Assembly: GCA_018238545.1 (NCBI GenBank)
Contig: JABCTC010000002.1
Location: 78,423-142,422 of the forward strand
Direction: 5' to 3'
DNA from: Candidatus Heimdallarchaeota archaeon
GTDB taxonomy: Archaea; Asgardarchaeota; Heimdallarchaeia; Heimdallarchaeales; Heimdallarchaeaceae
Length of the DNA stretch: 64,000 nucleotides
Part shown: positions 1-64,000 of the stretch, one piece after another
Layout: each line of letters starts with the position of its first letter
Numbering within the stretch: position 1 is the stretch's first letter
Translations under genes and position numbers: made by a program
Notes under the pieces: model-generated
Told to the model about the DNA's origin: nothing
Seen by the model: only the letters and a program-made list of their open reading frames with translations
Database searches by the model: none

Positions 1-48
1 AGGACCTGCTCCAACTATTATTGCCTCAAAATCATATTCTTCGGACAT
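1..48 (-). CDS. 5' end of FAD-dependent oxidoreductase (FixC/ETF-QO or GGR-like), runs off window edge
   Basis: Reverse complement from ATG at 48 reads MSEEYDFEAIIVGAGP, the start of a Rossmann GxGxxG motif; same strand, downstream of etfBA. Not in ORF track. Confidence 0.7.
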   Translation of the reverse strand, partial: MSEEYDFEAIIVGAGP

Positions 49-102
49 ATGCTTTGAGCTCAAAATATTGATTTATAAATAAATCGACTTAACGAAAAAG
101 TG

Positions 103-798
103 TTAATCTTTCATATTGAGTCCATAACCCCAATTCCCGTCTTCATCATAATTGAAGGATTTAAACATGCCAAAAGCATTCCAAACCTCATCAAAAACAG
201 GTTGCATAAGTCGCGGTATGTTATCAACTTTGTTAATATCTTCAATGAAAATATCTTCTAATTTCAGATTTTCCTCTGAATATAAAGTAGGTTGAACACC
301 TAGAATTTCTTTATTTAATTTCATTGTGTAATCCTTAATCTGGGCAAAAGAGAGATACATGAATACTGGAGATTCTACACCAATCCTACGAAACACTTCA
401 AAATAATACGGGATAATTTTCAGTATTTCCTCTTCAAAAGCAATGCTAGGAATCTCTCTCTTTGAAACGATAGTTTTGATTAGACTGCCTTCAACAGCTT
501 CAATTATTCCTTTACGGTAAAGGTGAGCATATGATCTTGTATTCCCTTCCAAGTCTGTTGTATAGGTGAGAAAACCATCAAATGTGTGACTTGTTTCAAC
601 ACCAATAGATTTTATTGGAAGTAGATATTTTGGGTTCCTTTCTATAATTTCAATATTGTAATTAGGATCTATTGTCGACCGTCCCTCAGCTATTAGATGG
701 AGAATGATTTTTGCACCAGGAAGAAATCTTACTGGAGTGCGATTATTTTGTAATTCTTTTACTCTATCATTACGGAATATTCCATTCACAAATCTCAA
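103..798 (-). CDS. Hypothetical protein resembling the C-terminal region of AlbA_2/Schlafen-type proteins, without the N-terminal domain
   Basis: Segments FRNDRVKEL..TPV..AKIILHLI, FDG, LYRKGIIEAV and PVFDEVWNAFG recall such C-terminal regions; TTG start uncertain. Confidence 0.5.
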   Translation of the reverse strand: MRFVNGIFRNDRVKELQNNRTPVRFLPGAKIILHLIAEGRSTIDPNYNIEIIERNPKYLLPIKSIGVETSHTFDGFLTYTTDLEGNTRSYAHLYRKGIIEAVEGSLIKTIVSKREIPSIAFEEEILKIIPYYFEVFRRIGVESPVFMYLSFAQIKDYTMKLNKEILGVQPTLYSEENLKLEDIFIEDINKVDNIPRLMQPVFDEVWNAFGMFKSFNYDEDGNWGYGLNMKD

Positions 799-977
799 TC
801 CTTTTACTCTTTTTTAAATATCTTTTCTGCTGATGATACTATATTAGGACAGTTACTGAAGTACTATATTATGTTAGTGGAGATGGAATTTACTTTAAAG
901 AAATAAACTAGGCTTGGATAATCTAAATGAAATCTTTAGAGCTCAAAATAACTTGAAAAAAAAAGTTAGAAGAGAAT

Positions 978-1934
978 TTACTTTAATTTCTCTTTTAGGA
1001 TTGGTAGGATTGTATGCATGTCGCCGATGATGGCATAGTCTGCATAATTGATGATAGGTGCGCCTTCATCTGTATTAATGACAATTAGCGTTTTTGCCTT
1101 AACTCCAGACATATGTTGAGGCGCGCCTGAAATGCCAGCAGCAATATACAAATCAGGAGATACAGATTGACCAGTTTGACCTATTTCATAAGTCTCTTCA
1201 ACCCAATGAACGTCAGTGCAAGCTCTTGTAGCTCCTATTTGACCACCAAGTAAATCAGCTAATTCACGTATAATTTGGAAGTTTTCTTTACCTGCAACTC
1301 CACGACCTGCAGCTACTATTACTTTAGCATCTTTAAGATTTACAGTTCTTTCTGCTTTCTTGATCTCAATGTGTTTCACTAATCTGTCTGCATCATCAAA
1401 AGTAACAGAGACACTTGTGACTTCTGGGTTAGTTCCTGAAGGATTTTCATCTACAAAGAAAGCTCCTGGTCTAGATGTTGCAAAAGCAATATCACCAACT
1501 ACTTGTGTTATTTTCATCGCTTGGTCGTCTCTAACGGGAGTGTGAAAGTGTATATTGTCACCTTCAACCATGAAATCAACGAATCTCTGAGCACAAGAAG
1601 TATTACTTCTTACTGCCAATCTAGGAATCAAATCTTCTCCATAAACTGTTCCAGCTGCAACAACAAACCTTGGATTAACTTGGTTGATTATTTCCATCAT
1701 GACTTTTGTATATGTTGCACTTAGATATACTTCTAATTCAGGAGAAGTAACAGTAACGACTTGTTGAACACCATGTAATCCTAACTCTTGAATCCATTCG
1801 TCTTTCAGATCTTTTCCAAGAAGCGCTCCAATTATTTCAGCACCCTTAATGGTTGTTTTAATCTTGTTTAAAATTCCAAGAGTGTTTTCTTCGATTTTAT
1901 CATCTCTAATTTGGATAAATACTAATGTTTTCAT
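978..1934 (-). CDS. etfA: Electron transfer flavoprotein alpha subunit
   Basis: VIVAAGRG, GATRA, IGQTG, LYIAAGISGAPQH, INTD..API motifs. Confidence 0.95.
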   Translation of the reverse strand: MKTLVFIQIRDDKIEENTLGILNKIKTTIKGAEIIGALLGKDLKDEWIQELGLHGVQQVVTVTSPELEVYLSATYTKVMMEIINQVNPRFVVAAGTVYGEDLIPRLAVRSNTSCAQRFVDFMVEGDNIHFHTPVRDDQAMKITQVVGDIAFATSRPGAFFVDENPSGTNPEVTSVSVTFDDADRLVKHIEIKKAERTVNLKDAKVIVAAGRGVAGKENFQIIRELADLLGGQIGATRACTDVHWVEETYEIGQTGQSVSPDLYIAAGISGAPQHMSGVKAKTLIVINTDEGAPIINYADYAIIGDMHTILPILKEKLK

Positions 1935-1938
1935 TTTA

Positions 1939-2739
1939 TTACGCTCCTAATTTAATTTCATCTTCTTTTAATTTAGCAAGAAGTTTATCAACCATCTCTT
2001 CAGGTTCTCCTTCATTAATGAGGAAGGTTTCTTTCTCGATAACAATGTTCGTAAGTGATATTTGCTTCAAAGAAGCAGCATCTGCATTAACCTCACTGGT
2101 TTCTAATCCCAAATCCGCAGCAGACCAAACAGGTATTACTGCTTTCTTAGCGGCAAGAATTCCTCTCATTGTTGTATATCGAGGAATAAAATATTGACTG
2201 TCACTGCAACTTACTAGTGCTTTTTGAGGGACTTCAACAATTTTCTTTCCACCTTCTAGAACATGCCCTATTCTAAAACCTGAGTCTATAATTTCCATTT
2301 CTTCAGCGGTTAAAACGCTAGGAATATTCAACATTTCAGCTAGCATTGCTGGTGCAGCATAAGAACTAGAAGATTGTTCTTCCACTCCAAGTAGAATCAG
2401 ATCATAATCACCGATTTTATCCAATGCTTTGGCATAAATTTTGCTTAAAAGATATGGATCATCTGTGTAAAAAGCTTCATCAGCTATTTCTATTGCATTT
2501 GTGCAACCCATAGCAATTGCTTCTTTGAGAGCTTTGTTTGGTTTAATGCCTCTCACACAGACTGCTGTGACCTCAGCGCCTTGGCTGTCTTTGAGTTTTA
2601 AAGCTCCTTCAATTGCATTTTTGCCTGTTGGGTTGATCACCAAATCATCATCACTTACTCGTGAAGCGTCAAAGTAATCTACACCCTGTAATTTTACTTG
2701 AGTGCTTACTATTTGCTGTATAAAAACAACGATTTTCAT
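1939..2739 (-). CDS. etfB: Electron transfer flavoprotein beta subunit
   Basis: MKIVVF, INP..KNAIE.AL, AIAMG, PRY.T.RGI.AAKK; 4-bp gap to etfA. Confidence 0.93.
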   Translation of the reverse strand: MKIVVFIQQIVSTQVKLQGVDYFDASRVSDDDLVINPTGKNAIEGALKLKDSQGAEVTAVCVRGIKPNKALKEAIAMGCTNAIEIADEAFYTDDPYLLSKIYAKALDKIGDYDLILLGVEEQSSSSYAAPAMLAEMLNIPSVLTAEEMEIIDSGFRIGHVLEGGKKIVEVPQKALVSCSDSQYFIPRYTTMRGILAAKKAVIPVWSAADLGLETSEVNADAASLKQISLTNIVIEKETFLINEGEPEEMVDKLLAKLKEDEIKLGA

Positions 2740-2870
2740 ATTACTCAGAGTGTCTGAAGTTACGTGTTAAATAAACATTACGTCCTTTCGGAAAATCAAT
2801 AATGAGAAAACAGAAGAATTAAGAGGAAAAATGTTAAAAGTTAGTATAACTTACAATCAGTGGTATCGAA

Positions 2871-3929
2871 ATGAAAATAGACAAAGAAAGCGTTATTCAA
2901 ACACAAATAGAATTGAGCAATTTAATTGGCGTTCCAGGGCATGAAGAGGAAGTAGCTGAATATTTACTCATGAAACTTGAACATTTAAACGTTGACAAAG
3001 CTTGGATTGACCCTTTGGGGAATGTTTTAGCAATTAAAGAAGGTACCGACTCTAATGGTTTAAGAATATTATTGGATGCACATATTGACGAAGTAGGTTT
3101 TATGATAAGTCATATCGATGATAAGGGCTTTATCACCATTGAAACTCTAGGTGGGATTGATAAAAGATTGATGTTAGGAGCATTAATTCAGTTCAAGTCT
3201 GAGGGTCAACAAAGGATAATTGGAGTAGTTGGAGCGTCCCCTCCTCATATTACTAAGTCTGAGGATAGAGAAAAAGTACCAGATATCAATCAAATGTTTG
3301 TGGATATTGGTTGTGATTCATATGATGAAGTTAGACAAAAAGATCTAGATATTGGATCAGTAGGTGCCTTCTATACGGAATGCAAAAAACTCAATGATGA
3401 CACCTTATTAGGCAAAGCATTTGATGATAGAACTGCATGCAATGTAATCTTACACACACTAGAAAAACTGAAAGATGAACCAATAAAAAATACAATCTTA
3501 GTTAATTTTGCTGTTCAGGAAGAAGTAGGTGGAAGAGGAGCTAGAGTCGGTGCTTATTCTTTAGAACCAAGCATAGCTCTAGCACTTGAAAATACCATAG
3601 CTAGTGATGTTCCTGGTGTCCCTCCACAGAAAATTATTACTACAATTGGTAATGGACCTGCAATAACAGCAGCTGATAGATCTCTAATAGTTCCAAAAAA
3701 AATACTGGATAGGATAAAGAAAGCTGCTGAAGAGCTAGGCATTAGTTGGCAATATAAAAAACCAATCTATGGTGGTACTGATGCAGGAGTGATATCTGTA
3801 AGTAAATCAGGTATTCCATCAGGAGTTATTTCTGTACCATGCCGTTATATACATTCAAACGCGGGGTTACTAAAAGTGGAAGATATACTAAAGACCATTG
3901 AACTTGTTACAAAATTCCTGAAATTGTGA
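2871..3929 (+). CDS. M42 family (TET-like) aminopeptidase
   Basis: DAHIDEVG, KAFDDR, QEEVG, GGTDAG, RYIHS metal-binding motifs. Confidence 0.95.
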   Translation: MKIDKESVIQTQIELSNLIGVPGHEEEVAEYLLMKLEHLNVDKAWIDPLGNVLAIKEGTDSNGLRILLDAHIDEVGFMISHIDDKGFITIETLGGIDKRLMLGALIQFKSEGQQRIIGVVGASPPHITKSEDREKVPDINQMFVDIGCDSYDEVRQKDLDIGSVGAFYTECKKLNDDTLLGKAFDDRTACNVILHTLEKLKDEPIKNTILVNFAVQEEVGGRGARVGAYSLEPSIALALENTIASDVPGVPPQKIITTIGNGPAITAADRSLIVPKKILDRIKKAAEELGISWQYKKPIYGGTDAGVISVSKSGIPSGVISVPCRYIHSNAGLLKVEDILKTIELVTKFLKL

Positions 3930-3935
3930 TTAAGT

Positions 3936-4511
3936 CTAATTTTCTTTATATTTTTCTTCAAATTCATCTTGTAGAATATCCATTACTATCATATCATAGT
4001 ACTTTCCTTGTACGAAAAACACTTCTCTTTTTCTTCCAACTTCTTTCCAACCAAGTTTTTTGTAAACATGAATGGCTCTTTCGTTGTAGTGAAAAACTCC
4101 AAGTTCTATTCTATGAAGGTTAAGCACCCGAAAACCGAATTTCATGAGGCAAATCGTGGCATCTGTTCCATATCCTTTATCAAAATTTTCTGGATTATGG
4201 ATGCCTATTCCAAGCGATGCTGTTCTGGAAGTCGCTTTAATTTCCTCTATACCGCAAGTTCCTATCAATTCACCTGTTTCTTTATGTTCAATAACAAATG
4301 TATAACCTATGCCTTTTTTGGTTCTTTCAATCGTACTGTTTATCCAATCCTCTTCCATTTTATAGGAGATTGGAATAATAAAACCTAACCCAATTCTGGT
4401 TTGATAATTATTGAAATATTTCATTATGTCGTTTATATCTGTAACCTCTAGAGCTCTTAGTTTCACTTTGTCACCGATAAATGGAGAACGAATATTATAA
4501 ATATCTGACAT
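3936..4511 (-). CDS. GNAT N-acetyltransferase, RimJ/RimL family
   Basis: KGYGTDA, LNLHRIEL, NERAIHVYKKLGW; ATG at 4511 preferred to TTG at 4517. Confidence 0.9.
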   Translation of the reverse strand: MSDIYNIRSPFIGDKVKLRALEVTDINDIMKYFNNYQTRIGLGFIIPISYKMEEDWINSTIERTKKGIGYTFVIEHKETGELIGTCGIEEIKATSRTASLGIGIHNPENFDKGYGTDATICLMKFGFRVLNLHRIELGVFHYNERAIHVYKKLGWKEVGRKREVFFVQGKYYDMIVMDILQDEFEEKYKEN

Positions 4512-4664
4512 TATCAACCCTTTTCATCTAATATCTTAAGAATATTTAGTTAAAGAAGAAACCATATTCTAATGTGATTTAATAATATACGTAAACCACT
4601 GTTTATATATCTGAATTTTAGGTGTTAGTATATATAAGCAAAGAAAAGAGTGACAGGTATTAGT

Positions 4665-7600
4665 ATGAGCTATATCAACATTTTATTACAGAAAACGTTC
4701 AAAAGAAGAATAGGAAAAAATGTAGGAACTCTAGTAGCTATAGCTCTTGGTGTCTCCTTAATGGTGGGAGTCCAAATAACAATAACAAGTTTTTCCACAA
4801 CAGCTATAGATTTCTTTGTAGAGGCTATAGGTGAAAACGACATAATAATCAGCGGATTAGGATTTCCTATAACAGATTATGAGTCTATTATTGAACAAAT
4901 TGATGATTCGACGATTGAGTATGCAGCTATTAATGCACGTGTTACGCAAGATGTGGCAGCATACAATCTTGAATCAGGTATTTTAGAGAAAGGTGTGAGT
5001 TTTACGGGTGTTGAGTTAAACGAGGATCCTGTATTCGGGAAGTTTTATGATGAAGAGGGTAAAGAAATTAATAGAGTTCAATTAATGAATCTCTTCGAAA
5101 ATGAATCTCATGTTCTTATTGGTTATAGTTTAAAAGATGAACTCAATGTAACTGTCGGATCTGACATAAAAATTCGGATTGGCGAATTTGATGGATTCAT
5201 ATTTAATTATATCACCCATGATCTGAAAGTTGCAGGTTTTGTTAGTAATGAAGGGAAAGGGAAAGACTTTGGTGGATGGGCTATCTGGACAAGTATAGAT
5301 AATATCAGATCACTTATTGGTTTTGCTCAAAATGACTGTACAGAAATAAACATCGCTCTAAGTTCAAATCATAAGAAAAATCCTATAGACAATGAGTATG
5401 CAATACAGATTGAAGAAGAACTTAAGATTCTACTGGATGCTGAAAATACAGGTTTGTTGATAATTGCATTTCGAGCTTTACTGCTGGATACTGCTGATGA
5501 AATAATATCTAATGTCTTGATTGCTTTTAACCTCTTTGGAGCTCTAATAGTCTTCTCAGGTGTTTTACTTCTTGTAAATATTCAACTAATTCAAGTTGAA
5601 GATAGAATACAGCAGCTTGGAATCTTAAGAGCTATCGGTTCTAGACGAAGAGAAATTATCAGATTGTTTCTGGTCGAATCAACTATATTAGGTGTTATTG
5701 GTTCATTTCTTGGTGTAGGAGGGGGATACATAATGTCCATTTTTCTTGTGAATAGAATAGGCAAAACATTCTTTGATACCTCAATAGGATTACAACCCAT
5801 AGTAACAGGAGGAGCGGTAATATATTCAATCGTCCTTGGATTGATACTGGCAGTAGGTGCAGGAATACTCCCAGCAATACGCGCTGCTAGAGTTGATGTA
5901 ATAGAGGTAATAAGAGGCATAAAGAAAACAACAAGAAAAAGGTCAGGCAATTTCATAATGGGATTAGGGTTTGCATTCGTAATGGCAGGTATAGCTATTT
6001 TCGCAGCCCAAATGATTGTTTATGATTCTTTGTTTACCACGTCTGGATGGGACACAGCTGTAGAACAATGGATGTTTATGGGTGGATCAGTTGGATTATT
6101 TGTAGGTATAAGTCTCTTGCTGGGATATGTAATTTCTAAAAAGGTTATGGGAAATGGGATTGGGTTGGCATTTATTGGAACTTCAGTATTAATGCTCATA
6201 TTCTCCTTACCACAATTAAAAGATGCAGCTGAAAATAGCAAAATTTTAGCTACCTTGGCAGTTGTATTAGCTCTAGGGTCTATTATCTGGGTAGGAGTTA
6301 ACCTAAGAACTGTTACTAATTTCATTAGAGGTGTAATGTATAAAACGAAATTAAAGAAAGGGGTTTCTCTAATTGCGAGTAAGTACATGACCTCAAAATC
6401 AATGAGAAGTACACTTACTTTTGGTATTTTTGCACTTGTTCTCACCATGAATATCTTTGCTGGGATCTATCAATCTACTTATTCTTATAACACTCTTGAA
6501 TCAGTTGAATTTTTGAGCGGTGGCGCGTCAATATTCTTAGAGTTAGACACTCCAATTTCCAATGATAGTCTTGTTAACGTTGAGCAAGATCTTTATGCTG
6601 TTGATGAGGCAATAACTAATGTAAAAGGTATAAATTCTACGATAGCATTTATTCAGGTTGATCCGGAGGTAAGTGACTTGCACATTCCGGCGGATATATT
6701 TCCAACTTACGTAAACATGATCTTTAATGACACATTAAAGGATGGAGATGAATACGTATTTGATTTTATGTTTGATCTCTCATTGCCGTTTTTCTTTGAT
6801 GATTACAAGCCTGCAGCTGCAGAAGAGTATCAGAGACAATACAGTCACAATATATGGGATTTCTTCTATAATAGGACTAAATTTAGTGTTGATGGTTCTT
6901 CAATAGATAATGAAAATGGTTTGCTTACCGTAATCTCTACAAGTCCTATGCTAGCGGCAGGGGACAGGTTTAACCTCACTGGTTTATTTACAAATCCAAC
7001 TGAAGTAATTGTTATCGCAACTGTAAGACAATACCCATTCAGCCAATCTAGAGGGCTGCCTGCTCTATTGATAACTCCGGATTTTCTAGGAAAATTAAGT
7101 TACAATTTTGCTTTATTCCCAAAACATACAAGGTTTTTAATTAGTACTTCTGAGGATTTTAGAGAAGGAGAAAATACGAGAATAGCAACGAAAATCGAGG
7201 GATTCTTTAACAGCAATACTTCTGTCCTGGTCCAAAACGAGGATTTTGTAGCAGCATCTGCATATAATGTATGGGATGTGATGTTAGAACTAGTTGACTT
7301 TCAAGTTAGAACCTTTGACTTCCTCCAATACTTTGTAGGTTTTGGGTTAATTGTTGGAGCTCTTGGAATGATAATTATTGCAGTAAGAAATGTTTCAGAA
7401 AGAAGAAGAGAAATTGGGATGATGAGAGCGATAGGATATAAGAAAAGACAAATAATTGCTTCAATAATGATAGAGCTCCTCATTCTAGCTTTTCTGGGAC
7501 TTATAATTGGCTTTCTAAATAGTGTTATTCTAGGATTGTCCTTTGCGATTGTGTACGATTGGTTACTAATAATACCTGCAACGAGAGTATTACTTTATAC

Positions 7601-7697
7601 AGGAATAATGATAGGAATAGCGATTGTAGCTTCAATTTTACCTGGAATAAGAGCAAGTCAAATAACTCCAGCTGAAGCAATAAGATATGTAGGGTGA
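4665..7697 (+). CDS. FtsX/MacB-type ABC permease with duplicated FtsX domains
   Basis: Two copies of (E/D)RxxxxGxxRAIG (EDRIQQLGILRAIG; ERRREIGMMRAIG), large extracellular loops; ATG 4665 or GTG 4650. Confidence 0.92.
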   Translation: MSYINILLQKTFKRRIGKNVGTLVAIALGVSLMVGVQITITSFSTTAIDFFVEAIGENDIIISGLGFPITDYESIIEQIDDSTIEYAAINARVTQDVAAYNLESGILEKGVSFTGVELNEDPVFGKFYDEEGKEINRVQLMNLFENESHVLIGYSLKDELNVTVGSDIKIRIGEFDGFIFNYITHDLKVAGFVSNEGKGKDFGGWAIWTSIDNIRSLIGFAQNDCTEINIALSSNHKKNPIDNEYAIQIEEELKILLDAENTGLLIIAFRALLLDTADEIISNVLIAFNLFGALIVFSGVLLLVNIQLIQVEDRIQQLGILRAIGSRRREIIRLFLVESTILGVIGSFLGVGGGYIMSIFLVNRIGKTFFDTSIGLQPIVTGGAVIYSIVLGLILAVGAGILPAIRAARVDVIEVIRGIKKTTRKRSGNFIMGLGFAFVMAGIAIFAAQMIVYDSLFTTSGWDTAVEQWMFMGGSVGLFVGISLLLGYVISKKVMGNGIGLAFIGTSVLMLIFSLPQLKDAAENSKILATLAVVLALGSIIWVGVNLRTVTNFIRGVMYKTKLKKGVSLIASKYMTSKSMRSTLTFGIFALVLTMNIFAGIYQSTYSYNTLESVEFLSGGASIFLELDTPISNDSLVNVEQDLYAVDEAITNVKGINSTIAFIQVDPEVSDLHIPADIFPTYVNMIFNDTLKDGDEYVFDFMFDLSLPFFFDDYKPAAAEEYQRQYSHNIWDFFYNRTKFSVDGSSIDNENGLLTVISTSPMLAAGDRFNLTGLFTNPTEVIVIATVRQYPFSQSRGLPALLITPDFLGKLSYNFALFPKHTRFLISTSEDFREGENTRIATKIEGFFNSNTSVLVQNEDFVAASAYNVWDVMLELVDFQVRTFDFLQYFVGFGLIVGALGMIIIAVRNVSERRREIGMMRAIGYKKRQIIASIMIELLILAFLGLIIGFLNSVILGLSFAIVYDWLLIIPATRVLLYTGIMIGIAIVASILPGIRASQITPAEAIRYVG

Positions 7698-7701
7698 TAA
7701 G

Positions 7702-8403
7702 ATGGAAGATGAAATTATACTCAAAACAGAAAACCTGCATAAAATATATGCTGAAGACACTTCTATGGAAGTACATGCTTTACGAGGAGTAAATATTGAG
7801 ATTAAAAAAGGTGAGATGGTTGCGTTTATGGGTCCGTCAGGATGTGGTAAAACTACTCTCTTAAACCTTCTAGGTGGTATTGATAAACCGACACGCGGTC
7901 AAATTTTCATCAATGGTCAAGACATTAATGAATTATTGGATACTGAGATAACAGATTTCAGATTACACAATATCGGTTACATCTTCCAACTATTCAATCT
8001 CTTCGAATTCTTATCTGCACTTGAAAACACAGTGTTACCTCTGCTTCTAACTGATACAACTAAATTGGAGGCTGAAGAAGAGGCTAAGATGCTTTTGCGA
8101 CAAATGGGATTAGGTGATAAAATTTATCATCTTCCCAATGAATTATCAGGTGGAGAGCAACAAAGAGTCGCTGTTTCCAGAGCTCTTCTGATGAACCCAT
8201 CTATAATCTTAGGGGATGAACCTACAGGGGATTTGGATCAAGAAACATCATCGGATATTATGAACCTCTTTGTTTCCATAAATGAAAACTATAAACAAAC
8301 ATTTCTCATAGTTACACATTCTGAACATATTGCCCAATTCTGTCATAGAACCATAAGGATAATTGATGGTGAAATAGTGGAATCTGGAAAGGAGGGATTA
8401 TAA
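7702..8403 (+). CDS. ABC ATP-binding protein, LolD/MacB-like
   Basis: GPSGCGKT, LSGGEQQR, ILGDEPTG, VTH. Confidence 0.95.
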   Translation: MEDEIILKTENLHKIYAEDTSMEVHALRGVNIEIKKGEMVAFMGPSGCGKTTLLNLLGGIDKPTRGQIFINGQDINELLDTEITDFRLHNIGYIFQLFNLFEFLSALENTVLPLLLTDTTKLEAEEEAKMLLRQMGLGDKIYHLPNELSGGEQQRVAVSRALLMNPSIILGDEPTGDLDQETSSDIMNLFVSINENYKQTFLIVTHSEHIAQFCHRTIRIIDGEIVESGKEGL

Positions 8404-10265
8404 TGCTAAATGAACAAATAGAGAAATATAGCACTCAAGAATTAAATGTTGAACTAACTCTAGGTATTCTTATCAACAAACTAAATAGAGATTCTCTAGA
8501 TGTTTTAATAAGAAAACTAAGAACATATATCCTTCGTAAACTACGTGCAAAATCATTTGAAATTCTTGAAGTTAATACCTTTCTTTTCTTCAGTTGTAGT
8601 TTCCCATTATCAAAGGTAGAACAACAAGACCAGAGAAAATATGTGGTAAATAAAGTAGAAACAATAGTTCAAAATTATTGCAACAATGAATGTGATATAT
8701 ATTCCAAAACCATACAGAAAAACGTAGAAATTAAAGATATTACAAAAATGATAGTGCAGCTAGTTAAAAGCTCAAAAACTCTGGAGAGAGCGGCTCTAAT
8801 TAGACATATTGAGAACCAAGCAGATGACATAGATTTTAGAGTTGTTGGGCACGTTAGTGATGTTCTGTTAAACAGCTTTATTGCAATCTGGGATTTCCCT
8901 CAAGGTTATGAAGATATTATTATGTTCCCTGATTTGATTCTTAAACGAGAGATATCAGATAAGAAAAGTAATTTACCACTTAAATTGATAGCTGGAAACC
9001 TTCTGATTATGCAATTTGGTAAAATCTGTTCACTCAACTTAAATTCCATCTTAGCATCAAATGAAGAAGCATTAATGTCACTAGACTTGGTTCTACAAGA
9101 TTCAAAGAGAGTTCAAGAAATTGAAAATCAGATGAGTGATAAATTATGGAGAGTTCTTAGAGTAATTTTTGGTTTACTCTCTTCTACTCAACAAGCTATT
9201 TCTATACTATTAAAACAACTAAAACGAATATCAGAAGTAAGAGACGAGCTGGTTGAAGATGTTAAGCAATTAGATTATGGACCTTTAATGGATTATATTA
9301 TGTTCATAGATACAACAATGAATTGTGCAGAAAACATTTTGAGATTGAATAATCTCCAAGATAATGTCAAGCGAAACTATCAATCCTTGCTGAAAATCAT
9401 TAATAAATTCAAGGATGTTCAAAACAAAGAAATAGATGATATCCATGACCTGGCTCAAATTTTTATCCAAACGCTTACCGAAATTCAGTTGATGAAATTC
9501 TTCTCTGACAAATTTAGGGATCTTGCTTATTTCCAAAACGTTCCTACAGAAGTAGCTCTAGAAAAAATAGATGCTATATCAATTGAGAAAGATGAAATTC
9601 TAAAAGGTGTATCTCTGTTCAAGACATATATTCTAAAGAATTCAACAGTTTACGCACTACGTGGAGTTGATATAGAAATTAGAAAGGGAGAAATGGTAGC
9701 GATCGTAGGAGCATCAGGAAGTGGAAAAACTACTCTCTTAAATCTACTTTCAGGATTAGATACACCAAATCGAGGTGCAGCATTTCTGTTAGGAAAAAAC
9801 ATTGATACCATGACAGATGCAGAAGTTTCAATGTTCAGAAGAAGAAACATGGGTTTTATTTTCCAATACTATAATTTAATACCTCAGTTGACAGTGCTTG
9901 AAAATGTTATGCTTCCTGCTTTGATGATTAATCGCCCGAAGAAAGAAGCAAAGGAAAGAGCACTTGAGCTAATAAAGGAAGTGGGATTAGAAAGGTTTCA
10001 AAATCAGTTTCCAATTAAGCTTTCTGGGGGACAGATGCAACGAGTCACAATTGCTAGGGCAATGATAAATGATCCTGCAGTAATTTTTGCCGATGAGCCA
10101 ACAGGAGACCTTGATTCTCAAACAGGAAAAGTTGTTATTGATTTAATCAGAAGATTTTCAAAAGAGAAAAACACTGCAGTAATCATAGTGACGCATGATA
10201 TTGCAATGGCTAAAACATGTGATCGCATGATTCAAATAGGCGATGGAAAAGTTATTTCAGACTAG
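8403..10265 (+). CDS. LolD-like ABC ATPase fused to a ~390-aa N-terminal helical domain
   Basis: C-terminal [27 protein letters not shown]; N-terminal part not recognised; TAATG overlap with previous gene. Confidence 0.85.
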
Positions 10266-19693: not shown

Positions 19694-22315
19694 TTATTCT
19701 CTCTTTTTCCTTCCATTTAAAAATTGCAATGTATGGTCCAAAGTTTTTTGACTAGATGTTCTAACGTCCTTCATTTCTACTTTTACACCTATGCGATGAA
19801 CATCCCGTAAAGCTTCACGTAAATAGTGTTCTTTGTCGATTTTTGAAGTTGTAACTAACGAAGGATGTTTTGATCTTTTATACAATGAAACCTTTCCTTC
19901 TTGAATAATGAATGGAAATCGATCAAAATCTTTCCAAATTTCATTTATGTTCAAATTGTTGGTTTTTGCATAATCTTCTAGAGCTCCAATTGCGGGAGTT
20001 TTGCTTTTGTATTCATTTGGATTCCTTCGTATAGGTCCAAGAATGGTTGTTTTTTCTATTAGTTCTTTGCCCTCTAAAGTTTCAAAATATAAGCATAGCT
20101 CAATTACTTTATCTCTAGCTTTTGAGATGCTACCTTCTTCCAAAACTAGTTTCAAAGCTTCTTTTTGAACTTCAGCAGCAAATGGAGAGGTATCACTACG
20201 AATAGCTTCAAATCCTACAATAGTTAACTCTTGAGAAACTGCACTAACATAACTATACCGCTTTTTTGTTTCAGGTGCAAAAACAATTCTTAGAGCTAAG
20301 TCAACAAATTCCAATTCCATCTCTTTAGGAAGTTTGGATTTAAAATATTTCAGAAGGTTTTTTACTTCAGGCACATCGTTAATGGAAAATATTTCTCCTT
20401 TTTTTGAATTAGTATATACATCAAACACTGCTTGTTTTTCAGATAATTTGACAAAAATACTATCTGTATCACCATAAATAACCTGACACTTGCCTTTCGT
20501 TAATTCTTGAGTCCACTTATCCAGGTTTTTGATGTAATCTTTAGAAATACTAGTTATAGCGTTAGAAATATCTGTATTAAAGAATCTGCTCCCAATATAA
20601 TTATGACTTCCATACAATGAATTTGCAACGATTTTTAGAGCACTTGATTTTGTTTTCAACTTCTTAAGTTTCGTCCCTAAACTAGACCTTCCCTTGCTTT
20701 TTGTGAAAGTTCTAAGATAGGTTTCCATGTCGTAGATTTTCTTTTTGAGTTCCTTTCTTTCGTCTAGAATTTGTTTTTCCATGATTTTTAGAGCAGTATC
20801 TGGCTCAGAGAGAAATTTCTTCTTTGGTTCAGCTACTGAAGAATCATAGCTTTCACCACCAATGTTGTACGCAACCATTATGCTTGGAAACATAGAACGA
20901 AAGTCAGCTATTAACACTGCTTCATGTAGTGTTCCCTTAGGAACAAGTACAAACCCTCCAACCGCCATTGCTCTATTGCTTTTTCTAAGAATAAGCTCCT
21001 TTTTACTTGGTTCCGAGGGTATGATTGTATCTTTTCTATGAAGTATCCTAAAGATCTGAAACTCTCCAATATGTCTAGGAGTTGAATATACAGCTTCAGA
21101 AGGTCTTAATCCTACAAGTTTCATGACTTCTAGCCATTCAGTCATCCCCATAGCATCGAAAAGTGCGTAAGTGATGGTAGCATCTTGAGAATTCATGATT
21201 TGAATTTTGCGTTTATTCATGCCTTTTTTCTGTATAACCCATTCAAACCATAGCTTGTTGATAGTTTCGTAGTCACCTTTACGTTTAATATTGAGATACT
21301 CCTTAGCTAAATCAGTGAGACCTTTTTTGCCAGATTTAGTTCTTAACCATCTAGTACTCTTAATCAAATCATAAGAAATCCATCCGGGGATTCTGTATCC
21401 AAGATATCCAATTGGTAACTTAATCTTAGCTCTGTTTAGTTGACTCAAGGAATTTGAATCTAAACCTAAATTTTTCATCCTTTTTAATAAGTAAGGCAAT
21501 GTAATCCGGTTACCGTTAAACGTGATTAAAATATCAGGGTTTTTTGAATGAATCTCCTTGATAACATTCTCAATTAGTTGTTTCTCAGATTCATCTGTGT
21601 CTTGTTCTAGAATAAATGTTTTGTTTCTAGGTTTAGAATTGCTTCCTTCAGTTCCCCAACAAATACTCATTGAGCTTATTCGCTGTTTACCTTCGTCCAT
21701 AATACTGGAAAAATTGCGTATTTTCTTGCCTTGAGGAGTGAAAGAATTGATGATTAAATTCAAACTTAATAGTGTCAGAGGAAGTGAATTATCTTCAATT
21801 GGGGTGATATTTTCATAATTAAGTTCTAATACTTTGGAGTTGTTTTCTATCACTTTTTCCTTATAATTCTTTATTTCAACCCAATTTAATCCTTTAATAT
21901 TTGTATCAATTAGAAATCGAGCTGTATACGAGATATCGTTTTCATAGCTTTTGATGCCTTTTGTTTGAAGGATTCTACTATATTTTAATACTCTCCAAGG
22001 ATTTCTTCCCAAGACTTTCCGTAAAAATATCGGTTTGTTTTGATAATACTTATACTTGGATACGGGGTAAGAACCTTTAATCCAGGCACCAAATTCCCTC
22101 TCGGTATATAACAGACTTTGGATAACTTTTGTAGTTTCACGTAGATCATCTATGTAAAAATATGGATAAAAACCTGAAATGTGTAAGATAAGAGGTTTAT
22201 TGTTTTGATCTTTTGCTCGAATGCGAATTATTGGCTCTTCAATTCCTTTCTCTTTTTCTTCAATGAAAAAATCTAGATCAACCACAAAGCATCTTAAAGA
22301 AGGAGCGGTGTTCAT
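19694..22315 (-). CDS. polB: Family B DNA polymerase with degenerate 3'-5' exonuclease motifs
   Basis: Motif A ADFRSMFPSI, B KIVANSLYG, C YGDTDS, KKRY, GFEAIRSD; Exo I/II acidic residues absent. Confidence 0.93.
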   Translation of the reverse strand: MNTAPSLRCFVVDLDFFIEEKEKGIEEPIIRIRAKDQNNKPLILHISGFYPYFYIDDLRETTKVIQSLLYTEREFGAWIKGSYPVSKYKYYQNKPIFLRKVLGRNPWRVLKYSRILQTKGIKSYENDISYTARFLIDTNIKGLNWVEIKNYKEKVIENNSKVLELNYENITPIEDNSLPLTLLSLNLIINSFTPQGKKIRNFSSIMDEGKQRISSMSICWGTEGSNSKPRNKTFILEQDTDESEKQLIENVIKEIHSKNPDILITFNGNRITLPYLLKRMKNLGLDSNSLSQLNRAKIKLPIGYLGYRIPGWISYDLIKSTRWLRTKSGKKGLTDLAKEYLNIKRKGDYETINKLWFEWVIQKKGMNKRKIQIMNSQDATITYALFDAMGMTEWLEVMKLVGLRPSEAVYSTPRHIGEFQIFRILHRKDTIIPSEPSKKELILRKSNRAMAVGGFVLVPKGTLHEAVLIADFRSMFPSIMVAYNIGGESYDSSVAEPKKKFLSEPDTALKIMEKQILDERKELKKKIYDMETYLRTFTKSKGRSSLGTKLKKLKTKSSALKIVANSLYGSHNYIGSRFFNTDISNAITSISKDYIKNLDKWTQELTKGKCQVIYGDTDSIFVKLSEKQAVFDVYTNSKKGEIFSINDVPEVKNLLKYFKSKLPKEMELEFVDLALRIVFAPETKKRYSYVSAVSQELTIVGFEAIRSDTSPFAAEVQKEALKLVLEEGSISKARDKVIELCLYFETLEGKELIEKTTILGPIRRNPNEYKSKTPAIGALEDYAKTNNLNINEIWKDFDRFPFIIQEGKVSLYKRSKHPSLVTTSKIDKEHYLREALRDVHRIGVKVEMKDVRTSSQKTLDHTLQFLNGRKKRE

Positions 22316-22481
22316 CCCTATCTACTCTGATTTTCTATCTGTATATACAATTTAAGGGCATCCATATTATTTAAACCCTTTTTAAACTATCGAAGGTAAT
22401 AATTGGTTTCAGTATAAAAATAAGTGCACTTCATGGGTTAAATTTTTATTTAATGAATCTCACAACTATTTTGAGTTTAAC

Positions 22482-22862
22482 ATGTCCTCTCGAAAATTAC
22501 CTCCTGATATTTATAAAAATCTCAAGAAATTAGAGCTATCAGCAAGTACCAAGAGTGGAATAATGGAAGAAACTATAACTCTGGAGAAACCATCTGACGA
22601 TGATGATCCAAGACCACATTACTGGTTTGTTATTATGCTATCTTTTGGGCAAAGAACAGGCTACGTATATGATAGGTCTGGCTTGCATATTCCTGAACCT
22701 GAAACCTACTTTTACAGTGTTGAACTATGGAAATTTAAAGGTTCAGTGCTGAAGGGAGTTGAAACTTTCTCCAACAAAGTAGACTTTGATAGTGCTGTGA
22801 AAACTTTCCAAGAATTACAAACTGATTTAACAAAAAATAAAGGTTTTAAAATTCTTCATTAA
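22482..22862 (+). CDS. Hypothetical protein with WGR-domain-like pattern
   Basis: YSVELWKFKG..TFS..DSAVKTFQEL..LTKNKGF resembles the WGR C-terminal half; WGR tripeptide absent. Confidence 0.5.
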   Translation: MSSRKLPPDIYKNLKKLELSASTKSGIMEETITLEKPSDDDDPRPHYWFVIMLSFGQRTGYVYDRSGLHIPEPETYFYSVELWKFKGSVLKGVETFSNKVDFDSAVKTFQELQTDLTKNKGFKILH

Positions 22863-22872
22863 ACCTATGTTT

Positions 22873-23445
22873 TTACATGAAAATAATGAGAATTGTTGAG
22901 ATAGCAATAGTTACAACACATATTATTATCATAAAGATAAGTTGTGGTTGAAAGAAAGGCTCTTTAAGATCTACTAAACTTATTTCTTTTTTATTGAACA
23001 CTGAAATTACAAAAAATATCTCTGCAGTGAAAAATACAACAAAAACTCCCATTACTATTAGAATTTTCCAGAAATCCAAAGAGCCTGAGGAAATTGAATA
23101 AACTAGGGTAAAACCATAGATTGGAATGAAGCCAATGTAAAAATACATTATTTGGAAAGCTGTTTGTATAGATCTCTTATTCTCTCCCTCCAGTTTTATT
23201 GTGAAACTTGCATACTTACCTGATAATGAAAGAGTAGCAAGAAGAAAAGTTGCAGCTAGTAATGTTAAAAAGAAACCTAGAGCTGAAAATCCAACATTGA
23301 TAGTAGTGTCAATAAACGATTTATAAATTAGAGCCTGTCCCCCACCCAAAGATGAACCAACTAAAACAGCTCCTAAAGGATTGAGTGTTCTAGGTTTTTT
23401 TACGATAGGTTTTTTTGTTGCAAAATCCTTGTCTGTTAAGACCAA
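22873..23445 (-). CDS. Hypothetical membrane protein (~5 TM)
   Basis: Several hydrophobic segments; abuts Nudix gene. Confidence 0.7.
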   Translation of the reverse strand: MVLTDKDFATKKPIVKKPRTLNPLGAVLVGSSLGGGQALIYKSFIDTTINVGFSALGFFLTLLAATFLLATLSLSGKYASFTIKLEGENKRSIQTAFQIMYFYIGFIPIYGFTLVYSISSGSLDFWKILIVMGVFVVFFTAEIFFVISVFNKKEISLVDLKEPFFQPQLIFMIIICVVTIAISTILIIFM

Positions 23446-23895
23446 TTAGAATTCCCCTTTTGGTTGTTTAGTTAATTCGTTTTCTTTGAGATATCTTTCT
23501 GCGGCTCTTATAACTTTTCTTGTATTTTCAAAAGTTAACATTTCAAGAGCTTTCTCATAAGTTGCCCATTGGAACCCTATATGTTCTTTGGAAATTTGAA
23601 CATCAGTTGTATTAGCTATACCAACAAGATAAATAACCGTTTTTTTAATCTTGTGAGAACCTCTAGCAAAATAATATGTGATTTTATGTTTAAATTCTTC
23701 TAGGATAGAGATGTCGTTTATTCCTGTTTCCTCAAAAGCTTCTCTTAAAGCGGCTTGAAACACAGTTTCTTTCCCTTCAATTCTACCTTTTGTTAATCCC
23801 CACCTGTTCTCTGTTACTCTGCTACGTCCATAATTGAGTAAGAGATAATAACCTGAATTGTACAAAACTATTCCAGCTGAGGTTTCAGTTTCCAT
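23446..23895 (-). CDS. Nudix hydrolase, Ap4A-hydrolase-like
   Basis: SAG, KGRIEGKETVFQAALREAFEETG Nudix box, ISKEH..W..A..L.F. Confidence 0.9.
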   Translation of the reverse strand: METETSAGIVLYNSGYYLLLNYGRSRVTENRWGLTKGRIEGKETVFQAALREAFEETGINDISILEEFKHKITYYFARGSHKIKKTVIYLVGIANTTDVQISKEHIGFQWATYEKALEMLTFENTRKVIRAAERYLKENELTKQPKGEF

Positions 23896-24003
23896 AATAT
23901 CATCGTTTGTGGATGTTAAGAATGCTACAAATAAATAACCTTGGGTTAATTACATTCTTCTACAACAGATATTTTTATGTAGAATAAAAAGTTATTTACT
24001 TTA

Positions 24004-24849
24004 ATGATTCATCAAATAGCATTTATGGATATTGAGACTGGATTAGGTCGTACGGTTTACACAGATAACACAGTAAAAATGAGTGAGGAACTTATATGGC
24101 CAATGATTTGTGCATTGAACAATTTTGTGATAGAGTGCACTGAAAGTAGACGAGGGCTGGTGAATGCTGCGCTTGAAGATATCAAAATATATCTTTATCC
24201 GCCTTTAGGGGAAGGGAATCCATTAAGATTCGTATTTTTTGCTGATTTGTATGAAAATACAGCGTATATTGAGAAAAGGGGTCAAGCTATTTTCAATATC
24301 CTATCACCTCATATCTCGTTTGAGTATTATTCCCCCCCAGAGGAAATATTGGGAAAAGTATTAGAGATAGCGAAATTTACCCAAACTTTTCCAGAAAAGC
24401 AAATACATGATAGTTTTTTAGAAACGGTGAAACACAAAATAAAGAATCTGGAAAAAGAAGGAAAAATATTTATTGCTGATTTGTTTGTCGGTGATATTGA
24501 TCAGGGAAAAGTTTACAGTATCTCTTCTAAAGAGAATCTTATTGAAAAAGATAGTGTACTTCTTTTCTCTGAATTATTGACAGCATTTTCTATAGATAGT
24601 GAGATTATTGTTAAATCAACTCTTTCTATCAAAGAGAAACAAAGGCTTGAAAACGAAAACATAAATGTTTTAGAACTGAAGGAAGGCTGGTATTTGAAGC
24701 AATTAAGCAAAAGTGAAAGTGATTTCTGGTTAGTAGGTTACTTCTATTACAATGATAAATTCGAACAAGAGATATTCAACATGCTTGATTGGGTATCTCA
24801 GGTACTTGCAGAAGAGATTATGGAAGGGTTGGTTGAAAGACCATTTTAG
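24004..24849 (+). CDS. Longin-like domain protein, possibly two domains
   Basis: MIHQIAFMDIETGLG..EELIWPMICALNNFVIE..LRFVFFAD follows the Asgard longin pattern. Confidence 0.6.
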   Translation: MIHQIAFMDIETGLGRTVYTDNTVKMSEELIWPMICALNNFVIECTESRRGLVNAALEDIKIYLYPPLGEGNPLRFVFFADLYENTAYIEKRGQAIFNILSPHISFEYYSPPEEILGKVLEIAKFTQTFPEKQIHDSFLETVKHKIKNLEKEGKIFIADLFVGDIDQGKVYSISSKENLIEKDSVLLFSELLTAFSIDSEIIVKSTLSIKEKQRLENENINVLELKEGWYLKQLSKSESDFWLVGYFYYNDKFEQEIFNMLDWVSQVLAEEIMEGLVERPF

Positions 24850-26291
24850 TTATGCTGAACTTCTTCAACAGCCTCTTCTATGCTCGAGTCATTGTCGTTG
24901 TTTTTTCTTTTATCCGTTTCAGGAAACTTCATTGTTAGGAATAACAGAAGTGGATATAAAATAATGCTAATTATAAAGGGGACTAACAGACCCATTGTAT
25001 CAATCGTTTTTTCAATGATAAATCCCGCAATAATGCCAGTAGGTAACCAACCAAGCCCTTTGATACCTGTCACCATACCATAAACCTCAGCTCTTCTCTT
25101 CTTATCAAAATCGGAAAGAATAGATAATATACTTGGTACCCAAAAAGCTATACTTGCGCCTAAACCGGCCCAACCTACGAGAATTACGTATAGTCTATAT
25201 TCAGGCAGAGTGAAGTGTGCTATAATATTTGTTGTAAAAAACAATGATCCTGCCAATTGGCTCATCATTAACATTTCTTTTCTTTTTAATTTATCAGAAA
25301 TCTTAGTTAAGGGGATGAAGAAAATTATTGTACTGAGACTCATGACCAATTGCATAGTTGCTATATGACTTTCTGTATATGCATAAACGTATTTAACAGC
25401 CCCATTATAGATATTCAAACTAAGACCAAATACGAAAGAATCAAAAATGAAATAACCTATTGCATATTTCACACCTTTAGTCTTGAAGATGTCTCCAACA
25501 AGATGCATGTCTCTTTTTACATTTCGAAGCAATTGGCTACTCTCTGTTTTCTCTGAAAGATTCCTGAAAATAAGTAGAAAGGGCATAATGAGAAAGTGTA
25601 AGATTGAAATAAAGAACTGTACTGTAACTTGTCCCAAAGCTTTCATTGATTGGAAGAATTGTTTCCAGAAATTTGTCGTAAAATCTTCTATAACAAATGA
25701 TTCTTTTAGTCTGAATAATTGATATAGAAACATGATTGTGTAACCTCCAATTAAACCATAGAAATAATAATAAAGTGGTATCTGATTTGCGAAAATCCGA
25801 ATTATAATAGGTCCAACTAGACCACTAGCATAGATTGCAATGAAAATGAAAGAAAAAGAAGAAGCTTTTTTATCTTCATCACTACTTTCCGCTGTTAAAG
25901 CCACTAAAGCGGGATCTGAAATGCCAAAACCTAAATTAACTAATAACAATCCTGATATAATCAGAAATAGCGGAAGTGCTATGGGAACCATTGAGGAAAT
26001 AGCGAATAAAACCATCGCAGGAATATAAAGAAACAGCCCTGCTAAGTACACTCTTTTTCTACCTACTCTATCACTCACTTCACTTACTAAAATCATCGGA
26101 ATTAGTTGTGCAAGATTAGCTGCAGTCATTATCAACCCAAACATAAACTCTGAATCTATATAGTCAACAAGAAATGGCTGCAGAATTACATTATAGAACC
26201 CGCTACATAATCCCCAAATTAGGTTAGCAAAGAATATCGTACGAATATTCTTAAACCGAGATGGGTGTAATGCCATTGCTCGTACAGCCAT
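24846..26291 (-). CDS. MFS transporter
   Basis: SDRVGRK motif A, about 12 TM, long central loop. Confidence 0.9.
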   Translation of the reverse strand: MAVRAMALHPSRFKNIRTIFFANLIWGLCSGFYNVILQPFLVDYIDSEFMFGLIMTAANLAQLIPMILVSEVSDRVGRKRVYLAGLFLYIPAMVLFAISSMVPIALPLFLIISGLLLVNLGFGISDPALVALTAESSDEDKKASSFSFIFIAIYASGLVGPIIIRIFANQIPLYYYFYGLIGGYTIMFLYQLFRLKESFVIEDFTTNFWKQFFQSMKALGQVTVQFFISILHFLIMPFLLIFRNLSEKTESSQLLRNVKRDMHLVGDIFKTKGVKYAIGYFIFDSFVFGLSLNIYNGAVKYVYAYTESHIATMQLVMSLSTIIFFIPLTKISDKLKRKEMLMMSQLAGSLFFTTNIIAHFTLPEYRLYVILVGWAGLGASIAFWVPSILSILSDFDKKRRAEVYGMVTGIKGLGWLPTGIIAGFIIEKTIDTMGLLVPFIISIILYPLLLFLTMKFPETDKRKNNDNDSSIEEAVEEVQHN

Positions 26292-26400
26292 GATTTTCTA
26301 TCATTCTAAAGCAATTAAAAGGTAATTGGTTAAAGTTAACGTCGTATAAAATATATTGTCACATCCTAGCTTTTATAAATTAATCTTAAGGGTTTAGCCT

Positions 26401-27783
26401 ATGAGCGAATATATGGATACACCTATTTCTTGGGGCTCAGAATATATCACAGAATTTATTCCTAAGAAATATGCGGATCAAACAAAGTTTCTCAATCCTC
26501 CTGATTTCTCGAAAAAACCAATGTTTGAAGGTAGTATTGAAGAAGCTCTAGAAAACGTTTTGAATAATCCAATTGGATACGATATTCCTTTTGCTGAACT
26601 TCTAAAACAAAAATACGAAGTTGGAAAACCAATAGTTTTTGCTGTTGATGATCAAACTAGACCAAACATACATACAAAAATAGTTCTACCTCTTCTAATT
26701 GAAACTGTTCTTTCTTTGGGTGTGAAAAAAGAAGATATACGAGTATTAATAGCAACTGGCACTCATAGATTTCCAAAAGAAGATGAATATAACAAAATAG
26801 TTGGTGAAAAGGTTTTTGCAGAATATAAATCCCAAATCATACCTCATGATTGCAAAAATGATGTTAAAATGATAGGAGAAAGCGATGCTGGAACACCAAT
26901 GGGATTCAACAAACTTGCCTTTGAAGCAGCTATCCTAATCCCCATAACCGACACTGAACTTCATTATTTTGCAGGATGTGCTGGAACCATAAAAGAAATA
27001 TGTCCAGGTATTGCTAGTAGCGAAACAGTAAGAATAAATCATCCTAAAATGTTTGATGTGGATCTAGGATTTGTTCCAGAGTGCAGACTCGGTAACACTG
27101 AGGGTAATCCTGTAATCTCAGACATTAAAAATATGGTTAACATTCTAAAGAAGCAAATCACAATCTTTGGTGTAGATACAATTGTAACTGAAGGAAAAAT
27201 AGTTTACATTAATGCAGGCGATCTAGTAGCACTTCACGATGAAGCAACTAAACACATTGTTGAAATGAGAACTGTAAGACTTCCAAAAGCTGGAGATATT
27301 GTTATCAGTGCAATGCAAAGTTGGGGTATCAATTTATATCAAGCTGGCAAAGGAATTCATGCTGCATGGAATGCTGTAAGACAAGATGGAAAGGGTATAA
27401 TTATTGCTGTTGCTCCTTTATCTTATGGAATTGGAAATGCTAATTACGAAAAAGTGATGGAAGAGGCCAAAGAATTCACTATTCAAGAAGCTTTAGAATA
27501 TGTCTTAGATAATTACTGTACAGAAGACACATTCAAAATTGGTAATCAAAAACCAGTAGATACACTAAGAATCATGAAAACAATTGGTAAAGACAATCTC
27601 AAATTTGTTGCAGATTGGGAGCCAGAAACATTAACTAACACTTACAAGGTTATGGCAATCAAAAAACCAGATGAAGCTCCAGCTGAAGCAATCAAGCGAC
27701 AAGTTGAAGAATATATGAATGATAATCCCGATGGTCAAATATACATTATGGATGACCCTGGACTCTATGTAATCATAGAGTAA
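26401..27783 (+). CDS. LarA-family (nickel-pincer) racemase/epimerase
   Basis: DDQTRP, ATGTHR, HYFAG..G..K...PG, NH, YQAGK. Substrate unknown. Confidence 0.88.
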   Translation: MSEYMDTPISWGSEYITEFIPKKYADQTKFLNPPDFSKKPMFEGSIEEALENVLNNPIGYDIPFAELLKQKYEVGKPIVFAVDDQTRPNIHTKIVLPLLIETVLSLGVKKEDIRVLIATGTHRFPKEDEYNKIVGEKVFAEYKSQIIPHDCKNDVKMIGESDAGTPMGFNKLAFEAAILIPITDTELHYFAGCAGTIKEICPGIASSETVRINHPKMFDVDLGFVPECRLGNTEGNPVISDIKNMVNILKKQITIFGVDTIVTEGKIVYINAGDLVALHDEATKHIVEMRTVRLPKAGDIVISAMQSWGINLYQAGKGIHAAWNAVRQDGKGIIIAVAPLSYGIGNANYEKVMEEAKEFTIQEALEYVLDNYCTEDTFKIGNQKPVDTLRIMKTIGKDNLKFVADWEPETLTNTYKVMAIKKPDEAPAEAIKRQVEEYMNDNPDGQIYIMDDPGLYVIIE

Positions 27784-27786
27784 AAC

Positions 27787-27797
27787 TCTTTTTTTTT
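27787..27797 (+). terminator. Oligo-T tract after the LarA-family gene
   Basis: T-run a few bases after TAA, at a convergent gene junction. Confidence 0.5.
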
Positions 27798-28053
27798 AAA
27801 TTTCTAAAGTGTCTTCTGGCCACATTTTTTCAACTATCTCAGAATTACATTTCATGCATAGATTCTTCTTTTGTATTATTCCATCTCTATCAGTTGAAAA
27901 ATTCTGAATTAACCCTCGATCGCATAGAATGTCCGATTTGCACTCAGGACAATAAAAATACCGACCTTGTTGTTTTGGAGACCAAAGATATTTACTACAT
28001 GAAGCGCAACGATTTCGAAAATCACATTTGAGATGTTGAGCTATTATAACCAA
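27796..28053 (-). CDS. Small Cys-rich putative zinc-binding protein
   Basis: CASC, CPEC, CMKC plus two further Cys and a His. Confidence 0.7.
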   Translation of the reverse strand: MVIIAQHLKCDFRNRCASCSKYLWSPKQQGRYFYCPECKSDILCDRGLIQNFSTDRDGIIQKKNLCMKCNSEIVEKMWPEDTLEI

Positions 28054-28057
28054 ATTC

Positions 28058-28285
28058 TTAATCCTCCTTCTTCATTAACCAGTCGTGATAATCTCTTTTT
28101 CTTTGACGTTCCTTACGATCTGATTCTTCATCAGATTCACCCATTTCCTTTTTAAATTCAGAGCGAATTGTAGACCTTACAGAATCATATTCTCCTCTCT
28201 TAAAAGATAAACCACAGTCTAGACAAACCATAAAAGGAGCTTTATATTTTACTTCTCCCCCACAATCGGGACACCGAGCCATCAT
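28058..28285 (-). CDS. Small zinc-ribbon protein with charged C-terminal helix
   Basis: CPDCGG..CLDCG; SD-like AAGGTGA upstream. Confidence 0.8.
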   Translation of the reverse strand: MMARCPDCGGEVKYKAPFMVCLDCGLSFKRGEYDSVRSTIRSEFKKEMGESDEESDRKERQRKRDYHDWLMKKED

Positions 28286-28398
28286 TTCACCTTCTTAATT
28301 ATTCAAATATAAGTGTTAAAGTTTAAAAATTAATGCTTTGTGTCAAGTTTGGTATAAACTATGACTACATCATATAGCGTTAGATATCGCAAACAAAA

Positions 28399-28472
28399 TG
28401 GTGCAACTGCCGGGATTCGAACCCGGGTTTGCAGCTTGGGAAGCTGCAGTCCTACCACTAGACTACAGATGC
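28399..28472 (-). tRNA. tRNA-Gly(CCC), CCA encoded, no intron
   Basis: Cloverleaf: acceptor GCATCTG/CAGTTGC (one T:T), anticodon arm GCAGC-TTCCCAA-GCTGC, T arm CCGGG-TTCGAAT-CCCGG, then ACCA. Confidence 0.97.
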
Positions 28473-28580
28473 AGTAATCTAATTGAAAAAACGATTATTA
28501 CATTTTTAATACTTTCTCTCTTACGCTATATTTGCAAACTTATAAATACATTAACAGTAGTCTATTACAATAGTGATAAT

Positions 28581-29003
28581 ATGTCAACTAAGTATTTCTG
28601 TCAAAATTGTGGTTCAATAATTGAAGAAGGTATAAAATTCTGTGCTAATTGCGGAACTTCTGTATCAGAAAGACAACCAGCAGCTCAACAACCAGTGGCT
28701 CAACCAGCACAAGCATATACTCCAGCTCAACCATATGCAGCAGCTGCACCAACATATATTCCTGCGCAACTGGGAGTCCCTGCAGGAATCTCTCCTCTCA
28801 GTAGAACAGTAGCATTATTATTGTGTATCTTTTTTGGTTGGATGGGTGTTCATAAATTCTACGTAGGAAAAGTAGGAGATGGAATTATATATCTCTTGTT
28901 CTCATGGACAGGCGTTCCAGCATTCATTGCTTTTATTGAGATATTTATAATCGCAAATGGTACTTTTAGAGATGACAAAGGCCTACCTCTTGTAACTTGG
29001 TAG
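28581..29003 (+). CDS. Zinc-ribbon plus TM2-domain membrane protein
   Basis: FCQNCG..FCANCG, PAQ-rich linker, ALLLCIFFGWMGVHKFYVGK; start ATG 28581. Confidence 0.9.
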   Translation: MSTKYFCQNCGSIIEEGIKFCANCGTSVSERQPAAQQPVAQPAQAYTPAQPYAAAAPTYIPAQLGVPAGISPLSRTVALLLCIFFGWMGVHKFYVGKVGDGIIYLLFSWTGVPAFIAFIEIFIIANGTFRDDKGLPLVTW

Positions 29004-29066
29004 TAAATCCTTTAAAATAACATGGAGATTTTACCTCCTTTTATTCTTCCTTTTTAGAAAATTAAT

Positions 29067-30257
29067 TTACTTAGCTGACATAATTTCTTTTAGATTCTCT
29101 AATAGAATTCTTATCTCTTCTTTGGAATTATATAAGTGTGTAGAAATCCTGACTAAGTCATTATACTTCTGTTCATACATAAACAGATGGGAACATAGGG
29201 CACCGCTTCTGGAAGTGATATTATTCGTATCTTCTAAAATCATCGCTACATCATGAGCTTCGAATTTGTCACTTCCAAATGAAATGATAGGACCATATTC
29301 TGCTCCATCAACTTCCATTAAGGTTATGTTCGGAATGTTTTGTAGTTCCTTCCTAAGTAACAAATTAAGTTGTTTTTCATGAGTTTGAATTTTCTCTAAA
29401 CCTATATTAGACAAAACTTTCAAACTGTTGGATAAAGCTACTATCCCAGCAACATTGATAATACCTGGTTCAAATTTTGCATCAGATCTTTCTAAAACGT
29501 AAAGGTATTCTTCTAAAGCTATAATAGAACCCCCACCAACGAGCAAAGGATCCATGCGTTTATACATCTCAGGATTGGTGATATGAAAGGCGGTACCTTG
29601 TGGACCTAGAGCACCTATACAACCAGATGATATAACTAAATCTGGTAAATTCGCAGAGAAATCAATAATTTCATGTCCTATAGTTTGGCTTATATCCAAG
29701 AATAATAAAGCCCCCAAATCTTTGCACAATTTACTTATTCCTACCCAGTCTCTCTTTACACCATTTGTGACTGCTAATGAGGAAAGCAAGACAATATCTC
29801 CTTCTCTTTCAATTTTCTCTTGTATAGATTGAAAGAGATTAGTTTCTTCCTCAATTGTTAAATAATTGATTTTAGTGCCAAATGTATTATGAACTCTTAT
29901 CGCAGGAGCAAGTATGGAATGTTCTTCCAACATGCTTGAAATTATCTTTCTCTCTTTCATTTTATCTAAAGAAAATAAAGCATTTGTCAGAGCGATTTCT
30001 CTGGTAGGAAAGAAGGAAACGTTTGATTCAGAAGAATTGAAAAAGTTCCTAATCTCATTTCGGGATACTTCAATTACCTTGGGAGCTGCAGAAGCTTCTT
30101 GACTCATGCTTCGAACAGCTGCTCCATTTACCTCTTTATAGTATGAAATCATCTTGTTCAAAGAAGTGACAGGCATCTTTCCCATTGTTGCAGAATCGAG
30201 GTAAATTTTACCCTCAGGTATTGTAAACTCTTCACCAAACCTTGTGATATGTGACAT
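29067..30257 (-). CDS. SufS-like class V aminotransferase homologue lacking the PLP lysine
   Basis: YLDSAT, EEHS, DISQ, GGGSI, FEPG, RSGALCSH; SGHK site reads SSGCIGALGPQG. Confidence 0.85.
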   Translation of the reverse strand: MSHITRFGEEFTIPEGKIYLDSATMGKMPVTSLNKMISYYKEVNGAAVRSMSQEASAAPKVIEVSRNEIRNFFNSSESNVSFFPTREIALTNALFSLDKMKERKIISSMLEEHSILAPAIRVHNTFGTKINYLTIEEETNLFQSIQEKIEREGDIVLLSSLAVTNGVKRDWVGISKLCKDLGALLFLDISQTIGHEIIDFSANLPDLVISSGCIGALGPQGTAFHITNPEMYKRMDPLLVGGGSIIALEEYLYVLERSDAKFEPGIINVAGIVALSNSLKVLSNIGLEKIQTHEKQLNLLLRKELQNIPNITLMEVDGAEYGPIISFGSDKFEAHDVAMILEDTNNITSRSGALCSHLFMYEQKYNDLVRISTHLYNSKEEIRILLENLKEIMSAK

Positions 30258-30340
30258 TAAAAAGAGGAACTTACTAACTATATTAAAAGATTTTGAGAAA
30301 ATATCTTCAAAAGCATAACATTTGTATAGTTAGAGGCATA

Positions 30341-30412
30341 TTCTTGCTTAGGAATGATCGAAAGGCATTTGATTTAGCAAATTTGCTATGAAATCAAGAA
30401 GCTAAGTGACCT
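30341..30412 (+). ncRNA. Candidate structured RNA or operator between the SufS-like genes
   Basis: TGCTTAG/CTAAGTG closing stem, GAAA-tetraloop hairpin, perfect 14-bp palindrome TAGCAAATTTGCTA (30375-30388), T-rich tail. Confidence 0.4.
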
Positions 30413-30433
30413 AAATTTTAATTTCATTTTTCT

Positions 30434-31624
30434 TTAAATTTCTTCCATTATGTTTTTTATTGTGTCAATAAATGTCTTTATCTGCTCTTCAGTGTTATAA
30501 ATATGGGTAGATAATTGTACTAGTGAATTCTGCCCAATTTCTTCCATAAACAGATGTGAACATAAAGCTCCACTTCGAACAAAAACATTCTGAATATCTT
30601 CTAGGATTATTGCAATATCATGAGAATCAACAGATTCACTTCTGAAAGAGAGAATAGGACCATTTTCAATGCCATCTAGATTAACTAATTCGATGTTTTG
30701 GATGTTCTCCAACCCCTCAACAAGTTGTCTTCTTAGTTTCTTTTCATGATTTTTAATCAATTCTAATCCAATATCATTGAGAAGTTGTAAACTTTTTGAT
30801 AACCCTACAACAGCTGCTATATTAATAGTTCCTGTTTCGAATTTATTGTTCCAATTACTGAGTTTGTAATTACTTTTGCTCAAAGAAATGATGGAACCAC
30901 CACCAACTAACAATGGTTTCATTTCATCATTAATTTCCTCTGATACAAATTGAAATGCTATACTTTGTGGTCCTAGTGCACCACTAGTACTTGATGATAG
31001 TACAACATCAGGCATGACTCTGCTAAAATCCATGCTCTCATGTCCAACAAGGTAACTCATGTCCATAATAGTTCGAATATTGTTATCTTTACAAAATTTA
31101 GAGATACTTTCCCAATTGCGTTTTATACCCATACCTAGAGTTAAAGCTGAAAATAGGAAAATAGATGAATCTTTTGAAATTCTTTCTTGAAGCGCGTCTA
31201 GAAGACTTTGTTCGTCATTCATCGATAAATAATTAATATTAGATCCAGTAAGTTCCTTGAATTTTATAGCTGGACCAATAATTGAATGATCTTCCAAAAC
31301 ACTCATGATTAAGTTGCTCTCTTTATTTGAAGAAATAGAAAATAAAGAGTTAAGTACTGCAGTTTCCCGTGAGGGTAAGAAAGATAGTTGTTTTGGACTA
31401 ATTTTGAAAATTTGTGCTATATTTTCTCTTTCTGTTTCTAGAACCTTAGAAGTTTTTATTGCATATTTGTGAGTTCCTCTATTTACTCCTCCCCCCTCGG
31501 AGTTGTAGAAATCACATATTGCCTTCAAGGTTATTTTTGGCATTTTCCCTATGGTTGCAGAATCTAAATAGATTTCATCCTTAGGAATATCAAATTCATC
31601 TTGGATTCTAGAAGCTAAAGTCAT
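30434..31624 (-). CDS. Second SufS-like homologue lacking the PLP lysine
   Basis: YLDSAT, VNRG.H, EDHS, FETGT, RSGALCSH; SGHK site reads SSSTSGALGPQS; likely start ATG 31624. Confidence 0.85.
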   Translation of the reverse strand: MTLASRIQDEFDIPKDEIYLDSATIGKMPKITLKAICDFYNSEGGGVNRGTHKYAIKTSKVLETERENIAQIFKISPKQLSFLPSRETAVLNSLFSISSNKESNLIMSVLEDHSIIGPAIKFKELTGSNINYLSMNDEQSLLDALQERISKDSSIFLFSALTLGMGIKRNWESISKFCKDNNIRTIMDMSYLVGHESMDFSRVMPDVVLSSSTSGALGPQSIAFQFVSEEINDEMKPLLVGGGSIISLSKSNYKLSNWNNKFETGTINIAAVVGLSKSLQLLNDIGLELIKNHEKKLRRQLVEGLENIQNIELVNLDGIENGPILSFRSESVDSHDIAIILEDIQNVFVRSGALCSHLFMEEIGQNSLVQLSTHIYNTEEQIKTFIDTIKNIMEEI

Positions 31625-31709
31625 AAACAAATGCTGGAAGAGGTTTTCAGTTATTAACATTTGTTTTACACCACCATTTTTTTATATATTTTCTAAAAAT
31701 GTACATTAG

Positions 31710-32165
31710 ATGGCTATCAAAGCAGAGAAATATGAGAAAAATATTAGTGCATCTATCGAGAAGATAATTGCTAAATATTCAAATTTATTGCCTAATTTAT
31801 CCAAACATAAGGATAGCAAAATTAACAAAGACTTATGGGGAATAAGATCAGATTTAGAGTATTTAATTGTAGAAATGAAACATCTTCTCAAAAAAGATCT
31901 CATCGAAGAAAGATGGCAAAAGAATTTTTTGAATGAATTGAAGGGTACTGGGTCAAAAACCAAAGCAATTCCAATGCTTAATGAATATTCTAAAACAAAA
32001 ACAAGCCTAATTGCATTATTTACTAAAGATAAAGAGCAATGTTATAGATACTTATGGAAACTGAAAGAGACAATAACTGTTGTTCTAGCTGCTTTTCCAA
32101 CTGAGCGTTTTTCATGGAAGAATGGTAAATTGGTAAAAGAAAACGAAGAGATTTTCGAAATTTAA
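31710..32165 (+). CDS. Hypothetical all-helical protein
   Basis: 151-aa ORF with ATG, no recognised motif. Confidence 0.7.
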   Translation: MAIKAEKYEKNISASIEKIIAKYSNLLPNLSKHKDSKINKDLWGIRSDLEYLIVEMKHLLKKDLIEERWQKNFLNELKGTGSKTKAIPMLNEYSKTKTSLIALFTKDKEQCYRYLWKLKETITVVLAAFPTERFSWKNGKLVKENEEIFEI

Positions 32166-32219
32166 TAAGTCATTACATATATCATAAGTATAAAATACGT
32201 GAAAGAGTGTTTGATTATA

Positions 32220-32714
32220 ATGAGTATGAGTCCAACTAGAAAGGAATTTCCTGATGATAAAGATAACATCAGGGAAGCTATGAAACTAGAACGTTTCGTG
32301 TGTCCTACCAGAGAAATAAATTATCCCTGTGTGATTTGTAAAGAATGCAGGTTAATGGATTTGAAGCAATTTGCTTTGAAGAATGGATTCATCGAAAAAA
32401 CAAAAAATTCCAGTTTGATATCGCTTATATTGGAAATGCGGGATCCTTTTGATGATATGTTGTTAAAACGATTAACTCTATCTTTGGCAGATGCTACAGG
32501 GATTATTCAAAAAGAACCGGAGCCAGGTTTTTCTATTACTTTCTATTTATCTGACGCTTTACTTGAAAAAATAGAAGAAAAAGAGAAATTGGTGGAATTT
32601 ATTGCAGACTTTCAGCACAGATTTCTATCTGAAACCATTGCAGCAAGAAGCGCATTAAATAAATGGGAAAGAACGACTACTCAAAGACTAATCTGGGATA
32701 TGAGTATAAAATAA
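32220..32714 (+). CDS. Arp2/3 complex subunit 4 (ARPC4) homologue
   Basis: Colinear similarity to ARPC4: IREAMKLERF~LQAALCLENF; FIEKTKNSSLISL~LIEGSINSVRVSI; IIQKEPEPGFSITFYL~ILRRKPVEGYDISFLI; KEKLVEFIADF~KHKLVDFVIHF. Confidence 0.82.
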   Translation: MSMSPTRKEFPDDKDNIREAMKLERFVCPTREINYPCVICKECRLMDLKQFALKNGFIEKTKNSSLISLILEMRDPFDDMLLKRLTLSLADATGIIQKEPEPGFSITFYLSDALLEKIEEKEKLVEFIADFQHRFLSETIAARSALNKWERTTTQRLIWDMSIK

Positions 32715-32745
32715 AGAAATATCCTGAATCCATACCAGTACTGTG

Positions 32746-33888
32746 TCAAGATACACTTTTCCAATATATTCCCAATTTATCAGCATGGTTTTTTACATTG
32801 AACATTTCTGTTGTAGTGGGTCTTCTATTGATTTCCGGAAATTCTCCTCGAAGAATTTTATAGTCAGGATGATATTGAGCCATAATATTAATAAGAGGAT
32901 TGTTAAGATTAGCTGCAACCCAATCTAATATGGGAATTGAACAACATTCTGTATGATTTGGCATAACTAAGTGACGAATAATATATTCACCACTACCTCG
33001 TTCTTCTATCATTTTCATGTTTCTCTTTAACGCATCCCAGTATATTGGTGCTTTAGAATATTTATTAGCACATTCATTATTAGCATACTTCATATCCGGT
33101 AACCAGATGTCAAAAATATCCGCAATGAGTTTCATACTAACATCTGTAAGATACATGTTACTATTCCACAACATCGGTAGACTGACTTGTGTTTCTAAGA
33201 AAGATTCCAAAATAATATGCAAATTAGGTGTAGGTTCCCCACCTACGAAATTGATGTTTCTGGCATGCTGTTTTGCAAGAGAATAATATGTTTGTGCTAA
33301 ATCGATAGCATTTGTACTTCTTCCACGAAATCTCTCTATGTCGAATTCATGACTTATATCGAAATTTTGGCAAAATGAGCAAGTTATTGTGCAACCATAG
33401 AAAAAGATGGTTCCACTAGGAACAATGGGACTTTCTTCACCCATGTGAATGAAAGCTGAAGAAACATATGCATGATTATCTAATCCACATTTCCCAATCA
33501 ATCCTTCATTTCTGTTTATTTTACATTTATTCTCACAATATTCACAAGCTGAAAGTATATCCTTCAGAATATCTAGCTTTAGTTTTAAATAATTTTCCTT
33601 TTTTAATGTCTCAGGCTTAACTTTAGAAAACACCTCCTCTTCAATCTCAGCTAAAGGTAAATCCTGTTTAGTTTTTATCCATTCTTTGAACTTTGGATGA
33701 TAATGTTCATGGATTTTAAGCAGTTCTTCTCGATCAAGATTTTCTTTATAAGGCGTATGAAAGAGCCTTGCAAGTTTATATCGAGGTAAGCGTTTTTTCT
33801 CATATATCTCCCTATAATGACATAATCTATTTTTTAGCTCATGTTGCTGCCAAACAGTTTGTGAATCTCTTCTCAATAGATGTATCAT
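32746..33888 (-). CDS. PflX-like radical SAM protein
   Basis: CEYCENKC, HMGEE, SGTIFF.GCTITCSFCQN, NFVGGEPT, IRHLVMPNH, MAQYHP. Confidence 0.9.
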   Translation of the reverse strand: MIHLLRRDSQTVWQQHELKNRLCHYREIYEKKRLPRYKLARLFHTPYKENLDREELLKIHEHYHPKFKEWIKTKQDLPLAEIEEEVFSKVKPETLKKENYLKLKLDILKDILSACEYCENKCKINRNEGLIGKCGLDNHAYVSSAFIHMGEESPIVPSGTIFFYGCTITCSFCQNFDISHEFDIERFRGRSTNAIDLAQTYYSLAKQHARNINFVGGEPTPNLHIILESFLETQVSLPMLWNSNMYLTDVSMKLIADIFDIWLPDMKYANNECANKYSKAPIYWDALKRNMKMIEERGSGEYIIRHLVMPNHTECCSIPILDWVAANLNNPLINIMAQYHPDYKILRGEFPEINRRPTTTEMFNVKNHADKLGIYWKSVS

Positions 33889-33980
33889 TGATTAAATATA
33901 TAAATTAGCTTTGAAATATTTTTCGCTTTTCGAATATTCCCAAATATAATAAGTTTATAACTCAGATTTACCAATTAATC

Positions 33981-34564
33981 ATGCAAATGAGTTTAAGATG
34001 TAAGGTATGTAATGATACGATCAAAATTAAAGAACGAAAATTAGGTCTTGTAGATAGAAGATATTGTTCTGTCCGTTGTAGGATTATTGGTCTGAGAGTT
34101 CCCACGCTAGTATTAGGATTAGCTTTCATCGGTATCTATTTCGGAATATCATTGCCCTTCATTCATTCAGATAAAGATTTGTGGCCTATCTTTATTTTTA
34201 TGTTCCCGTTTATTATCGCTGGCTTAACTTTTCTGTGTGTTAGTGTAGCCGGTTTTGTTTCCAAAGCGAGAAAAAATCAAGAGTTAGCACAAAAATAATA
34301 TAATTGCATGTTTTGTGGTAACAATATTTCTGAAATTATTTCAAAGGGTGCTTGGTGTGTATGAAATGTGGAAACAAAACACCATTCTGTAATCTCTGTA
34401 ATAAGATTATCAATAAATATGAAGATATTACAATAATCAAACCTTGCGGTCAGGTTTTTCATCGAGATGAACTTTTGGACTGGACTGAAAAAAATAAAAA
34501 TTGCCCTAAATGTAAAGGAAAAATAAAGGAACTTTCATTTGATTTGAAAGACATAAAGAGTTGA
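33981..34564 (+). pseudogene. Disrupted Zn finger-2TM-Zn ribbon-RING gene
   Basis: After TAA 34296-34298 the same frame continues YNCMFCGNNISEIISKGA, then the -1 frame gives LVCMKCG..CNLC..PCGQVFH..W..CPKC. Confidence 0.7.
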
Positions 34565-34669
34565 CGCAGAATTTTATACCGACAATTAACCAATTGATAT
34601 ACTTATGTTTTGTACATCTTGGTAGTTTAAAAAAATTTAATAATGAAGGTCAAACTTTGTTTTGATTAT

Positions 34670-35701
34670 ATGTCACAATCTACTCTGCATGAGGCAGAAT
34701 ATTATGAAATACTTAACCAAGAGGATGTGAGTATTCAATGTCATCTTTGTCCTTTTGATTGTATAATCAACCAAGGAGAGAAAGGCAAATGTTTAGCAAG
34801 GAAGAATGTTGATGGGAAGCTATATTCTCTTAATTATGGCTTTATGGACTTGAAAATAGATATGATAGAAAAACAGCAGGTATTTCATTTCTTCCCAAAT
34901 TCAAGAGCACAGACATTCTCAACCTACAATTGTAATCTAGATTGTGATTATTGTTCAATGCCAGAAAAAGCACATCTTGATCCAGAAACCTACACAGGAA
35001 AAAAATTTGCTCCAGATCAGGCAATTATGTTTGGAATGGCATCTGGTTCGAAAATCATTAGCTTTGGTGAAGCTGAACCCTTTATCTCATTTGAATGGGT
35101 AAGAGATACTGCTAAGCTTGCTAAAGAAAGAGGATTGAAAGTACTAGTCAGAACCAACGGGTATTTCCATGAACAACCAGTAAGCGAAATGTTGGAATAT
35201 GTGGATGCTGTTACAATAGATATAAAAAATGTTAATGATGAAGGTTATGAACAAAGCTGTGGAGGAGGAAGTTTTGAACACATTAAAAAAATTGTCAAAA
35301 TTGTTTTTGATAGCGGTAAACTTCTGGAACTACACATGGTCATACATGAAGATTTGAACAATGATGTGGAAGCAGCTAGAAAATTAGCTGAATGGATAAA
35401 GGAAGAATTATCTGTTGAGGTACCTTTACATCTTTCAAGACTTATCCCCTCGCACAGAACAAAAAACTTCATTCCAACATCTAAAGAATTGCTTGAATCC
35501 TCGTATGCAGCAGCTAAGGAAACTGGCATTCAATATGTATATATTGATGGTATCCCCGACCACGATACACTTAACACTTATTGTCCAAATTGCAATGAGT
35601 TACTCATTAGTCGTACTTCATATGCTACAGAAGTGAGAAGAATTTCATTACAAGGTAACTGTAACAAATGTCAAACTAAAATAAACGTTGTTCTTTCTTG
35701 A
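34670..35701 (+). CDS. Divergent AmrS-like radical SAM enzyme
   Basis: CHLCPFDC, CNLDCDYC, TNGY, DIK, PLHLSR, TYCPNC..CNKC; start 34670 or 34643. Confidence 0.85.
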   Translation: MSQSTLHEAEYYEILNQEDVSIQCHLCPFDCIINQGEKGKCLARKNVDGKLYSLNYGFMDLKIDMIEKQQVFHFFPNSRAQTFSTYNCNLDCDYCSMPEKAHLDPETYTGKKFAPDQAIMFGMASGSKIISFGEAEPFISFEWVRDTAKLAKERGLKVLVRTNGYFHEQPVSEMLEYVDAVTIDIKNVNDEGYEQSCGGGSFEHIKKIVKIVFDSGKLLELHMVIHEDLNNDVEAARKLAEWIKEELSVEVPLHLSRLIPSHRTKNFIPTSKELLESSYAAAKETGIQYVYIDGIPDHDTLNTYCPNCNELLISRTSYATEVRRISLQGNCNKCQTKINVVLS

Positions 35702-35716
35702 AGAAACAATGAATTT

Positions 35717-36046
35717 TCATGTTATATTACTAATGTTAAAATCAATAATCGTGACATTTAATTGACCTGTTAGCGTTTCTGTAACAAGATCTATAAACCG
35801 GTGAATATCTTCTGTACCATCACGATAAGAAGCTCTAAATCTCAAACTTATTTCAACCCAATCTGGGTTAAAAAACTGGGTTTCCATAGCGGGTTGTCGT
35901 TTTGGTTCTTTTTCTGCAAGCTCTTTTTCAGCTAAGTTAACATACATATCAAATTCATTAAAATCTTCATACTGTTCTTCGTCATTAGGTTGAGCTATGA
36001 TGTCGCAATGATAGAAATAGAAACCCGAGGTTGTCATTTGAAACAC
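35717..36046 (-). CDS. Hypothetical acidic protein, likely co-transcribed with lonB
   Basis: Starts 8 bp after lonB stop; no motif recognised. Confidence 0.65.
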   Translation of the reverse strand: MFQMTTSGFYFYHCDIIAQPNDEEQYEDFNEFDMYVNLAEKELAEKEPKRQPAMETQFFNPDWVEISLRFRASYRDGTEDIHRFIDLVTETLTGQLNVTIIDFNISNIT

Positions 36047-36053
36047 CTTATGG

Positions 36054-38003
36054 TTATTTCTTAGTCTTCTTTTTATTATTCTTACCCTTAGTTTCTTGAG
36101 CTACTTCTTCATATTTGTCAGCAACATAATGATACTTTTTTGGTAATGAAGCTCTAAGGACTTCTAGAAGATTTGAGACTGGAATGATTTCAACCTTATT
36201 TTTGTACTCTTCCTCAATTTTGACATCATCTTTGTTCTGATAAGGGATAATTACACGCTTAATACCAGCATCTACTGCTGCTTCAATTTTAGCTGTAACT
36301 CCACCAATAGGTAGAACTACTCCCCTTACTGTTAAGCTGCCAGTCATTGCAGTATCTTGTCTGATCGGAGCATTTTCCAATGCTGATAATATTGCTATTG
36401 CTATAGAAATTGAGGCTGAATCCCCTTCAACTCCCGCATATGCTCCAACGAATTGTATATGGTAGTCATAATCAGAAATGTCCTCTCCTACGTATTTTTT
36501 GACAATTGCTGATACATTTTGAACAGCTTCTCGGGCAATAATCCTTAATTGACCAGTTGCGATAATTTTCCCTTCTCTTCGACTAAAAGCAGGAACGACT
36601 TCAGCTTCAATGGGCATAACAATTCCAGATCTTTGATTGATAACTGCAAGTCCATTAACTCTACCTACTTTGGTTAATTCAGTATTAAATATCTTATACA
36701 ATTTTCTATCTTCAGCATAAGAATCACTTATTTGATTTTCAAGTGTGCGAGCAAGTTTCTTTGCCATTCCTACTGTTTCAGCTGAAACAAGGTTTTCGTT
36801 TTTTTCCTTGGCAAGATCACCTGCAGCACGAATTAAACCACCCAATTCTCGTAATCTGAGAGTTAGCTGACCTTTTCTGTCAGCTCTTCTTTGAGCTTCA
36901 TAAATGATTTCTTCTACAGCATCTTTAGAGAAGTGAGGAATTTTACGATCTTTAACGATTTCTTGGGCACAAAAACGGGCAAGTTTCCGTCTATTCTCAA
37001 GAGAATCATCCATTACATCCCTCATGTAGACTTCATATCCTGCACCTTGAATTCGGGAACGAAGAGCAGGATGCATGTTTCTGGTAGTTTCTATATTACC
37101 AGCTGCAATAAGAACAAATCTGCAAGGTACAGGGTCGGAGCGAACCATAGCACCACTACTGAGTTCAGATTGACCAGTGATCTGCAATTTACCCTCTTGC
37201 ATAGCTGTTAGTAATTTTTGTTGTGTTCTCATTTCAAGAGTACCAATTTCATCACAATAAAGAACACCCAAATGAGATTTGTGAATCAACCCACTTTCGA
37301 CTCTCTCGTGTGGAGGTGTTCCAAGTCCTCCTGATTGGAAAGGATCATGCCTAACATCTCCTAATAATCCTCCAGCATGAGACCCTGTTGCATCGTTAAA
37401 CGGCGCCCTTTCTTTTTTCGAATTATCTACTAACAGTTTTGGAATCAACATTTCATTTCTTGATCTTGATTGGTTAAGCATAAAGAAAATAAAGAATCCT
37501 ACGAACATAGCAATTAATAATGTAACTGGTTGGCTGCTGGGATTACTAGCGGTTGCAATCAGCGCATAACCTATAATTGCAAAGAGGATTGCTAAAGATA
37601 TGATGAAGCGTTTATTACCGCTTTTCTTAGCAACTTCCGCATCCATTTCAACCTTTCTAGCTCCATGTCCCTTAGGTAGTGTTGCAATTCGAGGTTGGTT
37701 AGGATATTTTGGGTTTGCTATACATAGAACATCAACTAATTCTTCATTTGGCAATAATTCAGCCATAGCCACTCCTAACATACTTTTTCCAGTACCAGGC
37801 TCTCCAATAAGAAGAACGTGTCTACGTTGCAATGCTGCCTTCTTTATGAGTTCAGTTGCATTTTCTTGACCAATTACTTGATCAATTAATCTGGGTGGAA
37901 CAGATATTTCACTTGTATCGTGAAAATCGATGTCCAATAGAGTATCTCTTTTTATTTTAGACTTCTTAGAAACACCTTTGGATTTAGCGCCCATATCCAT
38001 CAC
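36054..38003 (-). CDS. lonB: Archaeal membrane-anchored Lon protease
   Basis: GEPGTGKS, 2-TM insert, GDVRHDPFQSGGLGTP, EGDSAS, PIGGVTAKIEAA. Confidence 0.97.
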   Translation of the reverse strand: MMDMGAKSKGVSKKSKIKRDTLLDIDFHDTSEISVPPRLIDQVIGQENATELIKKAALQRRHVLLIGEPGTGKSMLGVAMAELLPNEELVDVLCIANPKYPNQPRIATLPKGHGARKVEMDAEVAKKSGNKRFIISLAILFAIIGYALIATASNPSSQPVTLLIAMFVGFFIFFMLNQSRSRNEMLIPKLLVDNSKKERAPFNDATGSHAGGLLGDVRHDPFQSGGLGTPPHERVESGLIHKSHLGVLYCDEIGTLEMRTQQKLLTAMQEGKLQITGQSELSSGAMVRSDPVPCRFVLIAAGNIETTRNMHPALRSRIQGAGYEVYMRDVMDDSLENRRKLARFCAQEIVKDRKIPHFSKDAVEEIIYEAQRRADRKGQLTLRLRELGGLIRAAGDLAKEKNENLVSAETVGMAKKLARTLENQISDSYAEDRKLYKIFNTELTKVGRVNGLAVINQRSGIVMPIEAEVVPAFSRREGKIIATGQLRIIAREAVQNVSAIVKKYVGEDISDYDYHIQFVGAYAGVEGDSASISIAIAILSALENAPIRQDTAMTGSLTVRGVVLPIGGVTAKIEAAVDAGIKRVIIPYQNKDDVKIEEEYKNKVEIIPVSNLLEVLRASLPKKYHYVADKYEEVAQETKGKNNKKKTKK

Positions 38004-38154
38004 AAGAAAATATTCTAACTTTCAATAACTATGATGTTACAGCTTTAATAAATATATGTTTCTATTCAATTTGCTTGATTCGTAAACCGTACTGAAAGAG
38101 GTTGAATGGACAAAAATTTTAAAGTCTTTTGATTTAGTTTAACACAGACATCAA

Positions 38155-39048
38155 ATGAAGATACTACTAGGTCCAAATTCTGATTCATTAGGTGAAAATA
38201 TATCCAAACAACTAGATTTACCGATTGTAAATTTTAATTTCAAACAATTTTATGATGGAGAAACATATTTTCAGATAGACGACCAAGTTGAAAACGAGGA
38301 TATATTAATTATACAATCAACTTATCCAAATCAGGAAAAAAGTTTATTGGAAGTAATGCTAATAGCTTCAACTTTGAAAGAATTAGGTGCAGATAGAGTC
38401 ATAGCTGTTATTCCATATCTTTGTTATACTAGAGCAGATAAAAGGAAATTAAAAGGAGAAGCTCTTTCTCATCATCTTACGCTCTCCTATCTTCAGACCT
38501 CAGGTGTTGATAGCATTTTAACAGTAAATGTTCATAATAAGGAACAATATCTTGTTCAAGATTCTGGGCTTGATAAACAAAATTTGAACGTCTTACCATT
38601 CATGGTTGGAGAGTTTCTCAAAGAAAAGAAAAGGAGTAATTGGATAATTGTTGGTCCAGACAAAGGAAGTGAAGAAGACATCACACAAATTGCAAATGAG
38701 TTCTCTGTTTCATATTATATAATGGAAAAGAGCAGAGATCCAGTTACAAACAGAATCCAAACTAAGAAACCTAATTTTGATTTTGATGACAAAAATGTGT
38801 TAATCATTGATGATATAGTGAGTTCAGGAACAACAGCTAAAGCAGCTTGCTCTCTGATACTCGAAAAAGGTGCTGTATCTGTTGCCATATTATTTGCACA
38901 TGTTTTATCTAAACCTGACGTAATTGCAGACTTGAAGAAGGAAGGGGATTTATTGGTTTATTCCTCTAATACTATTACTAGAGATGATGTCGAGCAAATT
39001 GACATTAGTCCAATTTTAAGCAAATTTATTGAGGACAAGTATCTATGA
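38155..39048 (+). CDS. prs: Ribose-phosphate pyrophosphokinase family
   Basis: FYDGE, VIPYLCYTRADK, GPDKG, IIDDIVSSGTT. Confidence 0.88.
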   Translation: MKILLGPNSDSLGENISKQLDLPIVNFNFKQFYDGETYFQIDDQVENEDILIIQSTYPNQEKSLLEVMLIASTLKELGADRVIAVIPYLCYTRADKRKLKGEALSHHLTLSYLQTSGVDSILTVNVHNKEQYLVQDSGLDKQNLNVLPFMVGEFLKEKKRSNWIIVGPDKGSEEDITQIANEFSVSYYIMEKSRDPVTNRIQTKKPNFDFDDKNVLIIDDIVSSGTTAKAACSLILEKGAVSVAILFAHVLSKPDVIADLKKEGDLLVYSSNTITRDDVEQIDISPILSKFIEDKYL

Positions 39049-40073
39049 AAAAATATTTAGCTCATATCCGAGGTCATTATCAAGAGCTTGGGTTTGAGGA
39101 ATTTTTTGCAACTTTGGAAGCTGAGAATATCCAATATTCTATCGAAAAAAAAGACAATCAAATCCTCTTATTCAATACTAAACAAAATCCCGTGAAAGCA
39201 GCAAAAAGGTGTGCATTTCTTCATTCAATCCTAAAAATGATATCAATAGGCAATGTGGAGAAAGATAAATTGGAATTACAACAATTCATCTCTTTGCCTG
39301 AAATTAAGGATGACAAAACCTTTGCTGTAAGAATCAAGAAAATTGGCAAAAAAGTTATTGAGCAAGATCTCCCAGATTTGGAAAGAGAAATTGGAGGTTT
39401 TGTATATAACAATTATAGAACACAAAATCTAAAAGTTAATCTCAAAAACCCAGACTATTTATTTTTTGGAATATTGATTGGCAGAAGATTGTATTTTGGT
39501 TTAGAGGTTTGGGTTTTGAATCACTCTGAATATGAAAGTAGGGAACCGAGAAATAGACCGTTTTTCAGACCAGGATCAATGAAAACAGAATTTGCTCGTG
39601 CAATTGTTAATCTTTCAAGAATAAAACAAAATGAAATGTTCTATGATCCATTCTGCGGGGGCGGAGGATTTTTGATTGAAGCAGCCACATTAGGCGCAAA
39701 TGTTCTAGGATCTGAACTTGACAAATTCGCTGTATATGGCTGTAATCAAAACATGAAATTTTACAAAAATACTTACTGTTCGATAATTCGTTCAGATTCA
39801 AGGCACCTACCTATTAAAGAAGCAGATGCAATAGCAACAGACCCACCTTATGCAATTCAATCTTCTACACATGGAGAAAATGTGAATAGCCTAATTTATG
39901 ACTTCTTAATTGAATCTCGAACAATTCTAAAGAAAGACTGTTATTTAGTGTTTAGTAGCCCTGCAAAACATGAATCTGAATTATTGGCTGAAAAAGCTGG
40001 GTATTCTATTCAGAAAATTTTAGATACTCGATTGCATAAGTCGTTAACTAGAAGAATTATAGTTCTGAAGTGA
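39045..40073 (+). CDS. THUMP-domain tRNA m2G10 methyltransferase (Trm11-like)
   Basis: TFAVRIK..VNLKNPD, RPFFRPGSM, DPFCGGGGF, TDPPY, HKSLTR. Confidence 0.9.
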   Translation: MKKYLAHIRGHYQELGFEEFFATLEAENIQYSIEKKDNQILLFNTKQNPVKAAKRCAFLHSILKMISIGNVEKDKLELQQFISLPEIKDDKTFAVRIKKIGKKVIEQDLPDLEREIGGFVYNNYRTQNLKVNLKNPDYLFFGILIGRRLYFGLEVWVLNHSEYESREPRNRPFFRPGSMKTEFARAIVNLSRIKQNEMFYDPFCGGGGFLIEAATLGANVLGSELDKFAVYGCNQNMKFYKNTYCSIIRSDSRHLPIKEADAIATDPPYAIQSSTHGENVNSLIYDFLIESRTILKKDCYLVFSSPAKHESELLAEKAGYSIQKILDTRLHKSLTRRIIVLK

Positions 40074-40078
40074 ATTTC

Positions 40079-40987
40079 ATGAGCAATAAGTTTACTGTAA
40101 CTTTTCTAGGAACATCATCTGCGCCTCCACAAGTAGAAAGACGGCAAAGTTCAGTAGCTATACAGTATCGGAATCATACTTTGCTAGTCGATGCTGGAGA
40201 AGCTACACAAGTTCAGTTGCTTAAGTACAAGATAAGCTTTTCAAACTTAACTATCTTATTAACTCATTTGCACTCTGATCATACTCTTGGTTTGATAGGT
40301 CTTCTAACAACTAGAAGTTTATACAACATCTCCAAATCAATAACTATAATAGGTCCTCCATGGACCTCCTCATTTATCTTCCTTCAATTATTGGCTTATA
40401 GATTATATCCAGAATATGATATTAAGGTCATAGAAACTGGTGGGGGAGTGGTTATGTCAAATTCTGATTTTTATATTGAATCATTTCCAGTTTCTCATGG
40501 AGATAATTGTTTAGGGTACAAAATTATCACACATAAATCTTTAGGGGTTTTCAATGTTGATCGAGCCTTGGAGAAAAACATTCCAAAAGGAAAGAAATGG
40601 AAAAAACTTCAAGAGGGATATCCAATAGAAGTCGAAAATAAGAAAATATTTCCATCAGAAATATTGGATAGGTCAACCAAAAATCAAACAAAGATAGTCA
40701 TAACAGGTGATACTTCATTAGACGACAATGTTATTAATAATTCAGCTATGGCTGATTTACTTATTCATGATTCAACTTATCCAATGATTGAAGCTGAAAG
40801 AGCTAAGAAGCACAAACATTCTACATGTACAGATGCTGCTTTTGTCGCCAAAAGAGCAAATGTAAAGAAATTGATATTAACACATTTTTCAGAATTGCAT
40901 AAGAATCTAGCTGAATCTCTGCGTGATGCAAAAGAAATTTTCCCTAACAGTATTGTTGCTTATGATGGTTTAGAAATTGAAGTTTGA
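40079..40987 (+). CDS. rnz: Ribonuclease Z
   Basis: FLGTSS, DAGE, THLHSDH, flexible-arm insert, TGDT, HDST, HST, LTHFS. Confidence 0.93.
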   Translation: MSNKFTVTFLGTSSAPPQVERRQSSVAIQYRNHTLLVDAGEATQVQLLKYKISFSNLTILLTHLHSDHTLGLIGLLTTRSLYNISKSITIIGPPWTSSFIFLQLLAYRLYPEYDIKVIETGGGVVMSNSDFYIESFPVSHGDNCLGYKIITHKSLGVFNVDRALEKNIPKGKKWKKLQEGYPIEVENKKIFPSEILDRSTKNQTKIVITGDTSLDDNVINNSAMADLLIHDSTYPMIEAERAKKHKHSTCTDAAFVAKRANVKKLILTHFSELHKNLAESLRDAKEIFPNSIVAYDGLEIEV

Positions 40988-41439
40988 TCTTCTTTCTTGA
41001 AGATTTCACCGAAATAGGTTTTCTTTAGCTCGAATCCTTTCTCAGTTCTAGGAGCTAACCAATCTAAAATTCTTCCAGGATTATTGGACTTGATTATGAT
41101 TTGAAGATTGCCTAAATGAGAGGAAGTATCAGAAGTTATTACTGAAATTCTATTAACATAAAGTGCTTGTTTGTGTAAATTAAAAATTAATTCATTATTT
41201 TCGTTATCTATTAATGCACATTTTCTTACAGCATCTAGAACCTTCACATGACGTATGTGATTATAGAATCTCAGCAATGAATCAATCTTAGTATCTTTGC
41301 TTTTCAACATTGTATACTCTTTGGTTTCCATTTCTTCGATTTCAGGGAGATATCCTAAAAGATTGGTTATGCATTTCTCTACCTTATTTCTACTTTCAGT
41401 AGCATAAACAGGAATTTTAATTGTAAGAATAGGATTCAT
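40960..41439 (-). CDS. DUF54/UPF0201-like putative RNA-binding protein
   Basis: VYATES..KV, LDAVR, LHKQA, LG.L, DWLAPRT..G. Confidence 0.8.
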   Translation of the reverse strand: MNPILTIKIPVYATESRNKVEKCITNLLGYLPEIEEMETKEYTMLKSKDTKIDSLLRFYNHIRHVKVLDAVRKCALIDNENNELIFNLHKQALYVNRISVITSDTSSHLGNLQIIIKSNNPGRILDWLAPRTEKGFELKKTYFGEIFKKEDQTSISKPS

Positions 41440-42017
41440 GTTTTTTTACCTATCTTCAGGTCATTTAAGAGTGAGATGGAAGATTCCTTAAACGATTCTA
41501 GTGTTCTATTGTTTGATAAAATATAATTTGAGAAAACAATAGTTTCTCCTAAACCCAAATTCAATTCAGCTTCATCCCTTTTTGCAAAATCCTCCTCTGT
41601 TTTAGGAGCATCATTTCTCCCCCGTAATTTCAATCTATTGTATCTAATTAGAGGATCAACATGAATAGCTACTATAATAAAATCCTTTCCCAAATGCTCT
41701 CTGAAATGAGTAACTTCTGCTTGGCTTCTGATTCCATCGATGATTATTTCACTTTGACCTTGTTCTATCAGTTCATCTATTGCTAAGCATGTAAGATGGG
41801 CAACCGCTTCTTCCCCATATTTTTCTCTTATCTCCAGCATCACTTTTCTTCCCGATTCTGGAGTTTGTTCATGTCCATACTCAATAACTTTAGCTCTCAC
41901 AACATCACCCATTACGACAGTATTGTAGCCTTCATTATTAGCATGCTCTGCAAAAACACTTTTACCTGAACCAGGCATACCAGTGACTCCAATTATTTTA
42001 ATTTCAGACTCTGTCAT
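41436..42017 (-). CDS. UPF0200 P-loop kinase (dephospho-CoA-kinase-like)
   Basis: GMPGSGKS, MGDVVR, IDGIRS, R.RL..RGR.D, RD..EL..G. Confidence 0.88.
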   Translation of the reverse strand: MTESEIKIIGVTGMPGSGKSVFAEHANNEGYNTVVMGDVVRAKVIEYGHEQTPESGRKVMLEIREKYGEEAVAHLTCLAIDELIEQGQSEIIIDGIRSQAEVTHFREHLGKDFIIVAIHVDPLIRYNRLKLRGRNDAPKTEEDFAKRDEAELNLGLGETIVFSNYILSNNRTLESFKESSISLLNDLKIGKKT

Positions 42018-42125
42018 GAGACCCAAAAAGGAAATATTTGTAGAGATTAAAAGTTTTATCAATTGAAAGAATATTCAAAAAAAGGTGATAAAAGTTTTTA
42101 AAATTATAAAAAAAATTGATTTTAG

Positions 42126-42686
42126 ATGGTAAGAGCATTTATATCAATAGATTTTACTGATACAAATATTATTGAAGCAATCTCTGAAATACAAGAATCA
42201 ATACAAAGTAGCAAGGCAAGACTAAGGAATGTTAATCCTAAACTACTTCACATGACATTGGAATTTCTGGGTGAAATATCTGCAATTGAAATACAAAAAG
42301 TAAAAGAAATACTTGATTCAATAAGTTTCAAAAGTTTTTTTCTAAATGTAAATGCAGTTGATGTTTTACCAAATGAAAAATACATAAGAGTCGTTTACTG
42401 CAAAATCAATGGAGATGTTGATATTTTAAAAACGATACAGCGACAACTTCGGATAAAATTGATTGAATGCGGTTTTAAAACTGATAATAGATCTTTTAAA
42501 CCACATCTAACAATTGCAAGAGTAAAATCTTCACAGAATAGAAAAGAATTAATGTTAGCTATTAATAATTTCTCTAACATCAAATGTGGAAGACAAGAGA
42601 TTGTTTCAATTAAATTGAAGCAATCAATCTTAAAATCTGAAGGTCCGGAGTACTCAATTCTGCACGAAATAAGTGCCAAGACTTGA
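42126..42686 (+). CDS. thpR: RNA 2',3'-cyclic phosphodiesterase (2H family)
   Basis: MVRAFI, LHMTL, PHLTIARVK, S.L...GPEY. Confidence 0.93.
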   Translation: MVRAFISIDFTDTNIIEAISEIQESIQSSKARLRNVNPKLLHMTLEFLGEISAIEIQKVKEILDSISFKSFFLNVNAVDVLPNEKYIRVVYCKINGDVDILKTIQRQLRIKLIECGFKTDNRSFKPHLTIARVKSSQNRKELMLAINNFSNIKCGRQEIVSIKLKQSILKSEGPEYSILHEISAKT

Positions 42687-42715
42687 GAAGGATGCAAAAT
42701 ACTAAAGGTGTTATA

Positions 42716-44221
42716 ATGAGCAAAAAACCATCTGTTCGAGAGCCTAATAACAACGAAAAAAACAAGAAAATCGAGCAACAAGTTATTGAAGTTATCCAAG
42801 TTCAATGGGAGAGACATGAGGAAATTAGAGAGGTTCTAGCTATACTAAGAGAAAAAATTCTGTTAGATATTAACTCTCTAGGCTTCAAAGGGAGGGTTGA
42901 AGTTCAAGGTTCTTTTGTTAGAAAAACTTACCTTGGAGAAGACGAAGTATATGATCTCTTGTTGATACTACCACAGTCTGAGAAGACAAAAGTTCACCAA
43001 ATACTCGATTCACTTGTAAAACGCTTGAAAAAGGACCGGATCAGAAATTCTCCATTAGATGTAAATAAACGGACAGGAAAAATACCTCATTTGCGAATTA
43101 TTGCAGCGGACGAGTACGTAAACCTATTTGTAGGTTTTGAAGTAACTCCTGGTGAGAAACAGATTTCTATTTTCGATTCGATTCCAATGCATACACAGTA
43201 TCTTCTAACACATATGCAAGAAAAAGATAGAAATGAGGTTTTATTACTTAAGAAGTTCATGAAAACTGTGGGCGTGTATAGGAGTGAAATAGGCGCTGTA
43301 GGTTTTAACGGGTATCTATGTGAACTTCTTATAGTGTTCTATGGTTCCTTTTGGGATACAATTAAAGGAATCAGTGGTTGGAAAGCTCGAACTATTATAG
43401 ATATCAAGAGGAAAAAAGTGCAAATGGAGGATGTTGATTCTTTAACAAGTGAAATGCTTAATCGTTACTACCCTCTATATGTGCAAGATCCTCTAAACCC
43501 TAAAGATAATGTAGCTGCAGATGTTTCTTTGTTACAATTTATGTCACTTATCGCAGCAGCAAATGTTTACATGTTTGATCCTACTATACATTTCTTTGAA
43601 GACCTTCCATGCGAAATACCTCCATTTGATGATCTAGTAAAAAACATTATATCAACAGGAAGGGAAATACTAGTATTAGTTCTCAAGCGCAATTTTCAAG
43701 AATCTGAAATTTGTTGGCAAAAAGCACTATCTGCTAAATCTGCATTTGCTTCTGAAATTTTCGCAAATAACTATATCTTAGAAAGATCTTATGCATTTGT
43801 TTCTGATGATCATTATGGGTTAATGATTTCTCTGATGAACGCAGATCCTCAATTATTACTCCGAAAAGATGGTCCTGATATTACCTCAAAAGATTCTCTG
43901 GAGTTCTTGAGGCGCTATTCGAAGCATATTGATGTTGTAGCTGGACCATTTATTGATAATGATAGATGGGCTGTTTATCTTACTAAGAAAGGTCAAAATA
44001 TACATGATTTTCTAGAAAACCTAGTAAAGAAAAACACCTTTGTTCTCAATGTTGATTCTTTTCTAAAAGTGGAAATCAAAGAGAAAATGAATGTGCTTGG
44101 AATAGATGAAAAACTCAGAGAAATATATGAGTTTGATTCTACATTTGCTGAGAACTTGTACACTTTTATTGAAAGAAAACCTCTTTGGATTTGCAGTATT
44201 AGCGATAATAACAATGAGTAA
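42716..44221 (+). CDS. Class I (archaeal) CCA-adding enzyme homologue with degenerate active site
   Basis: GSFVRKTYL, EVLLLKKFMK..GVY.SE, GFNGYLCELL..FYGSF, DPLNPKDNVAA; next to thpR; likely start ATG 42716 after AAGGTG. Confidence 0.88.
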   Translation: MSKKPSVREPNNNEKNKKIEQQVIEVIQVQWERHEEIREVLAILREKILLDINSLGFKGRVEVQGSFVRKTYLGEDEVYDLLLILPQSEKTKVHQILDSLVKRLKKDRIRNSPLDVNKRTGKIPHLRIIAADEYVNLFVGFEVTPGEKQISIFDSIPMHTQYLLTHMQEKDRNEVLLLKKFMKTVGVYRSEIGAVGFNGYLCELLIVFYGSFWDTIKGISGWKARTIIDIKRKKVQMEDVDSLTSEMLNRYYPLYVQDPLNPKDNVAADVSLLQFMSLIAAANVYMFDPTIHFFEDLPCEIPPFDDLVKNIISTGREILVLVLKRNFQESEICWQKALSAKSAFASEIFANNYILERSYAFVSDDHYGLMISLMNADPQLLLRKDGPDITSKDSLEFLRRYSKHIDVVAGPFIDNDRWAVYLTKKGQNIHDFLENLVKKNTFVLNVDSFLKVEIKEKMNVLGIDEKLREIYEFDSTFAENLYTFIERKPLWICSISDNNNE

Positions 44222-44240
44222 AAATAAAAAGAGAAGAATT

Positions 44241-45743
44241 TTACTTCTTCTTTCTTCTGTAAATTAATAGAGCTACTGGTGATAATGCAGCTAAAATTAT
44301 GAAAAGATCTGTAATGCTAAATCCTATAGCAAAAGTGTTTTCGCTATTTCCTGTTGGTTCTTCACCTTCAGCAAGAAACTTAACTGGATTTACAATGAAA
44401 GCTACTGTGCCATTATCATCTTTCATATGGAAGTAGTTAGGTCCATGTTCGCCATCTTGAGAAATAAGATATGTTATGTACATTTTGTCTCCTGTTGCGA
44501 AGTCAGGATCTCTACCATCAAGATCGCCTGAAGCCATCGGTTTAGAAAATTCAGTATATCTATAGTCTCCTTGGTAAGTCATGTTTCCTTCGCCATCATT
44601 GAAACCTCCAACATCAAGGTCATTTTTGGGTCCAGAACCATCTGCAAGATAAATCATCTGATCATAATAACCATATGTGCCAACAGAAACGAAATCTGTT
44701 CCATCTGTGGTGTTTAACATATCTTCAGTTTTTCCAATAATGAACATTGTACTATCTTGTTCATCTATAGTAACATCGAAAATTTTGACGAACATATAGT
44801 AATTTATTCCATCGTGGAACACTTTGAGTGATCCTTCCAAGCTATCTCCAGGAAACCATTCCCCAGTTTCAAAATTATACCCAGTTATAGAGAAATTATA
44901 TTCGATGACATCTGCCCAAACTGAATCCGTATCTTCTCCATCAATTATTATGGAAGTTGAAATATACTCAGCTTCATATTGTTCACCAACTACATAATGC
45001 ATTTCTATAGGTTCCGGAACATAAATGTCCAGAACATCTCCTTGGTTAGCACCTATGTCCAATCTGATATATCGGAAACCATCTTGATTAATTGATCCCC
45101 AGTTTGGTCCATCTGTATCTGGTTGGGTTCCAACCCAAGCTAAAACTTCAACAGCTATTGCTTGCCCCCATCCTAAAGCAATATCTTTACCTAAAGTATC
45201 TCCCGAGTTGATTAACTTTGTTCCTTCAAAGTATGTACCAACTCCTATGTGTTTGAAGGTTTTTGCTTCAGCATCCTGTGTTCCACCTAAGAAATCATCA
45301 GGTTGGGGTGGGTCATATATACCTTCGTCTGGCCATGCTATATCTAATACTGTGTCGTAGATAGCGTCCATCTGTATACCATCTTCCATTCCTGGTTTTC
45401 CAAAGAAATGTAAGAGGAGTCCATTCACAACTCCATAGACTTCAGGAACAAAAGCATACATGTGAAGGTGGGTTGAGTTATGAGCAAAATTAATAGTTAT
45501 AGTTATGATGTCAACACTTTCTGTCGAAGAAGCATCATCCCCAAATTCTGTTATATCAATATAGCCTTGATAATAATCATCCCATTCGCTATTTGAAGCA
45601 TCAAGAAAGATGCTGGCTTCGTAAGGAGCTATAAGTGATAAAGCAGGGGGTAACTCTTCTGCAGTTACTTGTTGTAATGCTACACCGATTATACTATAAC
45701 TTAACAAAATAAAAAGTCCTATTGTTATAATCTTTTTTTTCAT
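44241..45743 (-). CDS. Secreted acidic surface protein, two DOMON/CBM9-like repeats and a C-terminal TM anchor
   Basis: Signal peptide; repeated GG..D..(Y/T)E..K...SGD..G.D; IIIDGED..W; C-terminal IGF-TM-RRKKK. Confidence 0.75.
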   Translation of the reverse strand: MKKKIITIGLFILLSYSIIGVALQQVTAEELPPALSLIAPYEASIFLDASNSEWDDYYQGYIDITEFGDDASSTESVDIITITINFAHNSTHLHMYAFVPEVYGVVNGLLLHFFGKPGMEDGIQMDAIYDTVLDIAWPDEGIYDPPQPDDFLGGTQDAEAKTFKHIGVGTYFEGTKLINSGDTLGKDIALGWGQAIAVEVLAWVGTQPDTDGPNWGSINQDGFRYIRLDIGANQGDVLDIYVPEPIEMHYVVGEQYEAEYISTSIIIDGEDTDSVWADVIEYNFSITGYNFETGEWFPGDSLEGSLKVFHDGINYYMFVKIFDVTIDEQDSTMFIIGKTEDMLNTTDGTDFVSVGTYGYYDQMIYLADGSGPKNDLDVGGFNDGEGNMTYQGDYRYTEFSKPMASGDLDGRDPDFATGDKMYITYLISQDGEHGPNYFHMKDDNGTVAFIVNPVKFLAEGEEPTGNSENTFAIGFSITDLFIILAALSPVALLIYRRKKK

Positions 45744-45934
45744 GTTTAAACCCCCGTTTAAGGTTATATGTCAATGGCTTTTTTATTATATATAATATCT
45801 GTTTTAGGAAACTAGAATAATACAATTTTGAGAAAATTCGAATACTCTGTTCAAGATTTGACATAAGATGATATTTGCTTTTTAGTTTAAATAGTGAAAA
45901 ATTGGAAAGAATTATTGATAACAGAGATGCTATT

Positions 45935-46909
45935 ATGCGAGTTCTAGCCTTGTCTGATACACATTTTGGATATATGTATGGGAATACAGCTAGAACTAGA
46001 AGGCAGTCAATAGAAAACATGCTAACAGCTTTCGAAAGAACATTAGAGATTGCTCAAAACAAAGACGTAGACTTAGTTCTTCATGGAGGTGACATGTTTA
46101 ATAGATCAAGACCTCCCAAGGAAGTTATTTCAAAGGCTTACAAAATTATTGAGAAGTTCACTGAAACTGGCATAAAATTTGTAGTTATCCCAGGAAACCA
46201 TGATAAATCTAACTTACCTGAAACTCTACTGAGTCACTTCAATAAGGATTTATTTCTAGTGAACAGATTAACGAGATTGGACTTTGATGAGATATCAATT
46301 TTGGCATTTCCCTTTGAGCTCAAAGACCCAAAAAGAACATTAAAGAAAATTCGAGAAGAAATTGGGAAACATCCACAGAAATCATTTATTGTTCTATGTC
46401 ATCAGTTGTTTGACGGAGCGAAATTTGGTCCTCACCAATATATTTTCAGAAATCGTAAGGATACTTTACTCACACAGATGTTTCCAAATAATGCTAGATT
46501 GTTTATTTCAGGACACATTCATAGATCACAAAAATTGCAGAATGATAGAGTTTGGTATACTGGTTCAACTGAAAGAACAAGTTTTGCGGAAGCAATCGAA
46601 CCCAAAGGATGTTTGTTTATAGAAATTGAGAAAAACTTTGAGAATGTTGAATTTGTAGAGTTACCAAGTGAAAATATGGTGGTTAAAGAGGTGGACATTG
46701 AAGGTACAAAAACAATTTCTTCAAATCTTGATTCAATGGAAATTGAAAGTGATGTTAGAACTCTTATTAGATTAACTGGTAGGGAATTGAGTCAAGAAGA
46801 AATACATTTTCTATGGTCCTATTTCCCTGCAAGAGAATTTCCTTTGCTAACTTTTACACCAAGAAAGCCAATGATTAAATTGAAACCTCTTTATTCAAAG
46901 AGAAAATAA
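45935..46909 (+). CDS. Mre11/SbcD-like metallophosphoesterase
   Basis: SDTHFG, GGDMF, PGNHD, CHQ, SGHIH, YTGS.ER.SF.E. Confidence 0.9.
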   Translation: MRVLALSDTHFGYMYGNTARTRRQSIENMLTAFERTLEIAQNKDVDLVLHGGDMFNRSRPPKEVISKAYKIIEKFTETGIKFVVIPGNHDKSNLPETLLSHFNKDLFLVNRLTRLDFDEISILAFPFELKDPKRTLKKIREEIGKHPQKSFIVLCHQLFDGAKFGPHQYIFRNRKDTLLTQMFPNNARLFISGHIHRSQKLQNDRVWYTGSTERTSFAEAIEPKGCLFIEIEKNFENVEFVELPSENMVVKEVDIEGTKTISSNLDSMEIESDVRTLIRLTGRELSQEEIHFLWSYFPAREFPLLTFTPRKPMIKLKPLYSKRK

Positions 46910-46924
46910 ATAAAAAAGGGAAGC

Positions 46925-48160
46925 TTAGAAGATTTTTAACTTTCTTCCAAGATCTTCGAATTTCATTAAAGCAAAATCTAAGTTTTCTTGTGTAAGACCA
47001 GCATTCATCATGACTCTGATTCTCGCTGTGCCTTTTGGCACCATCGGAAAAACTATTGGTAAAGCGAAGATACCTTCTTCCATCAGTCTATCACTTAGAT
47101 TCTTGGCAACATCATTTTCTCCACAGATAATAGGAACAATAGCTGTTGGACATTTAGCAGATGTTGCGGTTATTTCATGTCCGAAACCAATATCAACGAT
47201 TTTACTCTTGAAATAGTCACAATTATCAAGAAGCTTTTCAACAACAGGTTCAAAATATTGTGATTTAGGATCTAATACTTCTAAAGCACCAATTGCTGCA
47301 CCAGCAGTAGCTGGAGGTGGAGAACCGCTGAGAAGATAAGATCTACCAGTGTTTCGGAGGAAATTGACTAAGTCTTGAGAACCAGTTATTGAACCTCCAA
47401 CTACGCCCATTGCTTTGCTGTAAGTGTTCATCTCGACTTGAACCTTTCCCTGCAAATTAAAGTGATCCACAATACCTTTACCTTTTTTATCTCGTCCTAG
47501 AACACCGTCACCATGAGCATCGTCTATGTATATCATTGCACCAGATTCGTCTGCAAGTTTTTGTATTTCATCTAATGGGGCCATGTCACCGTCCATACTA
47601 AACACGCCGTCACTTAGTAACAGAATTCTCTTCTCACCATTTGGGTCTTCTTTGTTGATGAGTTTTAGCTGTTCCTCTAAACTAGCCATATCACAGTGTT
47701 TGTAAAGTTTTCTCTGTGTTTTTGTTAATCTAACACCATCGATTATTGACCCATGATTGAGCATGTCACTTAGAATGTAATCATCTTTTCTAACCAAAGG
47801 TGGAATTGCACCTTCATTAGCTATGAAACCACTCATCCAAACCATTGCTGCTTCTTGTTCTTTGAAATCAGCATGTTTTCTTTCCCATTCTTCATGTATT
47901 GCCATATTCCCTGCAATTGCACGAACAGATCCAGAACCAGCACCGAGCTTTTCTGCTGCTTCTATTGCCTTCTTCTTCAAGTGAGGGTGGTTACTCAAAT
48001 TCAAGTAGTTGTTAGAACAAAGCATGAGAAGTTTCTGTCCATCAACGATAACTTGCGTTTCAGATGGTGTTTCCAAACTTCTGTGAACCCATTCTCTACC
48101 CTCAGCTTGAATTTTTTGATATTCAGTTTTCAAAAATTGTGTAGGATTTCTTTTTATCAT
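46925..48160 (-). CDS. Glycine C-acetyltransferase/AONS family PLP enzyme (Kbl-like)
   Basis: CSNNYLNL, GAGSGSVR, NHGSIIDG, GVFSMDGD, DDAHG, TYSKAMG, ARIR. Confidence 0.92.
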   Translation of the reverse strand: MIKRNPTQFLKTEYQKIQAEGREWVHRSLETPSETQVIVDGQKLLMLCSNNYLNLSNHPHLKKKAIEAAEKLGAGSGSVRAIAGNMAIHEEWERKHADFKEQEAAMVWMSGFIANEGAIPPLVRKDDYILSDMLNHGSIIDGVRLTKTQRKLYKHCDMASLEEQLKLINKEDPNGEKRILLLSDGVFSMDGDMAPLDEIQKLADESGAMIYIDDAHGDGVLGRDKKGKGIVDHFNLQGKVQVEMNTYSKAMGVVGGSITGSQDLVNFLRNTGRSYLLSGSPPPATAGAAIGALEVLDPKSQYFEPVVEKLLDNCDYFKSKIVDIGFGHEITATSAKCPTAIVPIICGENDVAKNLSDRLMEEGIFALPIVFPMVPKGTARIRVMMNAGLTQENLDFALMKFEDLGRKLKIF

Positions 48161-48313
48161 AATAAAGACACCTTATCTAAACACACAAAAAATCTTAAGC
48201 TTTTTAATTCTTACCCTTCAAAAGATATTATGAAAGATATAAGGTATAGTTTCAGCAAAAACTTTTATATTTGAGTCTATAAACGAGATTCAAGTCTTGA
48301 AGTGTTGAGAAAT

Positions 48314-49639
48314 ATGGTTTCTATAAAGTATGAAAATATAGGCGTTGCATATGGTGATTTTATAGTTGTACAGAACTTCAATCTTGATATCCCACATGGA
48401 ACAATTACAACCCTCCTTGGTCCATCAGGATGTGGAAAAACAACCGTTCTGCGAGCTTTAGCAGGATTTGTGGAACCCTTTGAAGGTAATGTGTTTATAG
48501 GTGATAATAATGTTACACTTCTACCTCCTCAGAAGCGAAATACAGCAATGATATTCCAAAATTATGCTTTATGGCCACATCTTACAATTTTCAAGAATGT
48601 TGAGTATGGTTTAAAGCTAAGAGAAAGTGATGAGTTAGCTGCGTTGAAAAGCCCATGGTATAGTAGATTTCTATGGGTTATAAAACCATATTACTTCTTC
48701 TTAGGCAAAACTCATAGTAAAGCATTAGAATATCTAAAAGAAGCCAAAGAAGAATATTGTTCAGAAAAGAAAGGAATATTACAACTATCAACTTGGTATC
48801 TCTTTATTGGATTCAGATGGTTAAAAGCTATATCAAAAGGAATTGATCATTATCACCGAGAGAAAAAAGAACAAGTTGATCCAAAATGGGCTTATAGAAG
48901 AGAGAAGGTATTCGAAGCATTGAGATTAGTTCATTTAGAAGATCAAGCATTCAAAAATCCAACACAGCTAAGTGGAGGCCAACAGCAAAGAATTGCGCTG
49001 AGTAGGTCTCTAGTAGTCGAACCAGATGTTTTATTATGCGATGAACCCTTGTCGAATCTCGACGCAAAACTCCGTAAAGAGCTTCGTACCGAGATTCGTT
49101 CTATTATCAAAAGTCTCGGTATGACCACTGTTTATGTTACTCACGACCAAACTGAAGCCCTCGCCATCAGTGACCGTATTGCTGTCTTCAATATTGGTTT
49201 TATCGAACAATATGGCACTCCTACCGAAGTTTTCACTGACCCTCATACTCTCTTTGTTGGTCAATTTATTGGTATTTCTAGCACTCTTGTTGGCAAAATC
49301 ATCAAACCCAGTTTAGTTGAATTAGTGGGTGGAGAAACAGTAAAACTTCAAGTTAAGACTGATATTCCTGTTGGAGAAGAAGTTTCTCTCGTCATCCGTC
49401 CAGAAAATGTTAGTTTAACTACAAAATCTGATAGTCCCATTGAAATCGAGATTAATACTATTGAATATCTTGGTACTGAAGTTAAGATGACAGGAAAACT
49501 AAAAGATGATACTATACTCCTTCTCGATGTTGCTGAACGTGCTCATGAATATGCTCAAATGAAAGTAGGGACAAAAATTACAGCTTACATCAACACGGCA
49601 GAAACGTTTGTTTTTGTTGGGGCAGATAGAGTATACTAG
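48314..49639 (+). CDS. PotA/MalK-type ABC ATPase with ~80-aa aromatic insertion and C-terminal TOBE-like domain
   Basis: GPSGCGKT, FQNYALWPH, LSGGQQQR, DEPLSNLD, YVTHDQ. Confidence 0.9.
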   Translation: MVSIKYENIGVAYGDFIVVQNFNLDIPHGTITTLLGPSGCGKTTVLRALAGFVEPFEGNVFIGDNNVTLLPPQKRNTAMIFQNYALWPHLTIFKNVEYGLKLRESDELAALKSPWYSRFLWVIKPYYFFLGKTHSKALEYLKEAKEEYCSEKKGILQLSTWYLFIGFRWLKAISKGIDHYHREKKEQVDPKWAYRREKVFEALRLVHLEDQAFKNPTQLSGGQQQRIALSRSLVVEPDVLLCDEPLSNLDAKLRKELRTEIRSIIKSLGMTTVYVTHDQTEALAISDRIAVFNIGFIEQYGTPTEVFTDPHTLFVGQFIGISSTLVGKIIKPSLVELVGGETVKLQVKTDIPVGEEVSLVIRPENVSLTTKSDSPIEIEINTIEYLGTEVKMTGKLKDDTILLLDVAERAHEYAQMKVGTKITAYINTAETFVFVGADRVY

Positions 49640-49688
49640 TTAGGATAGAATCTTTATATATGAAGATTTTATTTTTTTCTCGATAACT

Positions 49689-50369
49689 ATGTACGAATAC
49701 AAAGGAATCATTATTCATTGGTTAGGACATGATGCTTTCTGGTTAGAAGCAAAAGGTTTGAACATCTACATCGACCCCTATAAATTGGGGAAATCTTCAC
49801 TTCCAAAAGCTGACATTCTAATTACAACTCATGACCATTATGACCATCTCAATGTTGAAGCTATCAATATAATTTCAAATGAAGGTACTGTTTTAATTGG
49901 TCCAAAGATCTGTCAAGATAAACTTACTGATGAAATAAGTAATAAAAAAGAAGTTTTAGAACTTAATCCTGGTGGTACAGTTAAGGTTTCTGGTATCAAA
50001 ATATCAGCTATTCCTGCTTATAATTTCCATCGATTCCGTGATCCTCAAACAAAAACACCTTTTCATCCAAAGGAAGAAGGTCATATCGGTCCTATTATAG
50101 ATATAGATGGAATTATCATTTACCATGCTGGAGATACAGATAAGATTGTTGAAATGGAGAATTTGAAACCTCATATTGCTTTAATTCCTATTTCAGGCAC
50201 ATATGTTATGGATGTTCCTGAGGCCGTTGAAGCTGCAAAAGAAATACAAGCTCAAGTGACTATACCCATGCATATTGGTAGAGGAATTGGTGAACTTTCG
50301 TTTATTGAAGATTTTAAGCAACTGCTTCCTGAGATGGAAATTGCTGTGCTAGATTTAGAAGAGGATTGA
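49689..50369 (+). CDS. Metallo-beta-lactamase-fold hydrolase
   Basis: WLGH, IDPY, THDHYDH, HAGDT, IPMH. Confidence 0.9.
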   Translation: MYEYKGIIIHWLGHDAFWLEAKGLNIYIDPYKLGKSSLPKADILITTHDHYDHLNVEAINIISNEGTVLIGPKICQDKLTDEISNKKEVLELNPGGTVKVSGIKISAIPAYNFHRFRDPQTKTPFHPKEEGHIGPIIDIDGIIIYHAGDTDKIVEMENLKPHIALIPISGTYVMDVPEAVEAAKEIQAQVTIPMHIGRGIGELSFIEDFKQLLPEMEIAVLDLEED

Positions 50370-50374
50370 GAGAT

Positions 50375-51517
50375 TTATTCTTTCTTCTCTTCATTTTTCT
50401 CTTCTTTTTCCTCATATTCCCAAGGCATGATAACTCCTAAATCATTCTTGATTAGGAAAACACCTATTTCCTCATTAGGATAGCACTTAACATCATCCCA
50501 AACAGCTAGAAGTGCTCCTCTTTCTGGAGCCGTGATTGTATCTTTTACTTTTCCAAATACATCTCTGATTTCAATAATTGGTTGATTTTTCTCTACTATT
50601 TCACCTATGTTTACCACTGTAACAAAGAAACCAGAGTGTTTAGATCTAATAGTTATTTCACGCCATATCTCCTCATCGAGAACTCTAACGTTGTTGATTT
50701 TTTCAATATCTCCCTCTAACATTTTAGCCCATTTGAGCGAGTTATAAACACCAATTTTTGCGGCTTTTATAATGTTGGTATCAACAATCAATGCTCCTCC
50801 TAATTCAACTGTAAAACCTGGCTTTCTTAGTTTGTTAACAAAGCTTCCCGTTGTAGAACGATGCAATTTATTGCCAAGATAAGACTTTGGTGGGCTTTCA
50901 AGTACCATAGTCAACCCAAAACTCTCTACAAAAGGTTTCATTTCATCATAAACTTCTTGTGCAACAATCTCATCTCCTTCTTTTTTCTCGTCGTAATAGA
51001 TTCGATCAATATAGGAATATGGAACAGATTGAATGGCATGACAATGTAAGTCGATATAATAATCAACCTCAGTAAATATTTCATATAATTTTGTGTAAAA
51101 GACCTCTTGAACATTGGGGAAGTTGTCTTCATCTAGATTTTCAGCATAGGGATCTTGATATTTGAGTTTAGGTTTGTCCTTTGGTTTTGGATCTGGCCAC
51201 AATCTATTCGGATCCTTTTTAGCATAGAAAGGTGTTCTTGTTTGTGTAAGTAATCCTCCAGGATTGAGTGTTGGAAAAATGATTATCGTTCCTTTGATTT
51301 TACTTGGATCTAGTTCTTGAATGACCTCTTGTAAAGTTACTAGTCCATGAAGCTCATCACCATGAATATTGCCACTTAAAAGAAATTTTGGGCCATCTTC
51401 TAACCCCTCGATTAGTGCTACAGGTAGTTTCTCTATTGTTCCATGGGGATATTCAAACATGTCAATATAGCCAAAAACCTTCTCTCCAGGTTTACTTTCT
51501 AGATTGAAAACTTTCAT
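50375..51517 (-). CDS. AstE/AspA family M14 metallohydrolase
   Basis: IHGDE, DPNRLWP, IDLHC, TVELG, C-terminal barrel-sandwich; likely start ATG 51517. Confidence 0.88.
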   Translation of the reverse strand: MKVFNLESKPGEKVFGYIDMFEYPHGTIEKLPVALIEGLEDGPKFLLSGNIHGDELHGLVTLQEVIQELDPSKIKGTIIIFPTLNPGGLLTQTRTPFYAKKDPNRLWPDPKPKDKPKLKYQDPYAENLDEDNFPNVQEVFYTKLYEIFTEVDYYIDLHCHAIQSVPYSYIDRIYYDEKKEGDEIVAQEVYDEMKPFVESFGLTMVLESPPKSYLGNKLHRSTTGSFVNKLRKPGFTVELGGALIVDTNIIKAAKIGVYNSLKWAKMLEGDIEKINNVRVLDEEIWREITIRSKHSGFFVTVVNIGEIVEKNQPIIEIRDVFGKVKDTITAPERGALLAVWDDVKCYPNEEIGVFLIKNDLGVIMPWEYEEKEEKNEEKKE

Positions 51518-51697
51518 TTTAATCAAAGAAATTTTCAAATCATTGTATATAGGTTTTGCTCTTTCGAAAAGCACATGAAGATTAAGGCATCGTAAACGAA
51601 CGTACCACCTTGTGAAACCTTAACATCAGTGAAAATTGCGTTTGTGTTTCAGAGTATATTTTAAATATAACTTGTCTTTTCTAAATGTTAGATTTGT

Positions 51698-53131
51698 ATG
51701 GATACTGTACAGGATGTTACGGAAATCGAGGCTAAAAAAACAAGCATGAAGAATGTTTTGTTATGGTCTAGTTATGATGCTGCTGATACTCTATTTAGTC
51801 AAGCTATTCTAAGTATTGCTTTTCAACCTTATATCCTTATATTAGCTTATCAGATGGGTGTGACAGATTATGGTACTGCATTTATGATGATGTCAATTTT
51901 CATGGCTGTTTCAAATTTGCTTGCTGCTTTATTAGGTCCCATAATAGGTGCACTAAGTGATACTATTGGCAAAAGAAAACCTGCTGTTTTAATGTCTGCA
52001 TCTTTGATGATTACTGCGACATTAGCTTTCATGGCATGGAGTAATTTCTGGTGGGCAATAGTGTGCTTTGTATTTGCAAATGTGGGATATCAATCTGGAA
52101 GACTTTTCTTTGATTCGATGATCCCATTCATCTCAAAAACTGATGAGCGAGGTAAAACCTCAGGAATTTCTGGAGCTTTGAGTTTCATAGGAACCTTCGT
52201 AGCAATCGGTTTAGGTATGCTTGCATGGACCTTATGGGGTGAATATTTAGAACCTAACATATTGTTCGCTGGTGGTTCGACTGTAGAAAATCCTTTTGGA
52301 GGGTTAGTCTGGTTATTTGGCATAACTGCTGCTGCAATTGTGCTTTTTTCAATTCCTTTCTTATTCAGTAAAGAACGAGAAGGAGAAAACAAAAATAACT
52401 TCAAAACAAATTTCAGATTAGCGTTAAGCAGTTTAAAATTTACTTTGAAAGAAATAAGACGATATAGAAATGCTTGGTTATTCATTCTTGGATGGTTTTT
52501 GGTTACTGATGCTGCCAATACAGCGATACTCTATATGCAATTAGTTATTGTAGATGGAGCAGGAGCAACACCAACAGAAGCTTTAATGGTTATTGCAATG
52601 GGTGGGTTACTATCGATGGTAGGGGCAATTGTTGTAGGTCTTTTACTAGATAAATTTGGGCCAAAGAAGAATTTCTTGATTAATATTATTTCATGGTTTA
52701 TTGCTGTCACACTAGTGATCCTAACTGTTGTGGAAATTAACGGACAACGTATACTTCCATGGCAGGTAATGTTCGGTGGAGCATTCTTTGTTGGTCTTGG
52801 ATTTGGAGGTTTGTGGATTATAGGCCGGCAGTTTGTATTTGAAATAGCACCGCCAAATAAAGTGACACAATATCAAGGCATAAAACAAATTGCAGGAAGA
52901 GTAAGTGCAATTCTAAGTCCACTTTTATTTTTAGCAATTTTTGGTGCTGCTGGAAATTGGGGATTGAGTATTTCAAACAGATATGCTCTCGCTCTTCTAC
53001 CTCTTTTACTTCTGTTTATCATTGGGTTTATTGTGATGTGGCAATATGTAGATGTTCATCCTGAATATTTGGCTGGAGAACGAGCACCTTACAAGAAATT
53101 CTCAGAGCGTTCCGACAAGAAGAAGGATTAG
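51698..53131 (+). CDS. MFS transporter, UMF1/Atg22-like
   Basis: WSSYDAA, GPIIGALSD..GKRK, RGKTSG, DKFGPK. Confidence 0.88.
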   Translation: MDTVQDVTEIEAKKTSMKNVLLWSSYDAADTLFSQAILSIAFQPYILILAYQMGVTDYGTAFMMMSIFMAVSNLLAALLGPIIGALSDTIGKRKPAVLMSASLMITATLAFMAWSNFWWAIVCFVFANVGYQSGRLFFDSMIPFISKTDERGKTSGISGALSFIGTFVAIGLGMLAWTLWGEYLEPNILFAGGSTVENPFGGLVWLFGITAAAIVLFSIPFLFSKEREGENKNNFKTNFRLALSSLKFTLKEIRRYRNAWLFILGWFLVTDAANTAILYMQLVIVDGAGATPTEALMVIAMGGLLSMVGAIVVGLLLDKFGPKKNFLINIISWFIAVTLVILTVVEINGQRILPWQVMFGGAFFVGLGFGGLWIIGRQFVFEIAPPNKVTQYQGIKQIAGRVSAILSPLLFLAIFGAAGNWGLSISNRYALALLPLLLLFIIGFIVMWQYVDVHPEYLAGERAPYKKFSERSDKKKD

Positions 53132-53162
53132 AAGTATTTCTTAATCCTCTCTCTTAATTTTT

Positions 53163-54443
53163 TTAAACAAATTCTTTGATAATAGGATGAGTTGTTACTG
53201 ATTCTATCCATTCAATTTTTACTATTGACTTCTCTAATAGACTCAGGGTTTTGCCTATATTTCTCATTTTAATATTAATGAGAAGGTCATATATTCCTGT
53301 TATGTGTGAAAAGTTTTCAACACCTTTCATGTTTATTAGCTCACTGGGAATGATTTCAATTCCTTGTTTAACCTTAGCTAAAAGGATACACTTCGTTTCT
53401 GATAATGCTAAAGCAATAACACCTATAAGAATTAGAATTGAACCAGAAATTTTTAATGTGACACTTAGAGGGTCACTGAATCCACTCCCAAGAAGTTCAG
53501 GTACCCATAAACCCGCAATTAACACAACTGGAAAAGTAAATACGACACTTATGCTTCGTAAAGCCCTCACAATAGACATTTTACCCATTGTTAAGGCTCT
53601 TGAATAAAGGACTATGGATGCGAATGTGATAACAACAGAAAATACTGTAGGAAGCATCGCAGCTTCCCAGTTTGTAACAAAGTCCACAAATCCACCATTA
53701 ATTAAAGATGGAATAACAGCTAGGCTCTGTGCAAAAGTCATGACTAGAAGGGTCCATAATCTTAAATTGATGGAATCAAACACTTTACCATTTTTGTCCT
53801 TTGTAGTAAGAGCTTTCTTTTGGAAGTAAATGTAAAACGATGCAAATATTGCAAAAGGTCCAATAACCAGCAATATATCGAGTAGAATCCCGGAATTATC
53901 TGTGCCGGTACTACCCCCTGTTAGTGATGCAACTATTACACCAATAGCAATCATAGCGATTGACTGTATTTCAGCCATTGCAGGTTTTTCTTTGTCTGTT
54001 ATAAACTCACCAATTAACAAATAAATTAATACGAATTGACCAAAAGGCATAATCACTGAAGATCCTTTTCTATTCAGAAGAATAAAATAAAATATGGTGG
54101 TTCCTGAAGAAAACAACCCAGCAAGAAGCGTGTATAGACCGATTTTTCCTCTGGGAAAACGGAATCTAGAGAAATTTTTATCGATAAAGTAACCTAAATT
54201 ATATCCTCTCTCATTTTCGCTTTTTCGCTTCACAGGTAAATGTAGTAATAGAATTATAGCAACGGTTATGATAAAACCTACAACAGCTTGAAAAGCTCCC
54301 AGAATGTAAGGATCAGTTAGATATTTCAAGCTGATAATGTCATCTAACACAACAAATATGCTCATTAGAATCCCACTTGACAAACCAAGCAGATAAAAAG
54401 TACTCTTTCTTCTAAATTTGCTTACTGATCTCGTTTCTGGCAA
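53163..54443 (-). CDS. EamA/DMT-type transporter fused to C-terminal AsnC/RAM domain
   Basis: About 10 TM in two repeats; C-terminal LAKVKQG..MKGV..ITGIYDLLI..IEWIESVTT. Confidence 0.75.
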   Translation of the reverse strand: MPETRSVSKFRRKSTFYLLGLSSGILMSIFVVLDDIISLKYLTDPYILGAFQAVVGFIITVAIILLLHLPVKRKSENERGYNLGYFIDKNFSRFRFPRGKIGLYTLLAGLFSSGTTIFYFILLNRKGSSVIMPFGQFVLIYLLIGEFITDKEKPAMAEIQSIAMIAIGVIVASLTGGSTGTDNSGILLDILLVIGPFAIFASFYIYFQKKALTTKDKNGKVFDSINLRLWTLLVMTFAQSLAVIPSLINGGFVDFVTNWEAAMLPTVFSVVITFASIVLYSRALTMGKMSIVRALRSISVVFTFPVVLIAGLWVPELLGSGFSDPLSVTLKISGSILILIGVIALALSETKCILLAKVKQGIEIIPSELINMKGVENFSHITGIYDLLINIKMRNIGKTLSLLEKSIVKIEWIESVTTHPIIKEFV

Positions 54444-54453
54444 TTTAATCTAA

Positions 54454-54702
54454 TCATCCATTAATTTCTTCTTTTTCTATTACAGCTGTTTGAGTATCAA
54501 TAATGCCATCTATCATGTGAATTATTTCTGTTGAGATGCGATATTTTTCTTTAAGATCTTTTGTTGTAATCCTTGCTATAATATCATATTTTCCTGTAAC
54601 TACAGCAACACGTATGATTTCCGGTATTTTCCTTAATTCATTGACAACGTGAGAGGTTTTACCTAACTCTACTGTAAAGAATATATATGCTGAAATGGAC
54701 AT
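54454..54702 (-). CDS. Stand-alone Lrp/AsnC ligand-binding (RAM) domain
   Basis: AYIFFTVELGK..V..EL.KIPEI..VTGKYDII..IDGI.DTQT. Confidence 0.92.
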   Translation of the reverse strand: MSISAYIFFTVELGKTSHVVNELRKIPEIIRVAVVTGKYDIIARITTKDLKEKYRISTEIIHMIDGIIDTQTAVIEKEEING

Positions 54703-54856
54703 GAAATCATGTTATACACATATTAAAATAAACTTTCTACTGCTGTGAAAATTTACTTATAGATTCTTTTGAACTACTAGATGAAATACTTTGGAAAATA
54801 TGCAAATTTTTTTTAAGTCCAATGTTATTGTTATTCTATCTTTGTAGTGAATTGAC

Positions 54857-55774
54857 ATGCCAACTAATCTCCATCCCGAAGACAAACTTCGAAAAAAGAT
54901 GCAAGAGTCTTATGAAGAAGAAGAAGAGGATGTAGACTTGATTTTAGGGCAGAAAGACTACACAGAAGCAGATGTTAAAGAGTTACAAGTACGTAACAAA
55001 ATTCTCCTTGAGGCTTTAAGAAAGGTTAAACTGCTTGTGGAAAGACTATTGATACAAAACAGAGAGCTAAAAAGAAGAGTAGGAATTTTGGAAGTTGAGT
55101 TTAATGAACAAACGAAGAAAGGTGTTCAAATGGTATCTGTTGCCAGATATAAAGAAATGCAAAGCAATGCAACAGAACTAGCAAGAAGCCTTCCGAAATT
55201 AATCAAACTCATAAAATTGCTTAATAAAGAAAATAAATTGGTCAAGGATAAATATTCTGCTTTGGAGAATGAATTTGAAGATCTAATTGATGAACGGGAC
55301 GATCTTAAACAAACAATCTTCCAATTAAATGAAACTAATCAAGAACAAGTTATTACAGAATTAACAGAATTGTTTCCCACTGATGCTATTGCTGCAAAAG
55401 TATCAGATGCTATATCTTCCCCTGTGGAAGCAGCGATTGTCAACAATAATATAGACCCTGAAGCTAAAACTATAGCTTCAGCTACGAGTGTTTCTGTTCC
55501 AAGTTTTGAAAATCAAGCAAGAACTGATTTAGACCAAGTAGCTGGCTTCAATAATAATCAGGTTTCTATGTTAGTTGATTTGGTCATGGAAATCAAACAC
55601 AAAATTGAAAATCTGAGTGGAACAATGGTTGTTCCTGCTTCTGTTAGAAAAAGAGGAAAAGCAGATCTTAATTTGACCGATGCTATTGCAGAATCTGAAA
55701 TGGCTGATTTGGATGATCCTCCAGATAGACCTGATTTAGAAGAAGTGCTTGATGATATCTTAATCTCTGGTTAG
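54857..55774 (+). CDS. Coiled-coil protein with acidic C-terminal motif
   Basis: Heptad-rich N-terminal half, Ala/Ser linker, ends PPDRPDLEEVLDDILISG. Confidence 0.75.
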   Translation: MPTNLHPEDKLRKKMQESYEEEEEDVDLILGQKDYTEADVKELQVRNKILLEALRKVKLLVERLLIQNRELKRRVGILEVEFNEQTKKGVQMVSVARYKEMQSNATELARSLPKLIKLIKLLNKENKLVKDKYSALENEFEDLIDERDDLKQTIFQLNETNQEQVITELTELFPTDAIAAKVSDAISSPVEAAIVNNNIDPEAKTIASATSVSVPSFENQARTDLDQVAGFNNNQVSMLVDLVMEIKHKIENLSGTMVVPASVRKRGKADLNLTDAIAESEMADLDDPPDRPDLEEVLDDILISG

Positions 55775-55831
55775 TTTTGATTGGTGCAAAAACATAAAAA
55801 CACCTATTTTATTCACACTTTGTGTATAAGT

Positions 55832-56275
55832 ATGACTGATTCTCAGAGATTTGAATATGAACTTAGTATGGTTAAATTGGATGATTACAAGTTTATCGTA
55901 GATTTCAATAAAGATTCAATACCCGATCTTTTTATGGATGAATCTGAAGATATTCCAGGAGGAGAAGGGAAAGGACCTACTGCATCAATGTTGATTGCTG
56001 CTGCTATAGGAAACTGCTTGTCGGCTTCTTTGCAATTCTGCCTTACAAAGAAAAAAAATAAGGTTAATGAGATTAAGACAAAAGTCGTTATTTTTAGAGA
56101 AAGGAATAAAGAAGGATTCTGGAGGATCTCTGAAGCTAATGTCACTATTACTCCAGATATTGAAAAAACAGAAGATAGTTCAGTACAACGATGTATAGAA
56201 ATATTCAGGAAATATTGTATAGTTTCATCTAGTTTAGAGGCAGGAATTAAAATAAATGTAAATATCGAAAAATAG
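55832..56275 (+). CDS. OsmC/Ohr family protein
   Basis: GGEGKGPTA..AAAIGNCL..YCIVSSSL; likely start ATG 55832. Confidence 0.9.
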   Translation: MTDSQRFEYELSMVKLDDYKFIVDFNKDSIPDLFMDESEDIPGGEGKGPTASMLIAAAIGNCLSASLQFCLTKKKNKVNEIKTKVVIFRERNKEGFWRISEANVTITPDIEKTEDSSVQRCIEIFRKYCIVSSSLEAGIKINVNIEK

Positions 56276-56455
56276 TTCTAAAATAGTTAAAGAGAGTCTC
56301 AGTTCCTAATTTATCGCATTACTTGCTTAACGTAGTGCATGTTCGTCATAGACTCTCAAATTACATTCAGCTAGGGGTGTAATATGCATTTTGATTAAAA
56401 CTATATTGCTGTCTAGAGACAAAGATTATATAATAATACAGAAATAATACGTCTG

Positions 56456-57454
56456 GTGTTACCGATTCCGCGAACAAAAAGCCAAACAAGATCTTCAAAC
56501 GTATATACTATAAATGTTCCAGAGAATTTCAAGAGTGCTGTTCTAAAACAATCTAGAACTTTTGGAGGGGCAAGTGAAATTATTACACTTTCTTTGGATG
56601 ATTTAGCTATTAGATTCCGACAAATGAAGAGCAAAATGGATATTGTTACGGAGTTGAATGATTATATCAAGTTAGAAATTTTACTGATGAGACGATATGA
56701 AGAAGAATCTAAAGCCAAAAAAGATTCGAAACTGTCTTTTAGGATTAAGAATCATATGAGTGTTGAAAGCCTTAACATAATTAAAAAGAAAACAGGCTGG
56801 TCAACATCTAAATCTGTCAGAGTAGCTCTTCTTTGGTATTTGTATACCAATTTTGATGAATTTGTTGCATCTGAGAGTTTTATTCCTCTTTTAAGGTGTA
56901 AACATTGTGGTTTTGTAACACACGATCAGCGAGCTTTAGGAGTACACATTCAAACCCTTCATGAAAAAACATGTCCTTATTGTGGGAAACATTACCCTCT
57001 AACAGAATCTCACTTGTGTTCTCAGATGGTAACTGCAGGTGTTGAAGCTGGAGATATTGCCCAAGCACCTTCTCAAACAACTATCGATCAATTCACATCT
57101 ATCCCTCTAGCAGATATAGAGCTGGATGAAACAAAACTATTACAAGAATTAGGAATGAATGATTTGGGAACACTCAAACCGAGTGATAGTCAATCAGGAG
57201 ATGTATCAAAATTAATTCCTGATAAAACTGCATTTGATGAATCAGAACTGCAACTTGAAAGCATAAAGGACGAAATATCTAAAGCTGGTGGAACTCTTGT
57301 TGATTTGCCAGATGGAGACGAATTATCTTCTTCAACAGATGATAAAGAAACTAGGAAAAAGTCTAAAAAGGGTAAAGATGAAACTATAGATAAGCTTCAA
57401 AGCGAAATATCTGAAATATTGGAATCACTGAGAGAAGATGGACTTCTTGAGTGA
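56456..57454 (+). CDS. Tandem RHH plus C2H2/C2HC zinc fingers plus acidic tail; putative transcription factor
   Basis: YTINVP..ASEIITLSL; LSFRI..TGWSTSKSVRVAL..YL; CKHC-x12-H-x4-H; CPYC..H.C; D/E/S-rich tail. Confidence 0.7.
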   Translation: MLPIPRTKSQTRSSNVYTINVPENFKSAVLKQSRTFGGASEIITLSLDDLAIRFRQMKSKMDIVTELNDYIKLEILLMRRYEEESKAKKDSKLSFRIKNHMSVESLNIIKKKTGWSTSKSVRVALLWYLYTNFDEFVASESFIPLLRCKHCGFVTHDQRALGVHIQTLHEKTCPYCGKHYPLTESHLCSQMVTAGVEAGDIAQAPSQTTIDQFTSIPLADIELDETKLLQELGMNDLGTLKPSDSQSGDVSKLIPDKTAFDESELQLESIKDEISKAGGTLVDLPDGDELSSSTDDKETRKKSKKGKDETIDKLQSEISEILESLREDGLLE

Positions 57455-57513
57455 TGGACATTATAACAACAATCAAATAAAAGTATGCTAATTGTATATA
57501 TGGAGTAATTTGA

Positions 57514-58368
57514 ATGGCTAATTCGTTACGTATTCTGCTTTGTGAGGATGATGATGATATAGCTTTTCTTATCAAAATTAATATCTTGAAAGAATTTCCT
57601 GGAGCAGACGTAGCAATTACCAAGACAAAAGAAGATACTTTACAATATTTATTAGATGTAAAATACGATGTTGATGTGATATTACTCGATTATTTACTGG
57701 TAAATACTACAGGTTTAGAGATATTAGAAGAGATCAGAAAGATAACTCAAATACCTGTAATCATAATAACAGGGCAAGGCTCAGAAGAAGTTGCTGTAAA
57801 TGCAATGAAAATGGGAGCTTCAGATTATATAGTTAAACGTGGGAGATTTTTCAATGAAATTCCACATGTTATTGAAAAAGTAACTAAAGTAGAATCTAAA
57901 TATGATTTAGACAAAATCTTTGTTGCATTTTATAGATTTGGTGAAAGAGGAACTGAACCAATTTACATAAACAAACTCCCTGTTGAATACGAAGATAATC
58001 GAGAAACAGTGGTTTTATCTCTTGGAGTATTGTTGTATACTCTTTTTGGAATGTGCGAACTTGATATGCTTGAAACAAGCATGACGCTTTCTGGACCTGT
58101 TAGAATACCAAAAATGAAACAATACAATTCTACAAGTTTCCTTTATGTTGTAAGTGACAAAAATCAAAAAGATCCAAGATTGAAAGGTAAAGATTTCTGT
58201 ATAGTAGCCATAGGCTATCCAAATGAGTATTCTGATTTGGTTTATGAAATTGACAAAATAAAAAATATACTCAATAATTTCTTTGAAAAAATAGTAGATA
58301 TATCAGAGATAGCAGACAAAGCTGCTAATGTAGAAGAACAAATCTACAATGTAGTAAGACGATTTTAA
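57514..58368 (+). CDS. Receiver (REC) domain fused to DENN/longin-like domain
   Basis: REC: CEDD, LLDY, ITG, GASDYIVK; C-terminal FYRFGERGTEP..GPVRIP..KDPRL..CIVAI. Confidence 0.75.
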   Translation: MANSLRILLCEDDDDIAFLIKINILKEFPGADVAITKTKEDTLQYLLDVKYDVDVILLDYLLVNTTGLEILEEIRKITQIPVIIITGQGSEEVAVNAMKMGASDYIVKRGRFFNEIPHVIEKVTKVESKYDLDKIFVAFYRFGERGTEPIYINKLPVEYEDNRETVVLSLGVLLYTLFGMCELDMLETSMTLSGPVRIPKMKQYNSTSFLYVVSDKNQKDPRLKGKDFCIVAIGYPNEYSDLVYEIDKIKNILNNFFEKIVDISEIADKAANVEEQIYNVVRRF

Positions 58369-59531
58369 CTCTCTGCTTTTTGAAAAGTTTCCTCGTATTT
58401 ATCAAGAAGTTTTACTACTTCTGATTCCCAATTAAATTGGATCTTGTATGCTTCTTTTGCCCTTTTCTTCATTTTATCTAACTTTATTTTATTGTCGTAT
58501 AGAGATAGTATTGCATTTGCAATTTCTTTTGGGGAAGTAGCATCAATTAGGATACCAATATCCTCAAAACCAACTATAGCTTTTTGCAATCCCTCAAAAT
58601 TAGAACCAATGAAGGGAACACCTGCGGAACAATATTCATACAATCTGTTTGGCATTCGAAGGAAATTATTTTTTCCAGGTTGGAAAAGAATTAGACCAAT
58701 ATCACCTGATCTCATGATTGACAAAGCTTCCTTGTAATCCATCCAGCCTGTTAAGATAAAATAGTCTCCAAGATTTCTTTCATGGATGTCTATCTTCATA
58801 GGTTCATAAGCTGCACCTGACCCCATAACCAAGAATTCAATATCGCTACTGGGCATTTTCCCTCGAACTATTTCCACTGCTTCTACAGTTTTATCATAAC
58901 CCAGATTACTGTACATTACACCAAAGTGTACTATGCGGAATTTCTTTGTTTTCTTTAAATCTTTGGGAATTTCTATCTTGTGTGCTTTCTCTATGTCAGT
59001 TTTAGAAGGATAATTTGCAATCCAAGCACTTTGCACTCCATACTTTCTTTGTAAATTATCTGAATATGTTTCTCCAGCGGTTACAATTCCATGAACCTTT
59101 TTAATATAGAACCTTTCTAACCAAGTGTAAGCCCATAAAGCTAGAAAACCAAAAGTTTCAGACATTTGTTCTGGAAAATTTTCGTGACTGTCATATATCA
59201 TTATTTTGCTATTTCTTGATAATTTCCCAGCAAGAGGAAGAACATTAAGGTCATGAAAATGAATAATGTCGAACTGCTGCTTACCAATCATTTTTCTGAC
59301 ATTTTTCCAAAATTCAAAATATTTGAAAAAGATCTTTTTGGTACTTGGAACTCGTAATATTGTATAACCATCACGCTTTTCACTTTTTGGTAATTTACCA
59401 GTTTTATCTACACCTATTACAGTTACTTGATGTCCTTGTTCGCTGAGAAATCTTGCTTCTTTTTCAACTCTCACATCTGGAGAAACTGTACTTAAAACCA
59501 CCATTAAAATATTCCAAGGTCTTTTAGCCAT
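58365..59531 (-). CDS. GT4 glycosyltransferase
   Basis: DVRVEKEA, HFHD, YDSHE, PNRLYEY..AGVP, FNWE. Confidence 0.92.
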   Translation of the reverse strand: MAKRPWNILMVVLSTVSPDVRVEKEARFLSEQGHQVTVIGVDKTGKLPKSEKRDGYTILRVPSTKKIFFKYFEFWKNVRKMIGKQQFDIIHFHDLNVLPLAGKLSRNSKIMIYDSHENFPEQMSETFGFLALWAYTWLERFYIKKVHGIVTAGETYSDNLQRKYGVQSAWIANYPSKTDIEKAHKIEIPKDLKKTKKFRIVHFGVMYSNLGYDKTVEAVEIVRGKMPSSDIEFLVMGSGAAYEPMKIDIHERNLGDYFILTGWMDYKEALSIMRSGDIGLILFQPGKNNFLRMPNRLYEYCSAGVPFIGSNFEGLQKAIVGFEDIGILIDATSPKEIANAILSLYDNKIKLDKMKKRAKEAYKIQFNWESEVVKLLDKYEETFQKAES

Positions 59532-59647
59532 GAAATTCGTTCAAATTGTATATTTATCAAATTTGTGTATTGTCAGTCAGAAGTTGATCCAAATTTCCTA
59601 AGTCCGCGCACGACTCATGTTATATATTGTTCTGCTAGAAAGAAATT

Positions 59648-60943
59648 ATGAGTAAAGATTTAGTCTTCCCAAAAGGTTTTCTTTGGGGATCAGCTATTTC
59701 CGCCTATCAAACTGAGGGTGGAAACTATTCTAACGACTGGTTCGAACATGAACAGAAAGAATGTCAAATTAGAAATAATGACAGATGTGGAGAAGCATGT
59801 AATCATTATAATCTATTTGAATCAGATCACAAGCTCATAAGCAAATATGGGCAGAATGCTCTTAGAACTGGAATTGAATGGAGTAGAATAATGCCTTCTG
59901 AAAATGAAGTCAATGAGAATGAAATTGAGCATTATCATAAAGTCTTTGAGTCTCTAGAACGTAATAAACTTACAAGTTTTATAAATATTCATCATTTCAC
60001 AGTTCCTTTATGGTTTTCATCTAAGGGTGGCTTCCTGAAGAATAAGAACTTGAAGTTTTTTGAAAAATACTGTGAAATATTAGGCAAAAATTTTCCTGAA
60101 GTAAAATATTGGAACACTATAAACGAACCTAATATTTTTGCATCTATGTATTATTTGTATGCTGAAGGACCTCCTTCCAAGCAATCCTTGATAGCATTTC
60201 TCAAAGGAACCCGAAATATTCTCCACGCTCATGCTATTGCTTACCATAAAATCAAAGAATACAATCCAAAAACCCTAGTTGGAATAGTAAAAAACCTTCC
60301 ATATTTTATACAAAAAGAAGAAGGAAAAATATGGTCAAAAGTCGTCGCAAAAATAGCTGATAAATTCTTTAATCAAGTAACTCTCGATATGCTCATAACT
60401 GGCAAAGATCCATTTATCCCTTTTGTGAAGAAGAAATGGCTTAAGGATACGTCTGATTTCATTGGTTTCAATTATTATAATGTTGCAAATTTCATTCATA
60501 AACGTGGAAATTTCATTGATTTAGAGATGAAACTACCAAACGATAAACGAGTGACACAAATGGATTGGGGAGTATATCCATTAGGGCTTTACAAAGGTTT
60601 GATGAGAGTTCACAAGGAATTGAAAATTCCTATATACATAACAGAGAACGGTCTAGCAACTTTAGATGATGATTTTAGACAAGAATACATTTTAAAGCAT
60701 CTCATTGAAGTGAAAAGAGCAATCGATGAAGGAGCAGATATTAGAGGATTCTTCTATTGGGGCGCGATCGATAATTTTGAGTGGAATGAGGGATTTGAAC
60801 CTCGATTTGGATTAATTGGAATTGATTACAAAACTCAAGAAAGAATTGTTAGAAACGCCACTAGAATGTATGGAAAGATTGCAGAGTCTAATAAAATTTC
60901 AGCAGAATTATTAGAGAAATTTGATTTGTTAGAATCTATGTGA
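59648..60943 (+). CDS. GH1 beta-glycosidase
   Basis: FPKGFLWG..AYQTEG, TINEPN, ITENG, DNFEW. Confidence 0.95.
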   Translation: MSKDLVFPKGFLWGSAISAYQTEGGNYSNDWFEHEQKECQIRNNDRCGEACNHYNLFESDHKLISKYGQNALRTGIEWSRIMPSENEVNENEIEHYHKVFESLERNKLTSFINIHHFTVPLWFSSKGGFLKNKNLKFFEKYCEILGKNFPEVKYWNTINEPNIFASMYYLYAEGPPSKQSLIAFLKGTRNILHAHAIAYHKIKEYNPKTLVGIVKNLPYFIQKEEGKIWSKVVAKIADKFFNQVTLDMLITGKDPFIPFVKKKWLKDTSDFIGFNYYNVANFIHKRGNFIDLEMKLPNDKRVTQMDWGVYPLGLYKGLMRVHKELKIPIYITENGLATLDDDFRQEYILKHLIEVKRAIDEGADIRGFFYWGAIDNFEWNEGFEPRFGLIGIDYKTQERIVRNATRMYGKIAESNKISAELLEKFDLLESM

Positions 60944-61046
60944 TGATTGAAGAAGTATATTTTCTAGTACTAAAGGAAATTTTGAAATAAACAAAGATTA
61001 AATAAATCACAAGCGTCAGTATTATTTGGAGTTAGGTGTCAACTAG

Positions 61047-61301
61047 TTGTATCAGAAGTATGTTCAATCTTTCCTTGATAGCTGTAAAAAAGATAATTCC
61101 TTTGTTGTTATGTTAAAATGGGACACAATGGAAGAAGCTCATGAGAAGATAAAACAAAAATGCGTACTAATTCAATCGGTTGGCAATCTAATAGAGAAAT
61201 ATCAATTTGGCAAAACACTCCTGTCATACTATAAAACAGGGAAAATTATGCTTACCGAAGTAGACCATATTGAAACTTTGCTCAATAAATTATTCAGTTA
61301 G
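61047..61301 (+). CDS. Small hypothetical protein immediately upstream of the iscS-like gene
   Basis: 84 aa, TTG start after GGAGTTAGGTG, one N-proximal Cys, SYYKTGKIML; 9-bp gap to next gene. Confidence 0.6.
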   Translation: MYQKYVQSFLDSCKKDNSFVVMLKWDTMEEAHEKIKQKCVLIQSVGNLIEKYQFGKTLLSYYKTGKIMLTEVDHIETLLNKLFS

Positions 61302-61310
61302 GTAAAAATT

Positions 61311-62522
61311 ATGTCAGAAATAGATAAATTGCTTGACCAGCATGGAAAAGCAATAACTGAAGTATACCTTGATTGGGAAAATGGATCAAAAATAGAAAAA
61401 GAAGTATTAGATGCAATGATACCTTTTTATCTAGATAGGAAATTTGGCAATCCTGCAATAACTCACCGATTTGGCTGGGAAACCTATGACTTCTACATAG
61501 GAGCAAAAAAAACAATTGCTGAACCTCTCAATATTAATCCTCAATCACTTGCAATTACTCAAAGTTTTACTGAATCAAACAATCTTGCAATAAAGGGAAT
61601 TGTTCGAGCAAATAAGAAAAAGAAGAAAATTATTCTATCAGAAGTAGAACATCTTAGCGTTATTCATTCAGCAAAATCTCTTTACGCGGAAGGTGTAAAA
61701 GTAGAAATTATACCTGTCTCAAATGATGGTGTCGTAAATACAGACATTCTTCAAGAGAAATTAGATGATGACACTTTACTAACTAGCATACAAGCTGTTA
61801 ACCATGAAATAGGTACCATTCAACCTGTAAAAGAAGCTTACGAAATTGTTAAAGATAAAAATGAAGATATAATATTTCATACAGATGCAACTTCAGCTTT
61901 TGGTAGAATCCCATTAGATTATAGTAAATTAGAGGTAGATTTAGCAACTATCAGTAGTGATAGAATTCTCGGACCAAAAGGAATTGCTGGTTTATATGTA
62001 AAAGAAGGAATTAAGATAAGACCACTCTATGAAGGTCAATTGAGCGTTGAAATTCTATCTCCTGATGTGGAAAATTCACCATTGTTAGCAGGTTTTGCAA
62101 AAGCAGTAGAATTGCAATTTGCTCGATTTGATGAGATAAAAAGAGAGACTTCTAGACTTAGAGATAAATTATTATATGGATTTCAAACAACAATTCCTCG
62201 GACAGATATCAATGGTCCCCAAGGAAATAACAGAGCACCGGATAATGTGAATATAAGCTTTCTTGGGTGTGAAGGAGAAGCATTAACAGTAGAGAGCAGC
62301 ATGAAAGGAATTTATGCTTCAAGTGGAAGTGCTTGTACTAGTAGAGTATTAATGCCCAGCCATATTCTCACCGCAATTGGAAGGAAACCAGAAGAAGCTC
62401 ATGGAAGCTTATTGATGAAACTAACACGAATAAATACAGAAAAAGAAATTGATTATGTCCTAGAGACAATGCCAAAGGTTATCGAAAGAATAAGATCGAT
62501 TACAGGTGGAATATCATTATAA
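61311..62522 (+). CDS. iscS: IscS/NifS-like protein with PLP Lys replaced by Arg
   Basis: GNPA, TESNN, VEH.SV, VNHEIGTIQP, HTDA, SSDRILGPKG, SSGSACTS. Confidence 0.88.
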   Translation: MSEIDKLLDQHGKAITEVYLDWENGSKIEKEVLDAMIPFYLDRKFGNPAITHRFGWETYDFYIGAKKTIAEPLNINPQSLAITQSFTESNNLAIKGIVRANKKKKKIILSEVEHLSVIHSAKSLYAEGVKVEIIPVSNDGVVNTDILQEKLDDDTLLTSIQAVNHEIGTIQPVKEAYEIVKDKNEDIIFHTDATSAFGRIPLDYSKLEVDLATISSDRILGPKGIAGLYVKEGIKIRPLYEGQLSVEILSPDVENSPLLAGFAKAVELQFARFDEIKRETSRLRDKLLYGFQTTIPRTDINGPQGNNRAPDNVNISFLGCEGEALTVESSMKGIYASSGSACTSRVLMPSHILTAIGRKPEEAHGSLLMKLTRINTEKEIDYVLETMPKVIERIRSITGGISL

Positions 62523-62534
62523 GGAAGAAAAAAA

Positions 62535-63032
62535 ATGTCAAGTAGAATACCTTTACCATACGCTCCTCGAGTATTAGAATTATTCCAAAACCCTCAAAAT
62601 CTAGGTAGAATGGAAGACGCTACAATAGTTGCATCAGCTGGAAGCCCAGCGTGTGGAGATATGATCGCGTTTTATCTTAAAATTGATGATAGCGATACAA
62701 TTACTAAGTCAAGTTTTGAATCATATGGTTGTGCATCCAATATAGCAGCTGCCAGTCAACTGACAATTATGATAGAGAACAAAACATTAGAAGAAGCTTG
62801 GAATTTTACTTGGAATGATGTTTCAGAAGCTTTGGGAGGTTTACCAAAAGTTAAAACTCATTGTGGTAGTCTTGCAGTAGGAGCCTTAAGAAGAGCTGTT
62901 CGTGCATATTTTAAAGAAATCACAAAAGCCTCACCTGGATGGCTACCGGGGGATCTAACAAAAGATGAAAAACACGCTTTAGAGGAAGAAGCATTAGCAG
63001 AAAAATTAGGGAAGAAGTATAAACTTCTTTAA
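62535..63032 (+). CDS. iscU: IscU/NifU-N Fe-S scaffold
   Basis: F.NP.NLG, PACGD, YGCAS..AAAS, LP.VKTHC; three conserved Cys. Confidence 0.93.
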   Translation: MSSRIPLPYAPRVLELFQNPQNLGRMEDATIVASAGSPACGDMIAFYLKIDDSDTITKSSFESYGCASNIAAASQLTIMIENKTLEEAWNFTWNDVSEALGGLPKVKTHCGSLAVGALRRAVRAYFKEITKASPGWLPGDLTKDEKHALEEEALAEKLGKKYKLL

Positions 63033-63080
63033 TCTTCAATTTCAGAAAATATTTTTATATCTGATTGTTAGTGTAAGTTT

Positions 63081-63299
63081 ATGGCAGGTTATAGAGTAAT
63101 ATCAATTATTCAATCGTTGTTCATTTTAATTTGTGGAATTTCAGTTTTTGATGCTTTTAACGACATTATAGGTATGAATAATGCGTTTTTTAGCTCAGGT
63201 TCTGATTGGTGGAATGTTTTTGCTTTCTGGGCTTACTGCTTTGTAGTTGTAGGTTTATTACAATTAGTCAAGGGCATAATTGTCGAAGAAAAGGGATAA
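63081..63299 (+). CDS. Small 2-TM membrane protein, paralogue of 63487-63693
   Basis: Two hydrophobic helices; own TATA-like TTTTATAT and downstream T-tract. Confidence 0.7.
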   Translation: MAGYRVISIIQSLFILICGISVFDAFNDIIGMNNAFFSSGSDWWNVFAFWAYCFVVVGLLQLVKGIIVEEKG

Positions 63300-63339
63300 T
63301 TAAACAAATTGAAATGAAATAAGTATAATCAACAAACGA

Positions 63340-63362
63340 TTTACTACTTTTTTTTATTTTTA
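63340..63362 (+). terminator. Oligo-T terminator
   Basis: Long T-rich run after 63299. Confidence 0.55.
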
Positions 63363-63486
63363 TTGTTTAGGTCTGGTAAGTATATTTAGGATGATTATTA
63401 GGGGTTATAAAGCCCTGAATTATTTGCAAAGATTTTTAAAATCAAATGCTATAAAGAGTATAGCAAAAAAATAATAGGTGTAATAT

Positions 63487-63693
63487 ATGAGTAAAGTATG
63501 GTCGATCTTACAAGCTGTTTTTGGACTTTTGCTAGTATGGGTTTTACTTGATTCCGTTGTAGGAATACTATGGGTAGCTGGTTTCTTAACTGGACTAGTT
63601 GCTGGTGGTTGGTTAGATCCATTAGCCGTTGTCGCATATCTAGCTCTTTTGATATTCATATTTGAATTTGTCAAAGGCTTGACAGCAGAGTAG
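63487..63693 (+). CDS. Small 2-TM membrane protein
   Basis: AGGTG SD-like; shares SI(I/L)Q, D, W..AY and VKG..E with 63081 ORF. Confidence 0.75.
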   Translation: MSKVWSILQAVFGLLLVWVLLDSVVGILWVAGFLTGLVAGGWLDPLAVVAYLALLIFIFEFVKGLTAE

Positions 63694-63705
63694 AAATAAA
63701 AAACA

Positions 63706-63723
63706 TTTTTTTACTTTTTTTTT
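63706..63723 (+). terminator. Oligo-T terminator
   Basis: TTTTTTTACTTTTTTTTT after the stop codon. Confidence 0.6.
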
Positions 63724-63765
63724 ATTACTTATAAGATAGCTTCATTGTCTTTTATGAATATGTTT

Positions 63766-63811
63766 TTGTCTTTTTGACTTATTAGCTTGTAAAACTAGTA
63801 ACATTTTAGAG
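63766..63811 (+). repeat. Diverged copy of the repeat region flanking tnpB copy 1
   Basis: Gap-free 34/46 match to the reverse complement of 18785-18830; 63765-63785 matches 18109-18129 at 19/21. Confidence 0.75.
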
Positions 63812-64000
63812 ATAGTACGGGTGTTTTTATAGTGAACTCTAGGTCAACGAAGGATGGCAAAGGTACTGCGTGCAGAACGCATAGAAGTGGAGTATCATCC
63901 AGCACTTAGCAGTATTTGTCATCAAGCAAAAAATCTCTATAATCGAGCAAATTTTCTGATAAAAACTTCTTTGAAGCAAACAAGCAAACTTCTCTTTTAC
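63812..64000 (+). mobile_element. Left part of a second tnpB element, truncated by window end
   Basis: 63/64 identity with 18721-18784; TATA-like TTTTATA at 63825-63831; no room for tnpA upstream of tnpB. Confidence 0.85.
63854..64000 (+). CDS. tnpB: TnpB N-terminus (partial)
   Basis: MAKVLRAERIEVEYHPALSSICHQAKNLYNRANFLIK.. (AKNLYN.AN motif); open to the window edge. Confidence 0.85.
   Translation, partial: MAKVLRAERIEVEYHPALSSICHQAKNLYNRANFLIKTSLKQTSKLLFY

What the first reader, a model, noticed from the sequence alone, without database searches (positions are those of the whole stretch)
32220..32714. ARPC4 (Arp2/3 subunit) homologue with a four-cysteine cluster
Seen: end-to-end colinear similarity with ARPC4, including the long C-terminal helix. 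The segment matching eukaryotic SSQVVERHNKPEVE reads CPTREINYPCVICKEC (C-x8-C-x2-C-x2-C). Known: ARPC4 and ARPC2 are related and pair through their C-terminal helices; ARPC4-like genes have been reported in a few Asgard genomes, so presence alone is not new. Inference: a metal-binding, possibly homodimeric, actin-filament-binding ancestor. No actin gene lies in this window.
Basis: partly seen in the sequence, partly recalled or inferred. Interest (0 to 1): 0.78.

Follow-up and report, generated by a model that had tools for sequence, protein, structure and literature searches.

The report
Asgard ARPC4 relative, likely actin-binding dimer
This archaeal gene encodes a true, already catalogued relative of ARPC4, a core piece of the machine that branches actin filaments in our cells; here it stands alone, probably binds a metal and pairs with itself, and it keeps the residues that grip actin, one of which changes in step with its contact residue on actin across related archaea.

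Summary
Confirmed. The 164-aa ORF, from a Heimdallarchaeaceae genome, is a full-length ARPC4 homologue (Pfam 9e-9; model vs 1K8K_F Z 16.4, 151 residues aligned). The family is in 95 of 399 Asgard genomes, nearly always single-copy; 89 of 92 members keep four cysteines in the segment eukaryotes made Cys-free. No ARPC2, ARPC3 or ARPC5 was found (searches without a positive control) and no actin lies nearby. A homodimer through swapped C-terminal helices scores 0.85 against 0.00 for the best control, possibly from memory of ARPC2/ARPC4. Presence in Asgard is published, and this scan has reported the family, its cysteines and the dimer on other DNA at least six times. New here: the eukaryotic mother-filament contacts N154 and R158 are kept (N147, R151). 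Across 66 genomes R151 covaries with its known partner, actin D80: top of 200 variable actin columns, pair rank 6-7 of 19,200. Only four independent losses support this, so it is suggestive. Best reading (0.5): a metal-stabilised homodimer that binds the side of actin filaments without nucleating branches. The metal (zinc or iron-sulfur) is unresolved.

The parts
32220..32714 (+). Gene for a stand-alone ARPC4-family protein, 164 aa (P0001)
32301..32348 (+). Four-cysteine knuckle C28, C37, C40, C43; probable metal site, in place of the invariant eukaryotic loop of ARPC4 residues 27-43
32385..32687 (+). Core matched by Pfam ARPC4 (residues 56-156), including N63, S64, D75 and D78, equal to ARPC4 N68, S69, D80 and E83
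32610..32699 (+). Long C-terminal helix (residues 131-160); predicted to swap between two copies and pack on helices 76-93 and 117-127 of the partner
32646..32672 (+). Helix stripe R143, N147, R151, equal to ARPC4 K150, N154, R158; N154 and R158 contact mother-filament actin D80, E83, T126 in the eukaryotic branch junction
   Evidence: (PMC10918085)
32189..32195 (+). TATAAAA 25-31 nt before the ATG at 32220; possible archaeal TATA box of a leaderless transcript (consensus match only)
   Evidence: sequence; spacing from general knowledge of archaeal promoters

Best explanation
The protein is an Asgard descendant of the single gene that later duplicated into ARPC4 and ARPC2. Steps: (1, shown) it has the ARPC4 fold over its whole length. 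(2, inferred, 0.85) four cysteines bind a structural metal, zinc more likely (about 0.6) than an iron-sulfur cluster (about 0.25), that shapes the loop which in eukaryotes is Cys-free. (3, predicted, 0.8) two copies pair through antiparallel C-terminal helices, as ARPC2 and ARPC4 do. (4, inferred, 0.6) the R143/N147/R151 stripe on the helix binds subdomain 1 of filamentous lokiactin at D80/E83/T126, as ARPC4 binds the mother filament. (5, inferred) it does not hold Arp2/Arp3-like subunits, so it is a side-binder that stabilises or cross-links filaments, not a branch nucleator. A two-fold symmetric dimer cannot use both sites identically on one polar filament, so it would either bind one filament with one site or bridge two antiparallel filaments.
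For: Fold: Z 15.9-16.9 to ARPC4 chains, Z about 6-10 to ARPC2 chains, next fold 5.2. A joint archaeal-plus-ARPC4 profile reaches ARPC2 (E 0.001) and aligns the K..N..R stripe with K..H..R of the ARPC2 helix and EPEEGY with the first ARPC2 domain. Cysteines: 89 of 92 members have four or more in the segment; spacing varies (8-2-2, 9-2-2, 8-2-3, 9-2-5, 7-7-0), as expected of ligands held by a metal. Dimer: ipSAE 0.85 against best control 0.00; the mark was reached by 20 of 30 solved homodimers and 1 of 23 monomers; runs agree in 100% of contacts, pLDDT at least 89; the pass may come from memory of the solved ARPC2/ARPC4 pair. No second paralogue to pair with. Actin: ARPC4 R158 salt-bridges actin D80 and E83, N154 bonds E83 and T126 (PMC10918085); isolated ARPC2/ARPC4 binds filaments with micromolar affinity (PMC9894260). 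The genome's main actin keeps D80, E83, T126. In 66 genomes with both genes: R151 with D80 46, neither 14, discordant 3+3; D80 is the top actin column for R151; R151, K143 and N147 are the top three of 96 family columns for D80; pair rank 6-7 of 19,200; D80 stays first in all 14 leave-one-family-out tests. The second, 82%-identical actin of this genus has lost D80 and T126.
Against: The covariation rests on four independent losses; independent pairs give 4 pairs (2.1 same direction, 0 opposite), not significant. The R-only grouping was chosen after seeing the data; with N+R, D80 ranks 4 of 246. Counter-examples: G002, G285, G286 keep R without D80; three Kariarchaeaceae-like genomes keep D80 without R; six of 17 families without the gene keep D80. 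ARPC4 R55, another filament contact, has no clear equivalent. No actin gene neighbours any of 40 loci. The gene was not found in the largest Asgard family (135 genomes, probably Lokiarchaeales), whose cultured member has branched, actin-driven protrusions (PMC13716822). No metal or binding measurement exists.
Confidence: 0.5

Rival explanations
1. Same fold and dimer, but its job is not actin binding: it is a general adaptor or regulator (the next-nearest folds are dimeric secretion chaperones), perhaps in small-GTPase or ligand signalling, and it was recruited to actin only in eukaryotes. The K/N/R stripe would then be structural.
For: Roadblock/LC7 gene directly upstream on the same strand in all Hodarchaeales-like loci shown; N-terminal fusion to a domain with a weak ATC_hydrolase hit in families f26 and f27; no actin neighbours; weak fold likeness to type III secretion chaperones, Z about 5; stripe degraded in four lineages.
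Against: The pair named beforehand by the eukaryotic structure (R158-D80) is mutually top-ranked among cross-protein columns; R143 and N147 are outside the predicted dimer interface; chaperone Z scores are at background level.
Confidence: 0.25
2. Proto-Arp2/3: the dimer binds a mother filament and also holds two actin or actin-related subunits, nucleating a branch or new filament.
For: The genome has three actin-family genes; in eukaryotes the ARPC2/ARPC4 helices are the hinge that positions Arp2 and Arp3 (PMC9894260).
Against: ARPC4 residues of the Arp2 interface (E39, R71, R105, R106, K107; PMC3220268) map to I39, L66, Q97, K98, E99 and, apart from K98, are not kept in the family; no ARPC2, ARPC3 or ARPC5 match (no positive control).
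Confidence: 0.12
3. It is a heterodimer with an undetected ARPC2-like partner, closer to the eukaryotic state.
For: ARPC2 is more divergent and barely detected even by the joint profile; the genome is 92% complete; the P34-Arc search has no positive control.
Against: No second match to the archaeal or eukaryotic profile in this genome; single copy in nearly all 95 genomes, including single-contig ones; self-pairing passes.
Confidence: 0.08
4. The cysteines hold an iron-sulfur cluster rather than zinc, making the protein an oxygen- or redox-sensitive switch. This can be true together with the best explanation.
For: Only the middle cysteine of CxxCxxC is commonly replaced (D, E or S in 18 of 92), the position that is dispensable in ferredoxin-type clusters; some members show C-x9-C-x2-C-x5-C, close to the endonuclease III cluster loop (both from my own knowledge); radical SAM and SufS-like genes flank the gene in this family.
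Against: Most members lacking the middle cysteine gain an adjacent CC pair, keeping four thiols; no ferredoxin or Fe-S family hit; weak PDB hits of the segment are to zinc fingers (not significant); the flanking genes are not co-oriented or conserved beyond the family.
Confidence: 0.25

Closest known systems
Eukaryotic ARPC4 (p20-Arc, Pfam PF05856; chain F of 1K8K, 1TYQ, 3DWL, 6W17)
   Same: Whole fold and length, N-terminal helix, long C-terminal helix, N68/S69, D80/E83 and the K150/N154/R158 stripe; about 20% identity.
   Different: Four-cysteine knuckle in place of the invariant SQxVERHNKPEVE loop; Arp2-interface residues and R55 not kept; shorter hairpin; no other Arp2/3 subunit found; predicted to pair with itself.
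Eukaryotic ARPC2 (p34-Arc, PF04045)
   Same: Homologous domains (Z about 6-10; atlas TM 0.64); K..H..R helix and EPExGY motifs align; the predicted dimer mimics the ARPC2/ARPC4 pair.
   Different: ARPC2 has two tandem domains and a C-terminal tail; this protein has one domain and is far closer to ARPC4.
Previously listed Asgard ARP2/3 subunit 4 homologue
   Same: Same family: PMC7444086 says some Heimdallarchaeota may contain a distant ARP2/3 subunit 4 homologue; bioRxiv 10.64898/2026.10.28.762692 lists ARPC4 among catalogue-matched signature proteins; a protein of Heimdall AB_125 is a 77% orthologue.
   Different: I found no paper on the cysteine knuckle, self-pairing, kept filament contacts or any experiment (eight literature searches; subscription journals mostly not held).
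Type III secretion chaperone / YbjN fold
   Same: Similar alpha/beta arrangement, Z up to 5.2.
   Different: Background-level scores, 6-14% identity, no long swapped helix; no evidence of shared function.

Membership tests
ARPC4 family (PF05856) | Score above Pfam's curated cut-off | tested here: met
   35.5 bits vs 22.2, E 9.2e-9; 42 of 50 family members match at E up to 0.5
ARPC4 family (PF05856) | Single alpha/beta domain with long C-terminal helix, full-length structural match | tested here: met
   Z 16.4, rmsd 3.0, 151 aligned to 1K8K_F; Foldseek E 5.6e-9
ARPC4 family (PF05856) | Invariant eukaryotic loop NFxSQxVERHNKPEVE | tested here: not met
   Replaced by the cysteine knuckle; only L, F, N and P remain
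ARPC4 family (PF05856) | Mother-filament contacts N154, R158 (and R55) | tested here: met
   N147 and R151 kept, invariant in the close set, 62% and 66% family-wide; R55 has no clear equivalent
Arp2/3 complex subunit (system membership) | ARPC2 partner encoded in the genome | tested here: inconclusive
   No P34-Arc match in this or 399 genomes, but no positive control rang; no second profile hit
Arp2/3 complex subunit (system membership) | ARPC3, ARPC5, ARPC1 present | tested here: inconclusive
   PF04062 and PF04699 not found, no positive control; ARPC1 not tested
Arp2/3 complex subunit (system membership) | Arp2-interface residues E39, R71, R105-K107 | tested here: not met
   I39, L66, Q97, K98, E99
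Arp2/3 complex subunit (system membership) | Binds actin filaments and nucleates branches | not testable with these tools
   Needs biochemistry; indirect covariation only
Four-cysteine metal site | Four conserved thiols in a compact segment | tested here: met
   89 of 92 members; model pLDDT above 90 there
Four-cysteine metal site | Bound metal and its identity | not testable with these tools
   Model coordinates and ligand contacts are not returned

The most novel reading that the evidence does not exclude
Many Asgard archaea, including Hodarchaeales-like genomes near the root of eukaryotes, have a metal-bound ARPC4 homodimer that already binds the side of lokiactin filaments through the same arginine-aspartate contact as modern Arp2/3. 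The filament-binding clamp of Arp2/3 would then predate eukaryotes as a symmetric cross-linker, and branching arose when duplication into ARPC2 and ARPC4 broke the symmetry and the metal loop was replaced.
Probability: 0.45. Interest if true: 0.85.

Novelty: new variant of a known kind. Interest (0 to 1): 0.64.

Why it matters
How the seven-subunit Arp2/3 complex arose is open, and it bears on when engulfment became possible. The Asgard ARPC4 homologue has been a line in signature-protein tables with no function. If it is a self-pairing filament side-binder, it is the missing one-gene stage of the ARPC2/ARPC4 clamp. The analysis gives a small, sharp experiment: one 164-aa protein, two point mutants, and a built-in control, because the same genome has one actin that keeps the contact residues and an 82%-identical paralogue that has lost two of them.

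Tried and rejected
Neighbourhoods of 40 loci from 14 or more families: no actin, Arp or other ARPC gene, no partner conserved family-wide. A second search round with the broader profile added only weak partial hits, taken as noise. P34-Arc, P21-Arc, P16-Arc and profilin searches found nothing but had no positive control. Gene tree with eukaryotic ARPC4: archaeal members group by family and are more diverse than eukaryotic ones, which argues against recent transfer or contamination; the eukaryote attachment is unresolved. Independent-pairs test of covariation: too few pairs. ESM Atlas feature search gave no usable hit. No RNA holder was listed. The sigma-70 scan is irrelevant for archaea. I could not identify the cultured Hodarchaeales strain HC1 among the searched genomes by its actin, so I do not claim it has the gene. 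Two relevant papers were not held.

Full report
Observation. The frame 32220-32714 (+) encodes 164 aa. It has 51 close relatives, all with Pfam ARPC4 and those named from Heimdallarchaeaceae or Heimdallarchaeota, which places the genome. Differences from orthologues fall mostly on third codon positions. The cysteine motif is as described and unique among 3,402 long frames of the genome. There is no actin in the window; the three actin-family genes lie on other contigs.

Homology. Pfam ARPC4 scores 35.5 bits over a cut-off of 22.2. PDB searches give ARPC4 as best hit with the single sequence and at 5e-12 with the family profile; hhalign gives 97.9% over 108 columns. Sequence similarity is significant for about residues 54-161 only. 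The AlphaFold model built on 50 diverse members (pLDDT 94) superposes on ARPC4 from residue 9 to 160 (Z 16.4, rmsd 3.0, 151 aligned; next fold 5.2). ARPC2 chains follow at Z about 6-10. A joint profile reaches ARPC2 at E 0.001 and lines up the helix stripe K..N..R with ARPC2 K..H..R and the motif EPEEGY with the first ARPC2 domain. Sharing features with both subunits fits descent from their common ancestor (inference).

Distribution. The family is in 95 of 399 Asgard genomes and 26 of 85 genera, nearly always once; a broader profile adds none. Named members come from Heimdall-, Kari-, Wukong-, Njord-, Freyr- and Hermodarchaeota labels. It was not found in the largest family (135 genomes, probably Lokiarchaeales, inferred). 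Members group by family in a gene tree, and eukaryotes cannot be placed. Gene neighbourhoods are lineage-specific and contain no actin or ARPC gene. No ARPC2, ARPC3 or ARPC5 match was found, in searches that lacked a positive control.

Cysteines. C28 and C43 are invariant and C37 and C40 above 90% in 50 diverse members. Of 92 members, 89 have four or more cysteines in the segment, with variable spacing; where the middle one becomes D or E an adjacent CC pair appears. The segment sits in register on the eukaryotic loop (N34-x-P36 shared), which is invariant and Cys-free in eukaryotes. A metal site is the simplest reading. Zinc is likelier; Fe-S is not excluded.

Dimer. Two copies with zinc score 0.85 against a best control of 0.00; 20 of 30 solved homodimers and 1 of 23 monomers reach the mark; runs agree in 100% of contacts and pLDDT is at least 89. 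The interface is the C-terminal helix of each chain on helices 76-93 and 117-127 of the other, the arrangement of ARPC2/ARPC4 (PMC9894260). The pass may therefore come from memory of that structure. The lack of any paralogue to pair with is separate support.

Actin. In the 2.7 A branch junction ARPC4 R158 salt-bridges actin D80 and E83, N154 bonds E83 and T126, and R55 binds E99 (PMC10918085). P0001 keeps N147 and R151, not R55. The Arp2-interface residues (PMC3220268) are mostly not kept. The main actin of this genome keeps D80, E83 and T126; its 82%-identical paralogue has Q at both 80 and 126, and its orthologues in two other genomes have also lost both. I then paired the family member with the main actin in 66 genomes. 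R151 with D80 occurs 46 times, neither 14, discordant 3 and 3. Weighted by family, D80 is the actin column best correlated with R151 (0.82, first of 200), and R151, K143 and N147 are the three family columns best correlated with D80; the pair ranks 6-7 of 19,200. At family level D80 is first of 371 columns and 0.45% of 2,002 partitions give any column as strong. It stays first when any one family is left out. Limits: four independent losses, a non-significant independent-pairs test, a grouping refined after seeing the data (N+R gives rank 4 of 246), and D80 kept in 6 of 17 families lacking the gene. This raises actin binding from a guess to a likely, testable inference; it does not show it.

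Mechanism. Most likely (0.5): a metal-stabilised homodimer that binds subdomain 1 on the side of lokiactin filaments and stabilises or cross-links them, without Arp subunits. Rivals: actin-independent adaptor (0.25), branch nucleator (0.12), heterodimer with an unseen partner (0.08). The fold is shown; the metal, dimer and actin binding are inferred or predicted.

What is known. The homologue is in the literature (PMC7444086; bioRxiv 10.64898/2026.10.28.762692). This scan has reported the family, the four cysteines, self-pairing and fused forms in other genomes and this stretch in another window; those notes are not independent support. I found no paper on the knuckle or dimer, and no paper or scan note on the R151-D80 covariation. 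It is a member of the ARPC4 family but cannot be filed as a subunit of an Arp2/3 complex.

Verdict. Real feature, new variant of a known kind, interest 0.64: presence is not news, but the residue-level link to actin makes the origin of the Arp2/3 clamp directly testable.

Noticed in passing
window 29067-30257 (-) and 30434-31660 (-): Two tandem class-V aminotransferase (SufS-like) genes; at the usual PLP-lysine motif they read SGCI and STSG with no lysine, while the RSGxxC motif is kept.
   Followed up: partly
window 31710-32165 (+): 151-aa protein of no known family, co-oriented 54 bp upstream; its position is conserved only within Heimdallarchaeaceae.
   Followed up: partly
G000:C52 (L004:1486-2622): Second lokiactin-like gene, 82% identical to the main actin, present in other genomes of the genus, with D80 and T126 changed.
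   Followed up: partly
G000:C42 (L005:1492-2964, -): Divergent actin-related protein of 490 aa with an N-terminal CxxC-like zinc-ribbon extension.
   Followed up: no
L052, L053, L066: Fused form: N-terminal domain with a weak ATC_hydrolase hit, ARPC4-like domain, C-terminal CPxC module.
   Followed up: partly
L046, L047, L074: ARPC4-like domain followed by about 200 aa of linker and a helical module.
   Followed up: no
L041-L044, L059-L062, L071, L072: Roadblock/LC7 gene directly upstream on the same strand in the Hodarchaeales-like family, near EF-1beta-like and CDC48-like genes.
   Followed up: partly
L039, L040, L050, L051, L065, L067, L073: The gene lies beside fibrillarin and Nop5 genes in Kariarchaeaceae-like and Njordarchaeales-like genomes, in varying orientation.
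   Followed up: partly
window 27796-28285 (-): Two small cysteine-rich genes; look-alikes lie next to the ARPC4-like gene in several Heimdallarchaeia loci such as L038, L058 and L069.
   Followed up: no
window 34352-34564 (+): 70-aa stand-alone RING-finger protein (zf-RING_2, E 8.5e-8).
   Followed up: no
G000:C105 and C114: Two two-domain gelsolin genes in the genome; profilin not found with the Pfam model.
   Followed up: no
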